This document shows, one piece after another, positions 1-64,000 of a DNA stretch of 64,000 nucleotides (its first letter is position 1; the number at the start of each line of letters is the position of its first letter). A program made the position numbers and the translations under genes. Source of the DNA: Styela clava. Taxonomy: Eukaryota. Under the pieces are notes generated by a model. It saw only the letters and a list, made by a program, of their open reading frames with translations. It searched no databases and was not told the origin of the DNA. Location: NCBI RefSeq assembly GCF_964204865.1, contig NC_135262.1, positions 15,128,001 through 15,192,000 of the forward strand, given 5' to 3'.

Positions 1-198
1 ATACTTCTCTCCTTTTAACACCATGACTTTGCGATTCGTTTTCACATCCCATATGTTTACGTGTTCACATGAGCCGGCAGCAACATAACGAGTACTGGAA
101 TTCCTCATAGATAAAAACAAAACATTGCACCTTTGGCTTGCAACCACACCAAATTGACTAAATGGTAAATATCGAAGATATTGTTTTGACAATCCCAT
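1..198 (-). CDS. WDR3: WD repeat protein 3 / UTP12 (SSU processome), 5' part; continues beyond the window edge
   Basis: Manual translation from the ATG at 198: MGLSKQYLRYLPFSQFGVVASQRCNVLFLSMRNSSTRYVAAGSCEHVNIWDVKTNRKVMVLKGEKY. This matches the WDR3/Dip2 N-terminus as I recall it (MGLTKQYLRY...FGVI.S....RYVA..ACEHV.IWD). A polypyrimidine-TTTCAG acceptor lies at 216-217. Confidence 0.9.
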   Translation of the reverse strand, partial: MGLSKQYLRYLPFSQFGVVASQRCNVLFLSMRNSSTRYVAAGSCEHVNIWDVKTNRKVMVLKGEKY

Positions 199-532
199 TT
201 TAATTTAATTATCAACTGAAACCAGAAAAATGAAATAGTTCAGATATAGAAGCTCAAAAATCACAAACAATAATAAAGAATGAAAATATTACTAAAGCTA
301 AAAATTAGACGAAAAATCCTTTTCCAAAAATTTATGAATTTCAAATCAATATTCAAAAAATGGCGAAATTTGTATTAGACGTTCTAAGAGAATTTGGAAA
401 GAATCCAAAAAATTGAAATCTACTACCGAGACTTAATAAGCACATGACAATATCATGGAATAATCAGTGTGTGGATGCCATCATTCCATATATTAAACAA
501 AGCATTCTAGAATAATTTCCAAACAACATATA

Positions 533-538
533 TTTATT
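533..538 (-). terminator. candidate polyadenylation signal (AATAAA) of SPG7
   Basis: TTTATT on the plus strand, 210 bp downstream of the SPG7 stop codon. Confidence 0.4.
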
Positions 539-747
539 CTTAAAAATAGATTGAACAAAGTTAATTGCGAACTTTGTCGCAAGTAAATTCTCTGGATATC
601 CTTAGAAGAATGCATTGTGAAAATAAACCATTTGCTCAGAATTTACCTATACAATAGTATCACATAGCAGAAGTGAAAAAATTATATATGGAATTTGAAC
701 AAAGGAACATGGTTATGTCAGACAGGTCTGATGTGATGACAATTTTA

Positions 748-2874
748 TTAGTGTTCTTTAGTTTTATCTCCTTGTAGAGGAGGACCAATTAATTTCACAA
801 TATCATCATAATTTAATACTTCTTTACTTAAAAGTTCTTTTGATAATATATCTAATTTATCCCTGTTGTTTTCAAGCAAGTCAGAAGCACGCTTATGGGC
901 ACTGAACACAGTTTTTTTCACCTCATGGTCCATTGTAGTTTGTAAAGCATTACTATAAGGTCTCACGAATGACTCATCATCACTTGGATAAGATAGATGA
1001 CCGATTGTCGGATTCATTCCATAATACTTAACTTGAGCATATGCCATATCAGTAGCTTTTTTCAAGTCATCTTGTGAGCCTTGTGTCGTAGTTCCAAACA
1101 CTAAATTTTCAGCAGCCCTTCCAGCTAATATCATACTCATAATATCCAGTAATTGAGGCCTGGTTACTAGTTTTCTTTCAATCGGTAAAGTTTGGGTGTA
1201 CCCGAGAGCAGATTTTGTTCTTGGAACAATGGAAATTTTAACTAAGGAATCTGTGTGCTTTGACAGCCATCCAACAAGAGCATGGCCAGCTTCATGAACA
1301 GCTACAATTTTCCTTTCTTCTGTAGAAAGGGAAGATGACTTTTTCGCTGATCCTGCTAACACCCGTTCAAATGCCTGTTCAAAGTGTTTAGTATCAATAT
1401 AAATATCCTTATTCCTTGCAGCACATATAGCAGCTTCGTTACAAACATTGGCAATATCTGCTCCACTCATTCCAGGAGAAAGATCTGATAGTCTTTCAGA
1501 ATAGCTTGTAGAAGGTTTGAATAGTTTCAAATTTTTCATGTGCTGTTCAAAAATTCCTTTACGCTCTATTTTTGTAGGAAGATCAATTGAAATATGTCGG
1601 TCAAACCTACCGGGACGCAGTAATGCTTTGTCCAGCATATCAGCTCGATTCGTCGATGCCATTACTATCACATTGTGCCTGTCGCTAAGCATACCATCCA
1701 TTTCTACCAATATTTGATTTAGTGTCTGATCTTTCTCAGATGAATTGGAACCCATAGATTCTTTTCCAGATCTTTTTGCTCCAACGGCATCCAACTCATC
1801 AATGTAAATTATACAGGGAGCTAAGGATCGTGCTTCCTTGAACAGTTCCCTAACCCTTCTAGCCCCAAATCCACCGATCAGTTCTACAAAATCAGAACCT
1901 GCTTTTGATAGGAAAGGAACATCAGCCTCAGAGGCAACAGCTTTTGCGAGAAGCGTTTTTCCGACTCCTGGAGGACCAGTTAAAAGAATGCCTCGTGGCA
2001 TTTTTGCTCCTAATTTTTCATATTTTTCAGGCTCTTTCAAAAAATGAACAAATTCCATTACTTCTTGTTTTGCTTCTGTGCAACCAGAGACATCTCGGAA
2101 TCTCACACCTGTAGCAACTGTTATTGCAGAACTTTTTGTTGTCATCATATTGGAAAGTCCGCCAGAACTCATTTTGCCTAAGGACTTGAACAATCGTGGG
2201 ACAGCAAAAATAATTAATAAAGCAAATACCAAAAAAGTACCGGTAAGCAAAGCCATGTAATTAATGTCCCAGTACACAAAAAGAATTTTATCTGTTGGAC
2301 TTATTCCCAAATTTTTCTCTGCACTGCGCACCAAACTTTCAAATTCACTCGCACTTTTAATATTCACAACTTTCATAATTGGAATGACAACTTTGCTGCC
2401 TTGATACATGGCATCATTGTGAAGAAAAACTGTCGCAGAATGATTATCAGCCTCTTGATTGATTATTATTCTTTTAACTTCTCCTGATGGAAGCACTTCT
2501 TCAAGGAATTCTTTAATGCTTATGTGGCGGAGATTTGGTGAATTTGAACGATTGAAGGCTATAATACCAGAGATGAATATTGCTGCACTGGTGAGCCAAA
2601 GGATTCGCTTGAATTTTTCATGTGGTGGCTTTTCCCCATTGTCGCTAGTACTATTAGAATTTGTTTGAATTCCATGCTTGGAATAATACGAAACAATTTT
2701 TTTAAAGTTTGGTTCAAGTATAAATACCTGCCGGTTTGTTAAAGGCAGTTTATAGCAGCATTTCTCAATCTCATGTGTGTTAGCTCCAAGAATTCTCCTA
2801 TGTGCTAACAAAAGTATCTTGTCCAATTTTGGAAACAGGCACGCTGTTCTCCACATGAAGCTGCTGAATAACAT
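748..2874 (-). CDS. SPG7: paraplegin, mitochondrial m-AAA protease subunit (FtsH family, peptidase M41), intronless, 708 aa
   Basis: Two N-terminal TM segments, Walker A GPPGVGKT, Walker B IIYIDELD, SRH STNRADMLDKALLRPGRFDR and Zn motif HEAGH. Paraplegin-type signatures: FVELIGGFGARRVR, DRHISIDLPT, ERVLAGSAKKS. Confidence 0.95.
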   Translation of the reverse strand: MLFSSFMWRTACLFPKLDKILLLAHRRILGANTHEIEKCCYKLPLTNRQVFILEPNFKKIVSYYSKHGIQTNSNSTSDNGEKPPHEKFKRILWLTSAAIFISGIIAFNRSNSPNLRHISIKEFLEEVLPSGEVKRIIINQEADNHSATVFLHNDAMYQGSKVVIPIMKVVNIKSASEFESLVRSAEKNLGISPTDKILFVYWDINYMALLTGTFLVFALLIIFAVPRLFKSLGKMSSGGLSNMMTTKSSAITVATGVRFRDVSGCTEAKQEVMEFVHFLKEPEKYEKLGAKMPRGILLTGPPGVGKTLLAKAVASEADVPFLSKAGSDFVELIGGFGARRVRELFKEARSLAPCIIYIDELDAVGAKRSGKESMGSNSSEKDQTLNQILVEMDGMLSDRHNVIVMASTNRADMLDKALLRPGRFDRHISIDLPTKIERKGIFEQHMKNLKLFKPSTSYSERLSDLSPGMSGADIANVCNEAAICAARNKDIYIDTKHFEQAFERVLAGSAKKSSSLSTEERKIVAVHEAGHALVGWLSKHTDSLVKISIVPRTKSALGYTQTLPIERKLVTRPQLLDIMSMILAGRAAENLVFGTTTQGSQDDLKKATDMAYAQVKYYGMNPTIGHLSYPSDDESFVRPYSNALQTTMDHEVKKTVFSAHKRASDLLENNRDKLDILSKELLSKEVLNYDDIVKLIGPPLQGDKTKEH

Positions 2875-3605
2875 TTATTTCCACAAAAAAAGATGACTTA
2901 TGTATAATCAAAACTAAGTCTGCAAAAAGAAGTTGTGATGGAGTGAAAAATAATGAAAATTTCAAAATCAAATGGGTATATATATAATTATATTAGGACT
3001 TCATGTGCTGATATGGTGATGGATGAAACCACCGACTCGCCAGCTAGGGCCATGCATCCAAACATCATATGAATTTGAATGATTAATTGGTAAGGCACCT
3101 ATTCATATAACACTGACCCATATAATATTTCAAATTGATTAGTTAAATCGAAAAATAAACCTATATCGCAATGCAATTATGATTTTGTCAACCTCCAATT
3201 GCTAATATTCTATGTACTCCAACAGCCAATTACAAACTGACCATTAGTTGCATCACATGGCAACTTTCTTTCAGGATGATGTAGTCATATGGAGGTAAAG
3301 AATGAGGAATGACATAAGCAAAAAATATTGATCCAAGTCCATTAGAAGTACTTGTGGCCCTATACTATACCACTACTGCATTAATACCAGACCCAACTCT
3401 TCGACCAACTATTCATCCCAGACGTTTCACCCCACATACTTTTTCGACCCCTATGACTTGTTTTACATGCTCCCTGTGAGTTGTTATAAAACACTAAAAG
3501 GTATAATATATAAAGACATGTATTTTTGGCATAGTTATGGTTGCAGTGGAGGTTATTTCATCGGTATATGTAGATACTCTGGTGAAAATCTGTGGCAAAA
3601 CATCT

Positions 3606-4092
3606 GGGTCTCGTGTAGTTTCGTACCTAACCTACTTCTAGTGGACGTGGCATAACAATTTTTTGATATGATAATCCTAACCCCCATCCGACTACACCAT
3701 CCAAAAATTACATCACCACAATCACGTCATAGAGCTTGTCGAACATACGTACGATCGCCCGAAACAGCATCGGCGCCGACGATAAGAAACTGACTAACGT
3801 CATCGTCATCGATTAATCTCCTATCGGGATCATTGCGACGAGAAAACGAGAGAAATAGCTGTTCGATTTCGGGTGCTCATCTTGGATGCCTTGGATGGCA
3901 GTTCGTATAGTTTGAAGAGCTCTATTACGTCACTGTGACCTCGTAGTGACGCAATCTTTGGATGGCGTAGTCACTGAGTCAGGTGGGGGTTAGGATTAAC
4001 ACATGAAAAATTTTTCATGCTACGTCCCCTAGAAGTATGTTGGGTACAATCAATCAATCAATCAATCAATTTTACAAAACTACATGAAACCC
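3606..4092. mobile_element. MITE with ~130-bp imperfect TIRs (GGG...CCC) and 8-bp TSD
   Basis: TSD AAACATCT at 3598-3605 and 4093-4100. Arms GGGTCTCGTGTAGTTTCGTAC / TTACAAAACTACATGAAACCC. An (ATCA)n microsatellite lies in the right arm at ~4048-4070. A partial related copy is at ~4452-4530. Confidence 0.8.
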
Positions 4093-4548
4093 AAACATCT
4101 GTGAGCGGAAAGTCTATAAACCCTATAGTCCGATAAGTTTAAGTTTATTTCAACTCCATAATCCTGTAATCAGCATAACAGATAGTTGATACCAGTAGTT
4201 GATACAAAAACAAATAAATAAACAAACAAATAAATGAACGTCCATGCTATAAACAGATGGGTATACATTCGGACATTATACTGTTAAATGACACAAGTTA
4301 ACTAAACGCCATTCCATTTTGAAATGATACGTCAGACAGGACCGTATGGCGGCCGGCGGGTATCAGGTACCTGAAGTACGGTACACGACGCAAGTAGGCT
4401 ACTCCTCGTTGGCCTAGCTCAACCACTTTGTCATTTCTCACATGTCATTTCTAAACCCCACCTGAATACGCCATCCAAAAAATTACATCACTCAGTCACT
4501 GCGAAGTCGCAGGTGAGGGTTAGGCGTGAAAATCGTTAGGCGTTTAAA

Positions 4549-4657
4549 TAGGACAGGATAGATATATTTATCCCGGGGGAGAGGAAAGGGACAAGACGGC
4601 TCAATCATACAATCATATGGCGAACCACGGCCTCTCGTACGGTTACCATTCCAGGTC
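4549..4657 (-). mobile_element. tRNA-derived SINE, 3' half (split by the MULE insertion)
   Basis: Reverse complement of the SINE 3' end seen at 33235-33344. It continues at 9189-9418 across the 9-bp TSD. Confidence 0.85.
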
Positions 4658-4663
4658 GGGTTC

Positions 4664-5145
4664 CTTTAATTACCGGAACGGACCCTAAATTACCGGAACG
4701 GGGTGGAAAACATACATAAACCTACCGGAACGGACCCTCAGATGTCTTGCAAATGTCATTTCATATACTTCCATGCAATTTTTATATTAAATCGGCAAAC
4801 TTGGGGGGTACAGTGGTAAATTTAATTTTCTTTAATTACCGGAACGGACCCTAATTTGCCGGAACGGAGTGGAAAACCAACATAAATCTACCGGAACGGA
4901 CCTTTAGATGTCTTGCAAATGTCATTTCATATACTTCCTTGCAATTTTTATAATAAATCGGCAAACTTGGGGGGGACAGTGGTAAAATTAATTTTCTTTA
5001 ATTACCGGAACGGACCCTAATTTGCCGGAACGGAGTGGAAAATCTACATAAACCTACCAGAACGGACTTGTAGATATCTTGCGAAGGACATTTTATGTCC
5101 CTCCAAGCGATTTCCCAAGTGAAATGGGAAAATTGAGGGGGATAG
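4664..5145 (+). repeat. 166-bp tandem subrepeats (~3 units) in the left TIR, mirrored at ~8340-9182
   Basis: Units start CTTTAATTACCGGAACGG at 4664, 4830 and 4996. Each unit has three CCGGAACGG-type motifs. Confidence 0.9.
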
Positions 5146-5916
5146 AATGATAGAAAATAACAATTTCATTTTACGCCACCTAGCGGATGTAAATTGAGCA
5201 ATGAATTCCTGAATCATCTCTTATCAGTATGAATTGATGATAAAAATTGATAATCAAAACCCTCTTACATGTTATTAGTCTTTAATTTTCCTTGTAGATA
5301 AGATAACGTAGTCATAGATTCAGATTGAAACAAATAAAAATTGTTTCCACAAACATTCTTGTGCAGGTATTGTAACTATGTAGCACAACATGAATATCCC
5401 CCTAAATCTGTCATTATTAGAGATGATGTTGTTATTTAAGTTCGTGTCACCCGTAAGACTGCTGTTCCGGCACTGTAATCTACCTTGATAGATTGCATAT
5501 TGCTTCGTGTCCATATATTTAAGCATCGTCCTCTTGTTTACCTACATACATACAAATCTGATCCTCTAAAATGACTCCTTCAAAATTTACTAATATGCTA
5601 TTGACTTAGCTGCAGATTGTTAATTTCCCCACTAGGTCTCGAAATTTATACGCAAAATATAAAACGTGCTTTCTTATAATTTTTCACCAACTTAAACGTA
5701 GGAACTCATGCTCAAATTCGTTCTGCCAGTGGAGGTTTTTGTATTTTACAAGAGTAGAAAAAAATAGAAAAAATACAACAAAAAAATGAATAGACAAAAA
5801 TAGAATATTGATAACTAACTAACGGGAAGTGGGAACGATTAAAAATATTCAAAAAAAAGGAAAGAACCGAAGAAATGAAAGAATAAACAAAACACGAGAA
5901 ATGCGTAAAATTCAAC

Positions 5917-7008
5917 TTAGTTTTTGTTTCTTGTCTTGAGTTTCTTTACAGTTCGGGTTTTTTCGGATCGAAGTCGTTTTCTTTGACACGTTTTTTTGCC
6001 ACCAGATGAATTTACTCCGATCATTACCATTCCATCCGATGACAGCAACGATTTTCGTTGATTAATTGAAGAGGAGGTAAGAAATCTTTTTAGTAAATTT
6101 AATTTTTCTTCTTTTGATTTCCCAAAATATTTGTTTGGGGCAATGAAAAAATGATTAAACTCAGTTGCCAGACGGTAATTGCCTACTCCAATAAGCGCAC
6201 GCTCCACATCTTTATATTGGGCTTTTGTGTGAGCAATCAGCCGCTCTATGAGAATATCTATGTTTGTAGATTTCCAATCAATCATGTGCTTGAGTACGTG
6301 GTTCATACTTTCCGTGTTGTTGTTAGTCCAGTGTGCGCTAAGCTGTTTGTTCTTTGTTACGCAAAAAATACCCTTTTTTATCAGCGGTAAAACCCGTCTT
6401 ACCAAATAATTCCTCAATGACGGGTTTTCTGTATTGTGTAGTAGATCCGAAGTCTTTGTTGCAAATGATTCTTCATTTTCAGTTGTTATTATCCCTGTAC
6501 GTCCAAAGATGGTCGCATTAATGCGTCTTCTTTCGCTCACATTCAGCCCCACTTTATTTTTCATAAATTCCTCGACATTACTCTTCAAATGACGAGAGCA
6601 TATTATATTAGTTGAATCAGGCAAGTTTTCAGAGATTGATTTACGCATAGCTTTTTCATCATCAGTTCCTATTGTCAGTAATTTTGTATCAACGTCGTTT
6701 AAAGCACCGGAAAGTAATGAGAAAAATTGTATAACTTGATGATTGTCTAACAAACATTGCAACGATTTGGTCAAGTAAGGGCGACCTGCTAACATCCGTA
6801 ACGCCATGTCGTAATCGAACTTTTGATTCGGGCACAAGCACCTTGCACATAAAAAGTGCATGTCTTTCTTGCTCCATACTTCCATGACTTTTGGTTGTTC
6901 TCCAAGACAGGAAGCATGTGTCCAGGTCTCACACATTTCACATTCAATGCACTCGTCAATGCATTCAATGGAACAGGTGGCACATGGGTATCTCAATGCA
7001 CTAGACAT
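5917..7008 (-). CDS. PHD finger fused to the C-terminal part of a MULE DDE transposase (363 aa, probably internally deleted)
   Basis: C9xxC12...C23xxC26-x4-H31xxC34...C54xxC57 PHD pattern. GTDDEKA (second catalytic D), CSRH (MULE CxxH) and WTNNNTESMNH (catalytic E). Basic C-terminal NLS-like tract. Splice acceptor at 7047-7048, upstream of the ATG. Confidence 0.8.
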   Translation of the reverse strand: MSSALRYPCATCSIECIDECIECEMCETWTHASCLGEQPKVMEVWSKKDMHFLCARCLCPNQKFDYDMALRMLAGRPYLTKSLQCLLDNHQVIQFFSLLSGALNDVDTKLLTIGTDDEKAMRKSISENLPDSTNIICSRHLKSNVEEFMKNKVGLNVSERRRINATIFGRTGIITTENEESFATKTSDLLHNTENPSLRNYLVRRVLPLIKKGIFCVTKNKQLSAHWTNNNTESMNHVLKHMIDWKSTNIDILIERLIAHTKAQYKDVERALIGVGNYRLATEFNHFFIAPNKYFGKSKEEKLNLLKRFLTSSSINQRKSLLSSDGMVMIGVNSSGGKKTCQRKRLRSEKTRTVKKLKTRNKN

Positions 7009-8650
7009 AGCGTAGTAGGCTGTCTTTTGACGTTTGCGTTGAATATCTGAACCAGGAAATGGAACTCTTAGTTAAAAGTAATAAAGGTATATTTGATATC
7101 GACTAGTACAATTAAAAATTATCATTCTGACTCATTCATATATTATATACATTCAAGATCTTAGCGTTTTGCAACAAAGACACTTCTAAAATATGGACAC
7201 CATTTCCTCATTCGAAGTAAACTTCAATAAATATATTAATCCTTATATAAAATACAAGTTATCTGAGCTAGCAAAAGTTGTACATACCGATAAAATCGTC
7301 GAACTGGCTTGGTATTCTATCCTTGGCACGTTGATGGAGAAGATATAAAAACTAGGAGTACAATTACAAGAATCGTAAATAATCTGCTTTAAATTCCTGA
7401 TGCTAATAGTTCGAATATTAATTCGAAATGGCACATAGGTCGCTTTTCTGTCGCAAAGAAATCTCCGGCCATGACGAACAGCCCAGCGCCAGTCCTGCTG
7501 CATTTCAACTTTGGAGGCTTTGAACTTTGAACCGTCCTCGCTATAAAGGCAATAGCGACAATCGTTTTCAACTCGTGGTCAACTCTCGCATTTTCCTATG
7601 CTGAAATTTTAAATTCAAGTATTTTGTCAAATATGTTAACGTTATTGATATATTAAAACATTTATGTATGGTTTTATATATTTACCGATATATATATATA
7701 TATATCACATATATATCATATATAAATATATATCACAAATATTTCATATTTGATGAAATACAACGACATCCCCACTTTCATCATAACTTAAGGTCACGTA
7801 CTTCAACCAGTTCCAATATAAAATGTTTAGCTACATAGTTACAATGCCTGCACAAGAATTTTGTGGAAACAATTTTTAGCATAATAGTAAATTTTGAGAG
7901 AAGTCATTTTAGAGGATCAGATTTGTATGTATGTAGGTAAACAAGAGGACGATGCTCAAATATATGGACACGAAGCAATATGCAATCTATCACGGTAGAT
8001 TACAGTGCCAGAACGGCAGTCTTTACGGCTGACAGGAACACGAACCAAAATAACAACATTATTTTTAATAATGACAGATTTAGGTGGATATTCATGTTGT
8101 GCTACATAGTTGCAACACCTGCTCAAGAATGTTTGTGGAAACAATTTTTATTTGTTTCAATCTGAATCTATGACTACGTTATCTTATCGACAAGGAAAAT
8201 TAAAGGCTAATAACATGTAAGAAAGTTTTGATTATCGATTTTTATCATCAATTCATATTGATAAGAGATGATTTAGGAATTCATTGCTCAATTTACATCC
8301 GCTAGGTGGCGTAAAATGAAATTGTTATTTTCTATCATTCTATCCCCCTCAATTTTCCCATTTTACTTGGGAAATCGCTTGGAGAGACATAAAATGTCCT
8401 TCGCAAGATATCTACAAGTTCGTTCCGGTAGGTTTATGTAGGTTTTCCACTCCGTTCCGGCAATTTAGGGTCCGTTCCTGTAATTAAAGAAAATTAATTT
8501 TACCACCGTCCCCCCCAAGTTTGCCGATTTATTATAAAAATTGCAAGGAAGTATATGAAATGACATTTGCAAGACATCTAAAGGTCCGTTCCGGTAGGTT
8601 TATGTTGATTTTCCACTCCGTTCCGGCAAATTAGGATCCGTTCCGGTAAT

Positions 8651-8988
8651 CTGGCAACGGGCTATGCGTTAGGAATACGCTCGCCACCGCACCTCTAATT
8701 ACTCTGCGTGGGTTCGCAGGTTCGAATCCCATGCAGGGATGGTTATGTGCGAGAGGATTGCTGGACTCCTCGCCGTCGTTGGGTGGTTCACGTAACCGCT
8801 GGTCGGTTACGGCTTCTTCCACCACCAAGTCCATGCTTCCGAAAACAAACAATACAGTAAAACTAATCCCATACCGGTACCCGACTTGGAATGGTAACCG
8901 GACGAGAGGCTGTGGTACGCCATATGGATAAGCCGTCTTATCAGCTTTCCTCTCCCCCCGGGATAAATATGTAAATCCTATCCTATCC
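8651..8988 (+). mobile_element. tRNA-derived SINE inserted in the right TIR of the MULE
   Basis: B box GGTTCGAATCCC at ~8719-8730, (ATCCT)n tail and TAAT duplicated at the junctions. Absent from the left TIR. Nearly identical to 33002-33344. Confidence 0.9.
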
Positions 8989-9188
8989 TAATTAAAGAAA
9001 ATTAAATTTTACACTGTACCCCCCCCCCCCCCCAAGTTTGCCGATTTAATACAAAAATTGCATGGAAGTATATGAGATGACATTTGCAAGACATCTAAAG
9101 GTCCGTTCCGGTAGGTTTATGTATGTTTTCCACCCCGTTCCGGTCCGTTCCGGTAATTTAGGGTCCGTTCCGGTAATTAAAGGAACCG

Positions 9189-9418
9189 TTCCAGGTCGGC
9201 TATGGAATTGGTTAGACAGTTATTTGTTTTCGGAAGCATGGACTTGGTGGTGGAGGAAGCCGTAACCGACCAGCGGTTACGTGAACCACGCAACGACGGC
9301 GAGGAGTCCAGCAATCCTTTCGCACATAACCATCCCTGCGAACCCACGCAGAGTAATTAGAGGTGCGGCGGCGAGCGTATTCCTAACACTTAGGCCGTTG
9401 AGCCCCATCGCCGCGCCA
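9189..9418 (-). mobile_element. tRNA-derived SINE, 5' half (host of the MULE); B box deleted
   Basis: Collinear with the SINE at 33002-33240. The B box is lost by deletion between CCTGC direct repeats. Confidence 0.85.
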
Positions 9419-11502
9419 GTATCCAGTTAGTAACATTTATTCGTGCCATATTTTACTTTGGATTCAATCCAAATTTCTTCAGATTCAAGCTGAATAAAAA
9501 TCCTCTATCATTTTGCCTGTACCGGTACCCCGTTTGCAAAGAAATGACCATGCATCGAATTGATGGATGCTTTGGAGACCCTTGACCTCTAAATATTGCC
9601 AGGGTCCGGTCATTCTGAAAAATATATTTTAACCCTTTCGTTCATGACTTTTTCGCTTACAACGAAAAAATAATTTTTGTATTGGAATGAAGTATTTACG
9701 ATGTCAATATCATATATACTGAAAATGATGACGTATTGATCATCGTGTTCTTTGACGTTGTTCCGGAACAACATCATAAGAGGAAGGTGGACGAAATGGA
9801 CTATATGTTCCTGAGTCCCGAAAAAACGCTCTAGTTTACAGTTTATGTAAAAACATTTCAGACCAATTATTTCTCTTTTCCGATGATAAATGATTGCTAT
9901 ACTTGTCCACACAGCGAGCAAAATCCGCTTCTACAGATTTTTTTTATGGATAGAAAATGTCCAAATATATTTATATCGCTAGATTGAGATATATTGGGTA
10001 GTCTGGATAAGATGGAGACATTGATGACGATTGTCGTACTAGTTCTTTTATAGATAAAGGTGGCGATTTTGCAATAAGAGACTCAAATGTACACCGATTC
10101 TTTTAATGATTACCCGCACTAGCACGCAGTTCAAAATCGATGCATGGACGACAGCATATCAAAAAATCTACACCTCCGGTGTTCGCTATACTCTCCAAAC
10201 ATCGTCTATGTAATTATTTTCAGATACTGATCTTTCCTGTGACACACATATATATATACAGTATATATGTGTGTTAAACTGGGCTCATGTGAAACTATTA
10301 GATATACGCGCCAATATACGAATTCTTCTCTTAGGTGCCTCACAGATTTATCACAATTCCAGAAACATTTGTTTGCAATTAGAGCAGGGCATTTTTAAAT
10401 ACCTATATAGTGGTTTCAGAGTTGAATCGAATATTTTTCGGATCAAATATCGAATACTTAGAAAGATTGGTAATGGAATGCGACTTTTTTTTTATTGCAT
10501 TACCTAAAACCAACTCCCAAAACATACACTTCAGCATTCAGACAGTTGGTTTTGTGTTCACACAGAATACGAAACATGTTTCATCAATAAATCACTCGCA
10601 ATGACCGACCTATATCTTCAGTGAACAAAAAAATATGGTGTCTGAACGATTCCAAAAATTTACTATTTGATTTAAAATGCGCAACCGTATTCCAATTTCG
10701 CAAAGTTAAAAATCAAGTGCATAGCACGATTTATCATCCCTTTAATATATATTTTAATTCAACTTGGAGTGTTCTGCAAGATGAGACTTTAAATTATCAT
10801 CAAAAGCAGCTGTAAAATAGCGGATTGGGAAGGGTCATTTCTAAAGTTGCGTGTAACATATAACCAGGAGAGTGTCTAGGTGGGGGCAATAGGGGCAGCC
10901 GCCACGGGAGGCACGATTTATAGGAGAGTTTGTTGCTTAGTTAGATGATTTAAATAATATTAATAATACAAATATTTCGGCCTTAATTGATCATGGATTG
11001 ATTCATACTCATTTATAACAACATCTACAAGTTGTTTATCTTTCTCATTATTTTTGAAGTTAGATATGAGGGGCATTACAATGATAAACTCGCTACGTGT
11101 AGCAAAAAAAATTGGCAGGTCCCTGCATGTAACGCAAGATTTTCTCTCTGGCGCATTCGAATTCCAGCATGTATTTTGGTATAATGTTTCCAATACCTTT
11201 TTAATTCCAAGCAGTAAGTGGGTAAATGGATGTAGGCCTGTTGTTTCTGCAATTCAGTTGTTTAAATAAACTGCTGTAGGCAATCCTCTATGAATTGTAC
11301 GACCTCTTAGCGGAATACCGAAAATAAAATATTTCCCCAAATTTTATACTGCTAAATATTGCCATCCCATAATACATGATGTTGTTTTTCAACAACATTT
11401 ACACATAAGGCAACTACTCAATTGCCAAAGCAATGCAAAGCAAACGATTCCATCAATGTTCCAAAACTATAGGTACCAACCACAGCCATTTTTTTATGTT
11501 CA

Positions 11503-12011
11503 TCAATAATTAGTTTTTCGTACGAAATTTTGTCTTCAAACATGCTCAATTTCCTATCTGCATTGAAATTTTGTTTAACCTACTTGTTTCTAAACAATCT
11601 TAAACTATGGAGGTTCACAAAATGCGCGTGCTACATGTTGTAGTCAGCGAACGCGCAGTTTGATGGGTTAGTGGGTAAGTGGGACAACCAATCACAACAA
11701 ATGTATTTGTTGTTGACGAACAACAAAACTAACGAAAGGGTTAACTATGAAAACAAAACTTTAAATTCATCGTTCAAAAAAATACAAGAGCTATGTTCAA
11801 TATCACGCATTGGTGACGGTTGAGGCGTTAGTTGTCTAACTCGCTGATTGTGGAATATTCGGGCCCGTATGATAATCAATAATTCAATAATTAGTTTTTC
11901 GAAAGAAATTTTGTCTTCAAACATGCTCAATTTCCTATCTGCATTGAAATTTTTTTTTAACCTACTTGTTTCTAAACAATCTTAAACTATGGAGGTTCAC
12001 AAAATGCGCGT
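11503..12011 (+). repeat. ~127-bp direct repeat pair (11503-11629 and 11884-12011)
   Basis: Near-identical copies of TCAATAATTAGTTTTTCG...CACAAAATGCGCGT. Confidence 0.85.
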
Positions 12012-12039
12012 TCATGTTTTTCTTCTCTTTCGTCATGAT

Positions 12040-12215
12040 AAAATGGATTTTCTCTTTGAATACTGGACCAATTGCTTTGAAATTTTCAGTGGTTAAAGAT
12101 TGATTTTTCTCGCCAGAAGGTTATTACTTTTACTTATTTCAAAAACTTTTGTAGACTTCAAAAATTCGTTTTTTAGGTGTAAATAAAAAATAGCGACACC
12201 TTGTGACGTGTAGGC
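12040..12215. mobile_element. fragment of the HINE/DINE-1-like repeat family
   Basis: Reverse complement of the family core TTTCAAAGCAATTGGTCCAGTATTC.AAGAGAAAA, also seen at 25470 and 26533. Confidence 0.6.
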
Positions 12216-12639
12216 CCACATATATATATATATATTTTTTTAATTCTAGTTTGTATAAACCTTAAAGTATTGCCATGATTTTTTTTTTGATCAGTGTCTC
12301 ACATTTTATAATTGATTTGAAAGGTGTTACCCGATTTTGCATCGTGTCTTTATTTTATTATGTTCATTTGACTGCTTTTGGTGGACGGGCACGTAGCCTA
12401 CTTGTACGTTTTTAACTTTTTATTAAGTTAAGCCCGTCTTCCAGATCCTCTGCATTTTGTTTATCCGTTTATTGTTGTTTTGTTTCTTTTAGAGTGACCA
12501 AAATAAAAATGATTGATTGATATTATGTATATGAGAAATATGGGTTAGTATTTAGTGGTATTCTTACGCTCATGCTATTGCACTTATCTGCAATTGAAAC
12601 TGCTCATCAAACTGATGTTGGAGAACTTCATTGAGTTTT

Positions 12640-12950
12640 TCAACTCATTTTTTTTAATTATGAAGATTTTTTGAGGTTAACGAGGCAATGGAGAGATTAT
12701 GAAGAATGTTGATGTTACCAAGGCTATGATTCACTGAAGAAGCATGTTCTGAAGGCAAATTATCAGGCAGGACTTCATCACGGTTGCCTAGAACCAAGGC
12801 CAAATATTCTCCCACCTATTGACCATGGATGGTGTTTTGCGGAGTGAATTGATGGATCTATTTCCAGCCCCCAAATCAGTTTTTGAAACTGCAAGTGTGC
12901 CAAAACAACCTAAATTGCAAATTGATTTTTGTATCTACTGCCACACTACA
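12640..12950 (+). pseudogene. decayed C-terminal fragment of a DNA-transposon protein (probably AcademX-type, Cys-rich end)
   Basis: Reads YDSLKKHVLKANYQAGLHHGCLEPRPNILPPIDHGW...MDLFPAPKSV, resembling the DSLxxHxxRANYQA...PxPxxHGW...PAPxxVL motif. Frameshifted. Family assignment is from memory. Confidence 0.45.
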
Positions 12951-14293
12951 TTTATAGAGAAAAAGTCGATATTCGAGCATGGGGATTTCGGAAGTAATTC
13001 AGAGGAAAATTATTAAATATTGAGGTTAATTTAATAAATATTATTTATTATTTTTTTTTCAGACATCTGTCAGTGTCGAAGGTCCTATTTCTATAAATAA
13101 TATTGCCTTTGTTTCAAATACACAACCACCAAAACTAAAAAAAAATATGTTATGTAGGCCTACATACTGTATTCATTTTGATTTTCTGGACTTTTCCGGT
13201 ATGTTTCTCTGAGAATAACCGATTTATTTGTGGTTGTGTGCTCACGATGTTAATTTGTTACCTCATTGTTTAACAATAAATACGTTTGATACCTTCTATT
13301 AAATAAATGCACCTTCTTATGCTGTTCTTTGTTATAAACTGCTTGTCTGAGGAAGTCTGATTTTGGTCAGACAAAACGTTACAGAAATACATTTGTGTTA
13401 GTGTGCAGTATGGCTCTTGAACTGCATAGTTTTATGCTGAGTTGTTGTAAACCAATTGATTTTCTGGGAACCCCCTTATATTCAATTTTGCATCAGGATT
13501 GTGGAACAAGCGGCACTGCCTTCAGTATGTTCATTTTCAAACAAAACTAAAGAATTTATTTAGTTACCAGATTGGCGCTACGAAATTTATTTTCTGGGCG
13601 TTTTTCAAAGCCTCGTCTCACGGATTTACAAGTGTTTATTAACTCACTTATACTTTTTAACACCGTCATATTATAACTTAACTAAAAAAGACGATGGAAT
13701 GGCTACAAATTGAAATTCATCCGCCCGCGAACAGCTGATCAAATTTTAGTTGATACGTCACACAGAAGTTTGCGTTCATTGGCCAATGTTGCCGGAAAAG
13801 TAGATTCAGATATTTATTTCGTCATGCAAGAATCAATAAATCAAAAGAAAAACATAGCAAACTAAAAAACGGGAAACATCGATTCATAGCAGTTGACGTG
13901 GGATCGCGAAAGACTCAGTGAGTCATCCAGTCAGCGATACCACATGCTGTAATATAGCAGCAAATATAGCAATGAAGCAATCTGATAAAAATAACTATAA
14001 ATTACACAATCATGGGAAAACAACACAACAATGAATTTGAAATAAATTAGACAACAGGAACAACCATTATGATTCATCCAGAATATATAGCTTATCAGCG
14101 ACATTTGGTGGTTCATATACGCATCACTGAATACAAAACAACAACAAAACAGTACGCAGCGTGCCAAGCAACGGAGTAGTTACCGGTACCTAGAAATAAG
14201 TTTTTACTAAAGTAGACGACTTCACCGGCACAAAAACGGAGTACCGTTAGGCAGTATGCAAATTACAAGTGAAAAGTGGGACATGACATGACA

Positions 14294-14527
14294 TGTCATG
14301 ATAAGTGATCATGTTAGGTCAAAGGTCAAAGATGACCTTCACGCTAGTGATGTTCTCTGTAGACATGCCGTGTACTGGTGTATTCTGTGTTTGTGTTGGG
14401 CTGTGTTGGTTGTATGTTAATCTGACTGTTTCTGTTGACTGAGGAGTCATCCGTAATAAATGCTTGCTGAATAATATATGAAGCCTCTTATATATGCCTT
14501 ATGTGTTTGGCTAGACAACACATGACA
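14294..14527 (+). repeat. 5' LTR (234 bp)
   Basis: Direct repeat of 18669-18905, with AATAAA at 14455-14460. Confidence 0.95.
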
Positions 14528-14541
14528 TGGTGTCAGAAGTG
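14528..14541 (+). other. primer binding site complementary to the tRNA-Leu 3' end
   Basis: TGGTGTCAGAAGTG immediately after the 5' LTR. Confidence 0.8.
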
Positions 14542-14690
14542 AAAAGTTCTCAGAAAGCCGAGAAAATCTAACGTTGCACAGCGTCAGATTTGACAGGACA
14601 TTTTTACATTCACGTTTATTGTGCTTCGCCAACACAAGATTGTGTTATTGAGATGAAGTAAAAAGCTTCCCTGATAAATAACTGTTCAAC

Positions 14691-17600
14691 ATGGATCATT
14701 TCAATGCACCTGGTAATCTTGATATTCACCAAGGTAATTTAGCTGAAAACAGGCGACGATTTAAGCAGAGTTTTGACATATATTTGATTGCTGCAGAGAA
14801 GGACAACAAACCTGATGCTGCTAAAGTTGCCATGTTATTAAATTTTGCTGGTGAAGATGCTTTGGAACTATATGAAAATTTTACCTATGCTGAAGATGAT
14901 GATAAACAGAACCTGAATAAAGTGGTTGAACAATTTGAAAACTATTTAAATCCACAAAAAAATATATTGTTTGAAAGATTTGAATTCTGGGAATACAAGC
15001 AAGAAAAGACTGAAACTGTTGATGAATATGCAAAAAGATTGAGAACACAAGTCAAACAATGCTAATTTGTAGCACCACAGAATATGGTGAGAGATAAATT
15101 TGTGCTTGGTTTAAGTGACAATTCTGTCAAAGAAAGATTGTTGAGAGAAAAAGATCCAACAATCACGAAAGCTCTTGAAATAGCACGCACAATAGTAACT
15201 TCAAGAAAGCAAATCGATCCAATGAAAAATACTTCGAATGCATGCGATACAAATATGTTCAAGAAAGAAGAAAATTCAGAGATCAACAATCTGCAGAAAT
15301 CAAGAAATATAAAAAAGCAGACACAGAAGTCATGATCTTATGGAACATGTCAGTACTGTGGAAGATTTCATGCTCCAAGATCATGTCCAGCATTTGGCAA
15401 AAGATGCAACTATTGCAAGAAAATAGGACATTTTGAGTCTGTATGCAGACTCAAGTCAAGGAGGCCTGGTCGAAATAAAGATGTTGGTACCTTACAAAGA
15501 CATGCAAAGGCTGACAGAGATGATAATAGTGAAGACAGAACACCAACATTGTACTGCCTGAATGATGTAAATTCATTAAATAATAAAGATAGTTGGCATG
15601 TTGATGTCAAAATTCTAGACAAATCAGTCAATTTCAAAATTGACACTGGTGCTGATTGCAATGTTATATCTGAGAAAATTTTTTATGAGTTGAAAGTCAA
15701 AAATTTGAAAATACATCCTACAAGCATAATATTGAAAATGTTTGATGGCAGAAAAATCAAACCTAAATGTAAAATATGTGTACCTTGTGAACACAAAGGC
15801 TTCACAAAACATATTGATATAATGATAGTCAAACATGATGTACCATCAGTACTTGGTTTGAATGCATGTATAAGTTCGAATCTTATAAAGAGAATTGATA
15901 ATTTACAAAATTGTAATAAGGTTGAAGATGCATTCTCTGATATTTTGATGGCCTGGGAGTCATTGACAATTTTGTTCATAAAATTCAGCTTAAAACTGAT
16001 GTAAAACCCATAATAAATCCACCTCGCAGAGTACCTGTTGCTCTAAGAGAGTTGCTCAAAGCTGAATTGAATCGTTTGGAAGATTTGAATGTTATTGAAA
16101 AAATTACTGAACCTACAGAATGGGTCAATAGTCTAGTAATTGTAAAAAAGAAGAATAATGCTTTACGAATTTGCCTTGATCCTTTGCATTTGATTCGTGC
16201 TATAAAACGGGAACATTTTCCAATGCAAACTATTGAAGATATTATGACTAGAATGTCTAATGCCAAATATTTTTCTGTACTTGATGCTAATCATGGTTTC
16301 TGGCAAATTAAGTTAGATGATGACAGTGCAAAATTATGCACATTTAACACAATTTTTGGGAGATATTTTTTCAAACGACTACCCATGGGTATTTCTAGTT
16401 CTAGTGAAGTTTTTCAGAGAATTATGACCCAAATATTTGCAAATATTGAAGGTGTTGAAGTAATTATTGATGATATACTAGTGTGGGGCAGTACACTAGA
16501 GGAACATGACCAACGGTTGTCTATTGTTCTTGAAAATTTCAGACAAAGCAATTTGAAATTGAATCGTGATAAATGTAAATTTCGTTTGACTGAAGTTAGT
16601 TACAATGGTCATTTACTTACTTCTGAGGGTATAAAGCCAGATCCCAAAAAACTGAAAGCTATTTCTGCCATGCCTATCCCTTGTAATGTGAAAGAATTGC
16701 AATGTTTTTTGGGTAAGTGTACTTATTTGTCGAAATTTATGAAAAATCTGTCCAATGGTGCTTCACCTTTAAGACAATTGTTAGAAAAAGATATTGAATG
16801 GTTCTGGGGTCCTGAGAAAAACAGTGCTTTTGAGAAATTGAAATATGCTATTTCTAATGCTCCTGTGCTAAAATATTTCAATGTTAATGAACCTGTGATT
16901 TTATCTGTTGATGCGGGCTCAAAAGGAGTTGGCGCATGTTTAATTCAAAATGGTCGACCAGTGGCATATGCGTCTAAATCGCTTACAGAATGTCAGCAAA
17001 ATTACGCGCAAATCGAAAAAGAAATGTATGCAATTGTTTTTGGATGTGAACGCTTTCATGACTATCTGTTTGGCCAAGTTCACATCACTGTTCAATCAGA
17101 CCATAAGCCACTTGAGACAATATTGAAAAAACCATTACATTGTGCTCCGATGCGTTTACAACGCATGATTCTAAGAATACAATCTTACCCGCTGGATGTT
17201 AAATATAAAGCTGGTAAAGAACTTTATATTGCTGATGCTTTAAGTCGAGCATATGATTCCTCAGAGTATTCATCTGAGAAGGAAGAAGAACTATATGATG
17301 TCAATCTTCTTGAATATGAAGATATGAAAGAATGATTCACAAATGCAATCATTGTATAAAACTGTCCAAAAAGGCTGGCCAGTGAAAAGGTCACAAGTAT
17401 CTCAAGACGTAGTCGAATATTGGAATTATCGAGATGAGATAACGGTCTGTGAGAATTTACTTCTCAAGGAGAGCGTATAATAATTCTAACAAAACTGAGA
17501 CCGAATATATTGAAGAGAGTTCATATTGCTCATTTTGGAATCGAAAAGGCAAAGTCACGAGCAAGAGAATCTGTCTTTTGGCCAAATATCAATGCTGATA

Positions 17601-18550
17601 TAGAAGATTATGTTTCCAAGTGTAAAACATGCTTGAAACATAGAAGAAGTAATCAAAAAGAACCTTTGATTCCACATGAGATTCCAAACATGCCTTGGTC
17701 TACAGTTGCCTCAGAAATATTTTACTACAAAGGAAAAGATTATCTGTTGGTTGTTGACTACTTTTCAAAATATCCAGAAATTGCGAGATTGCAGAACAAG
17801 ACAAGTTATTCTGTAATGTCAGCTATGAAAGAAATCTTTGCTCGTCATGGCATACCTGAAAAAATTGTAGCTGACAATATGCCATTTAACAGTTCAAATT
17901 TTTTGAAATTCTGCAGAGATTGGGAAATACAAATTGTAACTTCAAGTCCAAATTATCCAAGAAGCAATGGTCTTGCTGAGAGATTTGTACAGTCTAACAA
18001 GAATTTGCTGAAAAAGGCTGATGATTCTAATAGAGATATTTATCTGTCGTTACTTGAATTTCGTAATACTCCAATTTCTGATATGTCATATTCACCGTCT
18101 GAATTACTGATGAGCAGGAAGCTAAGGTCGAAAATACCTGTTTCAAAGAAACTTTTGAATCCGAAAGTTGCAAAGAATGTTCACTCTCATTTGCATCAAA
18201 GACGGATGAAACAGAAGAAATTTCATGATAGATCTGCTAGGCAGATGAAAGAATTACAAAATCAAGATGTTGTAAGAATCAGACGTGATGGTGAATGGAT
18301 TTCTGCAATTGTGGTTGGTAAACATAATACACCCAGATCATATTATGTTGAGACTCCTGATGGTTCAAGATATAGAAGGAATCGATATCATCTTTTGAAA
18401 ACAAGAGAAGATATACCTACATATACTGGTCCGATGATTGACTCAACTTATGATTATGAAGAAAATGAGAATGTTCAAGTACCACAAAGACAATTAAGAA
18501 GATCTAGGAGGAATAGAAGAAGACCTCGTCGTTTTATTGAAGAATATTAA
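14691..18550 (+). pseudogene. gag-pol pseudogene in fragments (gag, 2x CCHC, protease, RT, RNase H, integrase)
   Basis: CQYCGRFH..SC/CNYCKKIGHFESVC knuckles (~15348-15446), FKIDTGA protease, IIDDIL RT, VDAGSKGVGA RNase H, HHCC plus IVADN/NGLAER integrase. The first integrase Asp appears as Glu (VASEIF). Stops or frameshifts near 15063, 15330, 15945 and 17335-17500. Confidence 0.93.
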
Positions 18551-18668
18551 TATGCTTATTATTTGATGATTGTCCCTTTAAAACGCTTTCTGTCATGCTT
18601 CATTCTCAACTTTGAATCTAGTTCTGAGTGATGCATGATATGTCTTTAATTTTCATTAACAAGGGGGA

Positions 18669-18905
18669 TGTCATGATAAGTGATCCTGTTAGGTCAAAGG
18701 TCACTGAAGATGACCTTCACGCTAGTGATGTTCTCTGTAGACATGCCGTGTACTGGTGTATTCTGTGTTTGTGTTGGGCTGTGTTGGTTGTATGTTAATC
18801 TGACTGTTTCTGTTGACTGAGGAGTCATCCGTAATAAATGCTTGCTGAATAATATATAAAGCCTCTTATATATGCCTTATGTGTTTGGCTAGACAACACA
18901 TGACA
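18669..18905 (+). repeat. 3' LTR (237 bp)
   Basis: Preceded by the polypurine tract at 18661-18668 and followed by TSD TGACA. Confidence 0.95.
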
Positions 18906-19063
18906 TGACAAGTGAAGAAAATAATAAACAATGAAATATTCACAAGAGAGATATGCGTATGGGAATTAAAATGGATACAGCTGAGCTGTAGAATAACATG
19001 GATCGATGCAGGAGGCAATTTATATTGGAAGCTATGCTAGACACTTCACAGATAACAGTCAAG

Positions 19064-20700
19064 CTACTGGAAACTATAAGCCTCCAGGTATTGGTTTTTC
19101 AATGAATATTTAAAATATTTATAATTTCTGGTCCGAATACTGCCAGGGAGTGAGTTCCATAACTTTACCCCAATAAACTTGATTGAGTGTTGAGTTAGTT
19201 TGGTAGAAAAACGGTTCACAAAATACGAGCACTTGCTAGAGGAACGAGTTCCATATGAGTGAACATAACTCTGTTTCAAAAAATAGTTGGTGAATACAGG
19301 GGGAAGTTTTTTGTTATGATGTTGGTGCATTATTTTTAAGATTTCTATTTTGTGCAAATCGACCATTTTAATTATACGAAGACTGTAGTAAAAAAGAGTT
19401 AAATGGGTGCGAAAACCGACATTGGAAATAGTGCGAATTGCTCGATTCTGGATAATTTTAATGTGATGCAATAAATTTTTATCGGTCGACCCCCACGCAG
19501 CAATACCATACTGAATATGGGACTGAACTAAAGAGAAGTAAATCATGCGTAATGTTGTTAATGATACAAAATGCCGAAGTTTATATAATATCCCAACTGA
19601 TTTAGATAGTTTAACAGCCAGGTTAGAAATTTGAACATCCCACCTCATTTTGTTGTCTAGATATACATCAAGATACTTATAGCTATGGACATTTTCAAGT
19701 TCTACATCATCAATTTGGACTACTAAACCCTGTTGAGCTTTATTTTTGTGTGGTGATATTAACATAGTCTTTGATTTATCAATGTTTATTGTGAGTTTTT
19801 GGCCTTCATCCAATTAGCTACTTTTGCAATTTCAGTGTTCACTTTAACTTGAAGGGCTGCTGGAGATTTGTTGCTGTCTTGGAAAATAATGAAGAAGAAT
19901 GTGATATGTCATTGATGAATACTAAAAATAGAAATGGACCCAAACAGCTACCTTGTGGGACCCCGTGGGTCACTGGTAAGACTGGAGAATAATTTGTTCC
20001 CACTTGAACATACTGTAACCTTCCGCTTAAGTAACTAGAAATGAGTTTATTTGCAAGCCCTCTAACACCATAATGACTCAACTTGTAAATCAGGATATCA
20101 TGGTTAACTGTGTCAAAAGCTTTCTTTAAATCTAAAAAAGTGGCACTAACAAACTCTTTTTTTTCTAGTTTATCATAGATAAATGATATAGTATCTAAAA
20201 TGGCATGAGATGTAGAGTGACTGTTTTGGAAGCCGAATTGAGATTTATTTATGACATCGTATTTTGTAAAAAACTACTAAGTCTTTTATAAATCAAGCGT
20301 TCAAAAATTTTATCTATCGATAAAAGGATTGATATCGGTCTATAATTTGAAACGAGTTTTTTGTTTCCAGATTTAAAGAGAGGAATTACACGAGCAATTT
20401 TCAGAGATGAGGGGAATATGCCGAGTGACAACGAGAAATTGAAGAACTCTGACACGCATGGAGCAATGAGGTCAGCAACATTCTTTAGGAAACGTGCTGT
20501 ATTGTCTGGCCCAACGGCTTTCCTCATCTTGAGGTTCCGAATTTCTACCAGCAATTCATTCGGCGTAGCCAAACTCATAAATATGGACTGACTCACACGG
20601 TTGCGAAGAAAATGTTTGAAGTTACCCGAATCGTTAGAAAACTTCTCTGAGAGGCTGGCCCCAATAGTTGAGAAGTACTCGTTAAATTCACTCGATATCA
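19064..20700 (-). mobile_element. 5'-truncated non-LTR retrotransposon (CR1/L2-group LINE) ORF2 remnant
   Basis: RT motifs KAVGPDN, NYRPISIL, FLDLKKAFDTVNHDIL, GVPQGSCLGPFLFLVFIND and C-terminal HSYGTR. Frameshifted; the ADD motif region is deleted. Confidence 0.9.
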
Positions 20701-21112
20701 AAAAGCCACCCCTGGTGAATATAGGGCAGAGAATATAGGGCAGATTGTAGCGCATATTTCTTGTAGTGAAAGCGTATTTTTTGTAAAACGTGCAACTTTT
20801 GGAAATGATAACAATGTATTATTTGGTACTAAATTTCTTAGGAACATTTTAAAATTATTTCCAGGTAATCCTCAAGTGCGCTACGAAACTCATTTTCTAG
20901 GCGTTTTTCAGGGACTCGTCTGATGGCCTAAGTGGAATTCTTCACGATACACGTATTTTTAAAAAGTAAATTCTGCAGAAATCGTATGGTAATTAGTTTT
21001 GGTGCTAACGTTACGAGTGGTTTCGCGAGGTGGCGCCTAAAAACTGGTTTATATGTTTCAAGCCATCATTATGATTAAAAACAATCAACAACCTATCATA
21101 AGTACTATCAGA

Positions 21113-21460
21113 GGATCAACTGTAGAATCTCCCCTGGAACCGCCTGGGTAGGAAATTCTTCAGTTGGACTCACCTAGGGGGGAGGGGGATCTTCAGTTGG
21201 TCCTAGCTGGGGTGGAGATTCTTCAGTTAATCCCGTTTCCCAATTGAAGAATGTCCCTTCCCACAACCCACCTAAGCCGATAATACCAGTTGATCCTTTA
21301 TTTGAACTAGTAAATACCAGTTGCTCCTTCATTTGACCTGGACTAATTATTTGGTAGGGTTAGAGTTGGTCTTAGTTGGGTGGAGATTCTACAGTTGGTC
21401 TTAGTTGGGGTGGAGATTCTACAGTTGGGTACCCTGGAGGGGAGATTTTTCAGTTGATGC
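21113..21460. mobile_element. MITE with GGATCAACTG TIRs and internal ~30-bp tandem repeats
   Basis: GGATCAACTGTAGAATCTCCCC at the left and GGGGAGATTTTTCAGTTGATGC at the right. Repeated GGAGATTCT(A/T)CAGTTGG units inside. Confidence 0.65.
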
Positions 21461-21567
21461 ACATTAGAAAAGTTCAGCCTAGTTCATCAGAGATATTTCC
21501 AGACTAATTCTCCTAACTAAAAACTGACGAATAGCATTCAAAAAACGCGAAAACGAAGTGATTTTTG

Positions 21568-21786
21568 GGCGCTCCAAAATTATGTGTACGAACATGGAGG
21601 TAACTAATTTTGTTCGCCTACTTTACATCAAGTTGTGTAAATGAACGTAAGACTATAGGCAGGGGGTGTAGTCACTTGGCGAACACAGACTATCCCCGAA
21701 CTCGTGATAGAACTAAAATAAGGAAAATCGGAATAAAATTGTGGCCTAACGCCTAACCTGGTACACATACTACGCGACGGAGAACT
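21568..21786. mobile_element. degenerate member of the MITE family seen at 45926 and 62221
   Basis: Shares CCCGAACTCGT.ATAGAACTAAAATAAGGAAAATCGGAATAAAATT.TGGCC...CCTGGTACACATACTACG. Confidence 0.7.
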
Positions 21787-21959
21787 AGAATTAAATGCCA
21801 AAGCCAGAGGTTAAAATGTGCGACGAATACAAGTTCTGGAACGAGTTCTCAGTCTACTACGCCATCAAAGGCCGTTTCCGAACTGCGGCCGAATTTCGTT
21901 GCAGCAGTTTTCAAAACAACCTTATTTCAATTTTTTTCAGTAGAACTAGTGTTATTTCC

Positions 21960-23300
21960 TAAATATGGCCCAAATATTTTAATCTCCTTTTTTGGACTTT
22001 AATACCTTTGTATTCTGGGACCCTATTCCGGTCTATTGCACTTCCGCACAATAAAAGTTTACACTTTTGTTTGTTAATTCTTATTCCTGTCCCCACTTCA
22101 AAGCGTTCTAACGATGTAGGATTTTCATCAATAGAGGCCAAATTTATTACTGTCAAAGTTGTGTTCTATGCGTAACCTTCATAAATCTCAATATCCTCAC
22201 TACGATTCTGTATTCCTAAAATATTTTTATTAGATCCAATATTGGTTGCTAAAAGCTCAGCTTTGAACAGATGTAAATATGTTGTAATGGACATATTTGT
22301 CTCACTCCCCTTGTTAACAGAAGCTCCTTTAATAAGTATCCATTCGTGATAATTTTTGAATGGGTGGCAAAGTTTGAATCTGTTTTAAAATATATTTGCC
22401 GAAGCCTAATTTTTGCAAAAGCAGAATCACTACTTCGCGATCGACAGTGTTATACGCTTCCTCTTGGTAAATTGAAAATATAAGAAAAGGAATGTTTTGT
22501 TGGTTGGCCCAAAAAGACGTAATCTCGAAAACCTAATAAACTTTCATGAATTACCCTTTCAAAAATAAATTCAGTTTGGGCTTGCCCTATTAGTAGTTCA
22601 GGTAATACATTTCTCAACCTATTTGCTATAATATAATAATTTTGCTATAAGTTTATATACAAAGTTCAACAAGCAAGCCAGTTTATTAGCTCATTATTGT
22701 CTCCACTTTCATATAATGGAGATATGGCATCTAATACTTAACCACGTGGCATTTACCTGTATCACGAAAGCTTTATAAAGAATAAGTTGAATTGGTTTAA
22801 GTAACTTTCAAAACTTTTAATTTAAAAATGAATTTCTATTAGAGAGTAAACCAAAGTACCATTTTGCTTTCTCAGAACTGTAAACATACGTGCCTTTTCG
22901 TTTGACTTTTCTAATTTAGAATGCACTTGGTTGATTTTGCACCTTCTTCTGCCAACGATATTCGCGACCTTATAATTGTGCTATTGGATTTAGTTCTATA
23001 ATGCTTTTAAGTTTGTTTCTTTAGATCCGGTACCTTTATCTTCAACCTGCCCTACATTTTATTGTATGCTACCCTTTATTTGGTTAACAGTTCATGCTCT
23101 AGTTCATTATTCTATTGGCGCCTCACTTTTGAACAGTGAATTTCCCGTGTTTTATTTTTATTTTTACAAAGATCCTGATAGGAGACTCTTTCTTATATAG
23201 TATTTTCCATTCAAATGCCACTTCTTTAAAATTGCTATAATCCTTTGAAAAATTTGTCAAGTTTGTTTAGTTCAAAAATATACTTTTTTCAATAACCAAG
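21960..23300 (-). mobile_element. highly decayed L1/Tx1-like LINE ORF2 remnant
   Basis: Broken reading frames give LLNFVYKLIAK..ANRLRNVLPELL, EAYNTVDR, GVRQICPL and LKYLG, in RT domain order. Confidence 0.55.
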
Positions 23301-23959
23301 GCCATGTTGCATGTTAGTTAAGGCAATGAGCATATATAGAATGAGTGGAAACTTCCAAATATTTGCTCATTAATCCATTGTGACCTGCATTTTTTACGTC
23401 GTCCAGCTAAATGGTTCGTTGCATATGGAGAAAGTATATCGCTCGCTGCAATATTCCCTTGCTTCGGCCGCGCCAGTTGCGAAATTGGCCGTATTGAGGC
23501 TTTTAATTTTTCGATTCGTGTTCGGTTTTGGGTTTCGAAGTATGGTACGTTAAAAAGCATACTAAGTATAAGCATATGCTTATTGGGAATGCATATCTAT
23601 TAGGTATAGCACAGAATATGAAGTCAAGTGCGGTTATTTCTGATTATAGCATGGGATTTTGGTACATGTTTATCCATGGGAAAGGAAAGTGATGAGAAGT
23701 CCCAAATATATGGCGAACCACAGCTTCTCGCAATCATAGTTTATAAGGCGCTCCATACGAAGCCCCAGGGCTCTCCGATTTCAAATCACTCTGGCAGTCT
23801 GGGATATCTTGACAATAAAAACGAAGACAAAAATTAGAAGAATAGCAGGGAATCGCCTTATCGGCTTTCCTCTCCACATGAGTGAATATGTTAACCCCAT
23901 CCTATATCAATGAATACAAAGCCCCACGTCCCCCTTTACATGGGTCGTAACTCGTAACG

Positions 23960-24116
23960 AGTGGGGGAAATCAAATTTTTTGTCAGCTGGTTCCATCACA
24001 AAAGTCATAGTTTTCGGCCGGTTCTGTTACATGTCTTTTTAGTAATGCTGACCGATTCGCTGATCTCATTAAATTTCGTGAGACGGTTCTATAGATCGGG
24101 CTAAATCCCACCACTG
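23960..24116. mobile_element. hAT-type MITE (same family as 32588-32767), next to degenerate SINE fragments at 23675-23905
   Basis: Right end AATCCCACCACTG; the body is collinear with 32588-32767. Confidence 0.7.
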
Positions 24117-25350
24117 GTCTTATCCATCCCCGTGGTTTGAGAAAAAAATTGCGAATTTTTTATTTTGTGTTATTTTTGCGCCATCATATTTTTCAATTTC
24201 TAATTTTGCGTAAATCGCGTCAACATCGTTTTTGTAAATTGAGAAACGTTGAAGCAGATAAGCAAGGCATGTGAATAATGTAGGCTATTCTATGCAAATT
24301 TTCCGAGATATTGCCAAGAAATAATAGTTTGACCACGTAGAAATGCCATTATTGCTGATTTATTCACGTGTTAAGTATCAGTGTTTTAAGCATCAGTATC
24401 TGCACAGACATGCTCATTAAAATAAATGTGTTACTTAATTTTATTGAAGGCACACAGTGTTAAAGAAGTATGGTAAAATTGCCTAACTTCGAGCAAATGA
24501 CCTTATTCTGTTATAACTGTATCAATACTGTAATACATTTACAGACTCATGTCAGTATGTGGTATTTCTACTAGTTCTGTGTATGTTAAAACAATTTTAC
24601 CATTACTGTGTACTGTATTATAAGGACAGGATTCACAATCTTGCCTTCGATCGATTTGCACATACTAACATAACACAGTATTAGCATTTGCAAAGTTAAA
24701 CCGTATGATTTTCATCCTGTTCAAAATTTTGTCAGACAAGGATACCGGTATGCCAATTTTAGTTTTTGTCCGAAGCAGGCAAATCTGGTGAATGAAATTC
24801 ATTTCACTACCACTACCAGGAATTCTAACATTTGATTCGGTATATTCCAGTGAAAAAAACACTGGTCTACAAGACATACCGGTACCCTACCACAGTCTAC
24901 AAATATACTGACACCAAGCAAGCAGCCCATGCTTTCAAAAAACAATGACCGTACCGTAACTAAATACTCCCATACCGGTACCCGACATGGAATGGTAGGT
25001 GACCGGATGAGTAATATAATATAACACCAAGTACGGAACTATTCGCCATTCACTATTCCTCAAATCTTAGCAAAGCAGGGATTCCATTACGAACCACCGA
25101 CGTTCGATGGCACGTGATCAGAAGAACAGAAGCGTCCACAGAACGTTCGGTGACGTCATAGCAAACAAAAACAAATCTCACAGAGAAAACAGAAAAATTT
25201 GAAATAAATAAAAGTAATAGCCTTCTGGAGAAAAATTTCATCTTTAACCACTAAAAATTTCAAAGCAATTGGTCCAGTAATCAAACAGAAAGGCGACTTT
25301 TTAGATTTTCCACTAGGTGTCCAAAAAGTGTCAAAGAACAACAACAACAA

Positions 25351-26785
25351 CAACAAGAGAGCTATGCTCAAATATATGGACACGTAGAGTCACATAATTT
25401 TGATGACGTCATAGCGAAAAAAGAAGTGATAGCCTTCTGGAGAAAATTTTTATCTTTAACCACTAAAAATTTCAAAGCAATTGGTCCAGTATTCGAAGAG
25501 AAAAGCGACTTTTTAAAAACGTGTCGAGCGGTACTGAGTTAGCAGTCAGGCAGCATCTTACCTGTACACTGTAGGCCATATACGGTAATTGATCACAGAA
25601 CAGTTGTTCTCTTGCAAATTTTATGTTGTTTACACTTTAGGACAGATAATTGATCACAGAACAATTCTTCCCTTTCAAATTTTATGTTGTTTCCAGTAGA
25701 CTCTCATCAAAATAAACAAATATAGTAGGCTACAAGTGCTACAACGCTTGCATTACTGCACTGGTAGGACCGTGAAAGAATAAGTTACGGTAATTTCATT
25801 GTGGTAAGACACCGGTACCGGCACCAGTACCAGTATCGTACTTACGTACTGAGCTACCAGTACCGGTTAGCAGTCAGCCAGCATCTTACCTGTACACTGT
25901 AGGCCATATACGGTAATTGATCACAGAACAGTTGTTCCCTTGCAAATTTTATGTTATTTACACTTTAGGACAGATAATTGATCACAGAACAATTCTTCCC
26001 TTTCAAATTTTATGTTGTTTCCAGTAGACTCTCATCAAAATAAACAAATATAGTAGGCTACAAGTGCTACAACGCTTGCATTACTGCACTGGTAGGACCG
26101 TGAAAGAATAAGTTACGGTAATTTCATTGTGGTAAGACACCGGTACCGGCACCAGTACCAGTATCGTACTTACGTACTGAGCTACCAGTACCGGTACCGA
26201 ACCTGTAGGTCTGATATTCCGTTCCGCATACGATAGGCTATAAAACTTGCATTGCAGCATTAGTAATACCGCGGAAGGAATAAGTCAATTTCACTGCGTT
26301 ACGGCACCGGTATGGCAACTTACCAGTACCGACCTACAGTAGCTGTAGTACTGAGCAAGACAATCGATCGCGAAACCGCTTGAAATAAGTGTAAAACAGT
26401 GTTCCCATGAGTAAAAATAAATACCGCGAAATTTTGTATGAAATATCATATCTCATAGGATTCATATAAAATTTAAGAATAAACAAAAGTAATAGCCTTC
26501 TAGCGAAAAAATTAATCTTCAACCACTGAAAATTTCAAAGCAATTGGTCCAGTATTCGAAGAGAAAAGCGACTTTTTAAAAACGTGTCAAAGAACAAGAA
26601 CAACAACAAGAACAAGAACAAGAACAACAACAACATAATATTGAAACGATCGTTATGTCCACTACGTGTCCAACAACATAATATTGAAACGATCGTTATG
26701 TCCACTACCGTGTCCAATAACATGATAAAGAACAACAACAACATATTAACAAAACTATCAATAGGTCCACTACGTGTCTAATAAT
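25351..26785. mobile_element. HINE/DINE-1-like non-autonomous Helentron-associated element
   Basis: 11-bp subterminal inverted repeats TGGACACGTAG (25377-25387) / CTACGTGTCCA (26662-26672, variant at 26770-26780). Terminal hairpin GAGC-TAT-GCTC (25359-25369), (AAC/AAG)n microsatellite and internal tandem repeats. A partial upstream copy is at 25150-25350. Confidence 0.55.
25538..26193 (+). repeat. 328-bp near-identical tandem duplication (2 units)
   Basis: Units begin GTTAGCAGTCAG at 25538 and 25866. Each contains an internal ~63-bp duplication. Confidence 0.93.
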
Positions 26786-27920
26786 GAGTATCAAAATAAA
26801 TATGCCGCACATTCGTGTTTTAGGCCAGTATGGTATTGTGCATACATCCCGTCTTCAGTATTTATAATTACTAATTCATTTATATTGCTTTTACGAGACG
26901 AATAAACATACATACAAATCAGTTAAATGTTCAAACCAGTGACTATGTCTTGAGCATCGGTCTTTTCTGATACAATAACCAATCAGCAATAAGTCAATAA
27001 TGACACAATATTTGCAATTGTGGAACCGCTCATGCGGATATCCAAGCATAAGTGCAACCCAAACATTGTTGTTTTTAGTTATGTTTCCAAAAATTAGTTC
27101 CATGAAAGAACTAAATTATCAATATGTTTTTCGAGGTGCTTTAGTAAAATTTGGTCTCGAAAGAGCTACGATAGACTAAGCTAAAAATAACCATCAATAC
27201 CTGTGGGCGAGCAGCACATGGTTGAATACGTTTTATTTTACAAAAAAAAAAAAAACGATGGTGTGAACCGATAAATGAGACAGATTAAGGATCCAACGCA
27301 GAATGACAATATACCTTATTATTTATCGAAATTTGTGAAATACATTCAAAAGCATTTTTTTGAATACATAAAATGTACATAAATGCTTTTAGTACGCAGG
27401 ATTAGCAAATGTCGTAAAGAAAGTCACTCGAAAGTTACTCTTTTACAAAATTCTTTAATATCGATTGCTCGTAATATGACAATTACAAATTTTGGATCTT
27501 TATACATTTTATATGCACTTATAGATTTAGAATGAATTTGATTCATTTGACATAAAAATGTGATTAAACATTTTGTGGCACGGCATTTACTGATGAACGA
27601 CAATTATTCACCCAATTATCAATATTTTTAATTGAGATTGATTATCAAATAAGAACCTTATGGATAAGGTAGTACAAGTGGCCACTTGAATTATTAATTT
27701 CTAATTACTCCATTTGATATTACGCAAAATTGAGCGTACGATTGGTATACTTACGAATGAAAAATCACAGTAGTCTTCGGGCCTACAAGTGCTTAACAAT
27801 TTGTGTTCAAATTTGACATAGCTTTCAATAGTATTGACAAAATGTTCTATATTTTCATTAGTCGACTATCAAATGATCTTCTGCATAATTATGGTTGAGT
27901 ACCATCAATTAGAATCGGAG

Positions 27921-27926
27921 TATAAA
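27921..27926 (+). promoter_or_regulatory. candidate TATA box of GPCR copy 1
   Basis: TATAAA ~30 bp before TCAGA. Downstream donor-like sites at 27986 and 27998 would define a short non-coding first exon. Confidence 0.35.
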
Positions 27927-28744
27927 ACATAGGGACAGTTTTCAAAGAAAAATCAGAAGATATAATTCGAATCATAGAACTACTAGTAAGAACAAAGGTA
28001 TGGCTAAATTAGGTTCAGCGAAAAAATAGTAAATCTCCGAACTAGCTTGAGATTTTATATGAGAATCGTATACGAGTGCTTATTAAATCTACCGAAAATA
28101 TGCTCATTGCTCACTTTGTAAAATGATTTTTACAAACTTAATAATAAAGAATACACATGAATACTTATATGGATTCTTTTCAATTTGATTATTGCTTCGG
28201 TTTTCACTCTATAAAACGATACGACTTATTTCCAATTCAAATATTCAACAAATTTACAATGCGCAACCGTTAAAAAGCCAATTCGTTAATTTTGTCGGTT
28301 TTTACTTTTCTATTATACGATAGGACCTATTATACGATCCGACTTATTTTCAATCCTAATATTAAACAAATTTACAAATCCTCCGAAAAAGCGTTTCAGG
28401 TATTATAGAAACATCGCAGAAATATTGCTATTTTGAATAAATCTTGTGGAATACTAACACACCGTAGATGAGAGCAGAGAATCCCGTATTGATGAAAATT
28501 CTTGCCCCTACTCCGACTTTCGCACACATGAAATCTCGAATTCTATACTATATAGTTCAGAATATTGCTCCAGTTTATGCGTCAACTTCAATAACGATTT
28601 TAAACTAAAATATAGTAAATTTAACTGATAAGCGTTTAATACATTTTCACCTAATACGTTTAAAAACGAAATTTAGAAAATTGTGTAATTTGATGCGAAA
28701 ATTATTGCACTAAGTTCCGCACTAGTTTTTAAGTCTTCAGAAAA

Positions 28745-31586
28745 ATGACGGAATTAGTCACAATAGCACACTTGAACACAAATATCACGTAAGTATTATT
28801 TATTTTACAATGATTAATTATGAAATGATTATTAAACCAAGAATATAATCAATGAAATTCAAATTAATTCAAAGAATCTGAATATAAATAGAACAATTGA
28901 ACACGTGAAATATTATAGATTGAGAAATAATACTAAAAGTCATTTTTATAAGATACCGGTAAGTGATTTTGGCCAAAGGAATTTATGTGCATCGCGGAAT
29001 GTAAAAGCTGTCCCGCGTGACTTATGTAATGTATTTCTGTCGAACAATATTTTAATATTTTCGTCAGTGTAGTAAGCTAATCTGACTTTTATGTTTTCAG
29101 AGACCGAATTAGACCATTCAGCAAAAATGGAGCAATTGCTGCTGCTATATTCATTTTACCAATGGCATTGTTTGGTATTTTTGCAAACGTTGTTACCATT
29201 ATCGTCATCGTAAGATCGAATAAACTCTCCAAGTAAGACTTATCTTGCTCATTCGTTATTAAAAAAATGTTGTGAATAGGAACTATGATGATACATAATA
29301 TCGTGATTTATATTTTTTAGATCGGTATTTAATTTCATGATCGTCAGTCTCTGCGTTTCTGATTTATTCTCTGCAATCATCAGCCCTTTGTCTCTTCATC
29401 GACGTACATTGGGATATGACGACTGGATGATGCCGGAATTTTTTTGCAAGGTGCACATCGCTGTAAATTTGAAATGATTATCAATTTTCTTCGTGCTCCA
29501 TAATTGTATTTTCATGAATATTTTCTTTTGTAATTTTTAAGGTATTTTGGTCTTTTGATAATTGGACATCGATCGTAACATCATTCCATATTTTGCTGTT
29601 CTCTGGCGTAAGGATGTTTTCCATAAGCGCTCCAACATATTATCAAAGAATGACTCTTTACCACGTGAAAGTAAGTAACATACATTTTTTGGCTTCGAGC
29701 CAAATATACATAGAATTTCAAACACTTACTGCAGCTTCTAGTTTTTCCATTTTTTCGTTATAGATCATGGTCTGTATTACATGGTTTATAGCTTTCGGAT
29801 CTGGATTCATTCCATATTGGTTATGGTTTGGACTCAAAGATGAGGATCGATCCGAAGGAATAGGTTCAAACTGGCCTGACTGTACGTTGAAATACCAATG
29901 GTATGTTACTCCAATTATATCTTTGAGCATGAGATAATCTGAGTGCTGTTGTGGCCTTATTTTATTGTGTATGTTGTTCACTTAAATAATTTACTATTCC
30001 AGGCTGCAAAGTTTCAAGCTGTATACCAAAGTAGCTTACGGTATATTTTTCTACATGCCCATGATTGTTGTTTCAATTATATCTCCGATAATAGCCAAAC
30101 TTATTTTGAAGAAAAGAAAAGAAAGGATCCAGAGGAAAAACAATGAAGGTAGGCTTACAAGTTGTGAGAAATAATTTTGGTCCAAAGTTTGTTGTAGAAG
30201 AATGAGATTTGTTGATTTATTAAAATATCTAGAAAATATAAAGGTTTACTGTATTAAATTTGATCACTGATTGTTTTATTCCTCATTTAAATATAATCTA
30301 ACGCTTTGTATATTACTTCACAAAGCACTCAATTTTAATGTTATTCCCGTTTCAATCTCATAATACTGAAATACTGTTTAAACTGTACCTTAACTTAAAA
30401 AAGATATTCGCTCATAGCAGACATAAAACGCAGGGTGAGCAAATGAAACAATTATGGATTCAAAAATCTTGCATAAAAACGGTAATCTTCTATTTGATTA
30501 CATTTAGTGATAAAACAACATCCAATTACTAAATGTACGAGAACTTACTATAACCTATCAATGAAAATCATTTTCAACTCCATAAATCACCTAAACATCC
30601 GGGAGTTTGGTAGCAGTGGTCGTCACACTAAATTCTCATCATGCTATCAATTTTAACGGCGACAATTGTAGTTTCAGCAGCAACTGGACAAAATACTTTG
30701 AGTGATTTTGAACGAAAACATCAGCGAAGAGAAAATAGTGCTATTTTACAACTCTTCGTAATTGTTGGATCTTTTATGCTGGGATACGTGCCGAGTTCGG
30801 GTTTGTAACATTTTAACATGACATAGAATAAATAATTATGGTTGCAAGAATTACTTATTAAAAACCTAAGCTTTTTATTTCTTGCACGGATTACAGTTGG
30901 GCTTATTTGTGCATTCATTTGCAGCATATTTTTTGTACTCTCTGGCTGTGCCTCAGACCACATTAGCGGAAGAAATTACTCACTGGAACTTTGGAATGAT
31001 ATCCTACATTCTTCTCCGAGTGTCGGAATGTGTCAACCCAATATTCTACAATATTGCATCAAGGTATATTGAATAAGAAACTTACATTTTAAAAAATGAG
31101 CCCCTCGTAAACGAATACCCAATTTATTGGGCACGAAGTATACCTAGGACCGTTTTGTCAAATTTTTGTTGTTGATGGAATTTTTTTTTTCGTTATTGTT
31201 TTTGTGAAAAATCGTTTTTCTCTTCAATTACTGAGCCTATTGCTTTTCTGGACCAATTCGGGGGTGAAAGATTGTTGGTGTCACTAGAAAGCTAATTTTT
31301 TGCATGACCACACCGTTTTCATTCCTTCGTTTTGATTTTGCGAACAGCTTTATATTCCAATTCCAACATATTTTTGCATTATAATGTACACTAAAATAAG
31401 TGTTACTACAATAAATACTTTTTTATTTGAAAATTTAGCAAAATGCGGAAAGAAACAATACTATTCTTCAAAAGTGTACTGCTAAAGTGTTGTCCGTCCC
31501 GGTACTCCGAAACCATCGTGAGTGAGGTTCCGACCAGCGCAACAGGTTATACATCACGGGATGGTAACCAGAAAATTGATCTATAG
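28745..31586 (+). CDS. class A (rhodopsin-like) orphan GPCR, copy 1, 375 aa, 9 coding exons
   Basis: Exons 28745-28788, 29101-29232, 29321-29450, 29542-29670, 29764-29900, 30003-30148, 30678-30800, 30925-31063, 31439-31586 join in frame (1128 nt) with GT-AG introns. Motifs GIFAN, LCVSDL, FFCK, WPDC, FYMP, GYVP, NPIFY, helix 8 plus CC. Confidence 0.9.
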
Positions 31587-31998
31587 ATTGCACATGGTGG
31601 AGTTTGTTCTTATCATTCAGAAATAAATCAGAGTTATTTACGTGTTCTACAGCAGGTCGAATTTCGGAATAGGTCCAACTCGACAAATAATTTATGAGAT
31701 AACATCTGAGAATATAATTTATTTATGGCATTGTATTTAATTAGATTTATAAACAAAACCTGATTTAAAAATTCATGTTCTCAACTGCCAGTGAAGCAGT
31801 ATTCGATTTACAAATCCGGCTGTGTCCAACAATGAGTGGGATAGTTAAAGTACGGTACTCCGGAAAATAAACAGTTTGTTGTACTAACGTGTGTTTAGCT
31901 GTATTTTACCGTTTTTTCATTTATTCTATAGATGTGACAATGTATGGAAAAATTTGACAAAAGGGAAGCAGAATTCAAAATATTTTTGTTATTGATGT

Positions 31999-32322
31999 AA
32001 TAAACGATTGCGTAATTATTGCTATGCTCTTTCCAATTCATTAATAAACTGACAGGTATACTGTAAATGTGCCATTACTATATATAACATATACTCTCAG
32101 ACTTTCGAGTATTGGAATTTATAATCCACGTTGTGATTTATCTTTCCGGCTGTGATTTCCAATAAACGATTGCGTAATTATTGCTATGCTCTTTCCAATT
32201 CATTAATAAACTGACAGGTATACTGTAAATGTGCCCATTACTATATATAAAATATACTATCAGACTTTCGAGTATTGGAATTTATAATCCACGTTGTGAT
32301 TTATCTTTCCGGCTGTGATTTC
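31999..32322 (+). repeat. 162-bp tandem duplication containing AATAAA signals
   Basis: Units start AATAAACGATTGCG at 31999 and 32161. Confidence 0.92.
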
Positions 32323-32587
32323 ATTTCCATTGTTTGACGATCTTCCAAAACAACTCAGGTTCTTTCGACTGATTCAACTTAGACGAATTAAGAGTAGCAA
32401 TAACAGTGACAAGCCGGTAAGCGGCCAGGATCTCCGCTGATACCTAGGCCCGCGGCATACAGTATATCGCGAGGATCCAATTCATTATCCAGCGTTTAGG
32501 TGAACCACCCACTAACAGCGAGAAGTACATCAAATCCCAAGCAAATAACACTTCCGTATATCAAGAATACCTGCAACAGCTGCTATC

Positions 32588-32767
32588 CAGTGGTGAGATT
32601 CAAATTTCTTGTCAGCCGGTTCCTTCACAAAAGTCATATTTTTCAGTCGGTTCTGTTACAAACAGAACATTGACAGTAACCAGTAATGGCAACCGGTTCG
32701 CTGATCTCATAAAATTCTGCAAGACGGTTTTATAGAACCGGTGCGAACCGGCTGAATCCCACCGCGG
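32588..32767. mobile_element. hAT-type MITE
   Basis: CAGTGGTGAGATT...AATCCCACCGCGG with 8-bp TSD CTGCTATC/CTCCTATC. Confidence 0.75.
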
Positions 32768-33001
32768 CTCCTATCCAATCCTCCCTAAATACTTGATGTG
32801 CGATCTGAACTGGCAACTCTCCGTAAATGTTTTGACGGGCAACTTCTTGAAGTTACTGAATAATGTCGGATTACACCCCAGCAATCTTTCACCATCCAAG
32901 AAAAATTGTTGACCTTTAACGACAGCGTGCCGCAGTGTCCTCTAACGACATGCAATAACCAGTTACCAGTCCCGCACTCAAGCAACCGGTTACCGCCGGT
33001 T

Positions 33002-33344
33002 TGGCTCGGCGGTGTGGCTCAACGGGCTAAGCGTTAGGAATACGCTCGCCACCGCACTTCTAATTACCCTGCGTGGGTTCGCAGTTTCGAATCCCATGCA
33101 GGGATGGTTGTGTGCGAGAGGATTGCTGGACTCCTCGCCGTCGTTGGGTGGTTCACGTAACCGCTGGTCGGTTAGGGCTTCCTCCACCACCAAGTCCATG
33201 CTTCCGAAAACAAATAATATTACCTGATCCCATACCCGACTTGAAATGGTAACCGGACGAGAGGCCGTGGTTCGCCATATGGATAAGCCGTCCTATCGGC
33301 TTTACTCTCCCCCGGGATAAATATGTAAATCTTATCCTATCCTA
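33002..33344 (+). mobile_element. full-length tRNA-derived SINE
   Basis: A box TGGCTCAACGGG, B box GTTTCGAATCCC and (ATCCT)n tail. Multiple copies in the window. Confidence 0.9.
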
Positions 33345-35580
33345 CCATGCGATTAAGAAAAAGAGCTGGTTACCAAAAATGCTAGTTCATTTAGACTCGT
33401 TCCGTTAGCGTGTTCCGTTGAGTTCATTTCAAACGCTGCGCGTTCCGTTGACATACTCGCTTGACTGATATACTATGACTGAAAATAAGGAAAATAATGT
33501 TCACTAAAATCCCTAAGGCTTCTCCAGTTTATGGAGTATCGAGACCAAAGACAACTTATTGGAAAGAGTACTTTGCCATGCGGAAGGTAGCGCTCTTGGA
33601 ATTTTAATTTTCGACTTGGTTGGCGAGCAAACCGCGATAAATTGTGAAAAAAATAGAAATTTCAAAACGATAGCTTTTCATGTGCGATATAGAGATAGTA
33701 ATAAGACTTTTGCTGGCCTAATACAGATCGCAGAATAACAAATTATAGTGACATTTTTTATGCAGTACAATGTAACGCAAGAAAAAGTATTAGCGATCGA
33801 AACTAAAATGCCAAAAGCCCGCAAAACGAGAACATTTTAGATGAGCGTTGGAAGCACTTTCTTCAAGAAGCATTTGTGTCCATTGAATCAGCTTTGCAAA
33901 ATTGTTGTTATTTTCGAAGAGAAAATCGTAGTCAAGAAAAAATCCTTATTTTTCTGCTACTAATGGACCAATACTTTTTAATTTTTCAACACTCAATTAT
34001 GGGAGAAGTCGCTAGAAGGCTATCATTTTTATGTTCTTCATATTTTTGAAATTTAATCTGAATCCGATATTTCATAATCAATTTTGCTGCTTTATTCAAA
34101 CAAAATCTCAGTGCGCTGAGTCCTTACGCAAGTCATCATTATGCAAATGAAAAAGGCCCGTAAATGGTTTCGTTAAAATTTCTCAAAATTAGGCTTACCA
34201 TATATATATATGTGAAACAAAAAAAACCGGACAGTGTGAAATAGACAACTCACATGTATATCAGTAATATTCGAATCATTGGGAAACGTGCATTTTTTTT
34301 CTGCATATTGAATAAGTTAGGACAGTACAGATAACGTATGATGGTAAATTTACGTATATATTAAATCATATAATAATTATGATGGTAATTTAATCTCTCT
34401 CTCACCGAACAGTCAGTGCAAACGGGCTGCCTCCGTTAAAAAAATTTGCATTTATAGTAAATAAAAAAGTGTATATGACTGTCAAACTGCATGACGGGGA
34501 AAATCAAGTCTAGCGGGCGGGACAACTTGTCGAAATCGGGAATGTCCCGGTTAAACCGTGACGTATTGTAAACCTATAGATAAAATACAAATTTTTCGGT
34601 AAATTTAATTGTTGCTTGCATATAAGCGAAATATAATAATATGATGTCACGTCGGCCCACGTTTATGATGCATTCTTTGCATGCGGAAGTGTGGGAGTTG
34701 AAGGAATATGACTGTTTGTTATTAAGTGATAGACTCAATTGTAGGTTCCTGTAGATGTGTAGGTTCCAAGCACCAGTGAAAATTTGCTGCTCAAGCTGTA
34801 TATATTTGAAAGGAAACTACTTCGATGTAAGAAAATTTCTCCGAGACGTCGATAATGAGATGCCAAATAGACGTAAGGGGTGATGGGATGCAAAGTAGCG
34901 ACACTAACCTCTAAAGCTGGTTAGGTGTGTGTGTATGAGTGTGAGTGTTGAGAGTAAGATGTTATCGAGTTCATAACTCTAGGTTAGATGGTAACCGCGA
35001 CCATCCTGAGCACAAAATCAACTGTTGTCAACAGCTTTCAGCGCATTTTATGGAATAATCATTATTTAATATTTGGATGAATCGTTTTGGTATTATTATA
35101 ATTAGACACAAAATGAACCCATGATTCGTTTTGTTAATATGTTGTTGTTAATCCTCTTCTTCCTGTTAGGAAAAAAGGTTCTTTAATTTTCTAGGAATCG
35201 TATGAGATCTTATTCATGGATACACCAGTCTAAGAACTAAAAAAAAAAAATACTGCATAATGATCAACAACAACAAAATAACAAAACGATCCATAATTCC
35301 ATTTCGTGTCCAATAAGTCATCTCATTCAGCAAACTTCGAAATATCTGATAATATACCGCTTATCAGATATGAGAGTGAGTAAAAGAGTGCGGTAGATAT
35401 AGTTTAGCTCACGTAACAGGTAGATGTTGTACAAAGACAAAAACAAGGTTCAGTTGTATAGAAACTCAATTGTGTTCAGATGAACATCGATGAAGCCGTA
35501 GTTAATGTTCAACATATACATGGGAATGGGTACAGGGTCATTATTTTATTTTACGTTATGGCTATGTTGTGTTTTATGAA

Positions 35581-36769
35581 TAGGCTTGTCCATGGGACAT
35601 ATTTTTCTGTTCTATCCCATAGCAATTTATTTATGGCTATCCCATCCCGTGGGATTCCCATTGGAATACAATTTAATTTAAATCATTAAACGTATGAATT
35701 TTTAGGTTTAGTGTCTAATAAATATGACTACATGTACAAAACGACAAAATTTATTGGCTTTGTTAACTTTAAAATTCAGAAGTATTGTTAAACTATGACA
35801 ACTCAGTATCATCCTCGCACTCTTATTTAATTTCTGGGTCACTCTGCTCATTCAGCAAATTATCAATTTCCTGCTCATCGACTGTTTCTAATAATTTGGT
35901 TGATCCGGGTAATTCCTGAACTATTTCCTTAATTACTTATCGATCTTTATCTACGTCGTCGCGATGCGCAAGTTTCCTTCGTGAAATTTTCCACGCTATT
36001 GAGTCAGATCGAAGGATACACGCCGCGAGATCGTATCTCATTACTTATATTTACTCTTTAAAGTTTAAGCAATGTCCATATCCCTCTATCAGGTTCGGGG
36101 TTGCAGAATTTCTCACCAAAATATCGCTAGGCTGTGTCTGAATAGCCGTTGCAACCCGGGTTAGCGCCGTTGTATTTGACACAAAATATAGGATTGCAGA
36201 ATTCTTCATAAAAGTATTTCCTCGAGTAGTATTTCGACAACGACATGGGTAGTTGGCTATTGTTTCCTACATTTTTCATATTGGCTGAAAACTATTCAAA
36301 ATAATCCAGTTCGGGTTTGCAGAATTTTTTCGAATCAAAACCGCAGTTTCTGTTTTGGGGGATCCCCTAACTTTCGATCGATAAGCCTTCGGTCTCTCCC
36401 CGATATTCTCGTTTTCATGTTACATGCAAATCTGATGAACGAATAAGTATCACCTCTTCTGTGGCCCGATCGCAACGAAAAAGCGATTCTCGACTCTGTG
36501 TGTATACGCACTGTTGTGCTACCACGTTACCTCACTATCATGTTAACCGCGCCGATAAGGACATAATGTTAATTTTGTTGACGCACAAAAGGTAATCCTA
36601 TATAAAATTCTCTCAATTGTCCCACTTGTCCCATGAGTGCGCTTGTCCCACGTGTCCCGCTTGTCGCATGAGTACACTTGTCCCACGTGTCCAATGGGAA
36701 ATACAAATGTTTGCTGTCCCAACACATGGGACGTTTACCATGACAATCACATTCCCACGGACAAGCCTG
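35581..36769. mobile_element. non-autonomous TIR DNA transposon (~1.2 kb) with subterminal TGTCCCA/TCCCA repeats
   Basis: TAGGCTTGTCCATGGGA ... TTCCCACGGACAAGCCTG. The TSD is ambiguous (TGAA on both sides). Confidence 0.65.
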
Positions 36770-36903
36770 TGAATTTGTCTATTTTTACTGTTTTAAAAAT
36801 CATCTCCTGTCCTTCGTATAAGAGTTATACAGAGTAGTTTAATTTTCAAGGCATCTACTACAAAAAAACGGTTAAACGGTTGGAAGCTGCACATCAGTTT
36901 ACA

Positions 36904-39900
36904 ATGACTGGGGTAACGACCACAATCAATAATAATATAACAGAGTGAGTATCTAAAAGTGGTAAGATATTAAGGCTATAGAACCTGGGTCAACTGGCAA
37001 AACTATTCAACTATACGTGTATCATGTATACGAGTACTATTTTCCACGTCACCCAACGAAGAAATGCAAGCATGTTTTTGCCGGAGACAAAAATCAAACT
37101 TTAAAAATAGGCACAAATAACATCGAATGTGAGAATAAAACTGACTAATTCTTAATTGTTCAGTGCTAAAATAAACTTATATGATTGGTCATGGTTTTAT
37201 TTACACAGACACCAAAATTACAGTTTGTTATACGACAAACCATGATGTCAACTGAGCGCGAGGTCAGATTAAGCAGTAAATAAAATTCTATCTGATTTGT
37301 AATTGAGTTTATGAATTTATTGTGCAAGAAATGGATCGTTTTGAGAAATTGTTGCTGAAGTATTTTTTTGAGAAGACATCACTGTTATCCGATGCTAATG
37401 GACCAATTGATATTAAACATTCAACGATATTGAACAAAAGCATTTTTTCATTCCAATTTTTCTGATGTGTATGAGTCTTTTCAAGAACAATATAAGTTTA
37501 AGCTGAATATATTTGATTATACAGCAGAGAGGTGGTTCACCCATTCAGTAGAAATGGAGCAATCACATTAGCAGTATTCCTAATACCAATGGCAGTTTTC
37601 GGAATATTTGCAAACCTCGTCACCATAATCGTTATCACAAGATCGAAGAAACTTTCAGGGTGAGCTGAAAACTAATGAAATGTGTTAGTGAAACTTAATG
37701 ACCTGTGTATATCACAATGCATTTTTCTGTTTTAGTTCTGTGTTCAACCGTCTGATCGTCAGTCTTTGCGTTTCCGATTTATTGTCCGCAATCATCAGTC
37801 CTTTATCTTTGCATCGACGAGCATCAGGATACGATGACTGGATTATTCCAGAATTTTTTTGCAAAGTAAATGTTATAATTTTAACTGCAGTGTCAAAGAT
37901 TGCTAGACAAGTTTATTTTATCCAGCCAGTAGTAAAAATGATAGCAAACAAAATCACGAAAAATAATTGAACACACAGTAAGGCATCCTAATTATTCAGT
38001 TAACAGATTTTCGAAAATACGACTACTTTTTACCCCGATTTGACTCGGGATCCTGATTTCAGGATGAAGTAAAATTGGCATTGTCTCCATTTTCAACATA
38101 ACCAATTTGTATAGAAAAAACGTTCACGTTTGAAAGCAATTATAATGTTTTGTTTTTCAACCATTGGCTCCTACTGGAAACTCTAGAAGTCTGAAATTGG
38201 AGAATTTTGAAAATACGAGTCGGGTTATGACTTGCATTAGTGCATATGCTTAATACTTTTATATATACTCGCTAATCACTTGTTTTCATGTTCCAGGTAT
38301 TTTGGTCTGTAGACAACTGGACATCTTTTGTGACCTCTCTGCATATCCTAATATTTGCTGGCATTCGGATGGCATCAATAAAATCTCCAACGTATTATCA
38401 AAAAATTAAAATCAAACACGTTAAGGCAAGTTAGTGTATCATGAACACAACACATGTATTCTGCGTTTTGTGGTCCATATCTCTTTTTCGCATAACTTGA
38501 ACGGACTGGCTGATAAAGCAGTTTTGACGGAATGAATTTAAAAAAATGAAAGCAAACCCTGCAAATAAAAGTACAATTATATAGACGCGTAGTATGACAA
38601 CTTTACCTTATATTTGTGACCATATTTATGTAGAGATTGATTCTTTTATTTGAAATTCCGTAATGTACACCCGTTCTGAAACAATTTCATAGAATAAAAT
38701 ATGCTAAGTTTTTTATTATTATTTAGATTGGAGTGGCGATTATATGGTTTATTACTTTTGGATGTGGATTCATTCCGATGTGGCTTTGGTTCGGAGTGAA
38801 AGCTGCTGATCGACCAGTCAATGGTCACGGTACAAATTGGCCTGACTGTACACTATATTTTGTCAGGTACGTTTCATATTTTATGCGGCGTTGACCTTAC
38901 TTTTTTGAACCACATTTATGTGAAATAGAATATCTATTTCCGTTTTTTTATTTACCTTTCGCCCTTTCCCATCTCCATGAGACCGATTTTTGGATCAGAG
39001 ATTCGTACTCATCACTTTCTTGTATTGTGCAATGTCTGAGTTTTAAAATTAGGAAAATTAGGTCAGTTTTTATTTTTTTATTTACATTCCACAAAATAAT
39101 TAATTCTATGATTATTTACAGTATCGATGATTTCAAATTATACACTAAAATAGCGTACACAGTGTTTTACTATATTCCGATGGTGGCAATTTCTATACTA
39201 TCTCCAGCCATTGCGATATTCATTATAAATAAAAGAAGAGAAAGAGCCGAACGAAGAAATTCTGAAGGTCAGTAATAGTTATAAAATATTGCAGTTATTG
39301 TAATAATATAATAATATATTCACAGATGAATCGAAAATGGTTAAATTATATCATACATTATAGGCCCCGCGCCTGATTCAAAAAGAACTACAAGCGAATA
39401 TGAGAAAAAAAGTCAACGGAAAGAAAACAGTGCCATTCTTCAGCTTGGAGTAATTGTGGGATCTTTCATGCTCGGGTATATACCTAGCTCAGGTATGAAA
39501 ACTCCCAGTAGAGTGAACCTCGCCATATCTTTTTATTCATTTCAAGTCCGTTTCTATTTTTTTTTTAATATTTTAGCTTACTATTTATACGCGACTGCTG
39601 CGCCTCAATCAACACTGCAAGAACAAATCTTTCATTGGAATTTTGGGTCTGTTTCTTACATATTACTCAGATTATCGGAATGTCTCAACCCAATATTTTA
39701 CAATGCTGCATCCAGGTAATTGCGACAATCATATCATATATCATGCTATTGCAATATAGATATCTACCTGATTAATATCTAGTAAGTTCATGCATGATAT
39801 CCATTACTATGGGCTCATAGATTAAAAAGTGAAATTTTCATTTGGAACATTAGCCATTGCCTTCAAATGGTAAATGTCAGCAATCGATTCGTATGTTTGG

Positions 39901-40257
39901 ATTACGGGAACTGCTTGTTAGTAATTTTTTTCATCCGAAAATCAAGTCATGACAGAAATCCCTTTTCAAAAATGTGAAAATAATCGTTAAGATAATAATA
40001 ATGAAATATCCCATTTTTGTGATGTAAAAAGCATTGTACACGTGAACACGCGATGTTTTTAAAAATTAGACGTACATGTTTATGAATTTAATAAAATTAA
40101 AAACTTCAAATTCAGTAAAATGAGGAAAGAAACAATAACATTCCTGAAGACGTTGTTGAAATGCTGTATGCCAGGAGGTTGCAGACCAAGAACGTCAGCT
40201 ACAGTTGACGTAACATCAAGTACATCCAACATCAGAACCCAGGAAATTGAACTTTAA
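36904..40257 (+). CDS. class A orphan GPCR, copy 2, 9 coding exons
   Basis: Exons 36904-36944, 37528-37659, 37736-37865, 38297-38425 (GC donor), 38727-38866, 39122-39267, 39364-39492, 39577-39715, 40116-40257. Same phases and motifs as copy 1. Confidence 0.88.
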
Positions 40258-43200
40258 CCCTATGCCACACTGCATGTTGCTTAACAAATGTGTGCTAATA
40301 CACTTTTAGAAATAATTCATGCACGAACACTATTAACTGACAATTGTTTCCAATTTCTTATTACATAGTTAGTATGCAGTTAAAAGAGGAGCTATACTGC
40401 TTCATAACCTATTTTGGTTTAAAAACTTCAGATAGACCATAAGTAATGGCAATTTAACTGAGACACACAAAAGAATAGAAATATTTCATAAATCTATATT
40501 TCGGAACTTGAAATTTTGAAAGCCAAGTCAAAAGTTTAAGTCATAACTTTCCTGGCTAATTTCATTTCAGAGTTTTATAAACCGACCTCAGTTTGCCATA
40601 AAGACTGTTTGAAAAAGCTTTGACAGTGATATCTAATGCATAAAAGTCATTGAAACAGATCCTTTATTCAGTACAAAAAATTGAAGCCTATTGTGAGATG
40701 ATAATATGCGAAGCTGCACAAAATTATATTTGACCTTTCTTATACTAGCCACTTTGTGTGCATTTATAAGCGTATCAACAGCTTGGCTCAAAGAATGTTA
40801 TAATTATGCAAATAAATAAAACTGTCGCCATTGTTGAAAATGAACATTGTATTAACGTAAATATGATAAATATTTTGTGTTATATTATTTTAAACGCGCA
40901 TATACGGCTGCATACAAAAAAATTTGTACTTATGTAACGAAACTTATAACCTATGTTGTAGATGATAATTGAATCTTATTCATCACGCGTTGCAGTTCCC
41001 AACATTGTGTCCAAAAAATCTCATCGATTTAGTTTGTTGCAAACAAAGACAGACGAAATGTCTTGAAGATTTGGATTCTGAGAAGTCTCCCTGTATACAT
41101 TGCATATATAAAGCAATTCCGGCTGTATATTTTCATCTTCAACTCTTAGTTTCTGAACTGGGTATAATATTGTTGTTGTTTCATGTTTTTTGTATGACAC
41201 AACGGAGTGACAATAGATGCCATACCTATGTAAACAAAAGACCAATGCTCAAATATATGACTAACCGCAATACATCGGTATCCTATGCGGCCCACACGGA
41301 AATCTGTTATTTGAGGTGAAATGTATACATGGATGGTTTTACTGGGTTGTTGTTATTGGTAATAAAACGCCTTTCCCGACACTTATGGACGCACATTTTC
41401 AAATTTTCAGTACTTATGGATGATTGAAACCTCCAGAAGGCTATTAGCTACACAATCTAACCGAAATTGCGCCACCGCGTGGCATACGTCAGACCAGCCG
41501 TCGCGAATGACTGCGTCGGTGAGACTTGGCCAGTGTGAGTCACATAGGCTCCCGGTGCTGCAGTTGAAACCTTATGAACATATATCTGTGCATTGCTCTC
41601 TTCTCTGCTATATTACTATATATGCGTTCGAACTTTTATACGAGTATACGTGTGTTGAGTATTACCTGTGAATACTATTATTTTTGTGTATATGGTATTT
41701 GTCTCTTTGTGGTTACTATGTTTAGGGTATCATTGAAAATTCCTCTGTTTACAATTTTCGCTACATTTACTAAAAAGTTATTTATTGTGTATCGTACTAT
41801 TCACTATATATATACTATACCAAATTGTTTTATTAAATTCCAAATTCGGTATTTGTCCTGTAAATTATATTCCATTGATATCACATAAACACTTTATTTC
41901 CTATATATATGTATATTGAAGAAACACCATGGCCAAATATTATTGTGTATTACTGTTACCTCTTCACAGTTACCTCGTAGATGGCTCTCATTGGCGTAAA
42001 TAGAGATTTCAACAATAATAGGCATGGGAATTTACTATTTTCTAACGTTTATAAATTCTCAAATGAGAATTGTATATGTTGATATAAAATGCTACATCCT
42101 ATTTTCTATGTTGAAACCAAACTTGCATTTGTATTGTCAATCCAATACAAAGAAATTAGATGGCTTTAATTAGCCCGAATAGAGATTCAATTTTTGAAAT
42201 TCAGTGAACAAATCATTATGTATAGTGATTTGCATTTGAATTTCTATTTAAGTATTGTTTCTAAATGTATATCAGTGCTTCAAATCATTCTATATATACT
42301 GTTTATAGCTTCGTTATTTCACGGTATTCATTAAACGTGTAGTTCTTTCTGAATTTTGTTAAATTTGAAAACTTTTGTTTTCATGTCTATTTTAAAACTG
42401 TAACTGATATAAATAAAACGAAACAAAAACGATAAAAATATCACCTTCTGGCAAAGCTGTTCCGTCCTATCAAAAATAGAATTCGGAAGTGGCAAAAATA
42501 GTTCAGTGGCATTAGTCTTTTTACGGGTTGTTAAACTTATCCTTCAACTAAGCGAAACAAAACCCGGGAAGTCTAAAAACGTAATGGCCTACATGTAAAA
42601 TTAATGTACGTGTTAACATTCCTACACCACCTAAGTAAAATTAATTCAATTTTTACCTGTTTGCGTTGGCACACATATTTCACATAAAATATATCTAAAA
42701 TGAATGAATTTCGAATAATCGTATCGGTTTAAACAAATGTCTTTCCTAAAATAAGAAGCTCAGAAGATATCATAACTTTAACTAGTGCTGTTGGTAAATT
42801 CAAGCCGTCGTGAATTCAACGTTCGTGAACTTCAGCATCTGATATTTACGACTGTAGGAAGGTAGAAAAGACAAGTAGGCATTCCAAAGACCACTGGCGC
42901 GATATTCATTACTTCAACGTGTATGCATATGCAGGGTGACCTCCTAAAAATGAGCTCTTTAATCAAATTTTCAAACTATGCCTATACTAACGTCTGTTTT
43001 CGTATGATTTTATCCAAAAAAGGGAATCTAGGACGTTTTGCACAGAAGTTAGGTTCTCTCTAGAATATGTTCCAAATGCCCTCCTAGGCGTTGGAAAGGG
43101 ACTTACCAAAGGGACTATCAGTTACGCAATAATTTCCAATCACTCGCACACCATCCTCTGTGACTTTCTCTGATAATTGCTGCCTTGAGTTTACCAATTG

Positions 43201-44579
43201 TTTGAAGATTGTTCTGATACACATCGTGTTTTGAATGCACTTACAGATAAAAATGTGAAGGTTCAAGTCCAATGAATAAGGTGCCCGCTCGAAGTTACTA
43301 CTGACTGCTAATCATTCTTTCCTGAAATCGCTCTCTCAGTCATGCAGTCAAGGCTGTGATTTGATGTGTGGAGGGTTGCCTCTACATGTCGGAACCCATG
43401 GTCATCTATATCACTCCCTCTACATCGTCGAATACTGTAGATATCCAGAACTTCCTCAGGACTTCGTTTATTCATCGTTTGCGCTCTTTCATTTTTGTCT
43501 TCAAACCAATACTTATGTCTACCCTTTCATTATGCAATGTTTGCCTACGTTAAGTAAAATAAACAATTTTCGACCGCCTTCCTATTTGGATTTCTTGCAT
43601 ATTACTTGATGATCCACGACCATTTATTTTCAATTTTTGACAGCCCTAGTTATAATATTAGACTCAAAAAGCTTAATAATATTTGTACATCTAATACAGA
43701 TAGCTTACATCGAAGATTTTTCGGGCAACTATCGCAGGAGAATTAAATCAAGTGATATTACTCTTGTTAATATAATTTTACACAGTACAAAATATTGCCA
43801 AAAGGCGCAGGAAAACAAGCATAATCTTAATTCATGAATAAATCTCTCGCGTCATTTACTCAGAGTTCAATACTCCTGTTTATTGAAATAAAAGTCATAC
43901 ACCTCGAAATCATTATGCAAATACTAAATAGCAGGAAGTGTGTCTAATTAAACCAACGATTCATTCAAACGTGCAGTCTATTATCAAACGCACGCATAAA
44001 ATCCTCACGTTATGAATATCAACTCCTGTATACGATACTTCATTTGAATACGGAAGTATGGGAGTACAAATAGAACTGCTTAAATTAACTGAAGTAAGAT
44101 AAGACGTAAATAACGGTTTGATTCGTGGGTTTTCAGCGTTAGGGTAAATTTACTAAGGTAACTAATTGTTGTAATGAATATATCCCGTATGTCTTCACTT
44201 GAACGCCAATGCATTATATGTGACTATATTTCATCCCAAACCATACTTTGACGAAGTTATCAATTATACGTGAAGGCTACTGTATAGGTTTCCTAGAGCA
44301 AATTTCCGGGCAATTTTTTGATAATCTTCACGATCAAATATCCGCAATCAAACCATAAAATGAAGATTGCTGCGGGTATCATTATATAACCGATGGTGGC
44401 CTGAAAACGAGGTACAACTGTCGTTCAGCTCAGGTAAACGAGAATATACTGCAATACACACAAAAAATAGCAAAAACAATGTATTATACTTAGATTGATA
44501 TATTTAAACGGAATATTCAATCCGTATTGGAGATGCCAAATATGTATGAAACTCGATCAAAAGTTTTAATCGTGTACAA

Positions 44580-45052
44580 CAGCGGTTCCCAAACTTTTTG
44601 TTCGAGCGGTGCCACATTATCATGTAAAACCTCCCGGCGGACTTTATAAATATGACTCAATTTTGGGCTCGTTAATATGTACAATATGCCTTTTGAAGTT
44701 TGTACAAATGTAGACCTAAAGAATAAAGGCAAAAATCTGCTACCTTGTCTCTACCTGATTTTTGTTTGAAATGCTAAAAAAATCACTCGTGTTCGCTCAA
44801 CTCGGTTCAGCAGATAAATAAACCGCAGCTCGCGAAATTGCAGCAAGTAACACCACGTAACAAAAAGTAAATGACATAGAAGGGTAAAATGAATTTATTG
44901 TTTCATATACACAGCATTTAAAATAAGAAATCATAAAACATTCATAATGATTACAATGTGCAAAATATTCAATCATATATTAGTTATGTTTAACACAATT
45001 CTTATAATTTTTGCGGCGCACTTGGTTGAGGCGCCCACTTTGAGAGCCGATG
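44580..45052. mobile_element. hAT (Charlie-like) non-autonomous element
   Basis: CAGCGGTTCCCAAA...TTTGAGAGCCGATG with perfect 8-bp TSD GTGTACAA at 44572-44579 and 45053-45060. Confidence 0.85.
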
Positions 45053-45427
45053 GTGTACAACATATACATGGAAATGATGACACGTCGTGGTCATGTCGTT
45101 GTTATTATTGTTAAGACAAAGCTTCGCTTTTTTTTGCGACTAATCCACCAGTCAATTTTAATTTTTACAAATGGAAGTAGTTGTTCGAAAGCTATTACTT
45201 TATCTATATAATAGCGTTATTGTCTTGATTTCTATGGTACGCTATGTCCTGACTCATGAATTTGTTTGGTTACATCTCATTGTTTCAGAAATCATCTTCT
45301 GCCATTTGTAGGAAAATTATATGATGTAGTCGTTGTGACGAACATTTCATATATTCAAGCCATCAGTCATAGGAAGTGGTGATGCTTGGAAGCTTGTTAT
45401 CAGAATAATACAATTGGAGAAACCCCA

Positions 45428-48400
45428 ATGGATAATATTACAACAAAGTGAGTATCGAGTATTTTGAGCTATATAAATTGGTAGTGCTTTACTAAGTGAG
45501 CCTGGAGTAGCCTACATTCGTACTTGCTGTTTGTAAACGATATTTTGTCTACGTTCACGTATCAATGCTTGCAAACAAGTTTTTTCAATCCCACTCTGTG
45601 AGCGCCTATTCTTAAATGTGGGTTAATAACGCAAAATTGTTGTGGCCGATTTGATGCTATATAATTTTTAAGATTTTTGGTGTTTATCACTTACATTAAG
45701 TGGACTTCGTTTGCAAGACTCGAACTTTTATAAGTCCACACTGCAAAAATCGACTGATACTTATTATCTGTACATCAGGCTAGCTTATTTTGAACCGTAT
45801 GCTAGTTTTTTGGCGATTATTTGACCAACGCTGCAGTATGTTTAAACATATATACTCGTATATATACCAATATCTTCAAATAATATTGTTGCATCATTAG
45901 AAATGACTGTAATCTTAGTAATCTGGGTACTCTCGTAGTATGTGAACCAAGGTGGCAGACACCGGAACGTAGTGTACCAGGTCGGGCCATAATTTTATTC
46001 CGATTTTCCTTATTTTATTTCTATTACGAGTTCGGGGACTAGCCAAGTGACGCCCGTAGTATTTGTACCTGAAATTATGGCCTAACCTGGTACATATACT
46101 ACGTTCCGGTGTCCGCCATCTTAGTTCACATACTACGGGAGTACCACAATCTGAGGTTAAACTACACCCAATCAATGGGTTGACCTTTTTGCTTTATCAT
46201 ATTTTCAGTGAAATATCGCATGCTAGATTAGTCCCTTTTTCTCAAGTTATTTAGATTTTATACTTTTTGTGTCTTTGCCCATTTTTTTGGTTCTGTAATC
46301 AGTCCTTTTGCCTCATTGCCGATGTATAGACTATATTAAAATCAGCATATATATGTGCTGTGGTAATCATATTCCAATGCCTGGTTGATGTGTAGTTTGT
46401 GGTTACCATAAAATCCACACGCATGGTTTGTCCTTACAGGAATTCCCTAAACATGACTCAAGAAGTAAACTGTGGATAAAATTTTTACTACTAACCCGTT
46501 CTGATTTACCCATGGAACTCGCAGAAGAACTCTATCTTGAAAGGATCATTTCAACCTAACAAATCACATTGAAGTCCGTACATACGCATAGTAGGCCCAT
46601 ACTGCTTTAAACAACAATACTTGACGCAATTCACCAAATCGATTTTTTTTTATAAATTTTCCATGTTCTGGTTCATGACGATTTATCAAGCGATTTTTGT
46701 TTTATTCTATATGTTCGATGCCTCGTGTTATAAATATTACATTGGGCTTAAAATGACTCCATTTGGGCTTAAAATTCACTCCAAACAAAGCTCTATATAT
46801 ATGAGATATGAGTTCTCAGTACTACGGCATTAATGGCCGTTTCCGAACTGCGGTCGATTTATGTTGATGCCGTTGTTATAAATTCACATGTTTAAAGTCG
46901 ACTCTATGTAAATAGTAATCTTCAAAAATTCTGGAAAAAAATATATATAGAATCAAATTCATCAAAATAAATAAACCCACTTTTAAACCGAACTCCTGCG
47001 TGTGCAATAATTCATGTGTACGTCAAGTCATACAACCTACATTTGACGATAAGATAATATCGAACAATTTAGACTTTAGAACGTCTGTTGCAGTGCTATA
47101 CATAACCGAAAAAAAAAATAAACTTATAACATAGTCATGAATAACATTAAATTTGACAAAACAAATTGACGGGCACTATATCATTGGTTGTGATGTCTAT
47201 GGTTTAGAAACTTCAACTAAAAGAATAAACACATACAATTTGGAAAAAATATTTATGACGTATGGATCATAACTTGATACTCAATGTATGAATAATAAAT
47301 ACACAACAATGGTCCTAAAATGACAGGTTTCAATTTTACATTGGTTTTTGAAATAGGTGAATTCAACATAAACACAATTTGAAAAAACATTTCTGTCATG
47401 ATTAGCACGGACGACAATCTTTTGTTCCGCCGCGAACGATTTTTTTGATTTTTAACAGCTGAATTGTGTTGCGATTAGGAAGCGTTTTCGAATTCTACTT
47501 TATTCTGAAGGACAATAAAGCAGATTTTGTCTCTTGCAGAGATGTGGTTCACCCATTTAGCAGAATTGGAGCAATCGTATCAGCTGTATTCCTAATACCA
47601 ATGGCAGTTTTTGGGATAATTGCAAACCTCGTCACCATAATCGTAATCACAAAGTCAAAGAAACTTTCACGGTGAGATTCAAACTAAGAAAATTTATTAA
47701 TGAAACATAAGGCCAAATGCATTTTTATGCTTTAGTTCCGTGTTCAATCGTCTGATCGTCAGTCTCTGCGTTTCTGATTTATTCTCTGCAATCATCAGTC
47801 CTCTATCTCTGCATCGCCGAACATCTGGATACGACAACTGGATTCTCCCTGAATTCTTCTGCAAAGTAAATATTATAATTGCAACACTTGTGTCAAACTG
47901 TTTTGTTGTTTCTCGTGTATTTAGGAATACGGGGAGACAACAGACGCTTTTGTTTAACTGTTTCTTAAATTTAACACGATATTATTTATCAATAAATCGA
48001 CATAAATTCACTTTTATATTGGAGCTTGATATTTCTTCTTTTTAAAAATCTTCCGTCTCTTCTTGAAATCACGACTGCATAGTCGGTCTCTAGCTTCGAA
48101 TCAGCAAAATTCTACACTGAGAAATAAAAACACTTTTATTTTTTTTTTCAATTTAGACTGATTTCAGACGTTTGAAAAGTTTGTATTAGTGCATATATAT
48201 AAGATATTAATATTAGATTTCAATATTTGTGAATTGCACGATTTCTTATTTTTATTTTTTAGGTATTTTGGTCTGTAGATAATTGGACATCTTTTGTTAC
48301 CTCCCTGCATATACTAATATTTGCTGGCATTCGGATGGCATCCATAAAATCTTCAACGTATTATCAAAAAATTACAATCAAACACGTTAAGGCAAGTCAT

Positions 48401-50353
48401 TCTATCATGTACATAGCACATGCATTTTAATTGTTCGTATAGCGATCATCACCCTGTTTTGGGAAAAACCTTAGCAGAAATTTATATACACTTCAAGTTA
48501 CCTACCCCAAAGAAAGGTGATATTAATTAGACAAAACAGTGTTGTAGATAGGTCCACTTGCAAGGTGTACTTGTCAGGGGATTAATGTGGTGCGCTCAAA
48601 CGACAAGTATCAATTTTTTTTTCAAAATTTCATGTGCCCGCTTTCCTTTTCCAATAGGTTTTAAAACTTGTTTTTCTTTTTTCTTTCCATGAGCCTGTCT
48701 TTACTTCTGTATAAACGTTTCAGAATTTTTTAAAACGGCGAAATCGGATGGCGCCTAAATGCCGGTGTCCTAGAGGCGAAAGAGAAAACGAAGTGCCCAA
48801 TGGTCCCATTCCGCGGAAAATGCTTAATGATAATAATGTAATTAAATAAATGTTTGTTTTTGTTGTATTTCAGATTATGGTGACTGTTATTTGGCTTAGT
48901 ACTTTTGGAAGTGGATTTATTCCCTTGTGGCTTTGGTTTGGAGTGAAATATCCTGATCGACCAGCTAACGCACACGGTACGAATTGGCCAGACTGTACAC
49001 TGCATTTTGTCAAGTACGTTTTAGTGTTTTCTGCGTCCTTGGCCCCGCCATTTTGCACTACATTTCATGTGAAGTATGAACTCATTTTTCCCGATGTTTG
49101 TTTGGTTGGGTGTGAAAACTGCTGATCGTGAACATTGCTGAAAATTTTCGAAAAAAAAGGTTAAATTAATGTTCATTTACAGTATTGGCGAATTCAAGTT
49201 ATACGTCAAAATAGCGTTCACAGTGTTTTATTATATTCCTATGGTGGCAATTTCTATTCTATCTCCGGCTATTGCAATATTCATTATAAGGAAAAGGAGA
49301 CAAAGAGCCCAAAGAAGGAACCCTCAAGGTTGGTTATTACAGTTATTGTAACAGTTCTCGGAAAAAAGTAAATTAATAATCCACGAGTTTGCTATGAAAA
49401 ATATTCGATTTAGATATGAATCAAAAATGATAATAATGATAATTCAACTCCAGGTACAATACCAAATTCAAGAAGAAACGCTAGCGAATATGAGAGAAAA
49501 AAACGCCGAAAGGAAAACAGTGCGATTATTCAGCTTGGTGTAATTGTGGGTTCTTTCATGCTTGGTTATATACCCAACTCAGGTATGGAAGTTGAATCAT
49601 TAAAATTGTTTTAGAGATCTCTGACCCACACCATATTTAGATTGGTGTATCATTCTTTCTCCAATTGTTTCTCGTTATTTCAGTTTACTCATTATACGCG
49701 ACTGCTGCACCACAATCAACACTGCAAGAACAAATCTTCCATTGGCATTTTGGGTCTGTTTCTTATATTTTACTTCGATTATCGGAATGTCTCAACCCAA
49801 TATTTTACAATGTTGCATCCAGGTAATTGTCTCTAAGATGTATTCAGTATAACTTCCATATTTGAAATCATATTAAATATTATAATGGTTATAGAAAAAT
49901 AGATGATAGCGAATTGTTAGGCAAATATATTCGGGCTTCATAGTATCAGTTTCATTGTATGCCGAAACTAATCAAGTAAAATGTGAGAAGAAATGGATTT
50001 TGAAATGGTTATGCTGGAAACTACTATTCGTTAGCTTGCTACATCAAAAATGCTGTCAATAATATTGATTTGGGGCAAAATATTCTCTGTTGATAATTGT
50101 TAAGATAATATTGAAATATCATATTGTGATGCAAACAAAGCATCATACACAATCGTTCATTAATTAAGTTATTCTGAATACAATTTCCAAATTCAGTAAA
50201 ATGAGAAAGGAAACAATATTGTTCCTGAAGACGTTGATGATATGCTGTTTACCAAGATGTTGCAAACCAATAACGATAGATACGGTTGGCATAACAACAA
50301 ACTCATCTACATCAAACGCATCAAGGAACAGAACCCGAGATATTGAACTATAA
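45428..50353 (+). CDS. class A orphan GPCR, copy 3, 9 coding exons (first exon less certain)
   Basis: Exons 45428-45447 (MDNITT), 47540-47671, 47736-47865, 48263-48391 (GC donor), 48874-49013, 49183-49328, 49454-49582, 49684-49822, 50197-50353. Closest to copy 2. Confidence 0.85.
45926..46145. mobile_element. palindromic MITE (GGTAC...GTACC TIRs) in intron 1 of GPCR copy 3
   Basis: ~70-bp TIRs GGTACTC.CGTAGTATGTGAAC. Flanks GTAATCTG/ACAATCTG (6 of 8 match). Confidence 0.85.
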
Positions 50354-53351
50354 ATACGCCAATGAGAGTACTAAATAACAATAGGACTGAATGGAAATAA
50401 ATAAAAACTTTATGCACAAGACTGCTTATTGAAGGTCTATTAATGCGATATCATAAAATGTTATATTGAGCATCAGACTGAGATTTGACCAGGAAATTTG
50501 TTGTGTATGGCGTAACTTAATGTACGTATCATTTTTAAAATAGAAGTTTTCTGATTGTGTAATAAAGGCCAATGCCTTAAGCAGAAAAGGCTTAAATATA
50601 AAATGAAAATTTGGGGCACGATTCTTTCCTCAAGTACATACACAAGTACAGTTATAAAGTACAAAGTACTTCGGAATGTTAATCATATATACTATATTGT
50701 TATGGGGGTTTAAGTTCAGTTTTAAACCAAAGATGCTCAAGCTGAAAATGGCAATTTTTTACCTCCATTAATCATTTATCAGTTAATCAGTTATTCGTAC
50801 TCTATTTATGCGATGGTTCAAAAATCTTGAACCGATAGTAAAGTTTCGACTCTTGCTGTTCCTCTGGTCATGACTCGTTGCTTGAAATAACATCGTCTCT
50901 CAATTCTTTTGACACACCAACCGAAACAAAAATACTTTACTCGATTCGTTTTTTCACGGATTTAATTACGTGATTGGTTTCACTTGGTCCTTCCATATAT
51001 TCGAATATTACTTCACTTTCAATGTATATTTTAAGATTGTAGCGTTTATATGAACTGCGATATAAATAACATATCATTTTCTGTCATGCTGTTCCATCTG
51101 GAACGTACTAAAATAGAATTCATAACTAACATTATTTCCACGGGTCATCCAGATCTCGGGAAAAATCGCAATACAAACCTGCGAAGTAAAAAAATTCGAT
51201 TTAAAAATGATCACTTATTAGAAGAAACTTTACCACTGAACTCCCTTAGATTCAATTGATCATTATCTTCTTAACATAAACGCAAAAAAAATTGTTGGTA
51301 TTGTAACATTTTACTGAAGACTCTTTTAATGTAGAAAATGCGACTAATTCACAAAATCTTTCACTTTCATGTGCTGTGGTATAAAGTTGCACTGTGAGCG
51401 CTATTAATCTAATCTGACCCAATCAGACCGAGCATTTAATTTTCTTGAGTGGGTTATCTTGGACACTTTTAATGCGACATTAATATAGATTTTCTGTTTA
51501 CAATATAGTGCGCATTAAATTAATGGTATATATGGTTTTCCCAAACATTTTGTAGTTGCTTCAACAATCCTTTTCAAGTTTGAGAAAGTCTTTCGAGACA
51601 GAATTGTAAGCGAGCACACATTAGGTAGTTGAATACTTCCTGTACCCTATACAAAGAAACCCAAAACTTAATTTATATTCATTTGAAACTCCAAGACAGA
51701 CCAGCTGAAGCGCAGAAATGGAACGGCGATATTTAACTTGTTACTGTTATCACAGGAGTGGCGAACTTCACTAGAAACCTGTTCAGATAGCATATGGTAT
51801 AGAAATATAATGTAAACATGAATATAAATGAAATAATAGACATGAAAATCATCATAAGTTTTGGAATCACATATTCAAAGTAATTAATCAGGTCGTGTAT
51901 AGAACCTATTTGATGATGAATGAATAAATTCAACACCCATACAGCACGAACTGCCTCTGAGTCATGTTATGGAAGAGATATAAGATCGAGGTGGAGCCAA
52001 AAAAGTTGCAGTTTCAATCAGAATCGTTTTCACTGCTCTGGAATGAAAATTGGTTGAAATAAAGACAACCGAATCTGACAGCGCATGTAAATATACAATT
52101 TTCGTTGAAATAGGATCCGACATAGTTGGGCACGTTGGTGCGATTCAGGCTCGAAGCTACGAACGAGGAACCGGGAGTGGGGTATCGATTACAACATTTT
52201 AAGATTTAAACCTTGAAGTCTTGAAAGTATTTCGAAGGCTATCAGTAATTTAAATGTTTATGTACTTTGAAACTACATAAAAAATATTTAATTTAAAATT
52301 ACCGACAATAGTCAATTGCTAATGAAATAATATTGATACGCTTTATATTAAACATATTGCCAAACTACGGTTTTGATATGTGCCTTGCTTATGTGCATAG
52401 ATAAAGACAATATGCGCAAAATTATTAGATTAAGTTAGGGCATTGAGAATAAAATCAATTGTGAGGTCAGGAATCAAGCTTTCCAAACTCTATCTTTAGT
52501 ACAAATGTGATACATTACATTATTCTTGTGAAGTATTAGACTTGGATGATGCGATTATTTGGTGTCTAGGCCTTTCCTACAAAAACATTTGGGTGAACAA
52601 CCGATTTCATGCAAACTTATTGTAGGTTTATTCGCGATTCATTGCTGTTATCTGTGTCAGAATATATTACAAATATGGTATAATTAGTTATTTAATGATA
52701 TATTGCAGCATAAAATAAAATAAAAAAGGAACAATCAATGAATTTTTGCTTAGTGAAATTTTTGGAACCTTTTTTGCTTTACTAAGCGCTTTATATGAGG
52801 ACGAAATAGCGGTTTGGAAACTCTCAACTGCAATCTAAATTTTTTGTCTGTCAGTCTTGACTTGTATCGATTTCGGGGGTCGTCATTTCACTCGGCGCGA
52901 GCTCCGCTCGGCTCGGGTGTTCGAGATCCGAATTTCCGTTCGAATACCGCACCATTTTTGACAAGAGTTTTTTGGTCGACTACCGGGGTATCACTGCTGT
53001 ACAATCAATTTTTATCATATTTATATACTAAAATAAATTGTATTCTTCGCTATTTTATCCCAGATCTAGGGAGTTTTCTAACGGTGATGTCTTAAAAAGA
53101 ATCTTGGGTGGTAGCATTGAGATAGAAGCGAAGTCAGTATTGCAAAAAAAAAACAGATTAAATTTGTATAATTCGTAAAATCGCCAAATACGTATCGAAA
53201 CTAAATATAATCCGGAAGTTTGAAACGCTTTTTTATGGCCGTGGATTGCCGTGATATTTATTAGTAATGTTTCTATTTTGTCGACGCAACCGCAGGTTAC
53301 ATTGAACACACAATTAAATTAATAAAGAAGGACATTATGAATAGACTCCTA

Positions 53352-53627
53352 CAATGTTCCCTCTAATTTCTTGTAGTATGTGTGCGCAGAAATTTTGATG
53401 TGTGCGCACTTTTTTGGAAATGGCTAATATTTGTGCAAAAACCAATGAAGAGATTTTGGCATTCTAACCGGGTAATGGGTGGGCCAACAACAAACTTTCT
53501 CAACCTGCCAACCGAGAAAATTGTTACATTACATCGAAATACGTCTGTGTGCAGTAAATCTATGCGTGTGCGCAGCCTCTGAAAGCTGTGTGCGCGCGCA
53601 CACGCGCACACCTTAGTGGGAACACTG
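53352..53627. mobile_element. hAT (Tip100-like) MITE
   Basis: CAATGTTCCCTCTAA...TTAGTGGGAACACTG with perfect 8-bp TSD GACTCCTA. Confidence 0.88.
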
Positions 53628-53829
53628 GACTCCTATTAGTCGTCAATTGAATACTTTATTACCCAACAACATGACATAACAGAAAAAAAACGTTACTCGG
53701 CGAAAACGAGACCCGACCTGCCCAATTGCGGCGAAAGTTGCATGGCGATTCCTGGATTCCGGATTATGGCATTTTGTGTCGGGTTAATATGCAAAATTCT
53801 TGTCAATAATGCTTCAGATAAGTATTTCG

Positions 53830-54071
53830 GGATTCTTTGTACAATGCCCCCGCCATGAAAAAAACACCACCGTCTTTAGAAATTCTAAATAATCCAGTTA
53901 CGGTTTTAGGGTGAGGGCTAGGAATGCAGATTGCGTCGGGAATTCAAATTCTTAAATTATTTCGAACCCGAACCGCAACTGGATAATTACCAATTTGTTA
54001 TTTCGGAATATGATGCTTTTCTCAAATTTCACATTTTTGCATTAGTGACGGGGGCGTTGTACAATAGATCC
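53830..54071. mobile_element. MITE with GG-terminal TIRs and 8-bp TSD
   Basis: GGATTCTTTGTACAATGCCCCCGCCA...TGACGGGGGCGTTGTACAATAGATCC with perfect TSD GTATTTCG. Confidence 0.85.
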
Positions 54072-57000
54072 GTATTTCGAAAGCCTTCGAATATATGAAT
54101 TGATAAACAAGTCCATACTGCGACAATTGACCGATTTTCAAAAAGTGATCATTTTTTTCGAAATCTTCCATTGTTTTAATCATTGAGCTGAAGTTATAAA
54201 CTTTTTGTTACTTTCAAAAATACCGTGTATCGTGCCACAAATCATTACAATTTCACAAACTAAGGTTACCCCTTCTCCATTAATTTTTACGCGTTTGCCG
54301 TTACTCCCGTAGCGTGTGTACCAGGGAAAATCCCCTCATATTTTATTGAGTCATAAGATTATTTTACGTCACGTCATGAGTGTGGTTTAGTCCATGAGTC
54401 ATTAGGACTAGTAAGCTGTTATTTCCCTTTTCATAAATTTCCCTTTCCTTAGTTTAGTAATTTTACCATTTCCCTGGGTATCGGTTCTTCACATAATGTA
54501 ATATTTTGGTTTTTGAGCGCCCGTTTGCCGACAACACAGCGTAACTATGCTAAAACAATGGTCATTTTGATTCATTGTTGAAAGTATCGATGATCCAACA
54601 GAAATAGATGTTGATTGGAAATAGCGTTGCCAGTAATATTAATAAAACTGACACTCCCATTTTCTCTGTACAGTCGCTAAAAGTTTATGACTTCAAACCA
54701 AACAACACTAAATACACTAAATCGCTAAATGCATCGGGAGCCGCACGAAATTCTTGGGCGTGCCGCAGGTTCGTCACCTCTGCTTTAAATGGAAGTGGTC
54801 CCTCTCCTACAAAAAGATCTGTGAGAACAACTGATTTGATGCACACTTTTTGTAGGTCACTACGACTAATTGCCGTTTCCAGAATATAAAATAGGTATAG
54901 AATATACTCTACTCTGTTACGAATACCAATCGTATTTTATTATTTATTCGACACCGCATTCGACACAGTGGCAATCACGAGTGATATCGGCTTAACCTAT
55001 CCATCCGCAAAATTTTTTCTCACAAACGGCATCAAATATTTTTCGACATATCATTATTCATTCATTACGGAGTGATTGTAGTTTGAAGAATCTGCGCTTG
55101 ATTACAGAAAAGTATTTTTAATCTTTACTTAAAATAGGAAAATAAATTTATTCTGTTTCAAGTATTTCTATTCTCGGGCTATCAAGCTGCATAAAGAAGC
55201 AATGTTTGACCCTTATTTGACAGGCTTCTAGTTGCGAGTCATTGTCTTCTGAGTCGCTCCTGCTTTGCTTGACGTGACGTTTTTCCGACAAAAAGGTGGA
55301 AACAGGGTCATTTTACCTATGAACTCAAATAGTATTGTTAAAATTGAAACAAAATAGAAAAAATATATAGAAAAAGTAAAGTATAAAATCTAAAAAATAT
55401 TGCCAGTTTCAATCTAATCATTGTCATCATGTGTAGCATTTTCTTGTTCCTGAAATAGTTTTTAAACAGCGCCCGGTTCATAACGTATTCAGCGTAGAGC
55501 GCTGTTCAATAGTTCTCCACGCAGCTCCCGAACGTAATTTATATATGTCCCATGTTTGTCCCAACTTCGCTTATATTACACGTTATATTAGAGTCTACAT
55601 CCGTTTCTACCTATTACCTTATCTTTCCATTCATTGTATCGACTTTCTAAGCATGTCATTTTTGCGAAACTTGTTGCTACTAATTTGACTATAAAGAGTC
55701 AGCAATGTAAGAATAATAACTCACATCAGGAAAATTACAATACCCAATCCCATATTTATCCGTGGGAACGTTGTTATGTTTGCTTAATCACATAGTTAAA
55801 ACTGTACCTAGGGTATTTTCGTGCAGGTTTTCTCAAAGCACAAGCAAATAGATTATGATTGAGGAATTGCAAGTGAACTCTGTCAGCCTATAATCTCTGA
55901 GAATACATTGATGCTAGATTATGAAATTATGGAAAGTCGCAGAAATACCAGCTCCTATGCTACAATCAAGGAATAAATGTTTAGGTAAAGTATAGCTGAC
56001 TGTTTTTTATTTGCATTTTTAGCGACTGGCATACTATATATACCAATTTCATGGATATTTGTATATGTTGAAACAAATCACAAAAAATTGGATCTGATAG
56101 ATCGCCACAAGCTATATTTTACCGGATGTATCCTTATTCTTGAAGATTTATAAATGGCAGTTGTTGATTTAAGTGAGTCTTGTAACGAATAAAAAGCGAC
56201 AGCAATTGATTTTTCGAAATTTAGCCATATTGAAGTGCGATATTTTGGATTTTGTGCCGAACAATGAGTATAGTACAAACTTGCCTCGCAGTATATGTAA
56301 GAATACTACAAAAAGACTACCCGGAAGGTCATATAAGAGTAGTATAGAGTATAAATTCGAGTGCTGAGAAAGTTCAGAGGAAATGGCGCAAATTTGAGAG
56401 TACTGGTTATCGAGATCAATTTTATCGATATTGGGATTCGAGAGAAATGATCCTAGGATTTGAATATTTATAATGAGATAGGGTGTTGCAGAAGAAGCCA
56501 TTAATAAAATTTTACTGAATGCTCCTGGTTCAACAAACAAAATAATGGGCTGTTTAATTATTTTGGCGCAAGCTAATATTGTTCGTGGGTTAAGAGATTT
56601 GATGATTCCTGGTGAGTTGTAATATTTGCGTTGAAGATAACAATAATTTCAAAAATTTGATGAAGATCAACAGAGAAATATTTACCGAGGCTTGAAGATA
56701 TACATGACATGACAGGATCATTGAAAGGTTTCAACATAATATTGCACAAAACGTTTTCAATATATTTGCAAGAAATTTGTTCATAACCCAATCTTACCAA
56801 GAAAGTACTCATTTATATTTGGCGATTAATTGTTAACAAACACCTCAGCAAACAACAACTCTTTTTTTTTGTCTGATGTTGTGAAATGAGACGGGACGGC
56901 GTAACGTACTAAATCAATAAATATGGTTCATGATCTTTCAACTTTCTGGTCATAAAAAAGTATAGACGCGGGACTGGAACTATTGGAACTATTTTATTTG

Positions 57001-57624
57001 AAAAATTCAAAAACTTTTGGCGAGAGTCGGTCATCTGTTGTGCAGTGGTCACCTGTTAATTCGATGTAAAGTTTGAAACGTTTCGTAGTCGACAACTTGT
57101 TGTAGCTCTTTATTTTAATGCTTATAGCTCGTATATAGATAATGTAGAAAGGAACTTGTTGAAGAAGAAGTGGCGAATATATGCAGACAAGAAAGCGGAG
57201 AACAATAGTTTTAAATAATTACACTGCGTCATTTTTTATTATATTAAATTTATACTCAATGCTGTGTTTCTAAGTATAGAATCATGTTCTGCGTTACTGA
57301 GATTCACGCGAAATATCTCACATACATGACATGAGTCACATTTACCTTGCGAAGGATTTCCCCTACGCGATTTGATGATCCGAAGGTCAATATTGAAGAG
57401 GAAACTTACAGAAATGTCCGAATCAAATGTTAATAAACGAATTTATCAACATTTAAACTTATTCTGTTTAAAATATTATCTTAAAAATTAAATAAATATA
57501 CAAATTCATTAACTAAAAACATTATTAAAAATAAAATAGTATTTAGCTCAAATTTGATAGTTGCTGTATAGTCTTAACTTGTTGTAAATCTCCAAAAGTA
57601 GTAATCAAAGAAAACAATTTGAAG

Positions 57625-60600
57625 ATGGATGAAAGTACCAATAAATACAATACGACAAACGCGTAAGTATTCTTTTTATTTCATTTTATTCATTTTTTTC
57701 ATATATTAGTAATGGGTAATTAGTAATAAAATCATACATTGGTAATAATATACGAAAGTAAAGTATGTTTGCCATTTTCTACGTAGGTCTTCGTTTGATA
57801 ATTATATTGGTATTTCTATAAACTTTTGAGTAAATAAATAACATTTTGTTTTGATTTCTTAAGAAACCATGTACGACCCTTCGGCAAAAATGGAGCAATT
57901 GCATCGGCCGTTTTTCTTTTGCCCATGTCAGTTTTTGGATTGTTCGCGAACCTCATCACTATAATCGTGATTACAAGATCAAAAAAGCTCTCAAAGTAAG
58001 AAAAATGTCGTGGAATATGTTTCTTGTAATTTTTTTTATTAAATAATGAATAGGTATAATCTAGCGCTTTCATTAAAAAAGAGATATCTGCAAAGCGAAA
58101 GTTTGTTACGGACAGTTATAGGACACGAAACAGACATATGCATTGTTATTTAAAATTGATGTTGTTATTGTTCGTGTTGGGGCTGCTGTTGATGTTCAAC
58201 AAAAAAATCGTTTTTCTGCGAAACTGATAGAGCAATTGATTTAAAAAAAAATAGAGGAACGCTACTATGTCATTTTTTATACCTTCTGTGACCATTTTTT
58301 CAGTTCGAGGAACACTGTTGTATGACATTTGGTACTCACCTTTATATGACAGCTGACGCAAATTTTTCAGCATATCGCAGAATTTCTGCAAACATTGCAT
58401 TTTGTTATTTGACGTTTGTGTCCATATTTGGTACATACCTTTACATGACATCTGGCGCGAAACTTTCAACATCTTGCAGATTTTTTGCTAACATTACATT
58501 TGTCATTCGACGTTTGTGTCCATATTTGGTAAACACCTTTACATGACATCTGGCGCAAATCTCTCAATATATCGCATGGTTTTTGCTAACATTACATTTG
58601 ACGTTTGTTTTCTTATTTGGTATACACCTTTATATGACATCTGACACGAATCTTACAACATATCGGAGAATTTTTTCTAACAATGCAGTAGTCATTTGAC
58701 CTTCGTGACAGCATTTAAGATTTACTTTCAGATCTGTGTTCAATCTCATGATCGTCAGTCTCTGCGTTTCTGATTTAATCTCTGCAATTATCAGCCCTTT
58801 ATCTCTTCATAGACGAACATTGGGATATGACCATTGGTTATTGCCAGAATTTTTTTGCAAGGTAATATATTTTAGAGGGTAATATGGGTGACTTTACATG
58901 GTTTGACGTGGATTAAGATTACTGTTCTAAAATGACAAGCAATGAACAATTAAAGCTAAAGAAGACATCCCGATTGAAAGAAAGCATTTATGTGGACAAA
59001 CTCATACATTATGCATGTTTAGCAAAAATATACTGCGCACTTTCTCAACAATATAATTTGAAAATGGACTTTGTGGAAATATTTTGTTTAAGATTTTAGT
59101 TGTGAAAATGCCATTCTGTTACGCATTGTGTTGTTTTGATCTGCGGGGATAAATATTTTTGAATAATCTTGAATATATATATAATAATATATTCAATAAC
59201 AAATGATTATTTAAGATATATGGTAGAATACAAAAATCCGATCATATAAAATTACTTGAAATATTTTGTTAGTGCAAAACGCTGTTGCGTATACGTTTTT
59301 GCAAAAATGACATTGACAAGAAGTAAACCTCACAAAGTGAAAGTGAACTGAAACTGATCTTGACTGATGATCAAGAACTTACCTACATGATTCCTCAGGT
59401 CTAATACGATTGTAAACCCTGGTTTCTAGTAACTTGATTACACGCGACTCCGCAGTGCTTGGGGTAAAATATTACATTTTGCAGTTGTTCTGGGCAGCTG
59501 ACCATTGGACATCTTACGTAACGTCATTGCACATTTTATTATTTGCTTGTATTCGATTGGCCTCTGTAAAATCACCAACAAAATATGAACGAATGAAGAA
59601 TAAATACGTCAAGGTGAGTTGAAATTGTTACTCAATTATCAGCATCTCCCGAACTTAACTAGTCAAAATTATTACAACACGCCGCCCACCGAGTGAATAT
59701 GTCGCTGTAGTGGATATTGCCTGAAAAATTATTTTCAAAAGGTATTCTGTTCCTTTACAACCTTTTATTGAATGTAATAAAATAATACTTATTTTTTTTC
59801 CTGATTGTATGACAAACAGGCTATTGTTGGCGTAATATGGTCCGTAGCTTTTGGATGTGGATTCATTCCAATGTGGATTTGGTTCGGCGTAAAAGCATCA
59901 GATCGACCTATTGATGGCCACGGTACAAATTGGCCTGACTGCACATTATATTATGAAAGGTGCTCGAGGGTTTTCTCATTTTCTGAGTAAATCAATGATA
60001 TGACTATATTATCTTTCTTCAAATATTATTTTTATTTTCAGAATTGAGCAGTTTCAAGTGTATGTAAAAATTGCGTACACAACTTTCTTTTATATCCCCA
60101 TGGTTGCAATCCTGATTATTTCTCCATCTATTGCTATAATCATAATGAAACGAAGGAAAAATAGATTACAAAGAAGAAATATTGACGGTAATGTTCTAGT
60201 TTTGTTTGAATTAAGACTGTAACACTACGTAAACATATCAGCCATAGTTGCAAATAAATGTTCATATATCTGTAAAGTTAAACAGCTATCTGTATCCGTT
60301 CGCAAACCGCCCCAGTAAATATAAATTTTTATATGATTTAACTTTTCTATTCATCTTGATGAATATATATAAAAACTTACATACACGACCATCTACATAT
60401 TTCAATACTTGCACACTGCAAACATGTACATTTGCATACTTGCAATCTTGTACACTGACACACGAACTTGAATACATACATTGCAATTACGCATTATATC
60501 GGATCTTTGAATTTTAAAACGAATGATTACAACTTTCAGGTGTAAATGCATGTCCAAGTGAATTTGAGGTGAAAAGTCAAAAAAAGGAAAACAGTGCAAT

Positions 60601-61418
60601 TGTACAACTGGCTGTGATTGTGGGTTCTTATATGCTTGGATATATACCTAGTTCAGGTATAATGAACCGCTGTATAAATTACATATCAAATATTAAAAAC
60701 GAAAATATAATCATGATTGCAATCTCATTTAGCTTACTTATTGTACGCAACTGCTGCACCTCAGTCAACATTACAAGAACAGATATTTCATTGGAATTTT
60801 GGGACTATTTCTTATATTCTTTTACGGTTATCAGAATGTTTGAATCCAATATTCTACAATGTTGCATCGAGGTATTATTTTTCAATATATTGAACAAAGT
60901 AAAAATTGTTGAACGCAGTTTGCCCAGGTTTAAACACAAATTGGTATTTTCTTAAAATTATAGTGATTACATTTTGACAGACAATTCGAATATCTTCGAA
61001 TTAATAATTCAGCTTGGCAAATTTTTGTTATCATCCCCGGAACGTGTAGAGACATAACATTATAATTATGTATTACTCATTCTAAACTATATTGGTCGTT
61101 TCGGTGATTACCGTCGTTATGATTATGCTACACTGACTGTTCCTACATTGTCCATTTATTCATATAATAAAATACGTATATGAACGCATTATGCTACGAG
61201 GTGAAACTGGTTTATATACGGAGTGATGTTTATCACGTGACAAATGTTTATCACGTTGCCCTATTGTTAATGCAAATGAATTTTTCAGCAAAATGAGAAA
61301 AGAGACGAAATCGTTTCTACGAAGTCCGGCTAAGAAGTGTTGTTCAAGAAGCACAAATGTTCATTCAGTGTCGAGCTCGTCTGTTGTGAATTCACCAAGT
61401 AGAGGAATCAAGCTGTAA
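57625..61418 (+). CDS. class A orphan GPCR, copy 4, 9 coding exons
   Basis: Exons 57625-57662, 57864-57995, 58732-58861, 59485-59613, 59820-59959, 60042-60187, 60540-60656, 60733-60871, 61289-61418. Same phases and motifs as copy 1. Confidence 0.88.
58320..58705 (+). repeat. ~98-bp minisatellite, ~4 units, intronic, behind a HINE-like end at 58118
   Basis: TTTGGTA.[AT]CACCTTTA.ATGACA recurs at ~58328, 58427, 58525 and 58616. Confidence 0.85.
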
Positions 61419-62220
61419 AATATTTATTTTTCAAGAATTGACCCTGATAAAATTTTACATAAATCACGATTAGTAGCAGAGCAATACCGTACACATACAG
61501 AATATTTGCGTTATTTCTTCAGTAATTCTCAGGTAGTAGTATTAAGAGGTTATGTTTAATTTTTCTAAAAATTATTTACAGTTCGGATATTTCCCCCTTC
61601 GTTATCAATAATTCTTCTATTTTTATTTGAGAGTCTAACTGGAAAAAAACCGACAGTTCTATTGATATTTTTTACCAGTACTATAGTATATAAATCAGAG
61701 GACATATGTAAATATATATACATAAAACTTAACAATAGTTAATTAGAGAAATATAGGCACATTAACACAGAAAGGTGTCGTTATTTTTTCGCGTTTTCGA
61801 ATTTTCATGCTTTTGGAGCTATTTAATAGTGTTAGATTGAAACGGTTTACTTGATGTATTCCTGGTTGCAATTTTGTTCATTGAGCTGAATTATTTAGCC
61901 TATGCTGAAAAATGTATATTCAAATAAACTAATAAAGAATTCATTCTGAATTAGATAAACTTGAGCGCACAACTATTTAGCAATCAATACCAGAAGTGCG
62001 AGAATTTATACACATGCAACTACCCCATAAATTTGAACGTGGAATGCATGTTACTAATTTCTTTTATATAATGTTTGGAAACAGAACAAATGCCATCATT
62101 CCAAAGAGCACATTTTGCACCATTCATATCTATAGTTAAATTGGATTTAGCTACCAATAAAATTGCAGCATGATATAATAAAAATTTCACAGTAAAAAAT
62201 ACTGTGCGTGGGAACAAGAC

Positions 62221-62455
62221 GGTACTTCCGAAGTATGGGAACCAAGATTGCGGACATCGGAAGGTAGTATGTGTACCTGGTTAGAGTTGGGCCATAATTC
62301 CAGGTACAAATACTACGGGACTCACTTGGCTAGTCACCGAACTCGTAATGGAACTAAAATAAGGAAAATTGAAATAAAATTATGACCTGACCCTAACCTA
62401 GTACGCATACTACGTTCCGGTGTCCGCATCTTGGTTAAAATACTTCGGGAGAACC
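62221..62455. mobile_element. palindromic MITE, same family as 45926-46145 (opposite orientation)
   Basis: GGTACTTCCGAAGTAT...ATACTTCGGGAGAACC with 8-bp TSD AACAAGAC/AACATGAC. Confidence 0.85.
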
Positions 62456-63201
62456 AACATGACTATCGCACATTTATTTCTATTTTGGACGTGGAATTCT
62501 ACAAATAAAGCGAGATACAGAGACTTGATACATTTACAAGTAATTTCCAGATCCAAAAGCAAACAAACTTTATTCCATTTAGTTAGAGATTTGACACTTT
62601 CAAATGAGTTCTCGTGACATTGACAGGATATTGGTATCTCGAGTTATCCTGTCTTTGAAAAATATTTTAATACAACTGATTACGTGGAAATATATTAGTC
62701 ACCTGAACGTTAATTAAAATTAATGATTTGGTATAGGAAGAATTGCTCCGACAATGAGGAAGTGCTATTGACTAAGTCCCTCAGTTACGCCCCTGGTTAA
62801 GAGAAGTGACTTCTGGTAATCTTTACCAAATTATTATTTCATCACCTGATATGTTAAAATAGAGATTTACATTTCACTACAAACAAACAATTGTATGCGC
62901 GCTAAATTCAGAAATGAGTATATATCACGAGTATAGTACAAACTTGCCTCTGAAGTATATATGAGTAAACCACAGAAAATACCACCCGGAAGGTCTTTTA
63001 TGAAAAATATAAAGTATAGATTTGAGTACAAATAAGTTTATAGGATATAAGATACAAAAGGGCGGAAATTTGAGCAAACTGGTCATTTGGAATGGGATTC
63101 GAGAAAAAAGATTTCGCGCCTGCAAAAATGTGAATATATATGAGATCAGATGTTGTGGAACAATCCACCAACAAAATTTTTGCCGAATTCTTTTGACACA
63201 C

Positions 63202-63275
63202 CAGGGGTGGCCAGCACGTAGATCGCGATCGATTGATCGATCGTCACGTCTTGAGTAGTCGATTGTCTTGAACCA
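63202..63275. mobile_element. hAT-like terminal fragment
   Basis: CAGGGGTGGCCA followed by GATCGCGATCGA/GATCGATCG subterminal motifs. No partner end was identified. Confidence 0.45.
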
Positions 63276-64000
63276 GTTTCGTACAGCGCCTATCGTGCGT
63301 TTTTAAAACAGAACGAATGTAGTACTGTATATGTGCAAAATACGATATACACATGCAGCAATTGGGTATGGACAAGCTCGATAGAGCATATTATTTATTA
63401 CGTAACAAATCGTCACGCTAATAACCGGATTGCGTAAGTCATTTTAGCAGTTTTAAGAAAAACGTAAAAAACTTCCTATGATACTGTTATGTCATTGGGA
63501 GTCAATAATTTTAATCAATAATTTACGACGTCTAATCTAAAAAATAGCTAATCTGTTTCAATTACATTATTTTTTTATGTTTAAAACTCGCTCTGCACAC
63601 TCACCGAATTAAGACTAAGATTAAATATAAAGAATGAAACAGCAATGCATCCAATATAAAAGCCACCCAAGGTGAATTGGTTTAGGACGGTGAATATCAC
63701 AAGTGCACGTCTTCCTATACTGTAGTATAAATTCAAATTTATAAGCGCTAAGCTAGAATCCGAGATGCAAAAACTCGAAAATACTTCGCCGATGTTACTT
63801 TGCCTTTGTGACGTCACAATAGTCCTGTGATATCAATGATAATTCATTATGACGAAACAATTGCACAAATGTCCAATACAATACAAAATTTCCATTTTTA
63901 TGAGTTTCAGAATTCTTAAAATAAAATCGGAGTTAACAGACAGGTGCGCAGCATTACATAAATACCTATTTTATAGAAAACTTGAAATCGCCAAAAATGA

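What the first reader, a model, noticed from the sequence alone, without database searches (positions are those of the whole stretch)
4658..9188. Foldback-like Mutator element with kilobase TIRs and a PHD-finger (chromatin reader) transposase
Seen: ~950-bp TIRs, a 9-bp TSD and an ORF starting with a complete C4HC3 PHD finger (including the W-x-H core) joined to MULE catalytic motifs. Known: PHD fingers read histone H3 tails, as in RAG2, and some MULE lineages such as Rehavkus have long repeat-rich TIRs and accessory domains. Inference: a chromatin-guided transposon family, here inserted ~1.8 kb upstream of a housekeeping gene start. Read-through of both TIRs would give ~1 kb of hairpin dsRNA, a potential Mu-killer-like silencing locus. 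I cannot tell whether this family has been described.
Basis: partly seen in the sequence, partly recalled or inferred. Interest (0 to 1): 0.75.

Follow-up and report, generated by a model that had tools for sequence, protein, structure and literature searches.

The report
Deleted foldback Mutator transposon copy
This stretch is a broken, non-autonomous copy of a sea-squirt "foldback" Mutator-type jumping gene whose intact relatives encode a transposase carrying a histone-reader-like PHD finger and a deubiquitinase-like domain; the kind is already catalogued, so the copy itself is ordinary.

Summary
Window 4658-9188 is a real DNA transposon with about 950-bp inverted ends, each carrying 166-bp tandem units. 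It has an exact 9-bp target duplication (TTCCAGGTC) and a 363-aa ORF that opens with a C4HC3 PHD finger.

The ORF is not a working transposase. It is an in-frame deletion product. One 6.05-kb copy elsewhere in the genome (RefSeq names the organism Styela clava) encodes a 971-aa PHD-OTU-MULE protein. The window copy lacks 1824 bp of that gene (residues 94-701), which removes the OTU domain, a beta-rich middle domain and the first catalytic Asp. pN/pS against the full copy is 0.8.

The element sits inside a high-copy SINE-like repeat, and another copy of that repeat is nested in its right end.

A profile of the family's N-termini matches Pygopus PHD fingers (E 2e-12) and other H3K4me readers, so the PHD call is supported. 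Histone binding is untested.

Published Rehavkus traits are a 9-bp TSD, a PHD finger, tandem repeats in long termini and a single ORF. All four are met. Sequence-level membership could not be tested because no Repbase sequences were available.

An earlier scan note on other DNA of this genome (s1-817530) names the same PHD+OTU+MULE fusion.

Verdict: new member of a known kind, modest interest.

The parts
4548..4657 (-). 3' part of a SINE-like high-copy repeat copy that the transposon split (host site)
   Evidence: Aligns to the reverse complement of the intact nested copy, 8879-8986 (inverted pairs I13 and I19).
4649..4657 (.). Left 9-bp target-site duplication TTCCAGGTC
   Evidence: Read. Identical to 9189-9197. 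Flanks are listed.
4658..5600 (+). Left (3'-side) terminal inverted repeat, about 943 bp. Its outer 500 bp are 166-bp tandem units (4661-5158) with 8 copies of CCGGAACGG.
   Evidence: Colinear with the full-length copy L021 at 97.6%.
5917..7008 (-). 363-aa ORF: the PHD finger (residues 9-57) fused in frame to the C-terminal 270 residues of the MULE transposase. It is a deletion product lacking the first catalytic Asp.
6729..6729 (.). Deletion junction. 1824 bp (608 codons, residues 94-701 of the 971-aa protein) are missing here relative to the full-length copy.
   Evidence: blastn colinearity and codon comparison.
7009..7876 (-). Upstream non-coding internal region (presumed promoter and 5' leader of the transposase gene)
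   Evidence: Colinear with L021 at 97-99%. Function is inferred.
7877..8650 (-). Right (5'-side) TIR, inner part, with two 166-bp units
8651..8988 (+). Nested insertion of a roughly 334-bp SINE-like repeat (8655-8988) inside the right TIR
   Evidence: Absent from the TIRs of the full-length copy. 40 of 40 scored genomic copies are 96-98% identical, out of 2616 first-look candidates.
8989..9188 (-). Right TIR, terminal 166-bp unit and terminus
   Evidence: (I7, I12).
9189..9197 (.). Right 9-bp target-site duplication TTCCAGGTC
9198..9400 (-). 5' part of the split SINE-like repeat copy (host site)
   Evidence: 9220-9400 aligns to the reverse complement of 8655-8852 (I5 and I10).

Best explanation
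Window 4658-9188 is a non-autonomous, internally deleted copy of a low-copy foldback-type Mutator-like (MULE) DNA transposon of an ascidian genome. RefSeq names the organism Styela clava.

The autonomous form is 6.05 kb and has one intact copy in this assembly. It encodes a single 971-aa protein with these parts:
- an N-terminal PHD finger, closest to Pygopus-type H3K4me readers;
- an OTU cysteine-protease / deubiquitinase-like domain with invariant Cys and His;
- a disordered linker;
- a beta-rich plus helical middle region, presumed to bind DNA;
- a C-terminal DDE RNase-H-like domain of the IS256/Mutator type.

Shown: the anatomy, the 9-bp duplication, the deletion, and the domain homologies.

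Inferred:
- The transposase binds the CCGGAACGG-bearing 166-bp subterminal repeats (8 sites per arm, in opposite orientation), pairs the two ends, and cuts and pastes with a 9-bp staggered target cut.
- The window copy lacks residues 94-701, including the first catalytic Asp, so it can move only if the full-length protein is supplied in trans.
- The PHD may tether or gate the enzyme on H3K4-methylated chromatin.
- The OTU domain may process the protein or remove ubiquitin.

The copy landed in a SINE-like repeat 1.8 kb upstream of an FtsH-type protease gene and later received another copy of that repeat in its right arm.
For: TIRs and tandem units.

CCGGAACGG motif: 16 matches, all in the two arms, against 0.06 expected; 0 of 100 shuffles reach that count.

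TSD:
- exact 9/9 here;
- exact 9/9 in the C13 copy, 8/9 in C10:2.93 Mb, and 7/9 in the full-length C10 copy.

Split-repeat 'empty site'.

Full-length copy L021:2328-8377 with a 971-aa ORF.

Deletion: a single 1824-bp in-frame deletion; the rest is colinear at 97.4-99.1%.

Pfam on the full protein: OTU 28.5 bits (cut-off 23.3) and MULE 28.1 bits (cut-off 27.6).

Invariant residues in 24 relatives:
- D654, D724 and E841;
- C745 and H748;
- OTU C136 and H275.

Foldseek on the AlphaFold model (mean pLDDT 79.9): ISCth4 (IS256-family) transposase E 4.4e-6, DUBA/OTUD1/OTUD3 E about 1e-5, Hermes E 4e-5.

PHD finger:
- the family profile against PDB puts Pygopus sequences in the top 9 places (E 2e-12 to 1e-9), followed by DIDO1, MLL1 PHD3, BPTF and RAG2 (7e-4);
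- every match listed for the 75-residue model is a PHD-type finger, with Pygo TM 0.60-0.68 and rmsd 2.5-3.0.

Own-genome copies: 55 TIR matches at roughly two dozen loci.
Against: - Pfam on the window ORF itself is sub-threshold for both MULE and PHD.
- Two of the six end pairs I examined (C1:4.11 Mb, C19) show no matching TSD.
- The full-length copy's TSD is only 7/9.
- Foldseek E-values for the isolated PHD model are weak (best 8e-3), and that model has mean pLDDT 71.5.
- No experiment or read data support binding of the repeats, histone reading, DUB activity or current mobility.
- No named Rehavkus or NOF protein turned up in the two word-indexed protein searches.
Confidence: 0.9

Rival explanations
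1. One reading: the family is chromatin-guided. The PHD finger reads H3K4me2/3 and steers or licenses integration near active promoters, as the RAG2 PHD does for RAG. That would explain the insertion 1.8 kb upstream of a housekeeping gene.
For: The profile of 10 N-termini hits H3K4me-reader PHD fingers first: Pygopus E 2e-12, then DIDO1, MLL1 PHD3, BPTF, CFP1, TAF3, and RAG2 at 7e-4. In Pygo-type fingers the K4me pocket involves a Trp before the Zn-binding His and an aromatic residue two positions before the first Cys (my recollection, not checked in a call). The matching Trp is invariant here (W29, 10 of 10) and the aromatic position is Y or F in 8 of 10 (Y7). The window copy lies 1784 bp from an FtsH-type gene start.
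Against: - There is no binding data.
- One insertion near one gene is no bias, and that insertion is in a SINE-like repeat.
- TSD sequences of four copies share no motif.
- About two dozen loci, with no annotation or chromatin maps at hand, allow no test.
- Many PHD fingers bind unmodified H3, other partners, or nothing known.
Confidence: 0.3
2. The inverted kilobase arms make this locus a Mu-killer-like source of hairpin RNA that silences the family.
For: The two arms can pair over about 900 nt at 93-97%. Nine runs guessed to be RNA hold 16-26% of the element's sampled words.
Against:
- Every copy of a foldback element has this potential, so the locus is not special.
- The right arm is interrupted by a 338-bp insertion.
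- Mu killer is a rearranged partial duplication transcribed from an outside promoter. No such rearrangement or promoter is seen here.
Confidence: 0.1
3. The 363-aa PHD plus C-terminal-half protein is retained for a function, for example as a truncated repressor of transposition or a domesticated chromatin protein.
For: The deletion is exactly in frame and the ORF is open over 363 codons. The PHD finger is intact.
Against: - pN/pS is 0.80, from 12 nonsynonymous and 4 synonymous differences to the full copy.
- One of those changes hits F737, which is invariant in 24 of 24 relatives.
- Only this one locus carries the fused form.
- It still has TIRs and a TSD, like any mobile copy.
Confidence: 0.05
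4. It is not a transposon but an assembly artefact or a local inverted duplication.
For: Long inverted repeats can arise from misassembly.
Against: The same termini occur at many unrelated loci with their own 9-bp duplications. The flanks rejoin into one repeat copy. A full-length coding relative exists.
Confidence: 0.01

Closest known systems
Rehavkus (Repbase group of MULE-related foldback DNA transposons)
   Same: [quoted passage not shown] All four traits are seen here.
   Different: - The reported hosts are Arthropoda and Annelida, and reported TIRs are 26-400 bp (PMC6446971 Table 1). Here the host is a tunicate and the TIRs are about 950 bp.
- An OTU domain is not mentioned in the passages I read.
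- No Rehavkus sequence was available, so relatedness is untested.
MULE transposases with accessory PHD or OTU domains (Babu et al. 2006, PMC1702500, passage read)
   Same: That paper reports MULE transposases fused to an OTU papain-like protease (Medicago) and, separately, MULE transposases of Ciona and C. elegans with a PHD finger. The authors suggest protease processing of a polyprotein.
   Different: There the OTU and the PHD are each C-terminal, occur in different proteins, and accompany WRKY-GCM1 and classic zinc fingers. Here both domains are N-terminal and sit in one protein.
Drosophila FB-NOF and other Mutator-type foldback elements (Tetris, Tm1)
   Same: They have long inverted termini built of tandem repeats. 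Most foldback elements are assigned to the Mutator superfamily (PMC4079207, passages). The ESM Atlas places a cluster named '120.7 kDa protein in NOF-FB transposable element' among the nearest, with the most shared features (174 of 256). Its members carry PHD (34%) and a cysteine peptidase, C48 (45%).
   Different: The Atlas score is only 0.80, which makes it a lead, not evidence. No NOF-named protein appeared. The protease family differs (C48 versus OTU).
Pygopus PHD finger (and the RAG2 PHD as a functional analogue)
   Same: Pygopus is the best solved-structure match of the family's N-terminal profile (E 2e-12). The shared motif is YPCGxC...C..C..WFH..C.G(L/M)TE. RAG2 is a precedent for a PHD reader coupled to a transposase-derived nuclease (recalled).
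   Different: Pygopus is a Wnt co-activator, not a transposase. RAG2 is a separate subunit of a Transib-type system. Histone binding is not tested here.

Membership tests
Mutator-like elements (MULE superfamily) | DDE transposase matching the Pfam MULE domain (PF10551) | tested here: met
   The full-length copy scores 28.1 bits against a cut-off of 27.6. The window ORF alone scores 20.6 bits, below the cut-off. All 9 of 9 long relatives match at E <= 0.01, 2 of them above the cut-off.
Mutator-like elements (MULE superfamily) | D, D, E triad with a CxxH motif after the second Asp (hallmark recalled from the MULE literature) | tested here: met
   D654, D724, C745, H748 and E841 are invariant in 24 of 24 aligned proteins. 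The window ORF lacks D654.
Mutator-like elements (MULE superfamily) | TSD of 9 bp (range about 8-11) | tested here: met
   Of the 6 end pairs examined, two are exact at 9/9 (the window and C13), one is 8/9, one is 7/9, and two show no match.
Mutator-like elements (MULE superfamily) | Catalytic fold like bacterial IS256-family transposases | tested here: met
   The top Foldseek hit is the ISCth4 transposase, E 4.4e-6.
Rehavkus | PHD finger in the transposase | tested here: met
Rehavkus | Tandem (minisatellite) repeats in or next to long inverted termini | tested here: met
   166-bp units x3 in each arm. Paralogous lineages in the same genome also have tandem-repeat TIRs.
Rehavkus | 9-bp TSD and a single ORF | tested here: met
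Rehavkus | Transposase sequence clusters with Rehavkus-1_HR / Rehavkus-1_TC of Repbase | not testable with these tools
   No Repbase or Dfam library was at hand. No hit or 64 carried that name.
PHD finger | C4HC3 ligand pattern with PHD spacing and a Trp two residues before the His | tested here: met
   C9 C12 C23 C26 W29 H31 C34 C54 C57 are invariant in 10 of 10 sequences.
PHD finger | Score at or above Pfam PF00628 gathering threshold (24 bits) | tested here: inconclusive
   The window ORF scores 14 bits, and the full-length copy shows no PHD row. Of 9 long relatives, 4 match at E <= 0.01 and only 1 reaches the threshold (P0014, 24.7 bits).
PHD finger | Profile and fold similarity to solved PHD fingers | tested here: met
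   The profile gives E 2e-12 to Pygopus, and 115 PDB sequences match at E <= 1; the 60 shown are PHD-finger proteins by name. The Foldseek matches shown are all PHD-type fingers, best E 8e-3.
PHD finger | Binding of a histone H3 tail | not testable with these tools
   Needs peptide binding assays.
OTU cysteine protease / deubiquitinase | OTU domain with catalytic Cys and His | tested here: met
   This holds for the full-length copy only: Pfam 28.5 bits against a cut-off of 23.3, C136 and H275 invariant, OTUD1 E 8.6e-8, DUBA and OTUD3 by fold. The domain is deleted from the window copy.
Mu-killer-like silencing locus | Transcribed inverted duplication giving hairpin RNA and small RNAs | not tested
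No run is on record as RNA.

The most novel reading that the evidence does not exclude
The Pygopus-like PHD, OTU and MULE-DDE architecture defines a large metazoan transposase lineage that has not been characterised. It has at least 1438 cluster representatives and is seen in tunicate, amphioxus, brachiopod and bivalve records. In this reading, methyl-lysine reading of H3K4 gates or targets integration, and a deubiquitinase acts on chromatin or on the enzyme itself. The unusually close match to the Pygopus finger would then reflect a shared origin: either capture of a host reader by the transposon, or donation of a transposon finger to the Wnt co-activator.
Probability: 0.2. Interest if true: 0.7.

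Novelty: new member of a known kind. Interest (0 to 1): 0.35.

Why it matters
For the window itself there are three practical points. It is a dead deletion copy, so the 363-aa 'PHD protein' should not be annotated as a gene. The nesting with a young SINE-like repeat shows that both families were active in overlapping periods. The copy-specific junctions give handles for testing insertion polymorphism and read-through RNA.

At family level, a transposase that carries a reader-type PHD finger next to a deubiquitinase-like domain is a natural system for asking how DNA transposons choose chromatin targets. It parallels RAG2. The proteins are currently labelled 'uncharacterized' in the named records I saw. 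In four full-text searches I found no paper describing this combined architecture, but Repbase entries and paper supplements were not visible to me.

Tried and rejected
- tRNA origin of the nested repeat: ARAGORN and Rfam (E <= 0.1) find nothing in 4300-9600. I therefore call it 'SINE-like' only. A B-box-like GGTTCGAATCC is seen by eye.
- Satellite expansion of the 166-bp unit: seven weak TIR-unit matches cluster at C6:21.7-22.5 Mb. I fetched two of the seven, and neither shows a tandem array. Rejected for those two.
- Kinship with Drosophila NOF: this rests only on an Atlas lead at score 0.80. No named NOF or Rehavkus protein appeared among the 16 and 17 hits. The search 'FB-NOF' + 'MuDR' found 0 papers.
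- Promoter bias was not attempted. There are about two dozen loci, no gene annotation and no chromatin data.
- The beta-rich middle domain (residues about 355-520) got no Pfam or PDB sequence match. I did not fold it on its own.
- Literature: 'Styela clava' + 'transposable elements' + 'Mutator' gave 0 papers. PMC2927773 is not held. Tm1 (PMC3169594) mentions neither PHD nor OTU.


Full report
WHAT IS THERE

The interval 4658-9188 carries long inverted arms. The left arm is 4659-5600. The right arm is 7877-8650 and resumes at 8989-9187. The pairings are 613 nt at 96%, 134 nt at 93% and 117 nt at 97% complementary.

The outer 500 bp of each arm is a tandem array of a 166-bp unit. One search finds three copies at 100/92/75% identity to the reference. 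Tandem Repeats Finder gives period 166, 2.6 copies and 91% matches.

Each unit holds the 9-mer CCGGAACGG. The 64-kb window has 16 exact matches, all inside the two arms. Eight lie on the + strand in the left arm and eight on the - strand in the right arm. The expectation is 0.06, and 0 of 100 shuffles reach that count.

Directly outside the termini (GGGTTCC...GGAACCG), TTCCAGGTC stands at 4649-4657 and again at 9189-9197.

INSERTION SITE AND NESTING

The 338 bp that split the right arm (8651-8988) are a copy of a roughly 334-bp interspersed repeat. A genome search gave 2616 first-look candidates. The 40 that were scored are all 96-98% identical.

The DNA on either side of the element is a second copy of the same repeat in the opposite orientation. 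Positions 4548-4661 align to 8879-8986, and 9220-9400 aligns to 8655-8852. The flanks therefore rejoin into one repeat copy interrupted at the 9-bp duplication, which works as a paralogous empty site.

So the transposon landed in one copy of this repeat and later received another in its arm. ARAGORN and Rfam do not recognise a tRNA in the repeat, so 'SINE-like' is a description, not a demonstrated class.

THE ORF IS A DELETION PRODUCT

The 363-aa ORF (5917-7008, minus strand) matches the window's own genome in two pieces at one locus on another contig. Residues 1-95 and 94-363 lie 1.8 kb apart there, inside one 992-codon open frame.

That locus (L021:2328-8377, 6.05 kb) has the same arms and 166-bp units and a single 971-aa ORF. 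A cluster look-up shows this protein is RefSeq XP_039265582.2, 'uncharacterized protein LOC120341177 [Styela clava]', on a contig of the same length as that piece of the assembly.

The window copy is colinear with this locus at 97.4-99.1% identity, with three exceptions:
- the nested repeat;
- a 36-bp indel;
- one 1824-bp gap.

The gap removes codons 94-701 in frame. Against the full copy the remaining codons show 12 nonsynonymous and 4 synonymous differences, giving pN/pS 0.80. One difference changes F737, which is invariant in 24 of 24 relatives. The ORF therefore looks like a young, unconstrained remnant.

DOMAINS OF THE FULL PROTEIN

Pfam finds OTU (residues 132-226, 28.5 bits, cut-off 23.3) and MULE (652-752, 28.1 bits, cut-off 27.6).

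An alignment of 24 long relatives (27-41% identical to the full-length protein) shows these invariant residues:
- OTU Cys136 and His275;
- D654, D724 and E841;
- C745 and H748.

The window ORF keeps D724, CxxH and E841 but not D654.

The AlphaFold model has mean pLDDT 79.9. It shows confident OTU and DDE domains, a disordered linker (285-352) and a beta-rich region at about 355-520.

Foldseek ranks these matches highest:
- the IS256-family ISCth4 transposase first (E 4.4e-6);
- the OTU deubiquitinases DUBA, OTUD1, OTUD3 and A20;
- Hermes.

A profile search of PDB sequences gives OTUD1 at 8.6e-8 and OTUD5 at 1.3e-6.

THE PHD FINGER

Pfam on the window ORF alone gives only 14 bits (cut-off 24).

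Among 9 long relatives, PHD is reported in 4 and reaches the cut-off in 1 (P0014, 24.7 bits). OTU is reported in 7 of 9 and MULE in 9 of 9.

Aligning 10 N-termini shows C9 C12 C23 C26 W29 H31 C34 C54 C57 invariant. The profile built from that alignment hits solved structures as follows:
- Pygopus PHD fingers in the first nine places (E 2.1e-12 to 9.6e-10);
- then DIDO1/DATF1, MLL1 PHD3, PPS, CFP1, BPTF, PHF2 and TAF3;
- RAG2 at 6.9e-4.

A 75-residue model built from seven own-genome sequences (mean pLDDT 71.5) finds only PHD-type fingers among the matches shown. E-values are weak, best 8e-3. Pygopus entries have TM 0.60-0.68 and rmsd 2.5-3.0 A.

Whether it binds methylated H3K4 is an inference. 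My recollection, not checked in a call, is that the Pygo K4me pocket uses the aromatic residue before the first Cys and the Trp before the His. The matching positions here are Y7 (Y or F in 8 of 10) and W29 (10 of 10).

FAMILY SIZE AND SPREAD

In this genome the 942-bp arm gives 55 matches at roughly two dozen loci. A handful of these are near-complete elements.

End pairs from six loci were read:
- two have an exact 9-bp TSD (the window, and C13 with CATTGTGGC);
- one has 8/9;
- one has 7/9 (the full-length copy);
- two have no match.

The protein query gives 85 own-genome matches. They include paralogous lineages at 26-35% identity with open frames of 908-1013 codons. Two that I fetched have arms of 0.8 to 1.8 kb built of 10/123-bp or 29-97-bp tandem repeats. 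Tandem-repeat foldback termini are therefore a trait of the whole group here.

Outside this genome the window ORF finds 1438 cluster representatives at E <= 0.001, 499 at <= 1e-10 and 87 at <= 1e-30. Named records come from Lingula, Branchiostoma, Sinanodonta, Dreissena and Elysia. All are 'uncharacterized', 'hypothetical' or 'MULE transposase domain-containing'.

COMPARISON WITH WHAT IS KNOWN

- Dupeyron et al. 2019 (PMC6446971, passages and Table 1) describe Rehavkus. Their table gives a 9-bp TSD, TIRs of 26-400 bp, one ORF, a PHD finger, a minisatellite, and hosts in Arthropoda and Annelida. They note it is known from Repbase only.
- A Tribolium preprint (10.1101/2024.12.02.626372, passages) calls Rehavkus foldback transposons with long inverted termini carrying variable numbers of tandem repeats.
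- Babu et al. 2006 (PMC1702500, passage) report MULE transposases with a C-terminal OTU domain (Medicago) and others with a C-terminal PHD finger (Ciona, C. elegans).
- Dias et al. [quoted passage not shown]

The kind is therefore known. The element meets every published Rehavkus trait I could test. I could not compare sequences with Repbase, and the relevant supplement was closed.

What may be less described is the N-terminal pairing of a Pygopus-like PHD with an OTU domain, and the tunicate host. Four full-text searches found no paper on that architecture.

The ESM Atlas points to a cluster named after the Drosophila NOF-FB 120.7-kDa protein, whose members carry PHD and a C48 peptidase. The score is 0.80, so this is a lead only.

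WHAT STAYED UNCHECKED

Transcription, read-through of the arms and small RNAs were not checked.

Also unchecked are target preference with respect to chromatin, histone binding, OTU activity and current mobility.

An earlier scan note on another piece of this genome (s1-817530) names the same PHD+OTU+MULE fusion. I reached that architecture independently.

VERDICT

It is wrong in taking the ORF for a transposase, and it goes untested on chromatin guidance and silencing. The window element is a dead, nested copy of a known kind of transposon. The family-level architecture is the part worth a specialist's follow-up.

Noticed in passing
window 8655-8988 (+); 4548-4657 and 9198-9400 (-): A roughly 334-bp high-copy interspersed repeat. 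A genome search gave 2616 first-look candidates, and 40 of 40 scored copies are 96-98% identical. It has a B-box-like GGTTCGAATCC, but ARAGORN and Rfam call no tRNA. It looks like a young SINE family, and it both hosts the transposon and is nested in it.
   Followed up: partly
window 748-2874 (-): A single uninterrupted 708-aa ORF for an FtsH-type AAA + peptidase M41 protease (SPG7/AFG3-like). It is intronless over the whole coding region.
   Followed up: partly
L061 (G000:C5:7308200-7318199), L062 (G000:C4:14974100-14984099): Paralogous PHD-OTU-MULE lineages (about 30-35% aa identity) with open frames of 908-975 codons. Their inverted arms of 0.8-1.8 kb are built from 10/123-bp or 29-97-bp tandem repeats. 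Six loci share a 908-codon open frame, which suggests a recently active family.
   Followed up: partly
L033 / L034 (G000:C19:1470593 and C19:2313986): Two copies of the element's end have the same 25-bp outside flank. This suggests a segmental duplication that carried the insertion rather than two transpositions.
   Followed up: no
G000:C6:21.78-22.50 Mb (seven places): A cluster of roughly 120-185-bp fragments 75-82% similar to the 166-bp TIR unit. The two I fetched (L064, L065) are not tandem arrays.
   Followed up: partly
P0004 (Lingula anatina relative): The precomputed Pfam list carries PF27108.1 in addition to OTU and MULE. The local Pfam copy did not report that family, so its identity is unknown to me. 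It might cover the beta-rich middle region.
   Followed up: no
L021:168-1307 (+): A 379-aa ORF lies about 1 kb upstream of the full-length element on contig C10. It was not examined.
   Followed up: no
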